From: an uncultured Candidatus Rokubacteria bacterium
Lineage (GTDB): Bacteria > Methylomirabilota > Methylomirabilia > Rokubacteriales > CSP1-6
DNA: 64,000 nucleotides
Assembly (NCBI GenBank): GCA_963771355.1
Contig: CAVYTA010000006.1
Coordinates: 832,001 to 896,000, forward strand
Reading direction: 5' to 3'
Shown here: piece by piece, positions 1-64,000 of the stretch
Position numbering within the stretch: position 1 is the first letter of the stretch
Layout: each line of letters opens with the position of its first letter
The notes under the pieces: generated by a model
The model's database searches: none
Told to the model about the DNA's origin: nothing
Seen by the model: the letters and a program-made list of their open reading frames with translations, nothing else
Made by a program: the position numbers and the translations under genes

Positions 1-1545
1 CAGGCTGGTGAGGTGGTCGCGCACCGACTGGGTGCGCAGCCGCTCGCGCAGGGCCAGGTTGGCGAGCGAGAGACCCAGCTTGTCCGCCGCGGAGCCGGCC
101 ACGCGCTGCGCCTCCGAGCTGAAGGCGGGGCCGCCGGGGGCGCGCGAGAGATGGAGCACGCCCACCGCCTCGCCCTGCGCCACCAGAGGGATGCAGAGGT
201 AAGCGCCGGGCAGGGGCGGCGCGAGGTGGGCACAGACGAGCGCGTCCTCGCTCTCCTCCACCACGTGGATGCGGCCGCGGCGGAGCGCCCAGCAGTCGGC
301 GGGAGCGAAGATCGTTTCCCCTCCGGACCCGCCCTCGCCCCAGCTCACCACCGACTCCACGAGGTTGCGGGAGGAATTGATCACGTGCAGCGCGCCCGCG
401 CCGCGGGGGAAGAGCGCCTCCAGCGAGCGGCGTACCACGCTGTACACCTCGGGCAGGGTGAGGCAGGCGTCCAGCAGGTCGCCCATCTCCTTGAGCTGCT
501 GCTCGGTCTGGAGCAGCTGGACTAGGCGGTCGGACGCTTGCTTGCGGTCGGTGATGTCGATGATGGTGCCCTCGAAGTGCGGGTCGGCGGTGTCCGCCAT
601 GTAGACCGCGCTCATGAGGGCCCAGACCGCCTCGCCGTTCCGCCGCTTGAGCGGCACCTCCACGTCGGTGATGGCCTCGCCGGTCAAGAGCCGCTGGAGG
701 ATCCGTGTCATCGCCTCCCGGTCGGTGTGCAGATCAGCCGCGTTGCGGCCGCGCGCGTCCTCGACATTGCGATAGCCCAGCATGCGTGAGAAGGCGGGAT
801 TGCACTCCAGCAGCACGCCTTCGCGATTGGTGCGGAAGATGCCGGACTGGCTCCGGTCGAAGAGAAGGCGGTAGCGCTCCTCGGCGGCCTTGAGCTCGGA
901 CTCGGCGGCACGGCGGCGACTCAGGTCCATGCGGATGAGGAGCCCGGCGAACCCGATGAGGGCAATGGCGGAGAAGCAGCCCAATCCCACGATGAGGAGC
1001 GCGTTGCGCCGACTCGTCACTGCGCTGTCCGCCCGGTCGACGAGGAGACGATGCTCTTCCGCCTTCATGCGCAGGATCAGGGTGCGGATCTCGTCCATGG
1101 TCGACTGTCCCTGCTCGAGGAGCGCCTGCACGTCCAGACCGCCCTGATTGTCGCGCTCCCGCTCGGTGATGCTCTGGGCCACCAGGGCCAGCTTGCGCGC
1201 GATGAGGGGCTCGAGGAGGTCCAGCCGCTGTCGCTGGGCCGGGTTGTCGTCGGTGAGCCGGCGCGCCCGTGCGATCTCCTGACGCAAGGTGTCGCGCGCG
1301 ACCCGATAGGGCTCGAGGTAGTGGTCGGCCCCGGAGATGAGGAAGCCGCGCTCGCCGGTCTCCACGTCGATGATGCGCGCCAGGATGCTCTCCAGCGTCT
1401 GGAGGGTCTCGTGGGTCTCCTCCACGCGCTGCGCGTTCTGGCTGAGGTCGCCGAGACTCTTGAAGGAGGCGCCCGCGATGAGGACGAGCAGGGCCAGCGC
1501 GATGGAGAAGCCGATGGCGATCTTGTGGCCGAGGGTGAAGTTCAT
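1..1545 (-). CDS. CHASE3-PAS-GAF sensor, probable diguanylate cyclase (GGDEF part runs off the left edge)
   Basis: Not in the ORF track; translated by hand from ATG 1545. MNFTLGHKIAIGFSIALALLVLIAG (TM), DVETGERGFLISG..YLEPY (CHASE3), second TM, EERYRLLFDRS..CNPAFSRMLGY (PAS), CWALRRGR..LCIPLVAQGEAVGVLHL (GAF), ending LRTQSVRDHLTSL, the D.LT.L motif that opens GGDEF domains. Confidence 0.85.
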   Translation of the reverse strand, partial: MNFTLGHKIAIGFSIALALLVLIAGASFKSLGDLSQNAQRVEETHETLQTLESILARIIDVETGERGFLISGADHYLEPYRVARDTLRQEIARARRLTDDNPAQRQRLDLLEPLIARKLALVAQSITERERDNQGGLDVQALLEQGQSTMDEIRTLILRMKAEEHRLLVDRADSAVTSRRNALLIVGLGCFSAIALIGFAGLLIRMDLSRRRAAESELKAAEERYRLLFDRSQSGIFRTNREGVLLECNPAFSRMLGYRNVEDARGRNAADLHTDREAMTRILQRLLTGEAITDVEVPLKRRNGEAVWALMSAVYMADTADPHFEGTIIDITDRKQASDRLVQLLQTEQQLKEMGDLLDACLTLPEVYSVVRRSLEALFPRGAGALHVINSSRNLVESVVSWGEGGSGGETIFAPADCWALRRGRIHVVEESEDALVCAHLAPPLPGAYLCIPLVAQGEAVGVLHLSRAPGGPAFSSEAQRVAGSAADKLGLSLANLALRERLRTQSVRDHLTSL

Positions 1546-2108
1546 GCCCGGGCCCTCGCCGCGGCGACGCGGGCGAGATGGCCCGCGCGGCTCTGCGCAT
1601 AGCACACCGCGAGGATGCCCGCGACCACCACCGGCCCTTCGTGGACCAGCCCGATCTTCTCCATCACCGCCCGCGAGCCGTGATTGTCCGGCCGCGCCAC
1701 CGCCACCACGCGGTCCAGGCCCAGCGCCTCGAAGCCGTGGCCCAGCGCCCGAGCCGCCGCTTCCGAGGCGAAGCCGCGGCCCCAGTACCGCTGCTCGAGG
1801 GCGTACAGGACCTCGACATCGAGCGGCGTGCCCTCGGGCCCGAGCTGGAGCGGGTTGAGCCCGCACTGGCCCATGACTTCGCCGGTGCGCCGGTCGGTGA
1901 TCGCCCAGATGCCCCAGCCGTGCGCCGTCCAGTGCTCGGCGAACCGCTGGAGCGAGCGCGAGGACCGGGCGCGGGCGGCCTCCCCATACCAGGGGCCATC
2001 GCCGAGCCAGCGCGTGACCTCGGGGTCGCCGTAGAGCCGGGCATGCGCCTCGGCGTCTCCCACGCCGAAGGGCCGTAGCACGAGGCGGTCGGTGGCGAGC
2101 GTGGTCAC
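1542..2108 (-). CDS. GNAT (RimJ/RimL-type) N-acetyltransferase
   Basis: TTLATDRLVLRPF, YWGRGFASEAA, NHGSRAVMEKIG motifs; GTG 2108 overlaps the upstream stop. Confidence 0.85.
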   Translation of the reverse strand: MTTLATDRLVLRPFGVGDAEAHARLYGDPEVTRWLGDGPWYGEAARARSSRSLQRFAEHWTAHGWGIWAITDRRTGEVMGQCGLNPLQLGPEGTPLDVEVLYALEQRYWGRGFASEAAARALGHGFEALGLDRVVAVARPDNHGSRAVMEKIGLVHEGPVVVAGILAVCYAQSRAGHLARVAAARARA

Positions 2109-2788
2109 CCGGTGGCCGGCCTCGCCGCGGCGCCCACGCGCCAGCCGAGATAGGACACGCCGAGGACGAGCGCGCCCAGCACCACCGAGGTCCCCACGGA
2201 AGAGAGATCCGCCATCCACTTCAGCGTGCCGCTCGAGAGCCCCACGAAGGCGAGGCCCACCACGGGGAGAACGGGAGCGCCGCAGCCCATCACCGTGCAC
2301 GCGCTGGTGGAGAGCCCGAGCACGCCCGACAGCGCCCCGAGCACGCCGCCGCTCGCCCCGGCGCGACGGAGGACAGGGGAGCGCTCCGCGCTCTCCCGGC
2401 GGTAGCTCCAGAGGGCGAAATAAGTGGCCACGATGAGGGCCAGCACCCCGAAGCGGACGAGATCGCCCGTCGTCACCGCGAAGCCCCACTCCACTCCGAA
2501 CGTCCCGTCGGCGGAGAACCAGAAGAGGGCGATGTCCCAGAGTCTCCAGAGCTTGTCGACGAGCGGCGGCTGCGGCGCCGCGAAGTAGTCGGGGAGCCGC
2601 TTGAGCCAGGGATTGAAGGTGAAGAAGTCCACCGGCTTGCGGGCCAGCGACAGGACCAGGGGCGGCACCAGGATGTCGAGGAGGAAGACGCCCAGGGCCA
2701 CGGCGACGAAGAGACGCCGGCGCGCGCCCACCGCGGTGAGCACTCCGCGAAGCGCCGTGCTGAAGGGTCGCGATACCCGTTCCACCAT
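2105..2788 (-). CDS. uncharacterised multi-pass membrane protein with SACTVMGCGAP motif
   Basis: 227-aa ORF with several hydrophobic segments; TATAAT on the minus strand at 2835-2830. Confidence 0.7.
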   Translation of the reverse strand: MVERVSRPFSTALRGVLTAVGARRRLFVAVALGVFLLDILVPPLVLSLARKPVDFFTFNPWLKRLPDYFAAPQPPLVDKLWRLWDIALFWFSADGTFGVEWGFAVTTGDLVRFGVLALIVATYFALWSYRRESAERSPVLRRAGASGGVLGALSGVLGLSTSACTVMGCGAPVLPVVGLAFVGLSSGTLKWMADLSSVGTSVVLGALVLGVSYLGWRVGAAARPATG

Positions 2789-2905
2789 CGGCGATCCCGA
2801 TCCCGGGGCTCCTCTCCGCTACGAGCCTGATTATAAAGGGGCTGTGGGAGCAACGCCCAGGGAATTGGGACTGACGCGTCGCGGTACCCCCCAACCGCAT
2901 ACAAC

Positions 2906-2935
2906 TTGACACCATAGGCGGCGCTCGCGTATACG
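2906..2935 (+). promoter_or_regulatory. possible sigma70 promoter of the ABC importer operon
   Basis: TTGACA 2906-2911, 18 nt spacer, TATACG 2930-2935; SD AAGGAGG before ATG 2984. Confidence 0.45.
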
Positions 2936-2983
2936 GCCCTTGATCCCGTCAGGTGATTCCGGCCCTCAACGAAGGAGGAACTC

Positions 2984-4378
2984 ATGGCTCCTGAAGTCAA
3001 TCGGCGCGATTTCCTGGCCCAGCTGGGCATCACCGTCGGCACCGCCGCAGCCGGGGTCAGCGCGACCGCCGCCGCGGTGGGCGCGATCCCGGTGCCGCTC
3101 CTCGGCGTTCGGGCCGCCCATGCCCAGACGGTCAAGGGCACCGTCCCGGACACGCCGTACAAGGTCGGCCACATGACCTTCTTCACCGGCGCCGGCGCGG
3201 TGCTGGGGGAGCCCTCTTACAAGGGGCATCTTCTCGCCGCCGAGGAGATCAACGCGCAGGGCGGTCTCCTCGGCAAGCGGAAGATCGAGACGCTCAAGGC
3301 CGACGAGAACGCCGGCACCGACGCCAACGTGAAGGAGATGCGTCGGATGAAGCTCTCCGAGAAGGTGGACCTCTTCACCGGGGTCATCTCCAGCGGCAAT
3401 ACGCCCGCGCTGGGGCCCGTCGCCGAGGAGCTCAAGCTGCTCACGATCTTCGTGGACGGCTGCACCGACTTCCTCTTCGACAAGGCGGTGCCGAACCCGC
3501 ACTACATCTTCCGCATCACCAACATGCAGTCGGCGGACGGTGTGACCTGCGCCATCGCCACCGCGATGACGTGGCCCAAGGTCAAGCGCATCGCGCACAT
3601 CCACCCCGACTACTCCTACGGCCGCAACGCCTTCGACCACTTCAACATCGTGATGAAGAAGATGGTGCCCGGGGCCCAGGTGGTGTCGGAGGGCTGGCCC
3701 AAGCTCGGGACCACCGACTTCACCTCCCACATCACCAAGACCATCGCCGCCAAGCCGGACCTCCTGGTGTCCTCGGTGTGGGGCGGCGACTACGTCGCGA
3801 TGTACAAGCAGGCCCTCCGCTACGACCTCTTCAAGAAGATGAAGTTCGCCAGCACCATCGCCTTCGGGGTGGCCCCGCACGCCATCGGCAAGGATCATCC
3901 GGAAGGCGCCATCGCGGGTGTCCACTCCAACTACTACTTCAACTACCCGCCCAACGGCCGCTGGCCGTACAACGACACCTTCGTGAAGAAGTACTACGAG
4001 CGCTGGAAGGAGTATCCGAACTTCCAGTCCGAGGGCGCCTACACCACGCTGTACATGCTCAAGACCGCGGTGGAGCGCGCCAACAAGCTGGCCGGCGGCT
4101 GGCCCGACGACGACGCGATCATCGGCCAGCTGGAAGGGCTGATGCATCCCGGCCCGGCGGGCTACCTCTATATCCGGCCGGACAACCACCAGGGTTACAA
4201 GGACGCGATGACCGGGTTCAGCATCAACCATCCGGACTATCCGTTCCAGATCCTCGATCCCAACCGGATCATCACCATTCCCATCCGCAATATCACGGCG
4301 CCTCCAGGCTGGCCCAAGGGCGAGCCCACCTCGACCTATACCTGGATCGACAAGACCTGGCCCCAGGTCAAGGTCTAG
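2984..4378 (+). CDS. branched-chain amino acid-type (LivJ/K-like) ABC substrate-binding protein, Tat-exported
   Basis: NRRDFL twin-arginine signal; EEINAQGGLLG, DYSYGR and TTDFTSHI motifs. Confidence 0.9.
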   Translation: MAPEVNRRDFLAQLGITVGTAAAGVSATAAAVGAIPVPLLGVRAAHAQTVKGTVPDTPYKVGHMTFFTGAGAVLGEPSYKGHLLAAEEINAQGGLLGKRKIETLKADENAGTDANVKEMRRMKLSEKVDLFTGVISSGNTPALGPVAEELKLLTIFVDGCTDFLFDKAVPNPHYIFRITNMQSADGVTCAIATAMTWPKVKRIAHIHPDYSYGRNAFDHFNIVMKKMVPGAQVVSEGWPKLGTTDFTSHITKTIAAKPDLLVSSVWGGDYVAMYKQALRYDLFKKMKFASTIAFGVAPHAIGKDHPEGAIAGVHSNYYFNYPPNGRWPYNDTFVKKYYERWKEYPNFQSEGAYTTLYMLKTAVERANKLAGGWPDDDAIIGQLEGLMHPGPAGYLYIRPDNHQGYKDAMTGFSINHPDYPFQILDPNRIITIPIRNITAPPGWPKGEPTSTYTWIDKTWPQVKV

Positions 4379-4448
4379 GGCCACACTGGAGTTCGGGAGG
4401 CGGCGGGTGCCGGTGCCCGCCGCCTCCCCGGTCCCGCCGCTCCCACCC

Positions 4449-6734
4449 ATGCGTTCCGTGAGCCGCCGGCTTCCCCCGCTGCTCGGCGCCCTCGCTCTCC
4501 TCCTCAGCGTGCCCGCCGAGGCGGGCCACGAGCTGCCCTTCTATCCCTCGTTCTACCCGCAGGAGATCCGCATCGAGGCGCTGGAGCCGGGCCTCGCCGC
4601 CGCCCAGCTCCGGTCGGGCACGCTCCACGCCTATCTCGGCGCGGATCCGTTCGGGGGCGGCCGACTGCCCGCCAACGTCGGCGCCGTCGAGTCGCTGGGC
4701 ACCTCCGTCGTCATCACCGTGAACCCGGCCGCGCCGGAGGGCCGCACCCGCGAGAGCCGCTGCGAGACACTGCACCGCGCCGCTCGCGCGCTGGGCGCTG
4801 CCCCGGGTTTCGTGGCGCACCCGTATCCGATCACACCCTTCCACCGCGACTTTCTCGAGCACTTCGACCTCATCCAGGCGCATCGCGCGGAGGTGACCGG
4901 CGTCAGGGAGGTCCCGGGCGCTCCCCTCCGCTTGCGGGCCAAGGGAGCCCTGGCGCGACGGCTCGTCGGCGCGCGTGCGGTCCCGGACGGCGGATCGTGG
5001 GACGCACTCGTGGAGGAGATCGAGCCCGCGGAGACGCCGGCCTGGAACGGGTGGCTGGCGCCCCCGTGGCTCAAGTCGGGCTGGGCGCACGCGCATCGAC
5101 TGCTGGCGCCGGCCCTGACGGACGCCGCCGCGCGCAAGGAAGCCGATCTCCTGTTCCAGCGCCTCGCCGCGGGCGCGCCCGCGGACCGCGGGGAGGCAGT
5201 GGAGGCCGGCCGGCGGCTGGTGGCGCGGCTCCTCGCCGAGTGCGCGCGCATGCCCGCCGGCTACGCGGTACGGCGCGAGGCCTACAGCGCGGAGTTCTCG
5301 GCGGGCATCGAGAACGTGGCGCACGACTCCCAGGCCGGGCTCGCCTCGCACATCTTCGTGCGAACGGCCAAGCTCAAGGATTTTCCGTGGAATGGGTGGT
5401 TGCGGGTAGGCCTGGCCGGCCGCGCGCAGGCGGCGTGGAATCCGCTGGGCGGCTTCACTGATCCGGCTGGGCGCCTGCTCTGGGCCGCGCTGGGCGACCC
5501 CGCGCTGCTGCCGGCCCCCGCGGGAGAGGGCTGGATCGGCAACCGGGTCACCATGCCGCCGGGGGCGGTGGAGACGGCCGCGGCGATCCCGGTGCCCGAG
5601 GACGCGCTGGCGCCCGAACCGGGCACGGGACTGCTCCGTGAGACCGGGAAGGGTCGGACCGCACGCACGCGCGTGACCTATCGCGTCTGGACCTCCGCCT
5701 TCCACGATAACTCGCGCATGACCCCGGCGGACATCGCGTACGCCTACAGCGTGGCGGCGCGCTGGGGCGGGAGCCGGCCCGGCGCCGGCGGGGACCACGA
5801 TGCCGGCGTGGAGGCCGCCACCGAATTCGCGCGTGGAGAGCTGATCGGCTTCCGCGTGCTGCGCGTGGAGACCGAGGTGCGCAAGTACAGCGACGTGACG
5901 TTCACCTATATCGTGCCGGTGGTGGAGGTGTACCTGGCCACGGCGGCCGGCGACGGCGAGTCCCTGGCCGCCTACGCGCCGCCGTGGAGCGCCGCGCCCT
6001 GGCCCCTCCTGGCCCTCATGGAGGAGGCGGCCCGGCGGGGCGTGGGCGCCTTCTCTGCCGCAGAGGCCAGGCGGCGCGGCATCCGCTGGCTGGATCTCGC
6101 TCGCGACCCGCGGGTCCGCGCCCAGCTGGACGCCATCGCCGCCGAGCTCGGCGGGCAGGGGCATGTCCCCCCCGCGCTGAAGCGCCTCGTGAATGCCGAC
6201 GAGGCGCAGACTCGCTGGGCTTCTCTGCGCGCCTTCGCGCAGAAGCGGGGCCACTTCCTCGTCACCAACGGGCCCTATCAGCTCGACAAGTGGACGGAGA
6301 CAGCGGTGGTCCTCTCGGTCTTCCGCGACTTCAGCTATCCGCTGGGCGTGGGGAGCTTCGACCGGTTCGCCATCCCACGCCGCGCCTACGCCACCCGCGT
6401 CCTTGCGCTGGCGGATCGCCTGGAAATTCAGGCGGACGTCGAGCGAGTGGAGAAGTTCCTCCGCGACTGGCGCCGGATACGCGAGCCCCTGGCCCCGCTG
6501 CCGGCGAGCGGCGACCGGCCGGAGATTCCCGTCTGCCGCTACGTCGTCATCGGGGCCGGGGGCGAGGTGGTGGCGGCCGGTTCCACCTCGGAGGTCGTGA
6601 ACAGCCGGCTGGTCATTCGGCCCGGCCGGCTCAAGCCGGGGGCGTACACGGTGCTGCTCGCGCTGGCGCTCGGCGACAACTGGGTGAATCCCGAGGTGAT
6701 GGTGACGAAGTATCGAGTTGACCCCGGCCCCTGA
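4449..6734 (+). CDS. large exported hypothetical protein, possibly a divergent solute-binding-like protein
   Basis: Long ORF with a signal peptide (LLGALALLLSVPAEA); segments FHDNSRMTPADIAY and NGPYQLDKW resemble family-5 binding proteins; start uncertain (4407 or 4449). Confidence 0.7.
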   Translation: MRSVSRRLPPLLGALALLLSVPAEAGHELPFYPSFYPQEIRIEALEPGLAAAQLRSGTLHAYLGADPFGGGRLPANVGAVESLGTSVVITVNPAAPEGRTRESRCETLHRAARALGAAPGFVAHPYPITPFHRDFLEHFDLIQAHRAEVTGVREVPGAPLRLRAKGALARRLVGARAVPDGGSWDALVEEIEPAETPAWNGWLAPPWLKSGWAHAHRLLAPALTDAAARKEADLLFQRLAAGAPADRGEAVEAGRRLVARLLAECARMPAGYAVRREAYSAEFSAGIENVAHDSQAGLASHIFVRTAKLKDFPWNGWLRVGLAGRAQAAWNPLGGFTDPAGRLLWAALGDPALLPAPAGEGWIGNRVTMPPGAVETAAAIPVPEDALAPEPGTGLLRETGKGRTARTRVTYRVWTSAFHDNSRMTPADIAYAYSVAARWGGSRPGAGGDHDAGVEAATEFARGELIGFRVLRVETEVRKYSDVTFTYIVPVVEVYLATAAGDGESLAAYAPPWSAAPWPLLALMEEAARRGVGAFSAAEARRRGIRWLDLARDPRVRAQLDAIAAELGGQGHVPPALKRLVNADEAQTRWASLRAFAQKRGHFLVTNGPYQLDKWTETAVVLSVFRDFSYPLGVGSFDRFAIPRRAYATRVLALADRLEIQADVERVEKFLRDWRRIREPLAPLPASGDRPEIPVCRYVVIGAGGEVVAAGSTSEVVNSRLVIRPGRLKPGAYTVLLALALGDNWVNPEVMVTKYRVDPGP

Positions 6735-6756
6735 GCCCAGGCAGAGTATCGGCCCA

Positions 6757-7632
6757 ATGGATACCCTGGTGATCCACGCGCTGAACGCGTTGCTCTACGC
6801 GTCGGTGATGTTCCTCATCGCGGGCGGGCTCTCTCTCATCTACGGCGTCATGCGCATCGTCAATCTCGCCCACGGCAACCTCTACGCCTTCGGCGCCTAC
6901 GTGGCCGCGTGGGCGGCGGGCCTCGTCATCGCCCATCTGTCCACCGGTCTCGGCTACCTGGCTCTCGCCGCGGGCGCGGTGGCGGCGGCGGGACTGGGCG
7001 CCGTGCTCGAGCCCACCCTGCTGCGGCCGCTGTACCGTCGCGCGGAAGAGTACCAGCTGCTCATCACCTTCGGCCTCCTCCTCATCCTCGAGGACCTCAT
7101 GCGCCTCATCTGGGGGCCGTATCCGCTCTCGGTGAGCGCGCTCTACGAGGCCATGGGCAGCCTGACGGTGGGCGAATCCATCTATCCCACCTACAATCTC
7201 GCCGTCATCGCGGTGGGCGGGATTGCCGCCGCCGGGCTCTGGGCCTTCGTCTACCGCACGCAGTTCGGCGTGGTGCTTCGCGCCACCTCCCAGAACATGC
7301 GCATGGCCTCCGCGCTGGGCGTCGACGTCAACCGGGTCTACGTGCAGGCCTTCACGCTCGGCTGCTTCATGGCCGGGCTCGCCGGGGCCATCGTGGTACC
7401 TCAGCAGGGCGCGGTGCTCGGCATGGGGGTGGACGCGCTCATCCTCGCCTTCGTGGTGGTGGTGATCGGCGGGCTGGGCAGCCTCGAGGGCGCGCTGGTG
7501 GGCGCCCTCCTCGTGGGCGTGGTGCGCGAGGCGGGCATCACCTTCTTCCCGGAGATCGAGCTCGCCGTGCTCTATCTCATGGCCGCGGTGGTGCTGCTCG
7601 TCCGCCCCGCGGGACTCTTCGGGCGCGCATGA
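6757..7632 (+). CDS. livH: branched-chain amino acid ABC permease
   Basis: GLSLIYGVMRIVNLAHG and FVVVVIGGLGS motifs. Confidence 0.9.
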   Translation: MDTLVIHALNALLYASVMFLIAGGLSLIYGVMRIVNLAHGNLYAFGAYVAAWAAGLVIAHLSTGLGYLALAAGAVAAAGLGAVLEPTLLRPLYRRAEEYQLLITFGLLLILEDLMRLIWGPYPLSVSALYEAMGSLTVGESIYPTYNLAVIAVGGIAAAGLWAFVYRTQFGVVLRATSQNMRMASALGVDVNRVYVQAFTLGCFMAGLAGAIVVPQQGAVLGMGVDALILAFVVVVIGGLGSLEGALVGALLVGVVREAGITFFPEIELAVLYLMAAVVLLVRPAGLFGRA

Positions 7633-8621
7633 GTCCCCTCGGCGCCCGGCCCCGCCGCCTGCTCGCCGTCGGCCTTCCCGCGGTCGCGCTCCTCATCGCC
7701 CTGCCCTTCCTGGCACCGCCCTACCAGACCGTGCTGCTCTCGTACGGGCTCGTCTTCGCGATCGCCGCGCTGGGCTTCAACCTCCTGCTGGGCTATACCG
7801 GTCTCCTGTCGTTCGGCCACTGCGCCTACTTCGGGGTCGGGGCCTATGCGGTGGCCCTGATGGTGAAGTACTTCAAGTGGTCCTCCATGGAGCTCTTCGT
7901 CGTGGGCGGAGTGCTCGCCTCCGCCTTCGTGTCCCTGGTGTTCGGCTTCCTCTGCGTCCGCTACACCCGCATCTTCTTCGGCATCCTCACCATGGCGCTC
8001 TCCCAGGTGCTGTGGAGCCTTGCCTTCAAGTTCTTCTGGGTCACCGGCGGATCCGACGGGCTGCGCGTGCCCACGCCGACCTTGCTGGGCGGCTTCGCGG
8101 CGCAGGGACCCCGCAGCGACAAGCTCGACTTCCTCTCCCACCGGTACTACTTCTACGTCCTCGCCCTCTTCGTGGTGGCGGTGGTGGTGATGTGGCTCAT
8201 CGTGCACTCGCCCTTCGGCAAGGCGCTCCAGGCCATCCGGGACAACGAGACGCGGGCCGAGTTCGTGGGCGTGCAGGTGCGGCGGTATCGCCTGGTCGCC
8301 TTCGTGGTGTCCGGGATCTATACCGGGCTCGCCGGCGCCCTCTGGGTGCCGCTCAATGGCCTGACCACCCCGGACATCCTGCACTGGACGTTCTCGGGCA
8401 AGATCGTCTTCTTCACCGTGCTGGGAGGCTTCCAGACCTTCGCCGGCCCCATCGTCGGCGCCATCGCCTACAACTACCTCGAGACCTACGCGGTGGGCCA
8501 TACCGTGTACTGGCAGCTGGTGCTGGGCGTGGTGCTGGTGGCCCTGGTGCTCGTCCTGCCCGCGGGCCTGGTGGGCAGCCTGCTGCGGTGGCTGCCGCGG
8601 TGGCGGAGGTCGACGACGTGA
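7629..8621 (+). CDS. livM: branched-chain amino acid ABC permease
   Basis: NLLLGYTGLLSFGH, TGGSDG and SPFGKALQAIRDNE motifs. Confidence 0.9.
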   Translation: MSPLGARPRRLLAVGLPAVALLIALPFLAPPYQTVLLSYGLVFAIAALGFNLLLGYTGLLSFGHCAYFGVGAYAVALMVKYFKWSSMELFVVGGVLASAFVSLVFGFLCVRYTRIFFGILTMALSQVLWSLAFKFFWVTGGSDGLRVPTPTLLGGFAAQGPRSDKLDFLSHRYYFYVLALFVVAVVVMWLIVHSPFGKALQAIRDNETRAEFVGVQVRRYRLVAFVVSGIYTGLAGALWVPLNGLTTPDILHWTFSGKIVFFTVLGGFQTFAGPIVGAIAYNYLETYAVGHTVYWQLVLGVVLVALVLVLPAGLVGSLLRWLPRWRRSTT

Positions 8622-9373
8622 GCCTGCTCGAGACCCGCCAGCTCGCCAAGTCCTTCGGGGAGACGCACGCGGTGGACCACGTGGACTTCCGCGTCACCAA
8701 GGGCGAGGTGCTCGCCCTCATCGGCTCCAACGGCGCGGGGAAGACCACGCTGGTGAATCTCATCAGCGGCCTCATCCCGCCGGACTCGGGAACCATCCAG
8801 TTCCAGGGCGCCGACATCACGCGCGCCTCCGTGCACCAGAAGATCGCGGCCGGCATCGCGCGGAGCTTCCAGCTGGTGAACCTCTTCGACCAGCTCTCCA
8901 GCCTGGACAATGTCGCCCTCGCCGTCTTCTCGCGCGAAGGCAAGACCCGCCGCCTCTTCTCCCTCGCCGACGCGGATACCGGCGTGCGGGACGAGGCCTA
9001 CGAGGTGCTGAAGCAGTTCGGCCTCGACAGCAAGACCGGGGTGCCCGCGGGCGGCCTCTCCCAGGGCGAGCGCAAGCTCCTGGATATTGCGGTGGCGTAC
9101 GCGCTGAAGCCGGCCCTCCTCTTCCTCGACGAGCCCACCAGCGGGGTGAGCACGCGGGAGAAGGCGCCCATCATGGACATCATCTCCGCCATCGTGCGCT
9201 CGGGCCATATCACCGCGGTCATCATCGAGCACGACATGGACGTGGTCTTCCGCTACTGCGAGCGCATCGTGGCCATGCACGGGGGGAAGATTCTCGCCGA
9301 CGGGAGCCCGGACGAGATCCGGGCCAACGCGGAGGTGACCGCCAACCTGCTCGGCACCCAGGAGCCCGGCTGA
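8618..9373 (+). CDS. livG: ABC ATP-binding protein
   Basis: GSNGAGKTT Walker A, LSQGE, LDEP and EHDMD motifs. Confidence 0.9.
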   Translation: MSLLETRQLAKSFGETHAVDHVDFRVTKGEVLALIGSNGAGKTTLVNLISGLIPPDSGTIQFQGADITRASVHQKIAAGIARSFQLVNLFDQLSSLDNVALAVFSREGKTRRLFSLADADTGVRDEAYEVLKQFGLDSKTGVPAGGLSQGERKLLDIAVAYALKPALLFLDEPTSGVSTREKAPIMDIISAIVRSGHITAVIIEHDMDVVFRYCERIVAMHGGKILADGSPDEIRANAEVTANLLGTQEPG

Positions 9374-10092
9374 TGCTCGAGCTCGAGGGCGTGAACACCT
9401 TCCGCGGCCCCGCCCACGTGCTCCGGGACGTCCACCTGCGCGTCGGTGACGCCGAGTCGGTGTGCCTGGTAGGGCGGAACGGCGCCGGCAAGACCACCAC
9501 CATCGACAGCATCATGGGGCTCCTGCCCATGCGCAGCGGCCGCATCCGGCTGGGCGACCAGGACGTCACGCGTCTGCCCGCCCATCGCCGGGCCCTGCTG
9601 GGGATCGGGTACTCGCCGGAGGACGCGGGCATCTTTCCGGATCTCACGGTGGCGGAGAACTTCCGTATCAGCCAGTCGCTGGCCCGGGCGGGCGGGCGCC
9701 CCGTCGGCGCCACCGGAGCGGACGGAATCGACGCGCGCGTCTTCGCGCTCTTCCCCGAGGTGCAGGGGTTCCTCCAGCGGCGCGGGCTGTTCCTCTCCGG
9801 GGGGCAGAAGAAGATGGTGGCCATCTCCCGCGCGCTGACCCTGTCCCCCTCCATCCTGCTCCTCGACGAGCCGTTCGAGGGGCTGGCGCCGGTGGTGGTG
9901 AGCCGCTTCATCGAGGCGGTCAAGCGGATCAAGGCCATGGGAATCTCGCTGCTCATCGCCGAGTCCAACCTGGCGTCCGCGTCCCGGGTGGCCGACCGCC
10001 TCTACGCGATCGACCGGGGCGAGATCATGTTCGAGGGAAGTCCTCGGGACGTCTCCGCCAACGAGGACGTGATGAAGACGCTGCGCGGCTAA
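9373..10092 (+). CDS. livF: ABC ATP-binding protein
   Basis: GRNGAGKTT, LSGGQ and LLLDEPFEGLAP motifs. Confidence 0.9.
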   Translation: MLELEGVNTFRGPAHVLRDVHLRVGDAESVCLVGRNGAGKTTTIDSIMGLLPMRSGRIRLGDQDVTRLPAHRRALLGIGYSPEDAGIFPDLTVAENFRISQSLARAGGRPVGATGADGIDARVFALFPEVQGFLQRRGLFLSGGQKKMVAISRALTLSPSILLLDEPFEGLAPVVVSRFIEAVKRIKAMGISLLIAESNLASASRVADRLYAIDRGEIMFEGSPRDVSANEDVMKTLRG

Positions 10093-10523
10093 CCGCCGCG
10101 CGCATCCTCGCGGTCGGCGGGCGGCGGGCCGGCGAGGACGTGGGAGGCGTGGTGCAGCACCATGCGCCACTCGCCGCCCTGGCGCTCGAAGACATTGGTG
10201 GCGACCAGCGCGGTCACCGCGATGTTCCCCCGGACCTGCGACAGGATGTTCTCCGCGCAGGTGACCCAGCCGGTATCGCCGGTCACCCGCGCCTGGACGT
10301 CGCCCAGGCTGAAGCGCATCTCCCCGCTGCCCTTGAAGATCGCCTCCCACGACTGGCGCACCGCCTCCCAGCCCTCGAGCAGCGCCCAGCCCGGATGGAC
10401 GCACCGCACGTGCTCGCCGTGCGCCCACACGCGCTCCATCTCGCCGAGGTCCAGCGCCTCGAAAGCGCGGTAGAAGCGCGCGTTGGCCTCTTCGACCTCC
10501 GCCGGCTCGTCGTCGGGACTCAT
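10089..10523 (-). CDS. SnoaL-like/NTF2 family protein
   Basis: ANARFYRAFEALD, CVHPGW, ATNVFER and HHAS motifs. Confidence 0.85.
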   Translation of the reverse strand: MSPDDEPAEVEEANARFYRAFEALDLGEMERVWAHGEHVRCVHPGWALLEGWEAVRQSWEAIFKGSGEMRFSLGDVQARVTGDTGWVTCAENILSQVRGNIAVTALVATNVFERQGGEWRMVLHHASHVLAGPPPADREDARGG

Positions 10524-10882
10524 GTCGGGCATGAGACGATCACCCGTCGCCCGACGCGCGAGACGAAGAGCCGCTCCAGGCTCGCGCCGGGGCAGGGGCC
10601 CTCGACACAGAGACCGGTCTCGGGCGTGAAGACGGCGCCGTGCCGCGAGCAGACGAGGTGCCGGCCATCCTCGCCGAAGAATCCGTCGCGGGTAAGATCC
10701 AGCGGCGTGCCCGCGTGGGGACAGCGATTGACGTAGGCGTGAAGGACGCCGCCGACGTTCACGACGAAGCCGTCCAGCGGCGCGTCGAACGGAGCGTCCG
10801 GGCGACGGAGCCGGAAACGGGCGGTCTGGCCCGGCGCGAGCGCATCGTCGTCCAGGCTCCACGTGGTGTCGGCGGCGTGCAC
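10520..10882 (-). CDS. Rieske [2Fe-2S] ferredoxin
   Basis: CPHAG and CSRHGAVF Rieske boxes. Confidence 0.9.
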   Translation of the reverse strand: MHAADTTWSLDDDALAPGQTARFRLRRPDAPFDAPLDGFVVNVGGVLHAYVNRCPHAGTPLDLTRDGFFGEDGRHLVCSRHGAVFTPETGLCVEGPCPGASLERLFVSRVGRRVIVSCPT

Positions 10883-10941
10883 GCTCCCGTTCTATCAGAA
10901 GCCCCGAGCGCGTTCAATTCGGCGTGATACGATGACCGGGT

Positions 10942-11907
10942 ATGGCGGCAGCCGACTCGCTCGCGTCGTCAGGTCTTGCCGTTGACGCGCGGGACCTCAC
11001 CAAGACCTTCCGGTCGGGATGGCTGCGCCCGCGCCGCACCGAGGCCCTCCGCGGCGCGAGCCTCCAGGTGCCGCGCGGCGCGATCTTCGGCCTGCTCGGT
11101 CCCAACGGGGCGGGAAAGACCACCCTCCTCTCCATCCTCGCCACCCTGCTGATTCCCGACGGCGGCAGCGCGCGGGTGCTGGGCTACGACGTGGTGCGGG
11201 AGGCGCGCGAGGTACGCCGACGGCTCAACATGGCGAGCGGCAACGCGTCCTTCGTGTGGAGCCTGCGCCCGGCGGAGGTGCTCGCCTTCTACGGCCGGCT
11301 CTACGGCCTGCACGGCCGCGCCCTGCGCGAGCGCGTGGACGAGCTCATCGAGCTGTGCGAGCTCGGCGCGCATCGGACCACCGAGTACAACGAGCTCTCC
11401 ACCGGGCTCAAGCAGCGCCTCGCCTTCGCCAAGGCATTGCTCAATCGTCCCGAGGTGCTCTTTCTGGACGAGCCTACCCTCGGCCTCGACCCCGACGTGT
11501 CCGTCCGCATCCGGGCCCAGATCGCGCGCCTGCGCCGCGAGCTGGGCACCACCATCATCCTCACCACCCACTACATGCGCGAGGCGGAGGAGCTCTGCGA
11601 CGAGATCGCCTTCATCAAAGGCGGACGCATCCTGGCCCGCGGCGCCGCCGACGCGCTGAAGCGCCAGATCCACATCGGCGAGGTGGTGAGCCTGCGCCTC
11701 GATCCCGCCGAGCCGGTCGGGCTCGCCGAGCTGTCCGGCGTGCTGGGCATGCGGCGGCGCGGCGACCGCCTCGAGGTGACGGTGGACGCGGTGGAGAAGC
11801 GGTTGCCCGAGCTGCTGCGCTGGCTGTACGGGCAGGGCGTGGAGGTACGGGATTGCCGCGTGCGCGAGGCCGATCTGGAGGAGGTGTTCGTTGAGCTCGC
11901 GCGCTGA
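10942..11907 (+). CDS. ABC-2 type exporter ATP-binding protein
   Basis: GPNGAGKTT, LDEPTLGLD and TTHYMREAE motifs. Confidence 0.9.
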   Translation: MAAADSLASSGLAVDARDLTKTFRSGWLRPRRTEALRGASLQVPRGAIFGLLGPNGAGKTTLLSILATLLIPDGGSARVLGYDVVREAREVRRRLNMASGNASFVWSLRPAEVLAFYGRLYGLHGRALRERVDELIELCELGAHRTTEYNELSTGLKQRLAFAKALLNRPEVLFLDEPTLGLDPDVSVRIRAQIARLRRELGTTIILTTHYMREAEELCDEIAFIKGGRILARGAADALKRQIHIGEVVSLRLDPAEPVGLAELSGVLGMRRRGDRLEVTVDAVEKRLPELLRWLYGQGVEVRDCRVREADLEEVFVELAR

Positions 11908-12739
11908 AGTCACGGCGGCGGTGCGGGCCTCGGCGCGCCCGCCCGAAGGGCTCGTCCACGAGTGGGTGCGCACGTGGGCCTTCGCCCACCGCAACCTCAT
12001 CATGGCGCGCCGGAACGTCTTCTTCGTCTTCGAGCTGACGTTCTGGCCCGGGGTGGCCATGCTCTCCCATGGCCTCCTCACTCGCTTCCTCGAGCTGACG
12101 CCCCAGATGACCGCCTTCATCCTCGCCGGCACGGTGGCGCTCTCGACGGTGCAGGTGTGCCAGCTCGACGTCGCCTACGCGGTGCTGTTCGACATCTGGT
12201 CCAAGTCCATGAAGCACCAGTTCCTGGCGCCGGTCTCCATCCGCCATCTCGCGCTGGGCGCGTGGCTGGTGGGGGTGGGACGGGGCCTGGTGGTGTTCGC
12301 CCTCATGGCCGCCATCGGCAGCAGCGCCTTCGGCTTCGACTTCGTCGGGGCGGGGCCGGCGAGCCTGGCCACCTTCCTCCTGGGCTGCTTCCTGTCCGCG
12401 CTCATCATCGGGCTCTTCGTGTGCGCGCTGGTCATCCTGTTCGGCACCCGGGCCGAGTCCTCGGCGTGGGCGGCGGTGAACTTCCTGGTCATGCTGGCGG
12501 GCGTCTACTATCCGGTGTCCGTGCTCCCCGGCTGGGCCCAGACGGTGTCGGCCTTCATCCCGCTCACCTATTTCCTCGACGCGTTCCGCGCCGGCTACGG
12601 CTTCGAGCCCGCGTTCGCCCATCCCGCCCTCATGGGCTTCGCCCTGTCCGCCCTCTACCTGGCGCTCGGGCACTGGGCGCTCGCCGCCGCCCTCACGCGG
12701 TCGCGCCGCACGGGCCTTCTCCTCAAGCTCTCGGAGTGA
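11891..12739 (+). CDS. ABC-2 type exporter permease
   Basis: About six hydrophobic segments, GVYYPVSVLPGW..PLTY motif; overlaps the ATPase gene. Confidence 0.85.
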   Translation: MSSRAEVTAAVRASARPPEGLVHEWVRTWAFAHRNLIMARRNVFFVFELTFWPGVAMLSHGLLTRFLELTPQMTAFILAGTVALSTVQVCQLDVAYAVLFDIWSKSMKHQFLAPVSIRHLALGAWLVGVGRGLVVFALMAAIGSSAFGFDFVGAGPASLATFLLGCFLSALIIGLFVCALVILFGTRAESSAWAAVNFLVMLAGVYYPVSVLPGWAQTVSAFIPLTYFLDAFRAGYGFEPAFAHPALMGFALSALYLALGHWALAAALTRSRRTGLLLKLSE

Positions 12740-12743
12740 CACC

Positions 12744-12905
12744 GTGACCGACAACGCGACCGTCATCCGCACCGAGATCTCCCGGCCCACTCCCGAGATC
12801 GTGAAGGGGTTCCAGGCGCTGGCCACGACCGCGCGGTCCGACTGGAAGAAGAAGCACCGCGCGGGCGTGGACGCCGCGCTCGAGGCGGACGGCTTCCGGG
12901 GGTGA
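12744..12905 (+). pseudogene. 53-aa ORF, possible internally deleted RraA/HMG-aldolase family remnant
   Basis: VTDNATVIRTEISRPTPEIVKGFQALATT resembles RraA-family N-termini and is joined directly to a C-terminal-like tail; GTGA overlap with the next gene. Confidence 0.4.
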
Positions 12906-13696
12906 CGGACTCCGCTCTCTCCGTCGCCTTTCTCGGGCTCCTGTTCGGGGTCCAGCACGCCACCGACGCGGATCACGTGGTGGCGGTGGCGACCATCGTG
13001 AGTCGTACCCGGCGGTTCGGGGCGGGGGCCGTCATCGGCGCCCTCTGGGGCGCCGGTCATACGGTGACCATCGCGGTAGTCGGCGCGCTGATCATCCTCT
13101 TCGGGGTGACGGTGCCGCCCGTGCTGGGCCTGTCCTTGGAGCTGGCGGTGGCGGTGATGCTGGTAGCCCTCGGGGCGGTGCGCATCGCCGGCGCTCTTCG
13201 CGGGGCGGGGGATGTCGCCGCCGAGCATCTCGCGGCCCCGCACCCGCATGACGGCGGATCCGCCTTTCACAGCCATCCCCACCCGCATGGGAACGTGGTG
13301 CACCACCATCCGCACGTGCATCCCTCGGAGCGGCTCCTCGCCGCGCTGCGTGCGGTGGGGCTCGGACAGGTCGCGCGCTCGGTGCTCGTGGGCATCGTGC
13401 ACGGCCTGGCCGGGAGTGCGGCAGTGGCCCTGCTCGCGCTGGCCACCATCGCGGACCCGTACCTGGCGGTGGGCTATCTCATCGTGTTCGGAGTGGGAAC
13501 CATCGTGGGGATGACCGTGATCACGGCCCTGCTCGCCCTGCCGTTCACGGCCGGCGTGCGCCCCCTGCTAGGCTGGCAACGGACGCTCGCCCTGGGGAGC
13601 GGGCTGCTCTCGCTGAGTTTCGGGCTGTACCTGGCCGTGCACATCGGCTTGGTGGACGGCCTGTTCCTCGGGCACGCGGTCTGGTCCCCCAGATAG
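12902..13696 (+). CDS. His-rich nickel/cobalt transporter (NiCoT/UreH-like)
   Basis: HATDADHVVA, WGAGH and HGLAGSA motifs plus a HSHPHPHG..HHHPHVH loop. Confidence 0.85.
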   Translation: MTDSALSVAFLGLLFGVQHATDADHVVAVATIVSRTRRFGAGAVIGALWGAGHTVTIAVVGALIILFGVTVPPVLGLSLELAVAVMLVALGAVRIAGALRGAGDVAAEHLAAPHPHDGGSAFHSHPHPHGNVVHHHPHVHPSERLLAALRAVGLGQVARSVLVGIVHGLAGSAAVALLALATIADPYLAVGYLIVFGVGTIVGMTVITALLALPFTAGVRPLLGWQRTLALGSGLLSLSFGLYLAVHIGLVDGLFLGHAVWSPR

Positions 13697-13706
13697 AGGG
13701 GCGAGG

Positions 13707-14633
13707 TCAGCGGCCGAGAAACTTCCTGATGCTCCGCGCGATCCCGTCCACGTCGAGGCCGTGCTTGGCGTAGAGGCCCTTGGCGTCGCCCGACTCGCCG
13801 AAGCCCACCACGCCCAGCCGCTTCAGCGGCGTGGGCATGGCCTCACCCAGGAGCTCGGCCACGGCGCCGCCCAGCCCGCCGACGATGCTGTGGTCCTCGA
13901 CGGTGACCACGTGGCCGGTCTTGCCCGCCGAGCGCAGGATGGTCTCCTCGTCGAGCGGCTTGATGGTGGCGACGTTCAGCACCTCCGCCCGTATCCCGTC
14001 CGCCTCGAGCCGCTTCACCGCCTCCAGCGCGTTCCACAGCGGGCCGCCGGTGGCGAGCACGCTCACGTCCGTCCCGGGGCGGAGCACCTCGGCGCGACCG
14101 AACTGGAAACGATAGCCGTCTCCGTGCACGGGCTCGAGGTTCTGGCGCGTGAGTCGGAGATACACCGGGCCTGGATGCTCCACCGCCCACGCCACCGCCT
14201 GCTTGGTCTCCAGCTCGTCGGCGGGCTGGACGATGGGGATATTGGTGAGCGAGCGGATGCAGGCGATGTCCTCCAGCCCCATCTGGCTGTAGCCGTCCTC
14301 GCCGATGGCCACACCCACGTGGGTGCCCACGAGCTTCACCGGCGCCTGGGAATACGCGACCGACACGCGGATGGTCTCGAATCGGCCCACCAGGAAGCAG
14401 GCGAAGGAGCAGGCGAAGGGGATGCGACCGGCCAGGGCGAGCCCGGCCGCCACGCCGATCAAGTTGGACTCCGCGATCCCGAGATTGAAGGCACGGCCGG
14501 GATAGGTCTTGGCGAACTTCGCGGTCATGGTGGACTTCGAGAGATCGGCGTCGAGGGTGACGATGCGCTCGTCGCGTGCTCCGAGATCGACGAGGGCTTC
14601 GCCGAAGGCGGCGCGGGAGGCCTTGGCGGGCAT
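13707..14633 (-). CDS. transketolase C-terminal subunit
   Basis: DADLSKST, GIAESN, GEDG, PVYLRL and VEDHSIVGGLG motifs. Confidence 0.9.
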   Translation of the reverse strand: MPAKASRAAFGEALVDLGARDERIVTLDADLSKSTMTAKFAKTYPGRAFNLGIAESNLIGVAAGLALAGRIPFACSFACFLVGRFETIRVSVAYSQAPVKLVGTHVGVAIGEDGYSQMGLEDIACIRSLTNIPIVQPADELETKQAVAWAVEHPGPVYLRLTRQNLEPVHGDGYRFQFGRAEVLRPGTDVSVLATGGPLWNALEAVKRLEADGIRAEVLNVATIKPLDEETILRSAGKTGHVVTVEDHSIVGGLGGAVAELLGEAMPTPLKRLGVVGFGESGDAKGLYAKHGLDVDGIARSIRKFLGR

Positions 14634-15544
14634 CACTTCTTCTCCATGGCGGCGAGCTCCTGCAAGATGGGCGCGGCCCAGGCCGGCGGGGTCCCGCCCT
14701 CGGCGGGAAGTCCCAAGATCTCTCGAATGGCGCGCACCGCTTCGGCGGGAGTGGGGGCCTTGCCGTGCCACTCGGGATTGTCTTCCATGAAGGAGACCCC
14801 CTTGCCCTTCACGGTGTGGGCCACGATGAAAGTGGGCTTGCCGGTGACCGCCTCCGCCTGGTCGAGCGCCTTGTCGATCTGGGCCACGTCATGCCCGTCG
14901 ATCTCGATCACCGGCCAGCCGAAGGACTTCCACTTGTCGGTCACCGGCTCGAGGTCGAGGATCTTCTTCACGTGGTCGTCGAGCTGGATGCCATTGTAGT
15001 CGAGGATCACGCAGAGATTGTCGACGTGGTGGTCGGGCGCCCCGATCTTGGGCGCGGACATCGCCGCCTCCCACACCTGGCCTTCCTGGATTTCGCCGTC
15101 GCCCAGGATGCAGTACACGCGCGAGGGCTTGGCGCCGAGCTTGAGCCCCAGCGCCATGCCCACCGCCATGGACAATCCCTGACCCAGCGAGCCGGTGGCC
15201 GCCTCGATGCCGGGCAGGGCCACGCGGTCCGGGTGGCCCTGGAGAGGACTCCCGAGTTTTCGGAGAGTCAGGAGCAGGCTCTCGGGGAAGAATCCGGCCT
15301 TCGCCATGCACGCGTACTGCGCGGGCACGCAGTGGCCCTTGGAGAGCACCAGCCGGTCGCGGTCCTCCCACGTGGGTCGCTTGGGGTCGTAGCGCATGCG
15401 ATTGAAATAGAGCACGGTGAGGATGTCGATCACGGACAGCGAGCCGCCGGGATGCCCGGAGCCTGCGTGGGTGAGCATACGAATGATCTGGACGCGGCTC
15501 GCGCGCGCGATCTCGCGCAGCCGCCCGACGTCGGGATTCGCCAT
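14633..15544 (-). CDS. transketolase N-terminal subunit
   Basis: SGHPGGSLS, LSKGH, LQGHP, TGSLGQG and GDGEIQEGQVWEA (ThDP) motifs. Confidence 0.92.
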   Translation of the reverse strand: MANPDVGRLREIARASRVQIIRMLTHAGSGHPGGSLSVIDILTVLYFNRMRYDPKRPTWEDRDRLVLSKGHCVPAQYACMAKAGFFPESLLLTLRKLGSPLQGHPDRVALPGIEAATGSLGQGLSMAVGMALGLKLGAKPSRVYCILGDGEIQEGQVWEAAMSAPKIGAPDHHVDNLCVILDYNGIQLDDHVKKILDLEPVTDKWKSFGWPVIEIDGHDVAQIDKALDQAEAVTGKPTFIVAHTVKGKGVSFMEDNPEWHGKAPTPAEAVRAIREILGLPAEGGTPPAWAAPILQELAAMEKK

Positions 15545-15623
15545 CAGTTCACGCCTCCTGTGCTGCTCGGATCATACGGGCCCTCCCCGAGCGGCGCAAG
15601 CGAAGCACCGGACGGGCGTGCCT

Positions 15624-16040
15624 TCAAGGCTCGGTGGGATAGCCCTGGGCGATCCACCCGGGCAGCCCTTCATCGAGGATGAGCATGTTGCGGTAGCCGG
15701 CGGCGTAAAGGACGCGGTAGGCCCCCCGGGCCAGCTCGTGGGGGCACGCTCAGTAGAGGAGGACGAAGTCCTGACGCGAGACCTCGTCGATCCGTCGCGG
15801 TAGCTCCCGGAGTGGAAGGTTCCGCGCGCCTCGGATGCGCCGCTCCTCGAACTCCTCGCGCACGCGGACGTCGACGAAGCGCACGGCCTTCTTGAGATCG
15901 ACGAGGGACTTCGCCTCGGCCACCGACATGTAGCGCTCGGGCACGGCCGGATCCCCGGCGGGCGCGGCGCCCAGACCGAGCAGCGCCAGGCCGACCATGC
16001 CCGCCAGCGCCGCGCGCGGGAGGAGGGCCCGCGGGGTCAT
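15624..16040 (-). CDS. exported rhodanese-domain protein, probable selenoprotein (U-x-C)
   Basis: Signal peptide, then FVDVR..IRGARNLP..VLLY-TGA(15752-15750)-ACPHELARGAYRVLYAAGYRNMLILDEGLPGWIAQGYPTEP. The TGA occupies the rhodanese active-site Cys and the frame continues through the C-terminal G...W motif. Confidence 0.8.
15720..15732 (-). promoter_or_regulatory. candidate bacterial SECIS hairpin
   Basis: GGCCC-GGG-GGGCC starting 17 nt after the UGA, with G in the apical loop. Confidence 0.45.
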
Positions 16041-17233
16041 TGGAACAGCTCCACCCACACCCGCTCGCCCGGCTCGATGTCGCCCCGTTCCTCCTCGATC
16101 ACGATGAAGCAGTTGGCCTGCGCCATGGAGGAAAGGATCCCCGAGCCCTGAGGCCCGGTGGTGCACACCTCCCACCGCTCGCCGGTGTAAGTGAGGATGC
16201 CGCGCTTGAACTCGCGCCGGCCTGCTCTCTTGCGCATGCGCTCGGTGGCCACCGCGTGGAACTGCGGAGGGAAGAGCTCGCGGCGCCCTCCCAGCTTCCA
16301 GAGGGCGGGACGCACGAAGAGGCTGAAGGTGAGCATGGAGGCCACGGGATTGCCGGGCAGCCCGAAGAAGTGGGCGGCGCCGATGCGCCCGAACGCCAGC
16401 GGTCGGCCCGGCTGCATCGCCACCTGCCAGAAGTCGATGCCGCCCGCCTCCTGCAGCACCGCCTTCACCAGATCGTAGTCTCCCACCGAGACACCGCCCG
16501 AGGTGAGCACGATGTCCGCCGACCGCGCCGCCTCGGTGAGGCGCGCCTGGAGCACGTCGTGAAGGTCGGGAACGATGCCGTAGTCGGTGACGCGCCCGCC
16601 CGCCGCCTCGACCAGGCCCTGGAGCGAGAACCGGTTGGAGTCGAAGATCTGACCCGGCTTGCGCGGATCGCCCGGCTCCGCCACCTCGTCGCCGGTGGAC
16701 AGTACCGCCACGCGCGGGCGCTGACGCACGAGCAGCTGCGGAAGGCCCAGGGAGGCGGCCACGCCCAGCTCCTGCGGTCGCAGCACCGATCCCGCGGGCA
16801 GGATGACGCTGCCCGCGCGCACGTCCTCGCCGCGGCTGCGGGTATTGGCGCCGGGCTCGATGGAGGGCACCCGCACGCGGCGGCCGCGCCGCTCGACCAC
16901 CTCCTGCGGATACACCGTGTCGGCGCCGGCCGGCATGGGCGCGCCCGTCATGATGCGCAGCGTCTGTCCGGGCCCGATGGTGCCCGGGAAGACCGCGCCC
17001 GCGGCGAGCTCTCCCACTACCTCGAGGTCCAGGAACACACCGACCGGCACATCGGCATGAGTCACCGCGTAACCGTCCACGGCGGAATTGTCGGTGGGCG
17101 GCACGTCGATGGTCGCGCGCACGTCCTCGGCGAGGACGCGGCCCAGCGCGGCGGTCAGGGGGAGGAGCTCGGGCGGCGCCACCCTGTCCACCTGGGCGAG
17201 CACGCGCGCCTGGGCGTCCTTGACTGGAATCAT
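16037..17233 (-). CDS. moeA: molybdopterin molybdotransferase
   Basis: SAVDGYA, IMTGAPMP, STGDE, SGGVSVGDYD, LPGNP and QGSG motifs. Confidence 0.95.
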   Translation of the reverse strand: MIPVKDAQARVLAQVDRVAPPELLPLTAALGRVLAEDVRATIDVPPTDNSAVDGYAVTHADVPVGVFLDLEVVGELAAGAVFPGTIGPGQTLRIMTGAPMPAGADTVYPQEVVERRGRRVRVPSIEPGANTRSRGEDVRAGSVILPAGSVLRPQELGVAASLGLPQLLVRQRPRVAVLSTGDEVAEPGDPRKPGQIFDSNRFSLQGLVEAAGGRVTDYGIVPDLHDVLQARLTEAARSADIVLTSGGVSVGDYDLVKAVLQEAGGIDFWQVAMQPGRPLAFGRIGAAHFFGLPGNPVASMLTFSLFVRPALWKLGGRRELFPPQFHAVATERMRKRAGRREFKRGILTYTGERWEVCTTGPQGSGILSSMAQANCFIVIEEERGDIEPGERVWVELFQ

Positions 17234-17325
17234 GCCGAGAGCGGCATCATGACGGGAGGGGAATCATGCCGGCATTATACCTGCGCGCCGGTTCGCCGGG
17301 CGCCGGTGCTATGATCCATCGCGCG

Positions 17326-17796
17326 ATGGCCGACGCGCCTCCCGAGCCGTTCCTCGCCGTCGGCGACCCGGTGAAGACCTTGGCACCGCCGCCGGCGGGT
17401 TTCTGGCGGCGCGCGCTGGCGGTGGGCCTCGACTACCTCTTCATCATGGTGTTCCTGTCCGTGGCGGAAGAGGCGAGCCGGCTTCTCTGGGGCGACGTCA
17501 CCGTTCGCTCGCGTGTCTTCCGCGCCGCGTGGATCGCCTTCTCCGGCGCCTTCCCCGCGCTGTACACGGTGCTCTTCCACTCGCTGTGGGGACAGACCAT
17601 GGGCAAGATGATGGTCGGCGCCCGTGTGGTCGCGCTGGACGGCGGCCCGCTGTCCTGGCGGCGCGCCGTCCTGCGCGCCCTGGGCTGGGCGCTGTCGGTG
17701 CTGACCTGCGGGCTCGGCTTCGTGGTGGCGGCCCTGCGGCACGACAAGCGCGGCCTCGCCGATCTGATGGCGGGCACCCGCGTCGAGCGAGTCTGA
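17326..17796 (+). CDS. RDD family membrane protein
   Basis: AGFWRRALA..D, GQTMGK and D.MAGTRV motifs. Confidence 0.85.
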   Translation: MADAPPEPFLAVGDPVKTLAPPPAGFWRRALAVGLDYLFIMVFLSVAEEASRLLWGDVTVRSRVFRAAWIAFSGAFPALYTVLFHSLWGQTMGKMMVGARVVALDGGPLSWRRAVLRALGWALSVLTCGLGFVVAALRHDKRGLADLMAGTRVERV

Positions 17797-17807
17797 GCGG
17801 ACCCTCG

Positions 17808-18470
17808 ATGGCGCTGCCGTTGCCGCTCCGCAACCGGCTCGCCGATCTCATCCTCGAGTCCGTGCACGACGGCGCCGCGCGTGAGGGGCTCGCTGCGGTG
17901 GCGGCGGTGTGCGACGATCCGAACGCGGTCGAGGCGTCGGCGCTGCCGCCGCGCTTCCCCGCCGATCTCTTCGAGCGGGGCCCCCGCGGCCTCGCCGTGC
18001 GGAGCGGGTATGCCGCTCACGCGCGGGAGTTCTGCGCGCGCGCGCGGGCCGGCTGGGGCGTGCTCCGCGCGCGGCCTCTGGATCCCGCCGACGCGCCGCT
18101 GGGATCGGTGCTGGCGGTGGCGGCCGCGCTCTTCGACGCCGGCCTCTTCTTCGAGGTGCACGAGCTGCTCGAGCCGCACTGGTTTCGCGCTCAGGGGGCC
18201 GAGCGCGAGCGACTCCAGGGGCTGATCCAGGTGGCGGTGGGCTTCCAGCACCTCGCCAACGGCAATCTCCGCGGCGCCGTGCTCCTGCTCCACGAGGGAG
18301 GGCGGCGGCTCCAGGGAGGCCTCGCCGGCCTCGAGCTGGAATCCTTCGCGGCCGCCGCGCAGCGCTGCGGGGCCGCCGCCGCCGCGCTGGATCCCGCCGA
18401 CGCGGCGGCGGCGGCGCGCTTCGACTGGACCATGGCGCCGCGCTTTCCGCGCGCGGCGGCAGGCGCCTGA
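17808..18470 (+). CDS. DUF309 domain protein
   Basis: FDAGLFFEVHELLEPHW..LQGLIQVAV..H..GN.RGA motif. Confidence 0.8.
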   Translation: MALPLPLRNRLADLILESVHDGAAREGLAAVAAVCDDPNAVEASALPPRFPADLFERGPRGLAVRSGYAAHAREFCARARAGWGVLRARPLDPADAPLGSVLAVAAALFDAGLFFEVHELLEPHWFRAQGAERERLQGLIQVAVGFQHLANGNLRGAVLLLHEGGRRLQGGLAGLELESFAAAAQRCGAAAAALDPADAAAAARFDWTMAPRFPRAAAGA

Positions 18471-19021
18471 TGCCGCGCATCTTCCTGGTCGGCGAACCCG
18501 CCGAGATCGTGCGGCGCCGCAAGCTGGTGCCCGCGGGAAGCTTCGTGGAAGCGTGGCCCGATCTCCACGTGCGGGGCGACGCCTGGGTCGGGGAGACGTC
18601 GAAGTCCCTGCTGGATGCCCCCGGCGACCCGCTGCCCGTGCGCCTCTCGGTGGACGGCGCGCACGTGCCCCTCTATTACGGCCAACGGCTTTGCGACGTC
18701 GACTCGCTGCCCACCGAGGAGTCGCTCCGCTCGCGCGTCCTCTCCGCCCACGGGATCTCGGCGGTGTGGATCACGCTCGACGCCGCGGGGGCGCGCGCGC
18801 AGTATCAGCCGCAGTCACCCGAGGACCCGGTATTCTTCCTCCGGCGGCCGGGCGGCAGCGCGGCGCACCTGTGGCGGCTCTTCCGCACCCGCGAGGAGGC
18901 GGTGGTGTACATGCGGGAATACTACGGGCGCGACCCCGAAGGCGCGGTGTGGGCGGAATCCTTGCCCGCGGCGAACTGGGAGGAGCTCATCACCCGGTAC
19001 GCCACCCCCCCCATTGACTGA
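18470..19021 (+). CDS. hypothetical protein
   Basis: ATG overlaps the DUF309 stop; typical GC-rich codon usage; no family recognised. Confidence 0.7.
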   Translation: MPRIFLVGEPAEIVRRRKLVPAGSFVEAWPDLHVRGDAWVGETSKSLLDAPGDPLPVRLSVDGAHVPLYYGQRLCDVDSLPTEESLRSRVLSAHGISAVWITLDAAGARAQYQPQSPEDPVFFLRRPGGSAAHLWRLFRTREEAVVYMREYYGRDPEGAVWAESLPAANWEELITRYATPPID

Positions 19022-19052
19022 GGATTCACATCAACCTTCAAGGGAGCCAGCC

Positions 19053-19847
19053 ATGGAACTGGGCCTCAAGGACAAGACGGCGGTAGTGACGGGCGGCAGC
19101 AAGGGAATCGGGCGCGCGGCGGCCCGGAGCCTGGCCGCCGAGGGCGCGCGCGTGCTCATCGCCGCGCGCGTGGAGTCGGCCCTCGCGGGCGCGGCGCGCG
19201 AGATCGAGGCGGAGACGGGCCGGCGCGTGGAGATCGTGCCGGTGGACCTCTCCACGCTCGACGGTGTGCGTGCGCTCACCGCCGAGGCGCTGCGCCGGCT
19301 GGGCCGGCTCGACATCCTCGTCAACAACGCCGGCGCCATCAAGGGAGGCGACTTCCTCACCACGCCGGACGAGGAATGGCTGCGGGGCTGGAGCCTCAAG
19401 CTCCTCGGCTATATCCGCATGGCGCGCGAGACGCTGCCCCACATGCAACGACAGGGGAGCGGGCGCATCATCAACGTCGTCGGCGCGGCCGCGCGCAATC
19501 CCGCCACCACCTACATGATGGGTGGCACCGCCAATGCCGCGCTCATCAACTTCACCAAGGCGCTCGCCGATCTCGCCGCCCGGGACGGCATCCTCGTCAC
19601 CGGCGTTTCGCCGGGCCCGGTAAAAACGGAGCGGTGGGAGACCCTCCTGAAACAGCAGGCTCAAGCCGCGGGTCAGGACGTGTTCACATTTGAGAAAGCA
19701 CGGGCCGCAGAATTGCCTCTCGGACGAATCGCGCTCCCGGAAGAGGTCGGGGATCTCATCTGCTTCCTCGCGTCGGCGAGGGCAACTTTCTTGACCGGAA
19801 TTACGATCACGGTGGATGGCGGTATCACTCGTGGCGTCTATCTATGA
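19053..19847 (+). CDS. short-chain dehydrogenase/reductase
   Basis: TGGSKGIG, NNAG and DGG motifs; SD GGGAG. Confidence 0.9.
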   Translation: MELGLKDKTAVVTGGSKGIGRAAARSLAAEGARVLIAARVESALAGAAREIEAETGRRVEIVPVDLSTLDGVRALTAEALRRLGRLDILVNNAGAIKGGDFLTTPDEEWLRGWSLKLLGYIRMARETLPHMQRQGSGRIINVVGAAARNPATTYMMGGTANAALINFTKALADLAARDGILVTGVSPGPVKTERWETLLKQQAQAAGQDVFTFEKARAAELPLGRIALPEEVGDLICFLASARATFLTGITITVDGGITRGVYL

Positions 19848-19913
19848 CTTTTGCGACCCGTCAAACGCGCCGTAACTTCGTGAAATAGAGAACATTCCGG
19901 TGAGAGATTTCAT

Positions 19914-19942
19914 TTGACAGCCTATAGGTCGATCAGTAGGGT
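19914..19942 (+). promoter_or_regulatory. sigma70 promoter of the RRM gene
   Basis: TTGACA, 17 nt, TAGGGT. Confidence 0.6.
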
Positions 19943-20072
19943 ATGGCAACCGTTGGGCGGCTCGGTCCGCGAGTCTCACTGGCGGCATGGCAACTCAAAG
20001 CGGTGCACCATACGCCGCCGGTGAGCCGGGAAGCGACTACTCGGTCCCCCTGGATGCGGCAGGAGGTTCGTA

Positions 20073-20405
20073 ATGCCCGCCAAGCTCTTTGTCGGAAATC
20101 TCTCCTTCCAGGCGACCGAAGAGGACCTGCGCGAGCTGTTCCAGCAAGCCGGGGTGGTCGAATCGGTCCGAATCGTGACCGACCAGTTCACCGGTCGGCC
20201 CCGCGGGTTCGGATTCGTGGAAATGGCCTCCAAGGAGGAGTCCTCCAAGGCCATCGAGATGCTCAATGGTCGGCTATTCCGCGACCGGAACCTGGTAGTG
20301 GACGAAGCGCGCCCGCAGCCCCAGCGGGGGGCGGGCGGGCCGCGACCCGACCGGGGGCCCCGGCCGGGCGGGGGCGGCGCGGGCGGGGGCGGCTGGCGCC
20401 GCTAG
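20073..20405 (+). CDS. RRM (RNP-1) RNA-binding protein with Gly-rich tail
   Basis: LFVGNL (RNP2) and RGFGFVEM (RNP1); SD AGGAGG. Confidence 0.95.
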   Translation: MPAKLFVGNLSFQATEEDLRELFQQAGVVESVRIVTDQFTGRPRGFGFVEMASKEESSKAIEMLNGRLFRDRNLVVDEARPQPQRGAGGPRPDRGPRPGGGGAGGGGWRR

Positions 20406-20425
20406 GCGGACCAAGGCACGCACGG

Positions 20426-20461
20426 GGCCCCGGGGGCAGGACATACCCGGGGCCTTTTCTT
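20426..20461 (+). terminator. Rho-independent terminator
   Basis: GGCCCCGGG..CCCGGGGCC stem followed by TTTTCTT. Confidence 0.75.
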
Positions 20462-20492
20462 CGTGGTGGTATACTCAACACATGGAGACTGT

Positions 20493-21485
20493 ATGAATCG
20501 GCCAGGCGTGCCGGCGCCGGGCTTCGTCAAGCGCATCGGGCCAATCGTGGATGCCCGGCGAGAGACGGTATTCCAGGAGCTCCAGAGCGTGGAGCTCGTG
20601 AATCGCCTCAAGCCCGGACCGGACGGGAGCGGCATGCCGTTTGGGTGGACGGTGAATCCCTTCCGCGGGTGCGAGATCGGCTGCACGTACTGCTACGCGC
20701 GGCCCACCCACGAGTATCTCGGCCACGCGGATCCCGAGGAGTTCGAGTCACGGGTGTACGTCAAGCGCGCCGACCCGGTGCGGCTGCTCGAGTCTCTTCG
20801 CCGCGCCCGGGCCAGCGGCCAGGAAGTCGCCATCGGGACCGCCACCGATCCCTATCAGCCGGCCGAGGGACGCTTTCGCGTGACGCGCGATGTCCTTCGC
20901 GCGGTGGCGCAAGTACGCGGACTCCGGGTCGGGCTCACCACCAAGGGCGTCTCCGTCACCCGTGACCTCGAGCTGCTCCAGGAGATCGCGGCCGGCTCCG
21001 AGCTGACCGTGAACGTCTCCCTCATCAGCCTCGATGCCGAGCTCCTGCGCCTTCTCGAGCCCCGGGCGGCGCGGCCGGATCTGCGGATCGGCGCCATCCG
21101 TACGCTGGCCTCGGCGGGGATCGCCACCCGTCTGTTCCTCATGCCCATCCTGCCCTTCATCACGGATGCCGAGCACGGGCTGCGCGACCTTCTCCACGCG
21201 GCGCGCGAGGCCGGTGCGCGCGAGGCGGTGTGGAACGTACTCTTCCTCCGCGGCAGCGCGCGCAGCTTCTATCTGGGCTTCGTCAAGCGCGAGTTCCCCT
21301 GGCTCTCCGCCCGCTACGAGGCCCTGTACGCGCGGGGCACGCGCGCGGAGGGAGACTACCGCGAAGCCGTCGAGCGCCTGGTCGAGCGGCTCGCCCGGGA
21401 GAGCGGCCTCGCCGGCCTCACCCGCGAGGACCGTGTCCGCCGCGAGGCGCCCGCTCGCCCGAGCCAGCTCGAGCTGGTCTGGTAG
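20493..21485 (+). CDS. radical SAM protein, SplB-like/Rv2578c family
   Basis: NPFRGCEIGCTYCYAR and GTATDPYQPAE motifs; TATACT at 20470 and SD GGAG upstream. Confidence 0.88.
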   Translation: MNRPGVPAPGFVKRIGPIVDARRETVFQELQSVELVNRLKPGPDGSGMPFGWTVNPFRGCEIGCTYCYARPTHEYLGHADPEEFESRVYVKRADPVRLLESLRRARASGQEVAIGTATDPYQPAEGRFRVTRDVLRAVAQVRGLRVGLTTKGVSVTRDLELLQEIAAGSELTVNVSLISLDAELLRLLEPRAARPDLRIGAIRTLASAGIATRLFLMPILPFITDAEHGLRDLLHAAREAGAREAVWNVLFLRGSARSFYLGFVKREFPWLSARYEALYARGTRAEGDYREAVERLVERLARESGLAGLTREDRVRREAPARPSQLELVW

Positions 21486-23783
21486 CTAGTCGCCCAGGTC
21501 CAGCGAGGCCTGGACGGGCAAGTCAGGCGCCCCGTCGGGATCCTCGCTCACCACGATGAGGCCGTCACTCTCCGCGAAGGGCAGGAACTTCGCGGCGAGC
21601 TCGCGGAGCTTGGTCAGATAGTAGGCGGTGTTCTCGTCGGGGGCGGACGGGTCCCAGGCCGCCGCCAGCTTCGCCGTCTCGTTGACCTTGACGCGGTCGG
21701 TCTCGCCCGTCACGTAGTACGAAACCTGGTCTCCGGCCTGATAGGGCCGCTCCGCGCGGAGCGCCAGCTCGTAGGCGGCGCCCGCATTACGCCTGCCGGT
21801 GGCGAGCTTTTCGCGGTAAGCGGCCGGCGACTCCTGCAGCGTCTCGGTCTTCATGAAGAGACGCACCGCCACCCGGCGGGCGGTGAAGTCCTCCTCCCAG
21901 CGGCGCACCAGGGCCGGAATCTCCTCGCGGCGGCCGGTGAGCAGCAGGCGGAACATCTCCTCCATCCAGCGGCGCTGGAAGAGCTCGATGCCGCGTGAGC
22001 GGAGCCCGGACCCCTTGACGAGCAGCTTGCCGTGGCCATCGAGGAGCACGTAGTTCTTCATCTTGTAGCTGAACATGGCGGGGTAACGTCCAGCCAGCTC
22101 GAGCTGAATGCCCTCCGGCAGCGGCTCGCCCAGAGCGGCGAGCAGCGCGTCCTCGTCGCCGGGCCCGGCCACCGGTACCGCCGGCACGAAGTAGAGCCCG
22201 TCGGTGTCCACCTCGATCACGGTGGCCCCGAGGGTATCGAGCCGCTCGACCAGGCTCAGCACCAGCCGGCGGCCCTCGGCGGTGATGCGGTTGGCGGCGT
22301 CGAAATCGTTCCAGTGGGAGAAGCCGGTGCCGAGGTAACCGTAGAAGGAGTTGATGAAGATCTTGAAGGTCTGCTGGAGCGCGTTCAGGAGCAGCCGGTC
22401 CGCGGGCGCCTCCGCCTCGCGGGCGAGCCGCTTGGCCGCGATCCGGAACTCGCGGAGGTCCTGCAGCATGGTGCTGAAGATGCCCAGCCGGTCCGAAGCG
22501 GGAGCGAGGCCCTGAGTCAGCATGAGCGAGGGGTAGAGCGACGTGACGTCCACGTGGAGGACGTCCTTCGCCACGCCCTGGCGGTACACCGCCGTATGGC
22601 CACCCGCCACCCCACGCCCCGCCATGGCGCGCGGCACCGCGTGGCCGCGGTGCAGATACTCGCGCAGGAGGAGGGCATCGATCTTGGTCGCGTTGCCCCG
22701 GAGCACCACCGATTCGTAGTCGAAGGGCAGGGCCTGGGCCTGAACGAAATAGGGAGGCGAGAGGATGCCGGACAGCGCCAGCGTCTCCAGCACGTCGTCG
22801 CGGGCATAGGCCATGAGCCGGGCCGGGTCCTCGCGGAACGCGCGCGGGATGTCCTCCGGCGGGAGATAGGTGCGATCCGGTGCCGCCACCCCGAAGTGAC
22901 GGGCCATGTCCTTGAGCCCGAAGGAGTCCAGGTCGCGCGCGGCCACATCGTAGAGCTGGCCCAGCATCCATGTGTCCACGATGTGGCGGCCGGCCACGCC
23001 GTACCGCCGGTACGCGATGCTCCGCTCCGCCACCTGCATGCGGGACGGGTAGCCCCGCAGGGTAGACCCGTCCCGCCCCCAGGTAAGCGGCACTCGGTGG
23101 CGCCGGGCGCGGGCCTCGAGATATTCCAGATCGAAACGGAAGATGTTGTGGCCCTCGAGCACGTCGGGGTCGCGCTCCGCGATCAGCCGCGTGCACTCGC
23201 GCAGCAGCGCCGCCTCGTCCATCTCCGCCCCCGACAGCACCGTGCTCCAGCCGGTGGAGTCGGCCAGCGCGATGGCGATGATGCGGTCGACCTCGCGGAC
23301 CGCGTTGGGAAACTCGAAGCCGGGCGCGGTGAGCACCTCGATGTCCAGCGCCATGCGGCGGAGATCGGTCAGCGCCATACCGCGGAACGACGTCCGGCCG
23401 GTGCGCAGGAGGTACTGGTGCACCGGGTCGGAGAGAAAGAGATAGGGCCCCTGCGGATCCCCCGCGGTCCGGCCGGTGAGCTTGCGCAGATGGTCGCGCG
23501 CGAGCGCGCCCGCGCTCCAGGCCGGGAAGACCGCGAGCCAGCGGTAGGCGCCGTCGCCCTCGAGCGGCGTCACCTCCACGTCGCCCTTGAAGCCGGCCAG
23601 GAGGTCCGGGTCGTCGAGCAGGAGGAAGGGGCGGAAGGGCTCCTCCGTGGCTACCACCTGGCCCGCGCGGCGAGCATAGGCCCGCACCGTGCTCTCGCCG
23701 GGGACGAAGGCGAGGAGGCCGGGCGTCTCGTCCCGACCGAAGAGCAGGGGATTGCCGTAGAACGGGAGGGGGATCGACGTCAA
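21486..23783 (-). CDS. polB: family B DNA polymerase with 3'-5' exonuclease
   Basis: ExoI DIEV, ExoII HNIFRFD, ExoIII YARDD; polymerase motifs DVTSLYPS, KIFINSFYG and DTDG; TTG start overlaps the TPR stop. Confidence 0.9.
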   Translation of the reverse strand: MTSIPLPFYGNPLLFGRDETPGLLAFVPGESTVRAYARRAGQVVATEEPFRPFLLLDDPDLLAGFKGDVEVTPLEGDGAYRWLAVFPAWSAGALARDHLRKLTGRTAGDPQGPYLFLSDPVHQYLLRTGRTSFRGMALTDLRRMALDIEVLTAPGFEFPNAVREVDRIIAIALADSTGWSTVLSGAEMDEAALLRECTRLIAERDPDVLEGHNIFRFDLEYLEARARRHRVPLTWGRDGSTLRGYPSRMQVAERSIAYRRYGVAGRHIVDTWMLGQLYDVAARDLDSFGLKDMARHFGVAAPDRTYLPPEDIPRAFREDPARLMAYARDDVLETLALSGILSPPYFVQAQALPFDYESVVLRGNATKIDALLLREYLHRGHAVPRAMAGRGVAGGHTAVYRQGVAKDVLHVDVTSLYPSLMLTQGLAPASDRLGIFSTMLQDLREFRIAAKRLAREAEAPADRLLLNALQQTFKIFINSFYGYLGTGFSHWNDFDAANRITAEGRRLVLSLVERLDTLGATVIEVDTDGLYFVPAVPVAGPGDEDALLAALGEPLPEGIQLELAGRYPAMFSYKMKNYVLLDGHGKLLVKGSGLRSRGIELFQRRWMEEMFRLLLTGRREEIPALVRRWEEDFTARRVAVRLFMKTETLQESPAAYREKLATGRRNAGAAYELALRAERPYQAGDQVSYYVTGETDRVKVNETAKLAAAWDPSAPDENTAYYLTKLRELAAKFLPFAESDGLIVVSEDPDGAPDLPVQASLDLGD

Positions 23784-24274
23784 TTCAGCATGCCCAGATG
23801 GCGCTGCAGGCGCTCGATCTCCCGCCGCGCGATGGCGTAGCGCGGCTCGATGCCCAGGGCTCGGCGCAGCTCGGCGATGGCCTCCCGGAGCCGGTTCTGC
23901 TTCACATAGACGCGGGCGAGGTTGAAGTAGGGGAAGTGCCGAGGCTCGTAGCGGGGGGCGGTCTTGGCGCGCTCGAGCCAGTCGATCGCCTCCTCGTGGC
24001 GTCCCAGCTCGATGAGGTAGGCGCCGATGTCGTTGTAGGGATTGCCGAAGGAAGGATCCACGCTGATGGCGGTCTTGCATTCGGCGATGGCGTCCTCGTG
24101 GCGCCCCTGGAAGGACAGCGCCCAGCCCAGGAAGGTATGCGCCTCGGCGGTGGGCTGGGCGGCGATGGACCGCCGGTAGCTCTCCACCGCCTCATCGAGA
24201 CGGCCGGCCATCTGATGCGTGTAGCCCGCTTCGAAGTGGGCCTGCGCGGCATCGCGCTCGTCGCCGCCGCTCAT
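23780..24274 (-). CDS. tetratricopeptide repeat protein
   Basis: AEAHTFLGWALS, NPYNDIGAYL and YFNLARVY repeats. Confidence 0.88.
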   Translation of the reverse strand: MSGGDERDAAQAHFEAGYTHQMAGRLDEAVESYRRSIAAQPTAEAHTFLGWALSFQGRHEDAIAECKTAISVDPSFGNPYNDIGAYLIELGRHEEAIDWLERAKTAPRYEPRHFPYFNLARVYVKQNRLREAIAELRRALGIEPRYAIARREIERLQRHLGMLN

Positions 24275-24888
24275 GGCGGCGCGGGCCGGCCGGCCTCGAT
24301 GGCCTTGCGGTAGGCGGCGAGCTCGGTAAGGCCGGTGAGACGCGGCCCACCGTCCACGATCACGGTGGGGATGGCCCGGATCTGGTGGCGCTGTACGGCT
24401 TCGCGATAGTCCTCGATGACGGGCGCGCGGCCCACCCCGGCTTCGAAGTCGGCGATGAACTGCCCCATGTCGGCCCCGGAGGCCTCGACGACGGGGTAGA
24501 GCTCGGCGGGGTCCGCGATGTTCACGCTCTCCGAGAAGAAGGCCGCGTAGAGCTCGAGGTGCAGCCGCTCGAAGACCTCCGGACCCTGCCGGGCCGCGCA
24601 CTTGGCGGCCTCCAGCGCCGGCATCGACCAGGCGGGAAACTCGTGGCGCGGCCAGGGCGTGAAGCGAAGGCCGTCGCCCTCGGACATGGCCTGGCACCGT
24701 CGCCAGCCCTCCTCACGCCGGGTGCCCTTGAATCGCGCGTCGGGATCGGGCTCCGGGCGCAGGGGAAATGCTCGCCACTCGATCACCAGATCGTCGCCCA
24801 TCTCGTCCTTGAGCCGCCGGAGGCGCACCGCCGCCGGATAACACCAGGGTCAGAGATAGTCGGAGTACTCGATGATGTGCACGGCCAT
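24271..24888 (-). CDS. DsbA/FrnE-family thioredoxin-fold protein, probable selenoprotein (UPWC)
   Basis: SD AGGAGG, then MAVHIIEYSDYL-TGA(24852-24850)-PWCY..WRAFPLRP..IPT. The TGA replaces the first Cys of the CPWC motif. Confidence 0.88.
24817..24837 (-). promoter_or_regulatory. candidate bacterial SECIS hairpin
   Basis: CCGGCGGCG-GUG-CGCCUCCGG starting 12 nt after the UGA; one C-U mismatch; GU in the loop. Confidence 0.6.
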
Positions 24889-24967
24889 GGCGATCCTCCT
24901 CGGTGGAATTCTACCGCACTCGCGTGGGACTGGCGGGCGCGGAACGCTTGCCGTATGATCGCCCGGT

Positions 24968-25813
24968 ATGCGAAGCGCGCTCGCCCTCACGGTGCTCGTC
25001 GCGGTGCTCACCATCGGCTGCGCGGGTCCCACCCGCATCACATATCCCAATGTCACGCCGGACAAGCCGGAGAACATCTCCGCCACCGTCACGCGCCCGT
25101 CGGGTCCGGGACCTTTTCCGGCGGTGGTCCTGCTCCACGGTTGCGGGGGCGTGTCACCACAGCTCGAGCGTTGGGCTCGCTGGCTGGCGGATCGCGGGTA
25201 TGTGGGCCTGGTGATCGACAGCTTCGGCCCGCGCCGGGTGAAAGGGGACTGCTCCCCGGAGTCCCCCGACGACATCCCCATCACCGCGCGGCTCGACGAC
25301 GCCTTCGGCGCACTGCGCTGGCTCCAGGCGCAGCCGTGGGTGCGCGGTGACCGGGTGGGCGCGGTGGGATTTTCCCAGGGCGGAGCCTTCGCCATGTCCG
25401 TCGTCAACGGGCCCAGCCTCGAGCGCGCGGCCCGGCGGGGCGTGAAGATTCCGGAGCCCGGCTTCGCCGCCGGGGTGGGCGTCTATCCGGGCGGCTGCAA
25501 GTCCCTCATCCCCCAGCTCGCGATCAAGCCCCTCCTCGTCCTCATCGGCGCCGCCGACGACTGGACGCTGCCCGAGTCCTGCCAGCAGATGGTGGAGTCG
25601 ATGAAATCTCGCGGAGCGGACGCGCGCATCGTGCTCTATCCCGGCGCCTATCATTACTTCGACGTCGAGGGTCAGAAGCTGGAGGTGCTCGACTACGTCG
25701 GCAACGACAACAAGCCGGGCGGCCGTGGCGCCACCGTCGGTTATCAGCCGGAAGCGGCCGCGGGCGCATATCGTGAGGTCGAGCTCTTCTTCGGCCAGCA
25801 CCTCAAGCGCTAG
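24968..25813 (+). CDS. dienelactone hydrolase-family alpha/beta hydrolase, probable lipoprotein
   Basis: LTIGC lipobox-like, HGCGG, GFSQGG, DDW and YPGAYHYFD motifs. Confidence 0.85.
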   Translation: MRSALALTVLVAVLTIGCAGPTRITYPNVTPDKPENISATVTRPSGPGPFPAVVLLHGCGGVSPQLERWARWLADRGYVGLVIDSFGPRRVKGDCSPESPDDIPITARLDDAFGALRWLQAQPWVRGDRVGAVGFSQGGAFAMSVVNGPSLERAARRGVKIPEPGFAAGVGVYPGGCKSLIPQLAIKPLLVLIGAADDWTLPESCQQMVESMKSRGADARIVLYPGAYHYFDVEGQKLEVLDYVGNDNKPGGRGATVGYQPEAAAGAYREVELFFGQHLKR

Positions 25814-25839
25814 CCGGGTCGCGCCACGCCAGCACTGTG

Positions 25840-26571
25840 ATGAACGAGCCCCTTTCCAAGCAGGACGTCCGCGAGCGCGTCTGGCGCGCGCTGGAGATCC
25901 ACGGCGCGGCGCGCTTTCCCGGCGCCAAGGGCCGCATTCCCAACTTCCCGGGGGCGGAGGCCGCCGCGCTGCACGTATCGGCCCTGCCCGAGTGGAAGCG
26001 CGCCCGGGTGGTGAAGGTGAACCCCGACGCCCCCCAGCTCGCCCTGCGGCGAATGGCTCTGCGCGAGGGCAAGCTCCTCTACATGGCGGTGCCGCGGCTC
26101 CGCAGCGCGCAGCCCTTCGTGGCCCTCGATCCCGCCCGCCTGGGCGGGGCGGGACCGAAGGCCGCCACCATCAAGGGCGCCGCCGTGTACGGGCACGGGG
26201 TCACGCTGGACGAGATGCTACCCATCGATCTCGTCATCTGCGGGTCGGTGGCGGTCAACGGGCGCGGGGCGCGGCTGGGCAAGGGCGGCGGCTACTCCGA
26301 CCTCGAGTACGGCATGCTCCGCGAGCGCGGGCTGGTGGGGGAGGAGACCTGCATCCTGACCACCGTGCACCCACTGCAGATCGTGCCATACGAGCTGCCG
26401 TCGCTGCCACATGACATCACGCTGACCTGGATCGTCACTCCCGAGGGGCCGCTCCGCTGCGCGAGCGGGAGGGTGCGGCCCCGGGGGATCTACTGGGACT
26501 GTCTCGACGAGGACCGGATCGCGGCGATTCCGGTGCTCGGCGAGCTCAAGCGGGCGCGCGCCGCGCGCTGA
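25840..26571 (+). CDS. 5-formyltetrahydrofolate cyclo-ligase paralog (COG0212 type)
   Basis: GRIPNFPGA, NPDAPQ, GARLGKGGGYSDLE and HD motifs. Confidence 0.85.
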   Translation: MNEPLSKQDVRERVWRALEIHGAARFPGAKGRIPNFPGAEAAALHVSALPEWKRARVVKVNPDAPQLALRRMALREGKLLYMAVPRLRSAQPFVALDPARLGGAGPKAATIKGAAVYGHGVTLDEMLPIDLVICGSVAVNGRGARLGKGGGYSDLEYGMLRERGLVGEETCILTTVHPLQIVPYELPSLPHDITLTWIVTPEGPLRCASGRVRPRGIYWDCLDEDRIAAIPVLGELKRARAAR

Positions 26572-26580
26572 GGGGAGCAC

Positions 26581-27372
26581 ATGGATCTCGGGCTCAAGGG
26601 GAAGGTGGCCTTCGTGGCGGCGGCAAGCAAGGGCATGGGCAAGGCCTGCGCGCTCGGGCTCGCGGGCGAGGGGGCGCGCGTCCTCATGTGCGCGCGGGGC
26701 GAGGCCGCGCTGAAGGACGCGGCGGCGGAGGTGAAGCAGAAGACCGGCGCCGAGGTGCTCGCGGTGCCCGCCGACCTCTCCCGCGCCGAGGACTGTGCGC
26801 GGGCGGTGGCGCGCGCGAGCGAGGCCTGGGGCGGGGTGGACGTCCTGGTCGCCAACGTGGGCGGACCGCCGCCGGGACCTTTCGAGAAGATGACCGATGC
26901 CCAGTGGATGCAGGCCTTCGAGCAGGTCCACCTCTCCGCCGTCCGGCTCATCCGCGACGTCCTGCCCGGGATGAAGTCCAAGAAGTGGGGCCGCATTCTG
27001 GCCATCCAGTCCACCTCCGTGAAGCAGCCGGTGGACGGGCTGGTCCTCTCCAATGGCATCCGTCCCGGGCTGGCGGGCCTCTTCAAGACCCTGGCGGTGG
27101 AACTGGCCAAGGACGGCATCACGGTGAACCTGGTCCTGCCCGGCCGCATCATGACCGACCGGTTCCTCGACCATCAGAAGGAGCGGGCCCAGTCCGGCAG
27201 CCGCACCCTCGAGGCCCAGATCGCGCTGTCCGGGATGGACATCCCCATGGGCCGCGTGGGCACCCCGGAGGAGTTCGCCAACATGGTGGTGTTCCTGGCC
27301 TCCGCCCGGGCCTCCTACGTGACCGGCACCGCGGTGCAGGTGGACGGGGGCCTCATCCGGAGCAACGTCTAG
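26581..27372 (+). CDS. short-chain dehydrogenase/reductase
   Basis: AASKGMG, GGPPPG and VDGG motifs. Confidence 0.9.
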   Translation: MDLGLKGKVAFVAAASKGMGKACALGLAGEGARVLMCARGEAALKDAAAEVKQKTGAEVLAVPADLSRAEDCARAVARASEAWGGVDVLVANVGGPPPGPFEKMTDAQWMQAFEQVHLSAVRLIRDVLPGMKSKKWGRILAIQSTSVKQPVDGLVLSNGIRPGLAGLFKTLAVELAKDGITVNLVLPGRIMTDRFLDHQKERAQSGSRTLEAQIALSGMDIPMGRVGTPEEFANMVVFLASARASYVTGTAVQVDGGLIRSNV

Positions 27373-27375
27373 GCG

Positions 27376-28194
27376 TTGGTCGTCGCGCTCTGGCACGCGC
27401 TGCACGGCTTCCGTCGGGACAACGGGATGTTCCTCGCCGCCGGCCTGTCCTTCTTCTTCCTCGTCTGCCTGGTCCCGATGCTGTTCCTCTTCGTGTCGGT
27501 GGCGGGCTATCTCCTCAGCAGCGAGGCGGCCACCGGCGCCATCCTGAGCCAGCTCTCGCAGATCGTCCCCGTGTACAAGAAGGAGCTGTCCGAGCTCCTT
27601 TCCCGCATGATCGCCGCCCGGCAGATGTCGGGGGTGCTGGGGTCGGTGATCCTTCTCTTCTTCTCCATCCAGCTCTTCGCCTGCCTCCGCATGGTGATGA
27701 ACGTCGTGTTCGCGGAGCGGAAGGGACGCGGCTTCGTCCACGGGATGATCTGGGACGTGGTGATGCTGATGGTGATCGGCATCCTCTTCGTCGCGAGCAT
27801 GTTCATCACCGACCTGTTCTTCTGGCTGCGCACCTTCGTGCTCGCTCCCGCCCACATGCCGCGACAGTGGGTGCGCTGGATGTTCGTGGCGCTCGCTGTC
27901 GGCTTCAACACCGGACTCTACTTCGTGATCTACCGCTTCTTCCCCACGCGGCGCCCCCGCTTCGGCGCCGCGCTGGCGGGAGCGGTCCTCGCCAGCATTC
28001 TCTGGGAGACGGCCAAGCAGCTTTTCCGCTGGTACATCCTCTCCCTGGGGGTGTACGACCAGATCTACGGCCCCCTGGGCTTCCTGGTGGCGCTGACCAT
28101 GTTCGTCTACTACTCCGGGATCGTCATGGTGCTGGGGGCCGAGTACGTGGCGTCGCTGGAAGCGCGCTGGCGCCGGGGCCTGTTCCTCTGGTAG
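27376..28194 (+). CDS. YihY/BrkB family membrane protein
   Basis: AAGLSFF..L.P and YDQIYGPLG..LGAE motifs. Confidence 0.85.
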   Translation: MVVALWHALHGFRRDNGMFLAAGLSFFFLVCLVPMLFLFVSVAGYLLSSEAATGAILSQLSQIVPVYKKELSELLSRMIAARQMSGVLGSVILLFFSIQLFACLRMVMNVVFAERKGRGFVHGMIWDVVMLMVIGILFVASMFITDLFFWLRTFVLAPAHMPRQWVRWMFVALAVGFNTGLYFVIYRFFPTRRPRFGAALAGAVLASILWETAKQLFRWYILSLGVYDQIYGPLGFLVALTMFVYYSGIVMVLGAEYVASLEARWRRGLFLW

Positions 28195-28206
28195 GTTGAT
28201 CCGGCC

Positions 28207-29445
28207 ATGGCCGACAGCGCCGTCCTGCCGCTCGAGGGCGTTCGCGTTCTCGAACTCGCCCATCTGATCGCCGGACCCGTCTGCGGGATGTACCTGGCGG
28301 ACATGGGGGCCGACGTGATCAAGGTGGAGTCCCGCGACGCGCCCGACGCGGGGCGAGACATCTACCGGCTCTATCGGGGCGGGGAAGGCGTGCTCCACCT
28401 CACCGTGAACCGGAACAAGCGTGGGCTCGGCGTGGACCTGCGAAGCGAGGGAGGACGTGCCGTGTTCCGCCGGCTCGCCGCCGGCGCGGACGTGGTGATC
28501 GAGGCCTATCGAGGCGGGGTGGCGGAGCGGCTGGGCATCGACTGGGACTCGCTGGCCCCCCTCAACCCGCGCCTCATCTACTGCTCGATCTCGGCGTTCG
28601 GGCCTCGGGGGCCCTGGCGCGAGAAGCCCGGCCTCGACTCCCTGGCCCAGGCCCTGGGGGGATTCATGGCCATCACCGGCGAGCGCGACGGCGGCCCGGT
28701 CCTCGGGGGAGCGCCGGTGGCGGACACCCTCGGCGCGCTCCTGGCCATCCAGGGCATTCTCACCGCGCTCATCGCGCGGGGGCGAACCGGACTCGGACAG
28801 CGCGTGGACGCCTCCCTCATCGACGGCATGTTGCTTGCCCATACCGCGCGGCTGAGCGTCTTCCACGAGACCGGGCAGTCACCGGGGCGGTGGGGGAGCG
28901 GGCACCCGGAGATCACGCCGTATCGCGCCTTCGCGGCCAAGGATGCCTGGCTCTTCGTCGCGGTGTGGGTGGACCGGCTCTGGCGGCCCTTCTGCGAGGC
29001 CATCGGGCGGCCGGTCCTCGCCGACGATCCGCGCTTCGCCGCGCGCACCGACCGCCTCAAGCACCGCGCCGCGCTCGACGAGATCCTGGCGGACGTGTTC
29101 CGCGAGCGGACGGTGTCGGAATGGATGGACGTCCTCGAGCGCGCGGACGTGCTCTGCGCACCCGTCAACGACTACGCGCACCTCGTGCGCCACCCGCAAG
29201 TGATGGCCTCGGGAATGATCGTGGAGCAGGATCATCCGCGGGCGGGACGCTTCAAGACCATTGCCACGCCGGTGAAGCTGGGCGCCACGCCGGGCACCAT
29301 CCGGACCCCAGCCCCCGCGCTGGGCGAGCACACACGGGAGATTCTCTCCGAGGCGGGCCTCACCGCGGACGAGATCGATGCGCTCGCGGCATCGGGGACG
29401 ATCCACATCACTCAAGGAGACGCGGTCCATGATCCTACAGGATAA
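28207..29445 (+). CDS. CaiB/BaiF family III CoA-transferase
   Basis: IAGP..LADMGADVIKVE, NRNKR and APALGEHT motifs. Confidence 0.92.
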   Translation: MADSAVLPLEGVRVLELAHLIAGPVCGMYLADMGADVIKVESRDAPDAGRDIYRLYRGGEGVLHLTVNRNKRGLGVDLRSEGGRAVFRRLAAGADVVIEAYRGGVAERLGIDWDSLAPLNPRLIYCSISAFGPRGPWREKPGLDSLAQALGGFMAITGERDGGPVLGGAPVADTLGALLAIQGILTALIARGRTGLGQRVDASLIDGMLLAHTARLSVFHETGQSPGRWGSGHPEITPYRAFAAKDAWLFVAVWVDRLWRPFCEAIGRPVLADDPRFAARTDRLKHRAALDEILADVFRERTVSEWMDVLERADVLCAPVNDYAHLVRHPQVMASGMIVEQDHPRAGRFKTIATPVKLGATPGTIRTPAPALGEHTREILSEAGLTADEIDALAASGTIHITQGDAVHDPTG

Positions 29446-30340
29446 GGTCGTGGTGGTGACGGGCGCGGCGCGTGGAATCGGCCGGGAGATCGCGCTCCTC
29501 ATGGCGCGACACGGCGCGGCGGTGGTGGTGAACGACTATGGCGGGGCCGCCGACGGGGTGGGCGGGGCGTCGGCCCCCGCCGACGAGGTAGTGGGCGAGA
29601 TCAAGAATCTGGGCGGGCGTGCCGCCGCCTCCTACGACTCGGTGGCGTCGTTCGACGGGGGGAAGCGCATCGTCCAGGCCGCGCTGGACAGCTTCGGGAC
29701 GGTAGACGTGGTGGTGAACAACGCCGGCATCCTCCGGGACCGCATGATCTTCAACATGACCGAGGAGGAGTGGGACGGCGTCATCAACACTCACCTCAAG
29801 GGCTGCTTCGCGGTGACGCGCGCCGCCGTGCCCCACATGCGCGAGAAGAAGTGGGGGCGCGTCATCAACATGACCTCCACCTCCGGGCTGGTGGGCAATA
29901 TCGGCCAGGCCAACTACGCGGCGGCCAAGCTCGGCATCGTGGGCTTCACCAAGGTGGTCGCGCTGGACATGGCCCGCTACAACGTCACCGCGAACTGCAT
30001 CTCGCCCTTTGCGTGGACCCGCATGATCGGGACCATCCCCACCGAGACCGAGTCCCAGAAGGCGCGCGTGGAGAAGATCAAGAAGATGGGGCCGGAGCAC
30101 ATCGCGCCGGTGGCGGTGTTCCTCGCCTCCGAGGCGGCCAAGGAAGTCACCGGCCAGGTGATCGGCGTGCGGGGCAAGGAGATCATGATCTTCTCCCACA
30201 TGCGTCCCATGATGCGCGTTCACAACGACCTGGGCTGGACGCCCGAGCGCCTGGCCGAGATGTTCCCGGGCACGCTGCGTCACCACCTGGCGCCACTCGA
30301 CACCTCCGGGCAGTACTTCAACTACGACCCGATGGTCTAG
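29429..30340 (+). CDS. SDR (3-hydroxyacyl-CoA dehydrogenase/MFE-2-like)
   Basis: TGAARGIG, NNAGILRD and NYAAAK motifs. Confidence 0.9.
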   Translation: MILQDKVVVVTGAARGIGREIALLMARHGAAVVVNDYGGAADGVGGASAPADEVVGEIKNLGGRAAASYDSVASFDGGKRIVQAALDSFGTVDVVVNNAGILRDRMIFNMTEEEWDGVINTHLKGCFAVTRAAVPHMREKKWGRVINMTSTSGLVGNIGQANYAAAKLGIVGFTKVVALDMARYNVTANCISPFAWTRMIGTIPTETESQKARVEKIKKMGPEHIAPVAVFLASEAAKEVTGQVIGVRGKEIMIFSHMRPMMRVHNDLGWTPERLAEMFPGTLRHHLAPLDTSGQYFNYDPMV

Positions 30341-30407
30341 GGCCGCAGTGACCGTGCGCGTGGGTCGCGGCCGCGCTCGTGTCTCGAGCACTGCGCGCGT
30401 ATCGGCG

Positions 30408-31754
30408 ATGGTGGCCGGAGCGCTGCTCGCCCTGGCGGCGGCGGGGGCGGCGCGCGCGGCCGATCCCCCGCTCCTCGTGACCCTGGGCGAGGTCACCGAC
30501 GCCTCCGCCGTGCTCTGGGCTCGCGCGCCCGCGACGGGTCGAGTGGCGGCGCGATACGCGCCGAGCGCCGGCGAGGAGAGCGCGGAGCCGCAGCTCGTCG
30601 AGGCCGAGGCGGAGCCGGCGCGCGATCAAACCGTGAAGCTCCGGCTGGAGTCTCTTCGAGCCGGCACGCGGTATCGCTACACGGTCTCCCAGGGGACGGC
30701 GGTGGTGGAGGGCGAGTTCGTGAGCGCGCCCGCGCCGGGAAGCGCGGCGCCGGTACGGCTGAGCTGGAGCGGAGACCTCGGGAGCCGGAGCCATTGCCGG
30801 CATGCGACCGCCGGCTACCCGATCTTCCGCGCGCTGGCCCAGCACCGCCCGGACTTCTTCCTCTTCGTGGGGGACACCATCTACGCCGATCAGATCTGCG
30901 CCGGCGCGGACCGCAAGCCGGGCGCTGATTTCCGCGCCAGCACCCTGCCGGAGTTCTGGGCCAAGCACCGCTACAATCGGGCCGACCCTGGCGTCCAGGC
31001 CTTCTTTCGCCAGACCGCCGTCTACGCGATCTGGGACGACCACGACGTGCGCAACGACTTCGCCGGCCCCAGCGAGCCGCTCATGCCGGTGGGGCGGCAG
31101 GCGTTCCTCGACTACTTCCCCATCGTCCCGCCGGCGGAGGAGGCGGGGCGCCTGTATCGCCGCATCCGCTGGGGCAGCGTGCTGGAGGTCTTCATCCTGG
31201 ATACGCGGCAGTACCGGAGCCGCAACACCGACCTGGACGGGCCGAACAAGACCATGCTCGGGGCCGAGCAGAAGCGGTGGCTGCTCGCGGCGGTGACCGG
31301 CTCGACCGCCACCTGGAAGGTGGTGGTGACGAGCGTGCCGCTCTCCATTCCCACCGGTCGCCCGGTGCGGGACTCATGGACCAATGCCAACTTCTTCGGC
31401 TTCCCGGAGCCGGGAGCCGGCTTCGCCTTCGAGCGGGACGCCGTGCTCGAGGCCTTCCGGCGCGCGGGGGTCCGGAACCTGGTCTTCCTCACCGCCGACG
31501 CCCATCACGCCGAGATCCTGCGGCATCAGCCCTCCGAGACCTGGACTTTCCACGAGTTCGCGGCGGGGCCGCTCGCCGCCTTTCACGGGCTCTCCCGGCC
31601 GGTGGACCAGGGTCTGAACCCGCAGACGCTCTTCGCGCTGGGCGGCATCGAGAACTTCGGCATGGTCGAGGCGGACGCCGACGACCTCACGGTGCGTATC
31701 ATCGACGTCAACGGCACCGTGCGCTTTCTCCACACCATCCGCTCGTCACGCTGA
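30408..31754 (+). CDS. phoD: alkaline phosphatase D family protein
   Basis: GDTIYAD, WDDHD, LDTRQYR, MLGAEQ and TADAH motifs; start uncertain (30348 or 30408). Confidence 0.85.
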   Translation: MVAGALLALAAAGAARAADPPLLVTLGEVTDASAVLWARAPATGRVAARYAPSAGEESAEPQLVEAEAEPARDQTVKLRLESLRAGTRYRYTVSQGTAVVEGEFVSAPAPGSAAPVRLSWSGDLGSRSHCRHATAGYPIFRALAQHRPDFFLFVGDTIYADQICAGADRKPGADFRASTLPEFWAKHRYNRADPGVQAFFRQTAVYAIWDDHDVRNDFAGPSEPLMPVGRQAFLDYFPIVPPAEEAGRLYRRIRWGSVLEVFILDTRQYRSRNTDLDGPNKTMLGAEQKRWLLAAVTGSTATWKVVVTSVPLSIPTGRPVRDSWTNANFFGFPEPGAGFAFERDAVLEAFRRAGVRNLVFLTADAHHAEILRHQPSETWTFHEFAAGPLAAFHGLSRPVDQGLNPQTLFALGGIENFGMVEADADDLTVRIIDVNGTVRFLHTIRSSR

Positions 31755-33767
31755 CTCGACCCGTCGTCCGAGCAGCAGGACGACCAGGGCGGCCAGGCTC
31801 GCGAATGCGCCGGCCCATTCCGCCAGCCCCGGCCGGTGATGCAGCGCCAGCTCCCCGCCCGCTCCCCTCGGCAGCTCCACCTCGAGCAGGCCCAGCTCGC
31901 CCTGCCGCGTCGCCACGCTCCCGGTGGGTGTCCGAGCCCGCCACAGCGGCGACCAGGCCATCCCCGTGGAGACCCAGCCGCCTTCCGGGCTCGAGATGAA
32001 GGCGACGTAGCGGTCGGGGCCGACCTTCTCGGGCAGGGGACGAGGCACAGCGCTGGTGAACACCAGGAACGGCCCCACCCGTGCGGGGACACCCCACTGC
32101 GGATCCGAGGTCAGGAAGCCAAGGTTCGGCATGTCCTCGTCCAGCGCCACCACCGTGGACACGCGCAGCCGCACGGCCAGACGCGAGAACTCATCCGGCC
32201 GCTGGCGCGGGAGCTCCCGCCCGAACACGCTCACGCCGTCGAGGCGCTCCGCCAGCGTGCGAATGGGCGCGGTCAGGGCGGCGGGCCCATCGGCCAGGCC
32301 ACGGTAGAAGACACCCGCCACCGGCGACGGATGGGTGAAGGTGCCGCCGACCATGTCGCGCCCCGCCACCACCGGGGTGAGGCTCGTGAGGTGGGAATGC
32401 GCCCGCCACCAGTCACGGCCGAACTCGAGCGGCACGCTCGAGCGCAGGAAGAGGACCCGACCCGCGGGCGCCCGCCCGAGCGCGTCCCACAGGGCCTCCA
32501 TCCGGTTGCCGCGTATGATCTCCTGCGACGTCGGCCAGTCTCGCGGCCGCGGCCACAGCGAGAGCGAGGGCTCGTGCGAGCCGGGCGGCGCGCCGGCGAG
32601 GAAGACGCCCGGCGCGAGCCCCAGTACCACCGCGATCCCCGCTGCGGCCCACGGCGGATTCCACTGATAGCGCGCGATACCCGCCCGCACGAGCCACGCG
32701 ACCGCGGCGGAGCCCCCCAGGATCAGGGCGAGCAGGCACGCGTCCACGAGCCGGTCGGCGGGAAGCCAGAGCACGCCCGCATGCTCACCCAGGACGGCAT
32801 CCACCACCGTCACGAGGAGGAGCGCGGGAACCAGAACCTGCAGCCAGAGGAGCCGTCGCGGCGGACGGGAGCCGAGCGCCAGGCCCACTCCGCCGGCGAG
32901 ATTGACGGCAAGTAGGACCAGTAGCAGCGGGCGCCGTGCGACGCCCCCAATGAGCGCGGAGGGCGACGCATCGCCCCAGGCCAGCGGCAGGGCCATGGGC
33001 GGCCCCACCGCGAGATGCGCCGTGAGCGGCAGGAGCCAGAACCCGGCGATCCCGAGCCCCACGCCGGCGACGAGCACGGCGGCGCGCCACCAGGCGCGCC
33101 ACCCGCCCGGAGCGCAGACGCCCGCCAGGAGCACCAGCGCGAGTGCGGCCGGCAGGTGGGCGGGGTGCGCCAGGATCACGGCGGCCACCAGCAGCGTCGG
33201 CCGGGCTTGGGGCCGGCCCGTGGCCTCCAGCCACGGCAGCAACGAGAGCGCGAGCAGCGGCAGGAGGCCCCAGCCCAGCCGCGCCGCCACCAGGCCCCAG
33301 CGCAAGCCTTCCTCGATTCCGCTGCGCGACTCCGCCGAGATGGTCAGCGCGAGGAAGGCGCCGGGCAGCGCGAGCCAGCCATGGCCGAGCACCCGGCAGA
33401 GCAGCATGTAGGTGCTCGCGCCCGGCAGCAGGAACACGAGCCAGACGAGGCCGAGGTAGATCGCGCCTGGGCTCAGGGCGGCGAGCGCCGCGTGATGGAC
33501 GAGCGCCCCCAGATAGAAGAAGCCCGGAGGATAGTACTGTAGCTCCGGATAGCCCGCCCACCAGCCGGCGTTCCAGTGCCAGGGGGCTGGACCGAGGGTG
33601 ATGGCGTGAATGAGACGGTAGAGCTGCCCGGGATGGTCGTCGCCACCGGGGACGCCTCGACCCAGCGCCGTCCATCCCCATGCGACGGCGTAGGTGGCGA
33701 GCACGATCGCCGGCACGAGCAGACGGAAGACCACGGTTGAGCGCGATGATACCAGCGGCTGTCGCAT
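31746..33767 (-). CDS. polytopic membrane protein, GT-C/YfhO-like
   Basis: DDHPGQ and WNAGWWAGYPELQYYPP N-terminal loop followed by many TM segments; start uncertain. Confidence 0.65.
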   Translation of the reverse strand: MRQPLVSSRSTVVFRLLVPAIVLATYAVAWGWTALGRGVPGGDDHPGQLYRLIHAITLGPAPWHWNAGWWAGYPELQYYPPGFFYLGALVHHAALAALSPGAIYLGLVWLVFLLPGASTYMLLCRVLGHGWLALPGAFLALTISAESRSGIEEGLRWGLVAARLGWGLLPLLALSLLPWLEATGRPQARPTLLVAAVILAHPAHLPAALALVLLAGVCAPGGWRAWWRAAVLVAGVGLGIAGFWLLPLTAHLAVGPPMALPLAWGDASPSALIGGVARRPLLLVLLAVNLAGGVGLALGSRPPRRLLWLQVLVPALLLVTVVDAVLGEHAGVLWLPADRLVDACLLALILGGSAAVAWLVRAGIARYQWNPPWAAAGIAVVLGLAPGVFLAGAPPGSHEPSLSLWPRPRDWPTSQEIIRGNRMEALWDALGRAPAGRVLFLRSSVPLEFGRDWWRAHSHLTSLTPVVAGRDMVGGTFTHPSPVAGVFYRGLADGPAALTAPIRTLAERLDGVSVFGRELPRQRPDEFSRLAVRLRVSTVVALDEDMPNLGFLTSDPQWGVPARVGPFLVFTSAVPRPLPEKVGPDRYVAFISSPEGGWVSTGMAWSPLWRARTPTGSVATRQGELGLLEVELPRGAGGELALHHRPGLAEWAGAFASLAALVVLLLGRRVESA

Positions 33768-33799
33768 TGACATTCGTTTCTTGGGAGTGTTAAGTATTC

Positions 33800-33883
33800 G
33801 AAATCGTAGCGCAGGGATCGGTGATCGCGGCAGCGGCCATGCCGCGATCGTGCAGCTACTTTCGGGGCTCAAATCCCCTACCG

Positions 33884-33892
<9 letters not shown>
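33800..33892 (+). ncRNA. structured 5' leader, candidate riboswitch
   Basis: Nested stems GTAGC/GCTAC and GATCGCGGCA/TGCCGCGATC; ATCGGT 33817-22 can pair with ACCGAT 33880-85 next to the SD; TTGACA at 33767. Confidence 0.4.
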
Positions 33893-35154
<1,262 letters not shown>

Positions 35155-35155
<1 letters not shown>

Positions 35156-35433
35156 TGGGTGTGCCCGTCCGCATTCCGACGCCGCTCCGCAGCGTGACCA
35201 AGGGGGCCGCCGAGGTCCAGGCCGCCGGCGACACCGTGTCCGCCGTCATCGAGGATCTCGAGCGCCAGTTCCCCGGGCTGCGCGATCGGCTCGTCGACGA
35301 GGGGGGCGAGCTGCGGCGCTTCATCAATATCTACGTCAACGAGGAGGACATTCGCTTCCTCGAGGGCGCCAAGACCACGCTGAAGCCCGGTGACTCCGTC
35401 TCCATCGTGCCCGCGATCGCGGGGGGCCGGTAG
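35155..35433 (+). CDS. MoaD/ThiS/CysO-like ubiquitin-fold sulfur carrier
   Basis: RIPTPLR, FINIYVNEEDIR and PAIAGG-R C-terminus. Confidence 0.9.
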
Positions 35434-35441
35434 GACAGGCC

Positions 35442-35693
35442 ATGTGGGCCCTGGCGCGGATGCGGCTGCGGCTCACCGTTCCGGCCGAGCTCGTCCAGAA
35501 GCCCCTCCTCTATCATCTGGTCAAGGACTTCGACCTCGTGCCCAATGTTCGCCGCGCGGACGTGGGAGCCGACCACGGCTGGGTCGTCCTCGAGCTGGAG
35601 GGCGCCGAGGACCGCCTGCAGCGGGGCCTGGCCTGGCTCGAGGAGCAGGGCGTGACGGTGGACCCCATCGAGCGGGACGTGGTGCTCCCGTGA
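35442..35693 (+). CDS. NIL domain protein
   Basis: PLLYHLVKDFDLVPNVRRADV..GWVVLELEG..GV.V pattern. Confidence 0.8.
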   Translation: MWALARMRLRLTVPAELVQKPLLYHLVKDFDLVPNVRRADVGADHGWVVLELEGAEDRLQRGLAWLEEQGVTVDPIERDVVLP

Positions 35694-35706
35694 TCCGGAA
35701 CGCGTC

Positions 35707-36876
35707 ATGATCGGGATCTCCCAGCGGGTGCAGGGGTTCACGGAATCCGTCATCCGTGAGATGACGCGCGTGAACAACCAGTACGACGGCATCAACCTCG
35801 CCCAGGGGATGCCCAACTTCCCGCCGCCCCGCGAGCTGGTGGAGGCGGCGCACCGGGCCCTGGACGGCGACTTCCATCAGTACGCGATCACCTGGGGGGC
35901 GCCACGACTCCGACGCGCCATCGCCGCGAAGTACCAGCGGTTCTACGGGATGACGGTGGACCCGGAGCGCCATGTCACCGTCTGCTGCGGGTCCACCGAG
36001 ACCATGCTCGCCACCCTGCTCGCCGTGCTCAACCCCGGCGACGAGGTGATCATCTTCGAGCCCTTCTACGAGAACTACGGGCCGGGGTGCATCATCGCCG
36101 GCGCCGTCCCCATCTGGGTGCCGCTGGAGCCGCCCGACTTCGGCTTCGATCCCGACCGGCTCGCCCGCGCCGTCACGCCCCGCACCCGCGCCATCGTCTT
36201 CAACAGCCCCAACAATCCCTCAGGGAAAGTCTTCTCCCGGGCGGAGCTCGGGCAGATCGCGGACCTCTGCCTCAAGCACGATCTCCTGGCCATCACCGAC
36301 GAGATCTACGAGCACATCGTCTACGACGGCGCCGGGCACACCCCCATCGCGACCCTGCCCGGCATGGCCGACCGGACGATCACCATCTCGGGGATCTCGA
36401 AGTCCTACTCGGTGACGGGCTGGCGCGTCGGATATGCCATCGCGAGCCCGGAGCTGTCGCTGGGCATCCGCCGCGCGCACGATTTCATCACCGTGGGCGC
36501 GCCGCACCCCCTCCAGGAGGCCGCCGTCACCGCGCTGGAGTTCCCGGACACGTACTACACCTATCTCCGGGAGAGCTATCAGGCACGCCGCGATCTCCTC
36601 TTCGAGCAGGTGGAGGCGGCCGGGTTCATCGCCTGGAAGCCGCGGGGGGCGTATTACATCCTGACCGACGCCGCCCACTTCATGAAGCGTTACGACTGCG
36701 GGGACGACACCGCCTTCGCCATGCACCTCATCAAGGCGATCGGCGTCGCCACCGTCCCCGGCTCGTCCTTCTATGCCCACGGCGAGCTGGGCCGGACCAA
36801 GATCCGCTTCTGCTTCCCCAAGACGGACGACATGCTCATCGAGGCGGGCCGCCGGCTCCAAAAGCTCGCGCGGTGA
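35707..36876 (+). CDS. class I/II PLP aminotransferase (YbdL-like)
   Basis: INLAQG, NSPNNPSG, DEIY and SKSYSVTGWRVG motifs. Confidence 0.92.
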   Translation: MIGISQRVQGFTESVIREMTRVNNQYDGINLAQGMPNFPPPRELVEAAHRALDGDFHQYAITWGAPRLRRAIAAKYQRFYGMTVDPERHVTVCCGSTETMLATLLAVLNPGDEVIIFEPFYENYGPGCIIAGAVPIWVPLEPPDFGFDPDRLARAVTPRTRAIVFNSPNNPSGKVFSRAELGQIADLCLKHDLLAITDEIYEHIVYDGAGHTPIATLPGMADRTITISGISKSYSVTGWRVGYAIASPELSLGIRRAHDFITVGAPHPLQEAAVTALEFPDTYYTYLRESYQARRDLLFEQVEAAGFIAWKPRGAYYILTDAAHFMKRYDCGDDTAFAMHLIKAIGVATVPGSSFYAHGELGRTKIRFCFPKTDDMLIEAGRRLQKLAR

Positions 36877-38186
36877 CCCCGCGCGATGCGGCCCGCGCGG
36901 TCTTCGACGCCGCGCTCCGGGCCGGTGACGTCGGGCCCCTCGTCCACCGGGCGCTCGAAGGACTCGACCAATCCCCGCGCGGCCGGGTGCTCGTGGTCGG
37001 GGCGGGCAAGGCGTCGGGCGCCATGGCCGCGGCGGCCGAGGAGGCGCTGGGCGACCGCGTGGCCGATGGCGTGGTGGCGGTCAAGGATGGACATCTCGCG
37101 CCGACGCGCCGGGTGCGGCTGCTCGAGGCCGGACATCCCGTCCCGGACCGGCGCGGCGCCGAGGCGGCGCGCGCCATTCGCGATCTGGCCTCGACCGCGT
37201 CCGCGGACGACCTGGTGCTCGTCCTCGTCTCCGGCGGAGGCTCGGCGCTCACCCCCGCGCCGGCGCCGCCGATCACCCTGGAAGAGAAGCAGTCCCTTAC
37301 CCGGCTGCTCCTGCGCGCCGGGGCCAATATCAATCAGCTCAACGCGGTGCGGAAGCACTGCTCCACGCTCAAGGGCGGCCAGCTCGCCCGTGCGGCGGCT
37401 CCCGCCCGGGTCCAGGCCTTGCTCCTCTCCGACGTCATCGGCGATGCCCTCGACGTGATCGCCTCCGGCCCCACCGCTCCCGACGCCTCGACCTTCGCGG
37501 AGGCCATGGGGATCCTGGCCCGCTTCGACATCCGGGATCAGGTTGCCCCGTCCATCGTGGCCCGCCTCCAGCAGGGGATGCTAGGGGCGATTCCCGAGAC
37601 GCCCAAGCCGGGCGACCCGCTCTTCGAGCGCGTCGGCAACCTCGTCATCGGCAACAACGCCCTGGTGGTGGACGCGGCGGCGGCCGCCGCCCGGGAGCTG
37701 GGACTCGTTCCGCATGTCCTCACGCGGTCACTCGAGGGCGAGGCGCGGGAAGTGGGCCGGCGCTTCGCGGCCATGGCGCGCGACATCCGGGAGGGGCGCG
37801 GCCCCGTGGCGCCCCCGTGCTGTGTGATCGCGGGCGGAGAGACCACGGTGACCGTGCGCGGCCAGGGCAGTGGCGGCCGCTGTCAGGAGCTCGCCCTCGC
37901 CGCGGCCATCGAGCTGGAGGGCGTGCCCGGCGTGGTCGTGCTCGCGGCGGGAACCGATGGCAGCGATGGGCCCACCACCGCGGCGGGAGGCGTCGGCGAC
38001 GGCAGGAGCGTGAGACGGGCGCGCGCCGCCGGAGTGGACCTTTCGGCTCACCTGGCCGACAACAGCTCTCATGCGGCACTCGAGGCGCTCGGCGATCTCC
38101 TCGTCACCGGCCCGACCAACACGAACCTTCTCGACCTCTATCTGATCGTCGTGCTCGACGGGCCCTCGCCCGACTGCCTTCCCTGA
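36873..38186 (+). CDS. glycerate 2-kinase (MOFRL family)
   Basis: GAGKA, SGGGSAL, KGGQLA, GGETTV, GTDGSDG and TGPTNTN motifs. Confidence 0.9.
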   Translation: MTPRDAARAVFDAALRAGDVGPLVHRALEGLDQSPRGRVLVVGAGKASGAMAAAAEEALGDRVADGVVAVKDGHLAPTRRVRLLEAGHPVPDRRGAEAARAIRDLASTASADDLVLVLVSGGGSALTPAPAPPITLEEKQSLTRLLLRAGANINQLNAVRKHCSTLKGGQLARAAAPARVQALLLSDVIGDALDVIASGPTAPDASTFAEAMGILARFDIRDQVAPSIVARLQQGMLGAIPETPKPGDPLFERVGNLVIGNNALVVDAAAAAARELGLVPHVLTRSLEGEAREVGRRFAAMARDIREGRGPVAPPCCVIAGGETTVTVRGQGSGGRCQELALAAAIELEGVPGVVVLAAGTDGSDGPTTAAGGVGDGRSVRRARAAGVDLSAHLADNSSHAALEALGDLLVTGPTNTNLLDLYLIVVLDGPSPDCLP

Positions 38187-38333
38187 AGGCGAAGTGCTCT
38201 TAGTGCGCGAGATTCCATCATGGGGGAGGAATGACCCACCGGGTTATCCACCAACGACTCACAGGATCAGTGGACAAACGGGCACTCCGCCGCGGCCGGA
38301 CTGCCCAATGCGCTGTGCTATCCTAACGCGCGT

Positions 38334-39368
38334 ATGTCGCGAGGAAATTTCCTTGATCTCCTCCCCGCCGAGCTCGAAGCACTGGCCGAGTCACTGGGCG
38401 CGCCCGGCTATCGAGGACGGCAGATCGCGTCCTGGATCTATGGCAAGGGCGTGCTGGACCCGCGCGCCATGTCAGACCTGCCGCGTGAGTTCCGTGATGC
38501 CCTCGCGGAGCGGGGCGAGGCGGTGCTCCCGCAGCTCGAGCGCGCCACCCCCTCCCAGGACGGCAGCGAGAAGCTGGTCTTCCGTCTGGCCGATGGGGGA
38601 CGCATCCAGTCCGTGCTCATGCCCGACGAGGACCGGCTGACCCTCTGCCTCTCCACCCAGGTCGGCTGCGGCTTCGGCTGCACCTTCTGCTTCACCGGGA
38701 CCATGGGGCTGGGCCGCGACCTGACGGTCGGGGAGATCGTGGGCCAGGTGCTGGCCGCGCGGGCCCGGCTCGCCGCGGGGGCCCGCATCACCCACGTGGT
38801 GTACATGGGCATGGGCGAGCCGCTCGCCAACTACGCCGCCACCGTGAAGTCCCTTCGCATCCTCACCGATCCGCGCGGCGTCGGGCTGTCCCCGCGGCGG
38901 ATCACGGTGTCCACGGTGGGGCTGGCGGCGGGGATCGAGAAGCTCGCCAAGGAGGACCTGCGGGTCAATCTGGCCATCTCGCTCCACGCCACCACCAACG
39001 AGACGCGCGACCGGCTGATGCCCGTGAACCGCGGCTTCCCCATCGAGGCGCTGCTGGCCGCCTGCAAGCGCTTCCCCCTGCCGATGCGGCAGCGCATGAC
39101 CTTCGAGTACGTGCTGCTCGACGGGGTCAACGACTCGCCCCAGGACGCCAAGCGCCTGCTCAAGCTCCTCAAGGGCATCCGGGCCAAGGTGAACCTCATT
39201 CCGTTCAATGACTGGGAGGGCTCGGATTTCGCCCGGCCCCCGCTGGCGCACATCCTGAGCTTCCAGGCCATCCTGCTCGAGAACGGGATCACCGCCACCG
39301 TGCGCTGGAGCAAGGGCGAGGACATCGGAGCCGCCTGCGGCCAGCTCAACGAGCGGGTTGCGGGGTGA
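38334..39368 (+). CDS. rlmN: 23S rRNA/tRNA A C2-methyltransferase
   Basis: CLSTQVGCGFGCTFCFTG, MGMGEP, ISLHA and AACGQL motifs. Confidence 0.95.
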   Translation: MSRGNFLDLLPAELEALAESLGAPGYRGRQIASWIYGKGVLDPRAMSDLPREFRDALAERGEAVLPQLERATPSQDGSEKLVFRLADGGRIQSVLMPDEDRLTLCLSTQVGCGFGCTFCFTGTMGLGRDLTVGEIVGQVLAARARLAAGARITHVVYMGMGEPLANYAATVKSLRILTDPRGVGLSPRRITVSTVGLAAGIEKLAKEDLRVNLAISLHATTNETRDRLMPVNRGFPIEALLAACKRFPLPMRQRMTFEYVLLDGVNDSPQDAKRLLKLLKGIRAKVNLIPFNDWEGSDFARPPLAHILSFQAILLENGITATVRWSKGEDIGAACGQLNERVAG

Positions 39369-40714
39369 GCCTGCCGGTCACGGTGGCCTTGCCCACGCTG
39401 GGCTGCCGGCTGAATCAGGTCGAGTCGCAGGAGATGGCGGCCCTGCTGGAGTCGCGCGGCTTCCAGACCGTCGCCGCCGAGTCTCCCGCCCAGATCTATG
39501 TGGTGAACACGTGCACGGTGACCGGGCGCGCCGACCTGTCTGACCGCCAGCTGATCCGGCGGGTGAGACGGGACAATCCCGAGGCGGTGGTGGTGGTCAC
39601 CGGGTGCTTTGCCCAGACCGACCCCGAGGCGGTGGCGCGCGTCGGCGGGGTGGACCTCATCGTCGGCAACCAGGAAAAGTACCGGCTGCCGGAGATCCTC
39701 GCCGACCTGCTCGAGCGGCGCGGAGCCGCTGGCGCCGCCGCCGGTCCGCCGCCCATCCGCGTGGCGTCCATCCGCGAGGCCCGCTCGGTGCCCTTCGCGC
39801 CGCTCTCGCGCGTGGCCGGTCGCACGCGCGCCTTCGTCAAGGTCCAGGACGGCTGCCAGCACCGCTGCGCCTTCTGCATCGTGCCCGCCGCGCGGGGACC
39901 GAGCCGCAGCCAGGAGCCGGACGTGGTCGTCGAGCAGGCGTGCCGGCTGGTCGAGGCCGGGCATGGGGAGATCACGCTCACCGGCGTGGACCTGGGGCAC
40001 TACGGGCGCGACCTCGTGCCGCGCTCCAGCCTGGCCGGCCTGCTGCGCCGCCTGGCGGAGGTGCCGGGGCTTCGCTGGCTGCGCCTGTCCTCGGTGCTGC
40101 CCGCCTACTTCACGACGGAGCTGTTCGAGGCGGTGACGGAGCTTCCGGTGGTGGCCCCGCATCTGCACGTGCCGCTGCAAAGCGGCAGCGATCGCGTCCT
40201 GCGTCTGATGCGGCGGCCGTATACCGCGCGGATGTACCGCAACCTGCTCGAGCGCCTGGCGGGAGCCATCCCGGATCTCGGGCTCGGCAGTGACGTGATC
40301 GTGGGCCATCCCGGCGAGGGCGAGGCCGACTTCGCGGCCACGCTGGACCTGGTCCGCGCGCTGCCCTTCGCGTACCTCCATGTCTTCGCGTATTCGGACC
40401 GGCGAGGCACGGAGGCGGCGCGACTGCCCGCCCGCGTCGATTCGCCGACCGTGAAGGCGCGCAGCGCCGCGTTGCGCCGGCTCGCGGCGGACAAGGGGCT
40501 CGAGTTCCGCTGCCGCCTCCTCGGCCGGACCCGGGAGGTGCTGGTCCTCGAGGCGCGCGATCGAGCCACCGGGCTTCGCGCCGGCCTCACCGGTAACTAT
40601 ATCGAGGTGCTGTTCCCCGGCGGGGAAGGGCTCGCCCGCCGCTTCGTTCCCGTGCGCATCACGGAGTGCAGCCGCGAGCGGACGCTGGGAGCGCTGACCG
40701 CGGTGCCGGCATGA
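39365..40714 (+). CDS. mtaB: tRNA t6A methylthiotransferase
   Basis: TLGCRLNQVES, NTCTVT, KVQDGCQHRCAFC and LQSGSD motifs. Confidence 0.9.
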   Translation: MSLPVTVALPTLGCRLNQVESQEMAALLESRGFQTVAAESPAQIYVVNTCTVTGRADLSDRQLIRRVRRDNPEAVVVVTGCFAQTDPEAVARVGGVDLIVGNQEKYRLPEILADLLERRGAAGAAAGPPPIRVASIREARSVPFAPLSRVAGRTRAFVKVQDGCQHRCAFCIVPAARGPSRSQEPDVVVEQACRLVEAGHGEITLTGVDLGHYGRDLVPRSSLAGLLRRLAEVPGLRWLRLSSVLPAYFTTELFEAVTELPVVAPHLHVPLQSGSDRVLRLMRRPYTARMYRNLLERLAGAIPDLGLGSDVIVGHPGEGEADFAATLDLVRALPFAYLHVFAYSDRRGTEAARLPARVDSPTVKARSAALRRLAADKGLEFRCRLLGRTREVLVLEARDRATGLRAGLTGNYIEVLFPGGEGLARRFVPVRITECSRERTLGALTAVPA

Positions 40715-41646
40715 CCGCGCGGACACCGACGACCCGGAAGGCCGCCGCCAGCGAGCCCTCCCTTGGCGTCATCGGCGGCAGCGGGCTCTACGAGATCGAC
40801 GAGCTCACGGACGTGCGCTGGACCCGGGTCCGCACGCCGTTCGGCGACCCGTCCGACGCCTTCTGCGTGGGCCGCTTCGGCGACCGGCAGGTCATTTTCC
40901 TCCCCCGGCACGGGCGCGGGCACCGGCTCACCCCGACCGAGCTGAACTACCGCGCCAATATCTGGGGGCTCAAGCATCTCGGGGCCCAGGCGGTGATCTC
41001 GGTGTCGGCGGTGGGCAGCATGCGGGAAGACATCCGCCCCCTGGACCTCGTCATCCCCGATCAGTTCTTCGACCACACGCGGCACCGGATCTCGACCTTC
41101 TTCAGCGACGGCATCGTCGGCCATGTGGGCATGGCGCACCCGGTCTGCGAGGATCTGGCCGACGTGCTCGAGGCGGCCGGGCGCGAGGCCGGCGCCACCG
41201 TGCATCGGGGCGGCACCTACATCTGCATCGAGGGCCCCCAGTTCTCGACCAAGGGAGAATCCGAGGTGTATCGGCGCTGGGGAATGTCGGTGATCGGCAT
41301 GACCAACATGCCGGAGGCCAAGCTCGCTCGCGAAGCCGAGCTCTGCTACGCGACGGTGGCCCTGGCGACCGACTACGACGTCTGGCATCCGCAGCACGAC
41401 GCGGTGACGGTGGAGGCGGTGATCGCGAACCTCGTGAAGAACGTGGCCACCGCCAAGGACGTGCTCCGTCGCGCGATTCCTCGCGTGAAGGGCGGCGGCT
41501 GCCGCACCGGCTGCGGAGAGGCGCTCCGCTCCGCCATCATCACCGATCGGCAGAGCATCCCGGCGCGCACCCGCCGGCGGCTCGCGCTGCTGGTGGACCG
41601 TCACCTCGGCCCACGCCCCACGCCCGCGCGGCGCGGAAAGGCCTAG
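40711..41646 (+). CDS. mtnP: S-methyl-5'-thioadenosine phosphorylase
   Basis: GVIGGSG, RHGRGH, EGPQFST and TDYD motifs. Confidence 0.92.
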   Translation: MTARTPTTRKAAASEPSLGVIGGSGLYEIDELTDVRWTRVRTPFGDPSDAFCVGRFGDRQVIFLPRHGRGHRLTPTELNYRANIWGLKHLGAQAVISVSAVGSMREDIRPLDLVIPDQFFDHTRHRISTFFSDGIVGHVGMAHPVCEDLADVLEAAGREAGATVHRGGTYICIEGPQFSTKGESEVYRRWGMSVIGMTNMPEAKLAREAELCYATVALATDYDVWHPQHDAVTVEAVIANLVKNVATAKDVLRRAIPRVKGGGCRTGCGEALRSAIITDRQSIPARTRRRLALLVDRHLGPRPTPARRGKA

Positions 41647-41649
41647 CCC

Positions 41650-42576
41650 ATGCCCGAGTCCAGCCCTTCCGACCTCCTCGTGGTCGGCTCGGTGGCCATC
41701 GACAACGTGACCACCCCCTTCGGGAAGGCAGCCGAGGCGCTGGGCGGCTCCGCCACTTACTTTTCCTACGCGGCGAGCTTCTTCACCCAGGCGCGGATCG
41801 TGGCCGCCGTCGGCGACGACTTCCCCCGGGAGCACCTGCAGCTCCTGGAAAAGCGCGGCGTGGACATCGCCGGGCTCGAGGTGCTCGCGGGAAAGAAGAC
41901 CTTCCGGTGGACCGGCGAGTACGGCTTCGACCTCAACGATGCCCGGACGCTGGACGTCCAGCTCAACGTGCTCGGCGAGTTCCGGCCCCGACTCACGGCG
42001 GCGCAGCGGAAGATTCCGTATCTCTTCCTCGCCAATAACGATCCCGAGGTGCAGCTGGAGGTGCTCGAGCAGATGGAGCACCCCCGGCTCACCGCGCTCG
42101 ACACCATGAACTTCTGGATCGAGGGCAAGCGCGAGGCGCTGGGGCGCGTGCTCGCGCGGGTGGACGTGCTCCTCATCAACGACGCGGAGGCGCGCATGCT
42201 CGCCGGCGAGCCCAACCTGATCAAGGCCGCGCGGGCCATCCTCGGCATGGGCCCCAAGGCGGTGGTGGTGAAGCGCGGCGAGTACGGCGCCCTCATGGTC
42301 AGCGCCGGCCGCTTCTTCTTCGCGCCGGCCTATCCGCTGGAGGCGGTCTTCGACCCCACCGGGGCGGGGGACACCTTCGCGGGCGGCTTCATGGGCTATC
42401 TGGCCCAGCTGGGCGTGGCGGACGCCGACGCCTTCCGTCCCGCCATGGTGAACGGCGCGGTGATGGCATCCTTCACCGTCGAGGACTTCTCGCTGGATCG
42501 GCTCAAACGCCTGACGCCGGCAGAGATCGAGTCGCGCTATCGGAGCTTCCAGGAGATGGTACGCTTCGAGACCTGA
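41650..42576 (+). CDS. PfkB family sugar/nucleoside kinase
   Basis: GGSATY and DPTGAGDTFAGG motifs. Confidence 0.9.
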   Translation: MPESSPSDLLVVGSVAIDNVTTPFGKAAEALGGSATYFSYAASFFTQARIVAAVGDDFPREHLQLLEKRGVDIAGLEVLAGKKTFRWTGEYGFDLNDARTLDVQLNVLGEFRPRLTAAQRKIPYLFLANNDPEVQLEVLEQMEHPRLTALDTMNFWIEGKREALGRVLARVDVLLINDAEARMLAGEPNLIKAARAILGMGPKAVVVKRGEYGALMVSAGRFFFAPAYPLEAVFDPTGAGDTFAGGFMGYLAQLGVADADAFRPAMVNGAVMASFTVEDFSLDRLKRLTPAEIESRYRSFQEMVRFET

Positions 42577-42591
42577 GCGGGAGACACTCAC

Positions 42592-43419
42592 GTGGACAGG
42601 GTGCTGGCGGAGAAGTACGAGCGGCTGGTCGGCCTGTTGCGCGGCATGGAGCGCGTGGTGGTCGCCTTCTCGGGCGGGGTGGACTCCACCGTGCTCGCGC
42701 GCGCGGCCGGGGATGCGCTCGGTGATCGCGCGCTCCTGGCCACCGCTGACTCCGAGACCTATCCCGCCTCCGAGCTGGGGGAGGCCCGCCGGCTCGCCGC
42801 GCACATCGGGCTCCCGCACGTGGTGGTTCAGACCCAGGAGCTCCAGCGGCCCGAGTACGCGGCCAATGCTCCCAACCGCTGTTTCTTCTGCAAGGACGAG
42901 CTCTTCACCCGGCTCGACGCGGTGGCCCGCGAGCACGGCGGCATGCCCATCGTCTACGGCGCCATCATGGACGACCTGGGCGACCACCGGCCGGGCATGG
43001 AGGCCGCCAAGGCCAGAGGGGTCCGCGCGCCGCTCATCGAGGCCGAGCTGTGGAAGCACGAGATACGGGAGATCGGCCGCGCGCTCGGCCTGCCCAACTG
43101 GGACAAGCCCGCCTTCGCGTGTCTGTCCTCACGCTTCCAGTACGGTGACCGCATCACGCCCGAGAAGCTTCGCCAGGTGGATGCCGCCGAGGCCTTTCTC
43201 CGCGAGCAGGGCTTCCGTCAGTTCCGCGTCCGCCACCACGACCGCCTCGCCCGGATCGAGTTGCCCCATGACGAGATGCCTCGAGTGTGGGAAGGGGACC
43301 GGCACGCCGCCATCGTCCGGCGCTTCCGCGAGCTGGGCTATCACTTCGTGACCCTGGATCTCCAGGGCTTTCGCAGCGGCAGCGCCAACGAGGCGCTCCG
43401 GTGGATCGCGAAAAAGTAA
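42592..43419 (+). CDS. larE: ATP-dependent sulfur transferase for the nickel-pincer cofactor
   Basis: PP-loop SGGVDS, RCFFCK, DHRPG, ACLSSR and RVRHH motifs. Confidence 0.9.
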   Translation: MDRVLAEKYERLVGLLRGMERVVVAFSGGVDSTVLARAAGDALGDRALLATADSETYPASELGEARRLAAHIGLPHVVVQTQELQRPEYAANAPNRCFFCKDELFTRLDAVAREHGGMPIVYGAIMDDLGDHRPGMEAAKARGVRAPLIEAELWKHEIREIGRALGLPNWDKPAFACLSSRFQYGDRITPEKLRQVDAAEAFLREQGFRQFRVRHHDRLARIELPHDEMPRVWEGDRHAAIVRRFRELGYHFVTLDLQGFRSGSANEALRWIAKK

Positions 43420-44159
43420 GAGCGCTGCTCGAGGAGGTCGCGGGGGGCGCGCTCACCCCCGAGCGCGCGCTCGCCCGGCTGCGGGACCTGCCGGTGGAGG
43501 ATCTGGGCTTCGCGCGGGTGGACCTCCACCGCGCGCTGCGCCACGGTGCGCCGGAAGCCGTCTTTTGCCAGGGTAAGACCGCCGCCCAGGTGGTCGCGAT
43601 CCTGACCTCGCTGGCTCAGTATCACGACAATATCCTCGCCACCCGCGCCGAGCCCGATGTGCTGAAGGCGATCGCGGACTGCGGCCTGCCGCACCGGCTC
43701 CACGAGGACGCGCGGGTCGCCGTGATCAAACCGGTGCCGCAGGAGGGGCTGGGGCTCGTCCTGGTGGTGAGCGCCGGCACCGCCGACCGGCCGGTAGCGG
43801 AGGAGGCGGCGGTGGTAGCCGAGGCGCTGGGCAATCGCGTAGAGCGGCTCCATGACTGCGGGGTGGCGGGGCTTCACCGGCTCGTCCCGCACCTCGACCG
43901 GCTCCACGAGGCCAATGCCCTGGTGGTAGTGGCAGGGATGGAAGGCGCGCTCCCCACCGTGGTGGCGGGGCTGGTGGACCGGCCGGTGATCGCGGTGCCC
44001 ACCAGCATCGGGTACGGCGCCTCCTTCGGCGGCATCGCCGCGCTCCTGGCCATGCTCAATTCCTGCGCCCCCGGGATCTCCGTGGTCAACATCGACAACG
44101 GCTACGGCGCCGCCGTCCAGGCCAGCCAGATCAATCACCTCGTCGCCAAGGTGCGCTGA
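43401..44159 (+). CDS. larB: NaAD carboxylase/hydrolase for the nickel-pincer cofactor
   Basis: AGTAD, AGMEGAL, PTSIGYG and NSCAPG..VVNIDNG motifs. Confidence 0.92.
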   Translation: MDREKVRALLEEVAGGALTPERALARLRDLPVEDLGFARVDLHRALRHGAPEAVFCQGKTAAQVVAILTSLAQYHDNILATRAEPDVLKAIADCGLPHRLHEDARVAVIKPVPQEGLGLVLVVSAGTADRPVAEEAAVVAEALGNRVERLHDCGVAGLHRLVPHLDRLHEANALVVVAGMEGALPTVVAGLVDRPVIAVPTSIGYGASFGGIAALLAMLNSCAPGISVVNIDNGYGAAVQASQINHLVAKVR

Positions 44160-44163
44160 GCCC

Positions 44164-45384
44164 GTGCGTCTCGCCTACTTCGACTGCCCCAGCGGCGCCG
44201 CCGGTGACATGATTCTCGGCGCGCTGGTGGACGCGGGGCTCCGCTGGGAGGACCTGCGCGCCGATCTCGACCGTCTCGCGCTTCCGGGCTTTGCCCTCGA
44301 GCGGCGCGAGGTGATGAAGGGCGCGTTCCGCGCCACCAAGGTCGAGGTGCACGTGACTGGACCAACGCATGGTGGAGGACGTCACGGGCATCCTCACCCG
44401 CATCGCACGCTCCCCGTCATCCGCGAGCTCATCGCCCGGAGCACGCTGCCGGATCCGGTGAAGGCGAGCGCGATCCGGATCTTCGCGCGCCTGGCCGAGG
44501 CCGAGGGCCGGGTGCACGGGGCCTCGCCCGACACCGTGCAGTTCCACGACGTGGGGGCGGTGGACGCCATCGTGGACATCGTCGGCGCCTGCGTAGGCCT
44601 CCATCGGCTCGGCATCGACGCCGTCCACTGCTCCGCGCTCCCCATCGGCGGCGGCATGGTGAACGGGCCGCACGGGCAGATTCCGGTGCCGGCGCCGGGC
44701 ACGGCCGAGCTGCTCAAGGGGTTTCCGGTGGTGGACACCGGCGTCAAGCGCGAGCTCGTCACCCCCACCGGCGCCGCCATCCTCACCACGCTGGCGGCAG
44801 GGACGGGCCGCATGCCGCCCATGACGGTGGCAGCGGTGGGCTACGGGGCGGGGACCATGGAGCTCGAGACGCCGAACGTGATCCGGCTCTTCGTGGGCGA
44901 GTCGTCCGCGGCGGCGGTCCCGGCCGCGTCGCCGGGCGAGACGGAGACCGTGGTCCAGGTCGAGACCACGGTGGACGACATGTCGCCGCAGCTCTACGAC
45001 CCCCTCATGGAGCGCCTCTTCGCCGCGGGGGCGCTGGACGTCTATCTCACCCCGGTCATCATGAAGAAGAGCCGGCCCGGGGTCGTGCTGGTGGCGCTGT
45101 GCCCGCCCGCGCTGGCCCCCGCGCTGGCGCAGATCCTCTTCGAGGAGTCCACCACCCTCGGCGTGCGCTGGACCGCTTATCAGCGGGCCCGCCTGCCGCG
45201 CGAGATGGTGACGCTCCCCACCAGCCTCGGCACGGTGTCCTTCAAGGTCGCCCGTCTCGACGGGCGGGTGATCACCGTCACCCCGGAGTTCGACGAGGTC
45301 CGGCGCCTTGCGCGCGACAAAGGGCTGTCGGTCCGCGAGGCGCTGGAGCGAGCGCGGGCCGAGGGACGGCGGCTGCTCGGCTGA
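44164..45384 (+). CDS. larC: nickel insertase for the nickel-pincer cofactor
   Basis: GAAGDM, His-rich segment, [24 protein letters not shown] and PEFD motifs. Confidence 0.92.
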
Positions 45385-45407
45385 CGCGGCCGCAGGCGGC
45401 TTCGGCC

Positions 45408-45436
45408 TTGACATCGCCAGGAGCCGGGACTAGTCT
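45408..45436 (+). promoter_or_regulatory. sigma70 promoter of the coxSLM-like operon
   Basis: TTGACA, 17 nt, TAGTCT. Confidence 0.65.
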
Positions 45437-45512
45437 CGGAGTCGTTTTCCCAGCCTCGGACCCTCGTCGGCGAGGTGCCGTTCATGTATCGAGTCCTCCA
45501 GGAGGTAGCACG

Positions 45513-45986
45513 GTGAACAACAAGGTCACGGTCACGATCAACGGCGTGAGTCACTCCCACGAGGTGGAGCCCCGGCTGCTCCTCGTCCACTTCATCCGCG
45601 AGCTGGCCGGCCTCACCGGGACCCATGTCGGGTGCGACACCAGCCAGTGCGGCGCCTGCACCATTCACCTCAACGGCCTGGCGGTGAAGTCGTGCACCCT
45701 CCTCGCGGTGCAGGTGGACGGCGCCCAGATCACGACCATCGAGGGGATGGCGAAGGACGGCAAGCTCCACCCGATCCAGGAAGGGTTCTGGGAGAAACAC
45801 GGCCTGCAGTGCGGCTTCTGCACGCCGGGCATGATCATGTCGGCGGCCCAGCTCCTCCAGCGCTATCCGAAGCCCACCGAGGAAGACATCCGCCACCAGC
45901 TGGAAGGCAATCTCTGCCGCTGCACCGGCTACCACAACATCGTGAAGGCCATCCAGTACGCCGCCGAGAACATGGCGAAGCGGTAG
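45513..45986 (+). CDS. coxS: molybdenum hydroxylase [2Fe-2S] subunit
   Basis: [19 protein letters not shown] and NLCRCTGY motifs; SD GGAGG. Confidence 0.92.
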
Positions 45987-46000
45987 AGGGGAGGCCGACC

Positions 46001-48361
46001 ATGGCGACGGCAAAGCTGCTGGGTGCGAGTATCAAGCGCCGCGAGGACCCGCGCTTCATGACCGGGAAGGGCAACTACACCGACGACCTCAAGCTTCCGG
46101 GCATGACCTATGCCGCCTTCGTGCGGAGCCCGCATGCCAGCGCGAAGATTCGCAAGATCGACATCGCCAAGGCGAAGACCTTCCCGGGGGTGGTGGCGAT
46201 CTTCACCGGCAAGGACATGACGGGCGTCAACTCCCTGCCGTGCGGCTGGCTGCTCCCCGAGCTCAAGGTTCCCCCCCACATGCCTCTGGCCGGCGACGCC
46301 GCCAGGTACGTGGGGGATCCGGTGGCCATCGTCATCGCGGAGACGCAGTCCGCGGCGCGCGACGCCGCCGACCTCGTCGACGTGGACTGGGACGTCCTGA
46401 CCTCGGTGACGAACACCGAGCGCGCGGCGCAGTCCGGCGCCGCCCAGGTCCACGAGGTGGCGCCCGGAAACGTCGCCTTCAAATGGCAGATCGGCGACAG
46501 CGCCGAGACCGACGCCGCCTTCAAGAAGGCGGACGTGGTGGTCAAGAAGCGCATCGTGAACCAGCGGCTGGTGGCCAATGCCATGGAGGCGCGCGCCTGC
46601 GTGGCGCGGTACGAGGATTCCACCGGCGATCTCACCCTCTGGGTGACCTCGCAAAACCCCCACGTGCACCGGCTCCTCATGACCGCCTTCGTGCTGGGCA
46701 TCCCCGAGCACAAGGTACGCGTGATCGCCCCCGACGTCGGGGGCGGCTTCGGCTCGAAGATCTTCCTCTACAACGAGGAGACGGTGTGCTCCTGGGCCAC
46801 CCGCCAGATCAAGCGGCCCATCCGCTGGACCTCGGACCGGCGCGAGGCCTTCCTGACCGATGCGCACGGGCGTGACCACGTGACGGACGCCGAGGTGGCG
46901 CTTTCGCGCGACGGCAAGATGCTGGGGCTGCGGGTGAAGACCACCGCGAACCTGGGCGCGTATCTCTCCACCTTCGCGCCCGCGGTGCCGACCTATCTCT
47001 ACGGGACGCTCCTCAACGGCGTCTACACCTTCGGGGCCATCCATTGCGAGGTCACCGGAGTCTTCACGAACACCACGCCGGTGGACGCCTATCGGGGCGC
47101 CGGCCGGCCGGAGGCCTGCTACCTCCTCGAGCGGATGGTCGACGCCTGCGCGGCCGCGCTCAAGATGGATCCGGTGGAGATCCGGCGGAAGAACTTCATC
47201 CCGAAGTTCGACAACGGCTACCAGACCAAGGTGGCGCTCAGCTACGACAGCGGCAATTACGGCGGCGCCCTCGACCGGCTACTCCAGATGCTCGACTACA
47301 AGAAGTTCCGCGCCGAGCAGGCGGAGGGACGAGCCAAGGGCCGGCTCATCGGGGTCGGCTTCTCCACCTATATCGAGGCGTGCAGCATCGCGCCGTCCAA
47401 GGTGGTGGGCTCACTGGGCGCGCAGGCCGGGCTCTGGGAGTCCGGCAAGGTGCGCGTGCATCCGACCGGCAAGGTGTCGGTGTTCACGGGCTCGCACTCG
47501 CACGGCCAGGGGCACGAGACGACCTTCGCGCAGCTGGTGGCGCACCACCTGGGCATCCCGATGGACGACGTGGACATCATCCATGGCGACACCGGGATCG
47601 TACCCTTCGGCATGGGCTCCTACGGAAGCCGCTCGGCCTCCGTGGGCGGCACCGCCATCGTGATGTCCATCAACAAGATCAAGGAAAAGGGCAAGAAGAT
47701 CGCTGCCCATCTCCTGGAAGCCTCGCCGCAGGACATCGAGTACGCCAATGGGCAATTCCAGGTGAAGGGCTCGCCCCAGAAGGCGGTGCCCTTCGGCCAG
47801 GTCGCGCTGACCGCCTACGTGCCGCACAACTACCCCGAGGGCCTCGAGCCCGGGCTCGAGGAGACGTCCTTCTACGATCCGGCCAACTTCTGCTTCCCGT
47901 TCGGGGCGCACGCCTGCGTGGTCGAGGTGGACCCGGACACGGGGCACGTCAAGATCCTCCGCTACGTGGCGGTGGACGATGTCGGCAATGTCATCAGCCC
48001 CATGATCGTGGACGGCATGGTGCATGGCGGCATCGCCCAGGGCGTGGGGCAGGCCCTCTGGGAAGGCGCCGTCTACGACGTGGACTCCGGCCAGCTCGTC
48101 TCCGGCACCATGATGGACTATGCGCTGCCCAGGGCGGAAATGCTGCCGTTCTACGAGACCGACCGCACCGAGACGCCGACGCCGGTGAACATCCTCGGTA
48201 TCAAGGGCGCGGGAGAGACGGGCACCATCGCGGCCACACCTGCAGTCGTCAATGCCGTCGTGGACGCCCTCGGCGGCCTCGGCGTGGACCACATCGAAAC
48301 GATGCCGCTCACGGCCGAGCGAGTCTGGAAGACCATCCAGGCCGCCCGAGCGAAGAAGTAA
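46001..48361 (+). CDS. coxL: molybdopterin-binding large subunit, form II CoxL-like
   Basis: GGGFGSK, AYRGAGRPEA (form II signature), HGQGHETT and KGAGE motifs. Confidence 0.9.
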   Translation: MATAKLLGASIKRREDPRFMTGKGNYTDDLKLPGMTYAAFVRSPHASAKIRKIDIAKAKTFPGVVAIFTGKDMTGVNSLPCGWLLPELKVPPHMPLAGDAARYVGDPVAIVIAETQSAARDAADLVDVDWDVLTSVTNTERAAQSGAAQVHEVAPGNVAFKWQIGDSAETDAAFKKADVVVKKRIVNQRLVANAMEARACVARYEDSTGDLTLWVTSQNPHVHRLLMTAFVLGIPEHKVRVIAPDVGGGFGSKIFLYNEETVCSWATRQIKRPIRWTSDRREAFLTDAHGRDHVTDAEVALSRDGKMLGLRVKTTANLGAYLSTFAPAVPTYLYGTLLNGVYTFGAIHCEVTGVFTNTTPVDAYRGAGRPEACYLLERMVDACAAALKMDPVEIRRKNFIPKFDNGYQTKVALSYDSGNYGGALDRLLQMLDYKKFRAEQAEGRAKGRLIGVGFSTYIEACSIAPSKVVGSLGAQAGLWESGKVRVHPTGKVSVFTGSHSHGQGHETTFAQLVAHHLGIPMDDVDIIHGDTGIVPFGMGSYGSRSASVGGTAIVMSINKIKEKGKKIAAHLLEASPQDIEYANGQFQVKGSPQKAVPFGQVALTAYVPHNYPEGLEPGLEETSFYDPANFCFPFGAHACVVEVDPDTGHVKILRYVAVDDVGNVISPMIVDGMVHGGIAQGVGQALWEGAVYDVDSGQLVSGTMMDYALPRAEMLPFYETDRTETPTPVNILGIKGAGETGTIAATPAVVNAVVDALGGLGVDHIETMPLTAERVWKTIQAARAKK

Positions 48362-48374
48362 GGGGGACGCGCGC

Positions 48375-49238
48375 ATGTATCCAGCCCAGTTCGATTACCA
48401 CACCCCCGGCTCGATCAAGGAAGCGCTCGATCTGCTGGGCAAGCACAAGGACGACGCCAAGCTCTTGGCCGGCGGGCACAGCCTGCTGCCGGCGATGAAG
48501 TTCCGCCTGGCGAGGCCCGCTCATATCGTCGATCTCCGCAAGGTGCCCGGGCTCTCGGGGGTCAAGGAAGACGGCGGCACCCTCGTCATCGGCGCCATGA
48601 CCACGCACTATGCCGTCGAGTCGTCGGCGGTGGTGAAGTCCAAGTGCGGCGTCCTCGCGCAGACGGCCGCGATGATCGGCGATCCCATGGTGCGCAACAT
48701 GGGGACCATCGGCGGCAGCCTGGCCCACGCGGATCCCGCCGCCGATTATCCCGCGACCGCGATCGCGGTGGGCGCCGAGTTGGTGGCCGAGGGGCCGAAG
48801 GGCAAGCGGACCATCAAGGTCGACGACTTCTTCAAGGGGCTCATGACCACCGCGGTGGGCGCGGACGAGATCCTCACCGAAGTGCGCGTACCCGCGCTGG
48901 CCGCCAATCAGTCGGCGGCCTACATGAAGTTCCCGCATCCCGCCTCCCGCTTCGCCGTGGTGGGGGTCGCCGCGGTGCTCACCATCGACGGCGGCAAGTG
49001 CACCAAGGCTTCCATCGGGATCACGGGGGCGGGGACCCACGCGGTGCGCGCGAAGGGCGTGGAGGCCGCGCTGACCGGGAAGGCGCTCGACGCGGCGAGC
49101 ATCGCGGCGGCGGCGGACAAGGCGCCCGACGGCGTGGACGTCCAGGCCGACCTCCAGGGCTCGGTGGACTACAAGAAGCATCTCCTCAAGGTCTTCGCCA
49201 AGCGCGCGATCGAGGCGGCCGCCGCGGCGAAGAAGTAG
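48375..49238 (+). CDS. coxM: FAD-binding medium subunit
   Basis: LAGGHSLLP and RNMGTIGGSLAHADPAAD motifs. Confidence 0.92.
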   Translation: MYPAQFDYHTPGSIKEALDLLGKHKDDAKLLAGGHSLLPAMKFRLARPAHIVDLRKVPGLSGVKEDGGTLVIGAMTTHYAVESSAVVKSKCGVLAQTAAMIGDPMVRNMGTIGGSLAHADPAADYPATAIAVGAELVAEGPKGKRTIKVDDFFKGLMTTAVGADEILTEVRVPALAANQSAAYMKFPHPASRFAVVGVAAVLTIDGGKCTKASIGITGAGTHAVRAKGVEAALTGKALDAASIAAAADKAPDGVDVQADLQGSVDYKKHLLKVFAKRAIEAAAAAKK

Positions 49239-49256
49239 CTGCCTCTTGCGCGTACC

Positions 49257-49294
49257 GGCCCCGCGGAGCCTCCCGCCCGCGGGGCCTTTTCTTT
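49257..49294 (+). terminator. Rho-independent terminator after coxM
   Basis: GGCCCCGCGG..CCGCGGGGCC stem followed by TTTTCTTT. Confidence 0.8.
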
Positions 49295-49322
49295 GGCCGC
49301 GGGGTCGGCGGGGGGAGGGCGC

Positions 49323-49904
49323 GTGATCGCCGGGGTGGTGCTGGCGGCGGGGCTCTCCCGGCGTATGGGGCGGCGCAAGCTGCTCCTCGATCTCGGCGGT
49401 CAGCCCGTGATCCGGCTCGCCGTGGAAGGTGTCGCGGCCGCGGGAGTGGACGATCTCGTGGTGGTGATGCCGCCCGACCACTCGGAGCTGGCCGCCGCGC
49501 TCACGGGGATTCGCCATCGTGTCGCCGTGAACCCGGCGCCCGAGACGGGACAGGCGGGCTCGGTGGTGGCGGGCATCGCGGCGCTCGGCCCCGCCGTGCG
49601 GGCCGCCCTCATCGCGCTGGGCGATCAGCCGGCGGTGCCCCGCGCGGTGCCGGTGGGCCTGCTCACCGCGTACCGGGCGACGGCCAGGGCCATCGTCGCC
49701 CCGCGCTACCGGGAGGGCCGCGGCAACCCGGTGCTCTTCGATGTCTCGGTCTTTCCCGAGCTGCTGCGTCTCACCGGCGACGCGGGCGCCCGCGGCGTCA
49801 TCGACGCCGACCCCGCGCGCGTCGCGCTGGTGACCTTCGACCTACCGATGCCTCCGGACATCGACACGCCGGAGGACTACGAGACCCTCCGAGGCCGGCT
49901 CTAG
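49323..49904 (+). CDS. mocA: molybdenum cofactor cytidylyltransferase (MocA-like)
   Basis: LAAGLSRRMG..KLL, GDQP, GNPVLF and DIDTPEDY motifs. Confidence 0.85.
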   Translation: MIAGVVLAAGLSRRMGRRKLLLDLGGQPVIRLAVEGVAAAGVDDLVVVMPPDHSELAAALTGIRHRVAVNPAPETGQAGSVVAGIAALGPAVRAALIALGDQPAVPRAVPVGLLTAYRATARAIVAPRYREGRGNPVLFDVSVFPELLRLTGDAGARGVIDADPARVALVTFDLPMPPDIDTPEDYETLRGRL

Positions 49905-49924
49905 CCGGTGTACACTAAGGATCC

Positions 49925-50815
49925 ATGAGAGAAGAGATCAAGAAAATCCGCGACTTGATGGAAAGTGCCGACTACGTGACCGATCCCGCCATCGCCACCT
50001 CGGTGCATCTGGCGATGACGCTCCGGAAGCCGCTCCTCATCGAAGGCCATGCCGGGGTCGGCAAGACCGAAGTCGCCAAGGTGATGGCGCGGATGCTCGA
50101 CACGCGGCTCATTCGCCTCCAGTGTTACGAGGGGCTGGATGCGGCGCAGGCGCTGTACGAGTGGAATTACCCGAAGCAGATCCTCCACATCAAGCTGCAG
50201 GAGCGCTCGGATCGGCCCACCGGGGAGAAGGAGCACGAGATCTTCTCGGAGGAGTTCCTCATCCGCCGGCCGCTCCTCCAGGCCATCACGCCCGCCCCCA
50301 AGCCGCCCGTGCTCTTGATCGACGAAATCGACCGTGCTGACGAGGAGTTCGAAGCGTTCCTTCTAGAAGTACTTTCAGACTACCAGGTCACCATTCCCGA
50401 GATCGGCACCATCAAGGCGGTGGAGCCGCCCTACGTCATCCTCACCTCGAACCGGATCCGCGAGCTGTCCGACGCGCTCCGCCGGCGCTGCCTCTACCTG
50501 TGGGTGGACTACCCGGGCTTCGAGAAGGAAGTGCGCATCGTGACCCGGAAGGTTCCCGGGGTGAACCAGAAGCTGGCCCGGGAGATCTCGAAGTTCATGG
50601 AGAGCCTGCGCACGGTACGGCTGGCCAAGTTGCCCGGTGTGGCGGAGACGCTCGACTGGGCGCAGGCGCTGTCGTCGCTCCACGCCGACCATCTCGACGA
50701 GGAGCTCGTGCTCGAGACGCTCGGCTGCGTCCTCAAGGATCCCGACGACATCAAGCGCGTCCGCAAGGAGCTGGCCGGCTCCGGGATGAACCGCTTCGTG
50801 GCCGCCGAGGGGTAG
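49925..50815 (+). CDS. coxD: MoxR AAA+ ATPase (CoxD-like)
   Basis: GHAGVGKT, RLQCYEGLD, IDEID and LSDALRRRC motifs. Confidence 0.88.
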   Translation: MREEIKKIRDLMESADYVTDPAIATSVHLAMTLRKPLLIEGHAGVGKTEVAKVMARMLDTRLIRLQCYEGLDAAQALYEWNYPKQILHIKLQERSDRPTGEKEHEIFSEEFLIRRPLLQAITPAPKPPVLLIDEIDRADEEFEAFLLEVLSDYQVTIPEIGTIKAVEPPYVILTSNRIRELSDALRRRCLYLWVDYPGFEKEVRIVTRKVPGVNQKLAREISKFMESLRTVRLAKLPGVAETLDWAQALSSLHADHLDEELVLETLGCVLKDPDDIKRVRKELAGSGMNRFVAAEG

Positions 50816-50836
50816 ACGCCCGTGGCGGCGCCGGCC

Positions 50837-51988
50837 ATGGCGCGGGATCTCATGACCCAGACCCTCGCCTTCGGGCGCATCCTGCGCGCCGCCGGGGTGG
50901 CGTGCACCACGTCCGAAGTCCTCGACGCGGTGCGCGCCCTCGAGGCGGTGGATCTCCTGGATCGTAACGAGGTCTACCTCGCCCTGCGCGCGGTCTTCGT
51001 CACCCGGCGGGAGGAGATGCCCACCTTCGATCGCTGCTTCGAGGCCTTCTGGAAGTTCCGCGCGGCGGAGGGCCAGGGGCTGGACGGGCTCATCCAGGCC
51101 ATCGAGCCACCGCGGCCCGAGGACGACAGCATCCCGGGCTCGGTGGACGGCCCCGGCAAGAAGCAGGTCGAGATCGCGCTGGAGGGCTGGGAGGAAGAGG
51201 GCAACGACGACGGCGAGCCGCTGGAGGTGCCCGGGGTCAGCGCCCAGGAAGTCCTCATGGACCAGGATTTCTCCTCTTTCCCCGCGGATCAGCTGGACGA
51301 GGTCGCGCGCGTCACCGTGCTCATCGCCAAGCGGCTGGCGCGTCGGATGAGCCGGCGCCGGCGCCCGGTGAAGCGGGGCGGGGTGGTGGATCTGCGCCGC
51401 AGCATCCGCGCCAACATGATGAAGGGCGAGATCATCGAGCTGCGCCGGCGGGAGCGGCGCCGGCGGAAGATCCGCCTGGTCCTGCTCGCCGACGTATCCG
51501 GCTCCATGGATCTCTATAGCCGCTTCCTGCTCCTGTTCCTGTACGCCCTACAGAACGCGTTCGGACGGGTGGAGACCTTCACCTTCGCCACGCGACTGAC
51601 ACGCATAACCGAGCATCTCAAGGGTGCGTCCTACAAGCAGGCCCTCCGCCAGCTCGCCGCCGTCCGGGACTGGTCCGGGGGCACGCGGATCGGCGAGTCG
51701 CTCCGGGACTTCAACCGGACCTGGGGGCATCTGGTCGACCGCCGCACCATCGTGATCGTGCTCTCCGACGGCTGGGATACCGGAGAGCCCGACGAGCTGT
51801 CGGCGGAGATGCTGACGCTCAAGCGAAAGGCGGGCCGGGTGATCTGGCTCAATCCCCTGCTCGGCAACCCGTCGTACGAACCGCTCACCCGCGGCATGGC
51901 CGCTGCACTGCCGCTGGTGGACCACTTTGCCGCCGCGCACAATCTCGCCAGCCTCCGGGACCTCGCCGGTCACCTGAGACTGGGATAG
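50837..51988 (+). CDS. coxE: VWA-domain protein (CoxE-like)
   Basis: MIDAS DVSGSM, WSGGTRIG, SDGWD and WLNPL motifs. Confidence 0.88.
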   Translation: MARDLMTQTLAFGRILRAAGVACTTSEVLDAVRALEAVDLLDRNEVYLALRAVFVTRREEMPTFDRCFEAFWKFRAAEGQGLDGLIQAIEPPRPEDDSIPGSVDGPGKKQVEIALEGWEEEGNDDGEPLEVPGVSAQEVLMDQDFSSFPADQLDEVARVTVLIAKRLARRMSRRRRPVKRGGVVDLRRSIRANMMKGEIIELRRRERRRRKIRLVLLADVSGSMDLYSRFLLLFLYALQNAFGRVETFTFATRLTRITEHLKGASYKQALRQLAAVRDWSGGTRIGESLRDFNRTWGHLVDRRTIVIVLSDGWDTGEPDELSAEMLTLKRKAGRVIWLNPLLGNPSYEPLTRGMAAALPLVDHFAAAHNLASLRDLAGHLRLG

Positions 51989-52001
51989 CGGAGAACCGCC
52001 T

Positions 52002-53096
52002 GTGAGCAAGTCCGAGCTCTTCGACAACCTCGACCAGCTCCGCCGGTCCGAGGGGAAGGTCGCCCTGGCGACCCTGGTGAACACACGCGGCACCACGCCC
52101 CGGAAGGAAGGCGCCCAGATGCTGGTGGGCGACGGGGGCCGCGTCCTGGGCTCCGTCACCATCGGCGGCTGCGTGGACGCCCAGGTGATCGAGGAGTCCA
52201 CGAAGGTGCTGGGCGCGAACCGGCCGCGGCTGCTCGAGCTGGATCTGGGCGACGAGGAGGCCTGGGAGATCGGGCTCACCTGCGGGGGCACCATCGAGGT
52301 GTTCATGGAGCCCGTCACGCTGGATCGACCCGGCGACGCCACCCTCGCCCTGTACGAGCGCGCGCGCGCCCACGCGGAAGCCGGCGGGCGGGCCGCCATC
52401 GTCACGCGGCTCGATGAGGCCGGCAACGGCGCCAAGCTCCTCGTCCTGGACACGGGCGTGGTCGAGGGCACCCTCGGCGACCCCACCCTCGACGCGCGCT
52501 TCGTGGAAGAGGCGACCCAGGCGAGCCGAGCCGGAATCTCGAAGACCCTCCTGGTGGAGGGGGTCCGCGCGTTCATCGAGGTGCAGGTCCCCCCGGCCAT
52601 CCTGGCCATGGTCGGGGCCAGCCACGTGGCCATGCCGCTGGTGACGCTCGCGCGCGCGCTCGCCTTCCGCACCATCGTGATCGACGGCCGCCCGCGCTTC
52701 GCGACGCGCGAGCGCTTCCCCGACGTGGACGATCTCCGCATCGGCATTCCCTCGGAGCTGGTCCGTGACATCCCGCTGATCGCCAGCACCGCGCTCGTGC
52801 TCGTCGCCCACGACTACAAGTACGACGTGCCGGTGCTCAAGCACGCGCTGACCACCCCCGTGGGCTATATCGGCCTGCTCGGCTCCAGCCGCCGCGGCGC
52901 CGCCATCCTCAACCTGCTCAGGGAGGACGGCGTGCCCGAGGAGCAGCTCGGGCGTGTCCGCGTTCCGATCGGCCTCGATCTGGGCGCGCAGTCCGCGCCG
53001 GAGATCGCCCTGGCGGTGCTGGCCGAGGTGCTGGCCGTGCAGCGGAAGGCCACCGGGCTCCCCATCAGCGAGAAGGTCCGCCGGGGGATCAAGTGA
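52002..53096 (+). CDS. xdhC: XdhC/CoxI family Moco chaperone
   Basis: GTTPR..GA.M, GGCVD, GLTCGG, YIGLLGS and PIGLDLG..PEIAL motifs. Confidence 0.88.
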   Translation: MSKSELFDNLDQLRRSEGKVALATLVNTRGTTPRKEGAQMLVGDGGRVLGSVTIGGCVDAQVIEESTKVLGANRPRLLELDLGDEEAWEIGLTCGGTIEVFMEPVTLDRPGDATLALYERARAHAEAGGRAAIVTRLDEAGNGAKLLVLDTGVVEGTLGDPTLDARFVEEATQASRAGISKTLLVEGVRAFIEVQVPPAILAMVGASHVAMPLVTLARALAFRTIVIDGRPRFATRERFPDVDDLRIGIPSELVRDIPLIASTALVLVAHDYKYDVPVLKHALTTPVGYIGLLGSSRRGAAILNLLREDGVPEEQLGRVRVPIGLDLGAQSAPEIALAVLAEVLAVQRKATGLPISEKVRRGIK

Positions 53097-54136
53097 AGGC
53101 CCTCGCGCTCCGTCACGACGGGCTGGGCGCGAGCGCGCTGGCCGGCCGCATCGCCTGCCACGACGTCCGCGACCCGGGCGGCAAGATCGTGGTGCGCAAG
53201 GGGCAGACGCTCGACGCCGCGTCGGCGGCGCTGGCCCTGGCCGCGCCGTGGGAGGAAATCCACGTCCTCGAGCTCGAGCCCGGCGACGTCCACGAGGAGC
53301 CCGCGGGGGCGCGCATCGCCCAGGCGGCCGCCGGGGACGGCGTGGAGGTGCGCGGCTATACCGGCGGGCAGTGGACGCTCGCGGCGGCGCGGCGCGGCCT
53401 GGTGCGCGTGCGCGACGCGGCCCTGGCCGAGACCAACGCCCAGCCCGGCGTCTCGGTCTTCACGCTCTGGGATCTTCAGCCGGTGGACGCGGGCGAGGTG
53501 GTGGCCAAGGCCAAGGTCACCCCGCTGGCCATCGCCGAGCGAACCGTGAAGCACGTCGAGGGCAGCGCCTGGGGCGCGGGCGGCCTGGTGACCGTGCCTG
53601 GCTTTTCGCCCCGCACCATCGGCGCGGTATCCCGCGAGAGCCTCGAGCCCAAGCAGCGCGCACGCTTCGAGGCGGCGCTCCAGGAAAAGGTCGACTGGTT
53701 CGGGTCTCGCCTCTTGCCTCTGCGCTACTCGGGCGGCGACGCGGGGGCGGTGGCGGGCGACATCGAGGGCGTGATTCGCGAGGGGGCCGATCTCGTGATC
53801 GTGGCCGGGGCCAGCGCGCTCGATCCGCTCGACCCCGTGTTCCTCGGCATCGAGCGCGCGGGCGGGCGGATGGAGCGCCACGGCGTGCCTGCGCATCCGG
53901 GGAGCCTCCTCTTCCTGGCCTGGATCGGCGAGCGGCCCGTGCTGGGCATGCCCACCTGCGGGATGTTCTCCCAGGCCACCACGTTCGACCTGGTGCTCCC
54001 GCGCCTCCTCGCCGGCGAGCGCCTCGACAATGTCGCCCTCGCCGCGCTGGGCCAGGGCGGGCTCATGTCTGCGGAGAGCGCCTGGCGCTTTCCGCCGTAC
54101 CGGAAGAACGCGGCCCGCGGAGAGCTGGACGGATGA
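53093..54136 (+). CDS. molybdopterin-binding (MoeA-like) protein
   Basis: GDVHEE, GASALDPLD, PAHPGSL, GMPTC and GGL motifs. Confidence 0.75.
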   Translation: MKALALRHDGLGASALAGRIACHDVRDPGGKIVVRKGQTLDAASAALALAAPWEEIHVLELEPGDVHEEPAGARIAQAAAGDGVEVRGYTGGQWTLAAARRGLVRVRDAALAETNAQPGVSVFTLWDLQPVDAGEVVAKAKVTPLAIAERTVKHVEGSAWGAGGLVTVPGFSPRTIGAVSRESLEPKQRARFEAALQEKVDWFGSRLLPLRYSGGDAGAVAGDIEGVIREGADLVIVAGASALDPLDPVFLGIERAGGRMERHGVPAHPGSLLFLAWIGERPVLGMPTCGMFSQATTFDLVLPRLLAGERLDNVALAALGQGGLMSAESAWRFPPYRKNAARGELDG

Positions 54137-54513
54137 GCGCGGTGCAGTACAGCGACGTCATCCGCGAGCGCTTCCGCCGCCCGCGCTTCCGCGGCCGGCT
54201 GCCCAATCCCGACGCCGCCTTCGAGGACGTGAATCCCTTGTGCGGGGACCGCATCCGCATCGAGTGCCGGCTGGAAGGCGGGCGCCTCGCCGAGGCCCTG
54301 CACCACGGCGATAGCTGCGCCATCTGCGCCGCGGCCGCCGACGTCCTGATCGAGCTGGGCCTGGGCCGACCGGTGGCGGAGGTCGCCCGCCTCGGCGCGG
54401 CCGACATCCTCGAGCGGCTGCAGGCGGATATTCGGCCCGCGCGGATGAAGTGCGTGACGCTGCCCATCACCGTGCTCCAGGGCGCGCTCGAGGGCAGGGA
54501 GGTGGCGCGATGA
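54133..54513 (+). CDS. sufU: SufU/IscU-like sulfur-acceptor scaffold
   Basis: NPLCGD, SCAIC and RMKC cysteines. Confidence 0.8.
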   Translation: MSAVQYSDVIRERFRRPRFRGRLPNPDAAFEDVNPLCGDRIRIECRLEGGRLAEALHHGDSCAICAAAADVLIELGLGRPVAEVARLGAADILERLQADIRPARMKCVTLPITVLQGALEGREVAR

Positions 54514-55727
54514 CGCTCGGCGAGCAATGCCGCGGGGACTTCCCGATCCTGTCCCGGCTGGTCAATGGCCGGCCCCTCGTCTATCTGGACTCGGGCGCAT
54601 CGAGCCAGAAGCCGCGGCAGGTGCTGGACGCCATCCGCCATTTCTACGAACAGAGCAATGCCAACGTGCACCGGTCCATCCACACCCTCGGCGAGGAGGC
54701 CACCGAGGCCTACGAGGCCGCGCGCGATGCGGTGCGGGGCTTCGTGGGCGCGCGCGGCCGCGAGGAGATCATCTTCACCCGCGGTACCACCGAGGGCGTG
54801 AACATCGTCGCGCACGCCCTCGGCCGGACCCTCCAGCCCGGGGACGAGGTCATCGTCAGCGAGATGGAGCATCACTCCAATCTCATCCCCTGGCAGATGG
54901 TGTGCCGGGACCGGGGCGCTCGGCTACTGGCCGTCCCCCTCCAGGACGGCGCCTACCTGGACATGGCCGCCTATGCGCGCCTCCTCGGCCCCCGGACCCG
55001 GATGGTGGCGTTGACGCATATCTCGAACGTCCTGGGCACCATCAACCCGGTGGTCGACATCGTGCGCCAGGCCCACGCGGCGGGCGCGCAGGTGCTACTG
55101 GACGGCGCCCAGGCGGCGCCACACCTCCGGCTCGACCTGGCCGCGCTGGGTTGCGACTTCTATGTATTCTCCGGCCACAAGATGCTCGGGCCGACCGGCA
55201 TCGGCGTCCTCTACGGCCGCCGCGAAGTGCTCGAGGCCACCGAGCCCGCCATGGGTGGCAGCGAGATGATCAAGGAGGTCTGGATCGACCACGCCCAGTG
55301 GAACGACCTGCCGTGGCGCTTCGAGCCCGGCACGCCGCCCATCGCGCAGGCGGTGGGACTGCACGCCGCGGTGGACTATCTCGACAAGCTCGGCATGGAG
55401 CGCGTGGGCGCGCACGAGCGCGAGCTCACCGCCCGCTGCCTGGACGCGCTCGCCGCCATCCCCGGCGTCACGCTCTACGGACCCCGCAATCCCGAGATGA
55501 AGGGCGCGGTGGTGGCCTTCAACGTGGCCGGCATCCATCCTCACGACGGCGCCGCGCTGCTCGATCAGGCGGGCGTGGCGGTGCGCGCTGGACATCATTG
55601 CGCTCAGCCCCTGGCCAAGCGCCTCGGCATCGGGGGCGCGCTGCGCGCGAGCTTCTCCGTCTACAACACGGCCTCCGACGTGGATCGCCTCGCCGAGGCG
55701 GTGGCCCGCCTCGACGCCCAGCTCTGA
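54510..55727 (+). CDS. sufS: group II cysteine desulfurase
   Basis: YLDSGASSQKP, EHHSN, SGHK and RAGHHCA motifs. Confidence 0.92.
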   Translation: MTLGEQCRGDFPILSRLVNGRPLVYLDSGASSQKPRQVLDAIRHFYEQSNANVHRSIHTLGEEATEAYEAARDAVRGFVGARGREEIIFTRGTTEGVNIVAHALGRTLQPGDEVIVSEMEHHSNLIPWQMVCRDRGARLLAVPLQDGAYLDMAAYARLLGPRTRMVALTHISNVLGTINPVVDIVRQAHAAGAQVLLDGAQAAPHLRLDLAALGCDFYVFSGHKMLGPTGIGVLYGRREVLEATEPAMGGSEMIKEVWIDHAQWNDLPWRFEPGTPPIAQAVGLHAAVDYLDKLGMERVGAHERELTARCLDALAAIPGVTLYGPRNPEMKGAVVAFNVAGIHPHDGAALLDQAGVAVRAGHHCAQPLAKRLGIGGALRASFSVYNTASDVDRLAEAVARLDAQL

Positions 55728-57340
55728 TGGCGGGCCCCGCCGCGGCCGCCAGCCTGATCTTCATCGGAGGCCGCGTCCACACCGTCAATCCCGCCGACGA
55801 CGTCGTCTCCGCGCTCGCGGTGGGGGGCGGCCGGATCCTCGCCGTGGGTGCCGACGCCGACGCGCTCGCCCACCGCGGCCCGGGCACGCAGATGGTGGAG
55901 CTGCGCGGCCGTTCCCTGCTGCCGGGCTTCATCGACGCGCACTGTCACTTCCCGAGTCTGGGCGTGTCGATGACCGCCATCGATTGCAAGGCCCCCGGCA
56001 TGCAATCCATCGAGGCCCTCCAGAAGGCGGTCCGCGAGCGGGCGGCCACCCAGCCCGCCGGGACCTGGATCCGCGGGCGTGGCTACGATCAATCGCGGCT
56101 GGCGGAGCGGCGGCATCCCAACCGGCTGGATTGGGACATGGTGGCGCCCGAGCACCCCGTGATCTTCACGCGCACCTGTGGTCACATCGCGTCCGTGTCG
56201 AGCCGCGCCCTCGCGCGGGCGGGGCTCGACGACGCCACGCCCGATCCGCCGGGCGGCCGCCACGATCGAGCCGACGGCCGGCTCCTGGGCGTCGCCTACG
56301 AGACCGCACAGACCCCCCTCCAGGTCGCCTCGCTCCCCACGGAGGCGGAATTCCGCGAGGGACTCCTCCGCGCGGATCAGGCCTATCTCGCCGCGGGCGC
56401 CACCAGCGTGCACGACGCGGGGGGGCTGGTGGGGCCGGCCTTCGCGCCCTGTCAGGCGCTCGCCGAGACCGGCCGTCTCCACGTGCGGCTCTACGCCTTC
56501 GCCACCGTGAATAGTCGCCAGCACCCGCTGCTGGGGCTGCTCGCCAGCGGCATTCGCACCGGGCTCGGCGACGCGCGGCTGAGAGTGGGCGCCTTCAAGG
56601 TGATGACGGACGGTTCCTCGAGCGGGCCCACCGCGGCCACCCGCGAGCCGTACCACTCCAACTGCCAGGACTCCGGCATCCTCTACTGGAGCCAGGCCGA
56701 TCTCGACGATCTGCTGGGCCAGGCGCACCGCGCGGGCTTCCAGTGCACGGTACACGCGGTCGGCGATCGCGCCATCCTCCAGACTCTGGACGCGCTGGCC
56801 CGCGCGCAGCGCGAGGCACCCCGCGAGGGGCTGCGCCATCGGATCGAGCACTGCGGCATCTGTCCCCCCGATCTGCAGGCGCGCGTCCGCGCGCAGGGCA
56901 TCGTGCCCGCGATGCAGCCGGCGTTCTTCTGGGAGTTCGGCGACGGCTATATCCGCAACTACGGGCGGGAGCGCGCCGACACCATGTTTCCGGCTCGGAG
57001 CCTCATCGCCGCGGGAGTTCCGGTGGCGGGCAGCTCGGACGCGCCGGTGACGCACTACGCGCCCCTTTTCGGCATCGAGCAGGCGCTGACCCGGGCCACC
57101 ATGGACGGTGACGTCTGCGGCCCGGGGGAGCGGGTCGACCTCGCCACCGCCATCCGCATGCACACGCTCAACGGCGCGTACGCGGCCTTCGAGGAGCGCG
57201 AGAAGGGCAGCCTCGAGCCCGGCAAGCTCGCCGACCTGGTGCTGCTCGGCGAGGACCTCACCCGCGTGCCTACCACCCGTCTCCGCCACGTGGAAGTGGC
57301 GATGACGGTGGTGGGCGGAGAGATCGTGCACCCGGCGTGA
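55727..57340 (+). CDS. amidohydrolase 3 (YtcJ-like)
   Basis: PGFIDAHCH, HAVGD, RIEH, SSDAP and GKLAD motifs. Confidence 0.9.
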   Translation: MAGPAAAASLIFIGGRVHTVNPADDVVSALAVGGGRILAVGADADALAHRGPGTQMVELRGRSLLPGFIDAHCHFPSLGVSMTAIDCKAPGMQSIEALQKAVRERAATQPAGTWIRGRGYDQSRLAERRHPNRLDWDMVAPEHPVIFTRTCGHIASVSSRALARAGLDDATPDPPGGRHDRADGRLLGVAYETAQTPLQVASLPTEAEFREGLLRADQAYLAAGATSVHDAGGLVGPAFAPCQALAETGRLHVRLYAFATVNSRQHPLLGLLASGIRTGLGDARLRVGAFKVMTDGSSSGPTAATREPYHSNCQDSGILYWSQADLDDLLGQAHRAGFQCTVHAVGDRAILQTLDALARAQREAPREGLRHRIEHCGICPPDLQARVRAQGIVPAMQPAFFWEFGDGYIRNYGRERADTMFPARSLIAAGVPVAGSSDAPVTHYAPLFGIEQALTRATMDGDVCGPGERVDLATAIRMHTLNGAYAAFEEREKGSLEPGKLADLVLLGEDLTRVPTTRLRHVEVAMTVVGGEIVHPA

Positions 57341-58284
57341 TGCCCGACGATCATCCGCGCCCCACCGACGCCTTCACCTCGCCGCGCTTCGGCCAGATCG
57401 CCACCTTCATGCGGCTGCCGCACGTGACCTCACCGGCGGGGCTCGACGTGGCGCTCTACGGGATCCCCTTCGATGGCGGCTGCTCGTACCGCCCGGGAGC
57501 CCGGTTCGGCCCTCGGCACATCCGAGAGCACTCCTCGCTCCTCCGCCCCTGGAACCCCACGCTCCGGGTGCACCCCTTCGACCGGCTACGCGTGGCCGAC
57601 TGCGGCGACGTGGACGTCGTGCCGATCTCCATCGAGGGCACCTTCGCCGCCATCGAGCGCACCCTGGCTCCGGCGGTGGACGGGGGCGCCACGCCGCTGA
57701 TCGCCGGCGGCGACCACACGATCACGCTGGCCGTCCTGCGCGTGCTCGCCCGGCGCCATGGGCGCCTGGGGCTCATCCACTTCGACGCGCATCCCGACAC
57801 CTGGGACCGCTACTTCGGCCTGCCCTACTACCACGGCAGCACCTTCCGGCGCGCGGCGGAGGAAGGTCTCATCGACGGGACGCGCTCCATCCAGGTCGGC
57901 ATCCGCGGGCCGCTCTACGGGCCCGACGATTTCGACTTCCAGGCCGCGCAGGGATTCGAGGTGATCCGGATCGAGGAAGTGAAGGAGCGCGGCGTGGCCT
58001 GGGTGGCGGAGCGGCTCGCCCGGCTGGCCGGCGGGCCGGTCTACTGCTCGTTCGACATCGACGCGGTGGATCCCGCCTATGCGCCCGCCACCGGAACGCC
58101 GGAGGTGGGCGGCCTCACCGCCTATGAGGCGCTCGCCCTCGTCCGTGCGCTCCGGCCCATCGATCTGCGCGGCGCCGACGTGGTGGAAGTGGCGCCGCCT
58201 TACGACGGGCCCGGCGCCATCACCGGGCTCCTCGCCGCCAATATCCTCTTCGAGCTCCTCTCGCTCCTCGCGCTCCGCCGCTAG
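57337..58284 (+). CDS. speB: agmatinase/ureohydrolase family
   Basis: GARFGP, GGDHT, DAHPD, SFDID and TGTP motifs. Confidence 0.85.
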   Translation: MMPDDHPRPTDAFTSPRFGQIATFMRLPHVTSPAGLDVALYGIPFDGGCSYRPGARFGPRHIREHSSLLRPWNPTLRVHPFDRLRVADCGDVDVVPISIEGTFAAIERTLAPAVDGGATPLIAGGDHTITLAVLRVLARRHGRLGLIHFDAHPDTWDRYFGLPYYHGSTFRRAAEEGLIDGTRSIQVGIRGPLYGPDDFDFQAAQGFEVIRIEEVKERGVAWVAERLARLAGGPVYCSFDIDAVDPAYAPATGTPEVGGLTAYEALALVRALRPIDLRGADVVEVAPPYDGPGAITGLLAANILFELLSLLALRR

Positions 58285-58327
58285 TCACCGGCTCGGCCAC
58301 CGTGTCCCCGCGTGCTATCATGCGGGC

Positions 58328-59644
58328 GTGGAGTCAGCCACGCGTCGGGCTCCGCTCGCCACGCTCCTCCTCCTCTTTGCGTTCTTCGCCGTCGGGGTCG
58401 CTTCGGGCGCCGCGCCCGCCCCGGTGGCGGTGATCGACATCGAGGGCGCCATCACCCCGGTGACGGTGCGCCTGGTCTCCGCCGCGGTGGAGCGCGCTCA
58501 GGCCGAGCGCGCCCAGGCTCTCGTCATCCAGCTCGACACCCCGGGGGGACTCGAGCGCTCCATGCGCTCCATCGTGCAGTCGATCCTCAACTCCGAGGTG
58601 CCGGTGATCGTCTACGTGGCGCCCACGGGTGGGCGGGCCGCGTCCGCGGGGGTGTTCATCACCATGGCCGCGCACGTGGCCGCGATGGCGCCCGCCACCA
58701 ATATCGGCGCGGCGCACCCGGTGGCGGTGGGAGGCGGCGGGCCGGACAAGGAGATGATGAAGAAGATCGAGAACGACGCCGCCGCCTTCGCGCGCACCAT
58801 CGCGGTGGAGCGGGGGCGCAACGCGGAGTGGGCAGAGAAGGCGGTGCGGTCGTCGGTGTCGGTGACCGAGCGCGAGGCGGTGAAGCTCAAGATCGTGGAC
58901 CTGGTGGCCGACAATCTGACGGACCTCCTGGCCAAGGTCGACGGCCGGACCGTGAAGACGGCGAAGGGGACGGTGACGCTCCAGACCAAGGACGCGTCCC
59001 TCAAGAAGATCGAGGTCAAGTTCCGCGACCGGTTCCTCGCGCTGATCTCCGACCCCAATATCGCCTACATCCTCATGATGGTCGGGATGCTGGGCATCTT
59101 CTTCGAGCTCTCCAATCCCGGCGTCATTCTGCCCGGCGTCCTTGGCGGCATCAGCCTCATCCTGGCCTTCTTCGCCTTCCAGAGCCTGCCCATCAACTGG
59201 GCGGGAGTGCTCCTCATCCTCTTCGGCGTGGCCCTGCTCATCGCGGAGATCAAGGTGGTGAGCCATGGCGTCCTCACGATCGGTGGCGTGGTGGCCATGC
59301 TCCTGGGCTCGATGATGCTCTTCGACGCGCCCGAGGCCGGCGGGCTCCGCGTCTCCTGGTTTGTGATCGTGCCCGCGGTGGCCTCCACGGCGGGTCTGGT
59401 GGTGGTCGGCCTCACCTTCGGAATGCGGGCGCTGTACCGGAAGCCCACCACCGGCGAGAGTGGGATGGTCGGGGAGATCGGCGTGGTCAGGAGCCCGCTG
59501 GCCCCGGAAGGCCAGGTGCTGGTGCACGGCGAGCTCTGGCAGGCGATCGCCCAAAACGGGCCGGTGGCGGTCGGCGAGAAGGTCGAGGTGGTCGGGGTGA
59601 ATGGCCTCACCCTCACCGTGGTCAAGGCAGCCGACCGGCGCTGA
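58328..59644 (+). CDS. nfeD: NfeD membrane-bound serine protease
   Basis: LDTPGG, AASAG and TNIGAAHPV motifs; C-terminal OB fold GELW. Confidence 0.92.
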
Positions 59645-59663
59645 GCGCCGAGAGGAGAAGGAT

Positions 59664-60479
59664 ATGGGCGGCTTCGAGATGAGCATCGGCTTGATCCTGG
59701 TCCTGATTGTCGGCGTCTTCGTGATCGGCTCCTCGGTCCGCATCCTGCGCGAGTACGAGCGGGGAGTGATCTTCCGGTTCGGCCGGCGGGCGAACGCAGT
59801 GTTGAATCCCGGCGGCGACGGCTCGGGGCCGGGACTGGTGCTCCTCTTGCCCTTCGTGGACAAGATGGTCAAGGTGAGCCTCCGCACCATCACCATGGAC
59901 GTGCCCCCCCAGGACGTGATCACGCGCGACAACGTCTCGGTGAAGGTGAACGCGGTGATCTTCTTCCGCGTGCTGGACTCGGCCAAGGCGGTGATCAGCG
60001 TGGAGGACTACCTCTATGCCACCTCGCAGATCGCCCAGACCACGCTACGCAGCGTGCTCGGTCAGCAGGAACTGGATGATCTCCTCTCCTCGCGGGACAA
60101 GATCAACCAGGAGCTGACGCGCATCATCGACGAGCACACCAATCCCTGGGGGATCAAAGTGGCGGCGGTGGAGGTCAAGAACGTGGACCTACCCCAGGAT
60201 ATGCAGCGCGCCATGTCCAAGCAGGCCGAGGCCGAGCGCGAGCGCCGAGCCAAGGTCATCAACGCGGACGGCGAGTTCCAGGCCGCCGCCAAGCTCTCCG
60301 AGGCGGCCGACGTCCTCTCGCGCTTCCCCATCGCCATCCAGCTCCGCTATCTCCAGACCATGCGGGAGATCGCCTCCGAGCGGAACACCACCACCTTCTT
60401 CCCGGTGCCGGTGGATCTCCTGGGCTCGCTCCGGACCGTGCTGGGCACCGCGGACGGCCAGGGCGCCGCCAAGAGCTGA
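59664..60479 (+). CDS. SPFH/slipin (stomatin-like) protein
   Basis: [28 protein letters not shown] and QLRYLQT motifs. Confidence 0.92.
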
Positions 60480-60548
60480 CCGGGCGCGGAGGGGACGCGC
60501 ATCCCTTGTCGCGCGACGTCACCCCGAGTAGACTATGGTGGTTGTGAC

Positions 60549-60624
60549 GGGGGGTTAGCTCAGTTGGGAGAGCGCGGCGTTCGCAACGCCGAGGTCGAGG
60601 GTTCGACTCCCTTACCCTCCACCA
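60549..60624 (+). tRNA. tRNA-Ala(CGC)
   Basis: Cloverleaf with acceptor GGGGGGT/ACCCTCC and G3-U70; anticodon arm CGGCG-TTCGCAA-CGCCG; GGTTCGACTCC T arm; encoded CCA. Confidence 0.95.
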
Positions 60625-60637
60625 TTCCACGACGCAG

Positions 60638-60672
60638 CGAAGGCCGGGGGCGCGCTACGCTCCCGGCCTTCG
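60638..60672 (+). terminator. GC hairpin after the tRNA
   Basis: CGAAGGCCGGG..CCCGGCCTTCG; weak U tract. Confidence 0.5.
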
Positions 60673-60715
60673 TGCTTGGAGAGGAGACCCGCATGGCCAT
60701 CCTCGCGTACTTCTC

Positions 60716-61228
60716 ATGAGCGTCACGCTGGTCGTCGCGGGGTTGAGCATTTCGGTCCAGCCCGCCGACACGCAGTCGTCCGCCCCGAGCGCTGGCCTCG
60801 CCTCGATCCGGGCGCGGCTGATCGGGCCGAACGGCGCGCTCCTCGTCGCCCCGCGCAGCGACACCGAGCTCTATGCGGGAACCTTGTCCGCGACCGAGAT
60901 GCCCGAACTGCTGGCGCTGGCGCGAGAGTGCGCCGTCTTGCCCGCGCGCACCGAGATCACCCTGAACGCGAGCCTGGGCGACGCGCCGGTGAAGGTGAAG
61001 GTCGAGCGTGACACGGTCGGACGCCTGGACGTGCAGTTGCGCGGGATCCCGTTCCCGGATCGCGCCCGGCTCTTCGAGCTCGCCGAATCTTTCCTGGCCC
61101 GGGGTGCCTTCGACGTCCGCGGGGAAGGCCCGGTGGCGGGCAAGAACCGCCACCGGCTCACGCAACGTGCCCATCCCGATCGAGTTCGTCAAGGGCGGGC
61201 CCTGACGGCCCCAGACAGGAGAACATGA
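60716..61228 (+). CDS. hypothetical exported protein, possibly frameshifted at the 5' end
   Basis: 170-aa ORF; an SD-led ATG at 60693 lies in another frame. Confidence 0.5.
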   Translation: MSVTLVVAGLSISVQPADTQSSAPSAGLASIRARLIGPNGALLVAPRSDTELYAGTLSATEMPELLALARECAVLPARTEITLNASLGDAPVKVKVERDTVGRLDVQLRGIPFPDRARLFELAESFLARGAFDVRGEGPVAGKNRHRLTQRAHPDRVRQGRALTAPDRRT

Positions 61229-61674
61229 TGGCTCGCATCCGGCGCATCCTGCATCCCACGGACTTCTCCTCCGCCTCACGCGCGGCCTTCAAGCGGGCGC
61301 TCGAACTGGCCCGGACCAGCCGGGCGCAGCTCATCATCGCGCACGTCATCGAGCCCACCGTGCCCATGGTGGGGGAGGGCTACATCCCGCCCCAGACCTA
61401 CGAGGCCATCGAAGCCTCCACGCGCGCGTACGCCAAACGGGGACTCGACAAGGTCGTGAAGCAGGCGCGCAAAGCGGGCGTGCGCGCAACCGCGCGCATC
61501 CTGGAGGGGACACCGCACGAGCGCATCGTGCGGGCGGCCCGGGGGCTACGCGCGGACCTGATCGTCATGGGGACCCATGGCCGGGCAGGCCTGGCGCGCC
61601 TCATCCTCGGCAGCGTGGCCGGGCGCGTGATCGCGATGGCCCACTGCCCGGTCATGACGGTCCGGGGAAAGTAA
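61225..61674 (+). CDS. uspA: universal stress protein
   Basis: ILHPTDFS and DLIVMGTHGR..LGSVA..CPV motifs. Confidence 0.92.
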   Translation: MMARIRRILHPTDFSSASRAAFKRALELARTSRAQLIIAHVIEPTVPMVGEGYIPPQTYEAIEASTRAYAKRGLDKVVKQARKAGVRATARILEGTPHERIVRAARGLRADLIVMGTHGRAGLARLILGSVAGRVIAMAHCPVMTVRGK

Positions 61675-61693
61675 CGGGGCGCTCGGTCCGGAC

Positions 61694-62443
61694 ATGAAGC
61701 CCGATCCGCGCTGGGGAAAGACCCCCGGCCCGCCCACTGTCAACAAATTCCTCGAGGGGCCGCAGCCCCGGCGCTTCGAGAAATGGAGCGCGCTCGATAT
61801 CTTGCGCGAGCTCGTGCGCGGCTTTCGTGCGCTGCACTCCGTCGGGCCATGCGTCACTGTGTTCGGCTCGGCCCGCTTCGGTGAGGACCACAAGTACTAC
61901 GCGCTCGCGCGCGAACTGGGGGCGGGGCTGGCTCGGGCGGGGTTCACGGTGATGACGGGCGGGGGGCCGGGCATCATGGAGGCGGCCAATCGCGGAGCCA
62001 AGGACGTGGGCGGCCGGTCCGTCGGATGCAATATCGAGCTGCCACGGGAACAGTGGCCGAATCCCTATCTGGACCGCTGGATCACCTTCCGGCACTTCTT
62101 CGTCCGGAAGCTCATGCTGATCAAGTACTCATACGCGTTCATCGCGCTGCCGGGCGGCTTCGGCACCCTGGACGAGATCTTCGAGACTGCTACCCTGATC
62201 CAGACCGGGAAGATCCAGCAATTTCCCCTGATTCTGATGGGGAGCGACTACTGGGAGCCGCTGATCGCCCTCCTGCGCGACCGACTCGTGGCAGAGCGCA
62301 CCATTGAGCCGGAGGACCTGGAGCGGATCACGGTGACGGATTCGCCGGAGGAGGCGGTGGAAACAGTCACCCGGGTGGGCATGGATCGCTTCGGCCTCAC
62401 CTACCGGCCGCCACCTCGACGGCGCCGGCTGCTGGGAGAGTGA
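61694..62443 (+). CDS. LOG family protein (TIGR00730-like)
   Basis: FGSAR, TGGGPGIMEA, FFVRK and PGGFGTLDE motifs. Confidence 0.92.
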   Translation: MKPDPRWGKTPGPPTVNKFLEGPQPRRFEKWSALDILRELVRGFRALHSVGPCVTVFGSARFGEDHKYYALARELGAGLARAGFTVMTGGGPGIMEAANRGAKDVGGRSVGCNIELPREQWPNPYLDRWITFRHFFVRKLMLIKYSYAFIALPGGFGTLDEIFETATLIQTGKIQQFPLILMGSDYWEPLIALLRDRLVAERTIEPEDLERITVTDSPEEAVETVTRVGMDRFGLTYRPPPRRRRLLGE

Positions 62444-62458
62444 GGCCGCGAGCGCGGA

Positions 62459-62581
62459 TCAGGCGCGCTTGGCGGCGCGGGCCGGCTTGGCCGGACACAT
62501 CTTGTGCAGCCACACCGAACCGAGCTTGACGTGATTGCCATTCCGGCGGATTCGCAGCTTGCACTTCGGACAGGTACCCAT
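62459..62581 (-). CDS. 40-aa basic zinc-finger microprotein (CxxC-x18-HxxC)
   Basis: SD AAGGAG, then MGTCPKCKLRIRRNGNHVKLGSVWLHKMCPAKPARAAKRA. Confidence 0.7.
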   Translation of the reverse strand: MGTCPKCKLRIRRNGNHVKLGSVWLHKMCPAKPARAAKRA

Positions 62582-62658
62582 CAGTATCTCCTTGGCTTGA
62601 AATCGCCGCCGCCGCGGGCGACAGCAAGGAGAGAGTATACACCGACCCGGGGGGATTC

Positions 62659-62991
62659 GTGAGCGCCGACTGCGTATTCTGCCGCATCGTGGTCCGCCAG
62701 ACACCCGCCGATATCGAGTACGAGGACGATGAGGTCCTCGCTTTCAAGGACATCTACCCCAAGGCTCCGCTTCACCTCCTGATCATCCCCAAGCGGCACA
62801 TCGAATCGCTCGCGAGCCTGGACCCCGATGATACCGCCGTGATGGGACGCTGCATCCAGACCGCGCGAATCCTCGGAGCGCGCGCGGGCTATGGTGACCG
62901 CGGCTACCGCGTCTCCTGTAACGTGGGACCCGAGGGCGGCCAGGTCGTCTACCACGTCCACTTCCACTTGACCGCCGGCCGGCGGAAGTGA
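62659..62991 (+). CDS. histidine triad (HIT) nucleotide-binding protein
   Basis: CVFC, HLLIIPKRH and GQVVYHVHFHL motifs. Confidence 0.92.
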   Translation: MSADCVFCRIVVRQTPADIEYEDDEVLAFKDIYPKAPLHLLIIPKRHIESLASLDPDDTAVMGRCIQTARILGARAGYGDRGYRVSCNVGPEGGQVVYHVHFHLTAGRRK

Positions 62992-63731
62992 TCCGCGTCC
63001 GCGGCCTGCGCAAGCAGTATCCGGGCGGCCCGGTCGCTCTCGACGGCGTCGACCTGGACATCACCGAAGGCGAGCGGGTGGCCCTCATCGGACCGAGTGG
63101 AGCCGGGAAGTCCACGCTCTTGCGCTGCCTGAACGGTTTCGTCCCGCCCACGGACGGCGAGATCCGGGTGGGAGGCGCGAACGTCACGGGCGCCACTGGA
63201 GAGCGCCTCCGGCTGATCCGCGCCGGGATCGGCTTCGTCTTCCAGCAGTTCAACCTGCAGCGCCGCCTCTCCGTGCTCGAGAACGTGCTGATCGGAGGGC
63301 TCGCGCGGGCGCCCCGGCTCCGCTCGCTGCTGGGCCTATTTCCCGTCACTGATACGGTGCGCGCGCGCGCCGCCCTGGACCGGGTGGGGCTCGGCGGGCT
63401 CGACGACCGGCGCGTGGACACGCTGTCCGGAGGGCAACAGCAGCGAGTGGCCATCGCCCGCGTGCTCGTCCAGGAGCCCCGGGTCATCCTGGCTGACGAG
63501 CCCATGGCCAGCCTCGATCCCGCGCTGTCAGAATCAATCCTCGCGCTGCTCCAGCGCATCTCGGACGAGGACGGCATCACGGTGGTGACCTCACTCCATG
63601 TCCTCGATCTCGCGCGCCGGTATAGTCGCCGCGTGATCGGCCTGCGCGGTGGCCGTGTGGCCTATGACGGCTCACCCGAGGACCTCACCGAGGCGGAGGC
63701 GCAACGCATCTTCGCCGCCGCCTCGACCTGA
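62988..63731 (+). CDS. phnC: phosphonate ABC transporter ATP-binding protein
   Basis: GPSGAGKSTLLR, FQQFNL, LSGGQQQRVAIAR and ADEPMASLDP motifs. Confidence 0.88.
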   Translation: MIRVRGLRKQYPGGPVALDGVDLDITEGERVALIGPSGAGKSTLLRCLNGFVPPTDGEIRVGGANVTGATGERLRLIRAGIGFVFQQFNLQRRLSVLENVLIGGLARAPRLRSLLGLFPVTDTVRARAALDRVGLGGLDDRRVDTLSGGQQQRVAIARVLVQEPRVILADEPMASLDPALSESILALLQRISDEDGITVVTSLHVLDLARRYSRRVIGLRGGRVAYDGSPEDLTEAEAQRIFAAAST

Positions 63732-64000
63732 TGCGAGCCTCCCGCTGGGTGGGTTGGGCCGCCATCATCGGACTTTTCCTCTGGTCGGCGGCCGCGACCG
63801 AGCTCTCGGCCGGCCGGCTGATCGAGGGTTCCCCGTACATGCTGGACTTCCTCCGACGCATGGTCCCACCGGACTTTTCCGTCCTCCGTCACGCGCTCAC
63901 CGGCGCGATGCAGACCTTCCAGATCGCGGTGGTGGGCACCGGGATCGCAGCCCTCCTCGCGTTGCCGATGGGCTTTGCGGCGGCGCGCAATGTCGCTCCC
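63731..64000 (+). CDS. phnE: phosphonate ABC permease (partial, runs off the right edge)
   Basis: MRASRWVGWAAII..RMVPPDF..QTFQIAVVGT..LALPMGFAAARN. Confidence 0.85.
   Translation, partial: MRASRWVGWAAIIGLFLWSAAATELSAGRLIEGSPYMLDFLRRMVPPDFSVLRHALTGAMQTFQIAVVGTGIAALLALPMGFAAARNVAP

Follow-up and report, generated by a model that had tools for sequence, protein, structure and literature searches.

The window, a 64,000-nucleotide stretch of DNA from a Rokubacteria genome, carries on its minus strand a gene with an in-frame TGA close to its 5′ end. Behind the start codon, 12 sense codons MAVHIIEYSDYL lead to TGA 24852-24850, which is followed by CCC TGG TGT (P-W-C) and a codon for Y. The table-11 list of open reading frames (ORFs) holds only 24271..24828, a piece of 185 codons whose GTG start is the loop of a predicted hairpin. 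The original prediction had described a ribosome-binding site, ATG 24888 and a TGA-PWCY arrangement broken up in the ORF track; all coordinates were confirmed on the minus strand, and the list does split the gene, giving only the part from GTG onward. The features of the locus, together with a second TGA-containing gene of the window, are as follows.

24895..24900, minus strand: Shine-Dalgarno sequence AGGAGG, with a 6-nt spacer to the start codon; read from the sequence
24888-24886, minus strand: start codon ATG; read from the sequence
24271..24888, minus strand: coding sequence of the predicted FrnE/DsbA-like selenoprotein, 205 codons plus a terminal TGA; translated with TGA=U
24850..24852, minus strand: in-frame TGA, codon 13, predicted selenocysteine and first residue of U-P-W-C; from the sequence and alignment to the Cys of homologs
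24841..24843, minus strand: codon 16, TGT, predicted resolving Cys of UPWC; C16 is invariant in 27/27 alignment rows
24817..24837, minus strand: predicted SECIS hairpin; from folding and conservation
24826..24828, minus strand: GTG of the hairpin loop (Val21), false start of the 185-aa piece; from the ORF list
24367..24369, minus strand: codon of Pro174, the invariant Pro before beta3 (cis-Pro loop); position computed from the reading frame
24273-24271, minus strand: terminal TGA stop of the selenoprotein gene; the frame is open until there
23783..24274, minus strand: TPR protein, 164 aa; Pfam TPR_2, TPR_8 and TPR_1 matches
15627-16040, minus strand: secreted rhodanese with an in-frame TGA at 15752; the TGA lies inside the Pfam Rhodanese match

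Read through the TGA, the product is matched by Pfam DSBA (PF01323) over residues 5-197 (E 2.7e-20; 73.4 bits, cut-off 25.6), and the match covers positions 2-190 of the 191 in the profile and spans the TGA. An AlphaFold2 model built from a 27-row alignment (pLDDT 94.4, pTM 0.90) places beta1 at residues 3-9, followed by the U13 loop, a helix at 16-33, beta2 at 34-40 and a helical insert at 57-167. Its C-terminal part consists of beta3 (175-178), directly preceded by P174, which is invariant in the alignment, then beta4 (183-185) and a last helix. The model folds confidently and predicts a thioredoxin fold with a helical insert, the DsbA architecture, in which U13 lies at the N-terminal end of helix 1, the place of the nucleophilic CXXC cysteine. 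The helical insert has two further cysteines that are conserved, C65 and C97.

The top Foldseek matches in the PDB were D. radiodurans FrnE (5cp1, 5xwh; TMq 0.82), Nitrosomonas 2in3 and Streptomyces SCO1869 (3gl5). FrnE was also the best match in a phmmer search of the PDB (E 6.4e-5), with its CPWC aligned to the UPWC of the window protein. Just two residues stand ahead of beta1, which we read, from the sequence and the model, as the lack of a signal peptide; on this ground we discarded identity with a classical periplasmic DsbA, for which a signal peptide is required. The protein ends ...IEAGRPAPP and has no C-terminal Cys tail; a single terminal Cys is found in just two of the 27 alignment rows, L040 and P0074. 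No NCBIfam family scored above its cut-off. The best, NF041057 (Rcas_1661 family thioredoxin-like (seleno)lipoprotein), reached 43.5 bits against a cut-off of 190 and matched the C-terminal half only, so that membership was rejected.

The in-frame TGA is also conserved outside the window. In 41 related genomes, a TGA lies inside each of the 24 matches at E<1e-60, by the search tool's count of stops inside the match. We fetched 20 orthologous loci, the window's own included, and inspection by eye placed the TGA at the identical codon in every one, in the context x[IVL]x[EAVI][YF][SAG]DYL-TGA-PWC[YF]PAAVRL and with a start codon, ATG or GTG, in frame 10-15 codons upstream. Across the nine codons before the TGA, entropy is 0.77 at the third position, versus 0.53 at the first and 0.44 at the second. 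This third-position variation, with synonymous changes in 20/20 loci, indicates that the upstream codons are conserved at the protein level. The original prediction had made its case depend on the 12 residues ahead of the TGA, and these are conserved in homologs, both in the 20 loci and in the alignment.

A wider view came from a sample of 201 genomes drawn evenly from the phylum, 120 of which have a match at E<=1e-20. At E<=2e-49 a TGA is present in 92 of 94 rows, by our own count of the rows and the tool's count of stops inside the match; in the remaining two the match begins only at query residue 43 or 52, past residue 13, one of them being split across contigs. More distant matches in the same sample, at 32-43% identity, are a mixture of TGA-containing sequences and eight full-length sequences free of stops, and the latter are presumed to be Cys-type paralogs. 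Cys-type homologs with a complete N-terminus read YSDYLCPWC (P0124, P0125, P0127, P0128 and P0129), and D-x-x-C-P-[WFY]-C is held by 54 of the best 150 library representatives. Together with the CPWC of FrnE, these proteins provide the Cys/Sec pairs that an alignment of homologs had been expected to reveal. One homolog, P0074, has Arg at the Sec position (YLRPWC), which would be either an error or a change of TGA to CGA.

The same genome encodes the means to decode UGA as Sec. Its tRNA-Sec scores 69.1 bits against a cut-off of 47, and ARAGORN calls it tRNA-SeC with anticodon TCA. The genes selA (555 bits), selB (367 bits) and selD (266 bits) all exceed their curated cut-offs, and selA and selB are adjacent, a few kb from tRNA-Sec on the same contig. 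The two components that the original prediction named as a check, tRNA-Sec and selB, are therefore both present, along with selA and selD. In this genome, with a GC content of 69.8%, TGA is the commonest stop: it ends 810 of 1383 long ORFs, as well as the selenoprotein gene itself.

Just past the UGA lies a candidate SECIS. The 21-nt hairpin 24837-24817, CCGGCGGCGGUGCGCCUCCGG, is built of four base pairs, a C.U mismatch, four more base pairs and a GUG loop, with a calculated energy of -12.7 kcal/mol; it begins 12 nt past the UGA, and its loop begins 21 nt past it. What had been claimed of this element held for its place, its length of 21 nt, its GUG loop and its 12-nt distance from the UGA. 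Its stability taken alone is not significant. The fold energy of the 21-mer has a z of -1.53 against shuffled sequences, 10 of 200 shuffles being equal or better, and longer windows give z -0.59 (71 nt) and +0.99 (43 nt). We discarded thermodynamic stability as evidence for the hairpin, the energy being within chance for DNA of about 70% GC.

Conservation of the hairpin is a separate matter. The pattern CCGGCGGC[G/C]GU[G/C/U]CGCCUCCGG recurs across the 20 orthologous loci, with upper stem, C.U mismatch and loop GU identical in 20/20 and the outer stem changed in three. No compensatory changes occur in the 20 loci, as the upper stem and loop GU are invariant and the outer-stem changes are single-sided. 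Because these parts never vary, the case for the structure rests on constraint at synonymous sites and not on covariation; and, the encoded peptide PAAVRLR being conserved too, codon use was compared across columns. The comparison took in 46 alignment columns with a conserved 4- or 6-fold degenerate residue in the 20 sequences. Codon entropy (H) is zero only at P18 (CCG), A19 (GCG), R22 (CGC) and L23 (CTC), all of them stem codons. The loop codons vary, A20 being GCG in 9 sequences and GCC in 11, and V21 being GTG in 12, GTC in 5 and GTT in 3. R24 stands at H 0.49, and the columns outside the hairpin all show H>=0.57. The coincidence of the frozen synonymous sites with the stem points to a constrained functional RNA element, presumably the SECIS.

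The hairpin also agrees with a general model of the bacterial SECIS (bSECIS). Criteria given in part of a 2026 review are a loop of 3-9 nt with G in the opening two positions, an upper stem of 4-16 bp, a distance of 16-37 nt from the UGA and a minimum free energy of <= -7.5 kcal/mol (PMC13188914). The window's hairpin has a 3-nt loop starting G-U, a 4-bp upper stem, 21-nt spacing and an energy of -12.7 kcal/mol. These criteria are passed by 26 of 29 candidate selenoprotein genes in the genome and also by 5 of 11 control TGA stops between adjacent genes; they discriminate poorly in its GC-rich DNA and are weak evidence. The synonymous-site invariance of the stem appears to be the stronger evidence.

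The genome has further TGA-interrupted genes. The proposal of a second UGA gene about 9 kb away is borne out by the rhodanese listed above. A scan of the genome by codon log-odds gave 170 in-frame TGA candidates; a GC3 filter for read-through candidates had proved too unspecific and had missed the target gene, and the log-odds score was used in its place. Forty genes were sent to Pfam, namely 38 picked by eye, a paralog of the FrnE-like gene and the window's rhodanese. In 28 of the 40 a Pfam domain above cut-off spans the TGA, which with the FrnE-like gene makes 29 genes. The domains of the 28 are AhpC/TSA-Redoxin (11), CMD/AhpD (5), UGSC (5), DSBA (2), Rhodanese (2), and Thioredoxin_3, Rdx and OsmC (1 each). 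An ArsC-like gene among the 40 had a marginal Pfam outcome, and 11 of the 40 proved on their Pfam results to be two adjacent genes sharing one frame and were rejected.

The FrnE-like paralog, at G000:C6:282240-282860, also has UPWC and is 30% identical; a separate DsbA-like gene of the genome (L067) bears a signal peptide and has UPFC, and these two are the DSBA genes among the 28. The scan that yielded the 170 candidates is incomplete, having missed this paralog, and by design it excludes genes with a C-terminal Sec, since it needs at least six codons past the TGA. In this genome the in-frame TGAs fall where known selenoprotein families have a redox Cys. A genome-wide search for more TGA-split redox genes, suggested in the original prediction, has produced 28 more with a Pfam domain across the TGA.

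Public databases hold this orthogroup largely in shortened form. Of the 120 listed protein matches, 118 have a query coverage of just 73-90%, and most have a length of 171-185 aa; NCBI labels the public homologs 'DsbA family protein'. Two database proteins, P0003 and P0005, begin MRLRRL/VRLRRL, and about 25 of the best 150 library representatives, read by eye, begin two residues or fewer from the position just after the TGA. This shows that gene callers systematically truncate members of the FrnE-like orthogroup.

The truncated entries can also be taken at face value. If the TGA were a genuine stop, as nearly all database entries are called (those 118 of 120 listed matches, with their 73-90% coverage of the query), the real product would be a 185-aa protein from GTG 24828 or a 176-aa protein from an ATG (Met30), and the 12 upstream codons would be a leader peptide or non-coding. 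Such a product, however, would be missing beta1, all of the CXXC motif and the first part of helix 1, and because the thioredoxin fold needs these parts it would not be redox-active. Moreover, a strong Shine-Dalgarno sequence precedes ATG 24888 and not GTG 24828, the Pfam DSBA match starts ahead of the TGA at residue 5, and the nine upstream codons are conserved as protein through synonymous changes in 20/20 loci. We consider a genuine stop very improbable. Beyond chance, too, is the conservation of the TGA, its flanking peptide and the hairpin sequence, which recur in 20/20 orthologous loci.

A pseudogene or an assembly error, in which TGA stands for a Cys codon TGY through mutation or misreading, might be suspected for two reasons: TGA is one base from TGC and TGT, and Cys-type homologs exist. 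Conservation effectively refutes this, leaving it next to no chance, since an identical TGA occurs in 20/20 loci of different genomes and a TGA lies within each of the 92 ortholog-level matches covering residue 13 (phylum sample, own count), while the remaining frame is intact and under purifying selection. It is hardly more credible that the UGA is read as another amino acid, whether as Cys or Trp via a near-cognate tRNA or under a reassigned code. Read-through free of Sec would also leave the frame open, but TGA is the commonest stop of the genome (810/1383 long ORFs) and ends this very gene, and the genome has a complete Sec system. The constrained hairpin at SECIS distance past the UGA and the placement of the genome's other in-frame TGAs, at the redox Cys of known selenoprotein families, likewise speak against it.

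The reading we favor, with a probability of roughly 0.93, is that the gene at 24888-24271 encodes a 205-residue, signal-less DsbA/FrnE-type protein in which the UGA at codon 13 is decoded as Sec, giving a U-P-W-C site. The interpretation put forward in the original prediction is in this respect supported. Translation would begin at ATG 24888, and the invariant loop G-U of the hairpin 24837-24817 would be the binding site for SelB carrying Sec-tRNA(Sec). Sec would then be delivered at UGA 24852-24850 in competition with release factor 2. Both SelB binding and selenium incorporation at this UGA are inferred from the sequence. The finished protein would be a cytoplasmic thiol-disulfide oxidoreductase of the FrnE kind, a reductase or an isomerase, its location and direction of action being likewise conjectural. 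The nucleophile toward substrate disulfides would be Sec13, at the N-terminal end of helix 1, and the mixed selenenylsulfide would be resolved by Cys16; this catalytic role and any substrates are suggested by family membership only.

The family itself is already known, and by its sequence the gene appears to be a genuine, strongly conserved selenoprotein gene within it. We take COG2761 to be the FrnE COG. The present protein and the known DsbA-like selenoproteins share PF01323, a UxxC motif with Sec for the first Cys and a bacterial SECIS directly past the UGA. Compared by description only, the present orthogroup differs in coming from a Rokubacteria-type (Methylomirabilota) lineage, in being of Sec type in every match that covers the site in the phylum sample and in lacking a curated NCBIfam model. 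A passage of a 2005 report describes DsbA-like UxxC selenoproteins (COG2761) in nine Sargasso Sea metagenome sequences, with a predicted SECIS (PMC1088965). In excerpts of the 2026 review of prokaryotic selenoproteins, 'DsbA-like protein form 1' is listed with PF01323 and UxxC, and a Methylomirabilota metagenome-assembled genome (MAG) predicted to hold 63 selenoprotein genes is attributed to Deng et al. 2026, Cell Rep (PMC13188914).

The nearest relative of solved structure, in both sequence and fold, is D. radiodurans FrnE (5cnw, 5cp1, 5xwh), a cytoplasmic disulfide oxidoreductase of DsbA fold that is likewise signal-less and has the same topology. The window protein is only 22-23% identical to it, has Sec for the first Cys, is 205 aa long against 260 aa and is without the Cys-containing C-terminal tail, which in FrnE carries a functional CxxxxC. 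With periplasmic DsbA of the E. coli type it shares the DSBA Pfam domain, a CXXC-type motif and the cis-Pro loop (many DsbA structures match in Foldseek at a lower TMq, 0.54-0.64), but it is signal-less and its motif has PW rather than PH. By Foldseek it stands nearer the FrnE, HCCA-isomerase and kappa-GST branch than periplasmic DsbA.

Insertion of Sec at the UGA would resemble the E. coli fdhF type in that the SelA, SelB, SelC and SelD genes are present and the hairpin lies inside the coding sequence just past the UGA, with G-U in a small apical loop. The likeness of the hairpin was judged against the published general model of the bacterial SECIS and not against fdhF itself. The fdhF SECIS has a bulged U, a GGUC loop and 11-nt spacing. 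The window's stem differs from it in its conserved C.U mismatch, and the loop of the orthologs is 3-5 nt long: GUG, GUC or GUU, and CGUGC in loci without the closing pair.

The main value of the finding lies in the correction of annotation, which gives the predicted proteome back a redox-active enzyme; the public collection lists the orthogroup almost only as truncated 'DsbA family' proteins without the active site. Selenoprotein finders could be trained for high-GC genomes on the invariant hairpin, a clean SECIS example specific to this lineage. A crude scan of this one genome gave 29 genes, a further contribution to the view that the phylum has a very large selenoproteome. What is known of Sec decoding or of DsbA-like selenoproteins is unchanged by this gene.

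A bolder proposal, which we hold to be unlikely as a whole, is that these proteins form a distinct, obligately selenium-dependent FrnE-like orthogroup without a curated family model, with Sec and a near-frozen SECIS fixed across class-level diversity of a Rokubacteria-type phylum. C65 and C97 could then form a second redox site, and a stable linkage to a polymerase gene (13/20 loci) would hint at a dedicated role in protecting or repairing replication proteins and not in general disulfide exchange.

The polymerase in question, of family B, is encoded after the TPR gene, and a dienelactone hydrolase gene lies divergently upstream of the selenoprotein gene. The polymerase gene is found beside the selenoprotein gene in 13 of the 20 loci and the hydrolase gene in 9. 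We read these shared neighbors as conserved gene order among relatives and not as functional evidence. The ATG of the TPR gene (24274-24272) overlaps the selenoprotein stop as ATGA (24274-24271), and because of this overlap the two genes are likely co-transcribed.

The genome from which the window derives encodes selenocysteine machinery at two separate loci:

Contig C7, 111447-116386: tRNA-Sec, selA and selB, together within a span of about 5 kb
Contig C4, 225335-226252: selD, apart from the tRNA-Sec/selA/selB cluster

No in-frame stop was reported in selD. Counting the FrnE/DsbA-like target and 28 others, this genome has at least 29 genes in which a Pfam domain scoring above its cut-off spans an in-frame TGA; AhpC/TSA-redoxin (11), CMD/AhpD (5) and UGSC (5) domains are the commonest. 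The count is a lower bound from a crude and incomplete scan, and the true selenoproteome is therefore probably larger.

Another of these genes lies in the window itself:

15627-16040, minus strand: rhodanese-domain gene with an in-frame TGA at 15752-15750

Its product is a secreted rhodanese-domain protein in which the TGA falls within the active-site loop (VLLY-U-ACPHE), at residue 97 and inside the Pfam Rhodanese match (residues 40-131). The original prediction had invoked a first selenocysteine gene about 9 kb from the target; this is the rhodanese gene, 9.1 kb away.

Besides the target, two more DSBA-domain genes in the genome carry an in-frame TGA at the position of the first cysteine:

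Contig C6, 282240-282860: FrnE-like paralog (L081), IFSDYV-U-PWC, 30% identity
Contig C6, 1429117-1429719: DSBA-domain gene with a signal peptide (L067), EFSDYQ-U-PFC

Searched against NCBIfam, the signal-peptide-bearing L067 returned NF041057 as its top match at 118.7 bits, under the cut-off of 190.

Within the target gene, the GTG at window positions 24826-24828 (minus strand) serves two readings at once: it forms the apical loop in the predicted SECIS hairpin and is also the start chosen by gene callers for a truncated 185-aa protein. This coincidence accounts for the uniformity of the mis-annotation across databases.

Alignment of the family revealed two additional cysteines, present in nearly all Sec-type orthologs and absent from the Cys-type homologs P0124-P0129:

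About 24696-24694, minus strand: C65 (RRC), helical insert
About 24600-24598, minus strand: C97 (AAKC), helical insert

The full-length database homolog P0074 (206 aa) has arginine at the selenocysteine position (YSDYL-R-PWC). Either a single-base change from TGA to CGA, which would make the protein redox-dead, or an error in sequencing would account for this arginine.

Downstream of the selenoprotein gene (window region 21489-24274, minus strand, which takes in the small TPR gene), a family-B DNA polymerase gene recurs in 13 of the 20 orthologous loci, with a small TPR gene between the two present or absent depending on the locus. A further database entry, P0126 (347 aa), joins a DsbA-like N-terminus to a PolB exonuclease domain, with C printed at the selenocysteine position, and probably reflects a frameshift or a chimera in the gene call.
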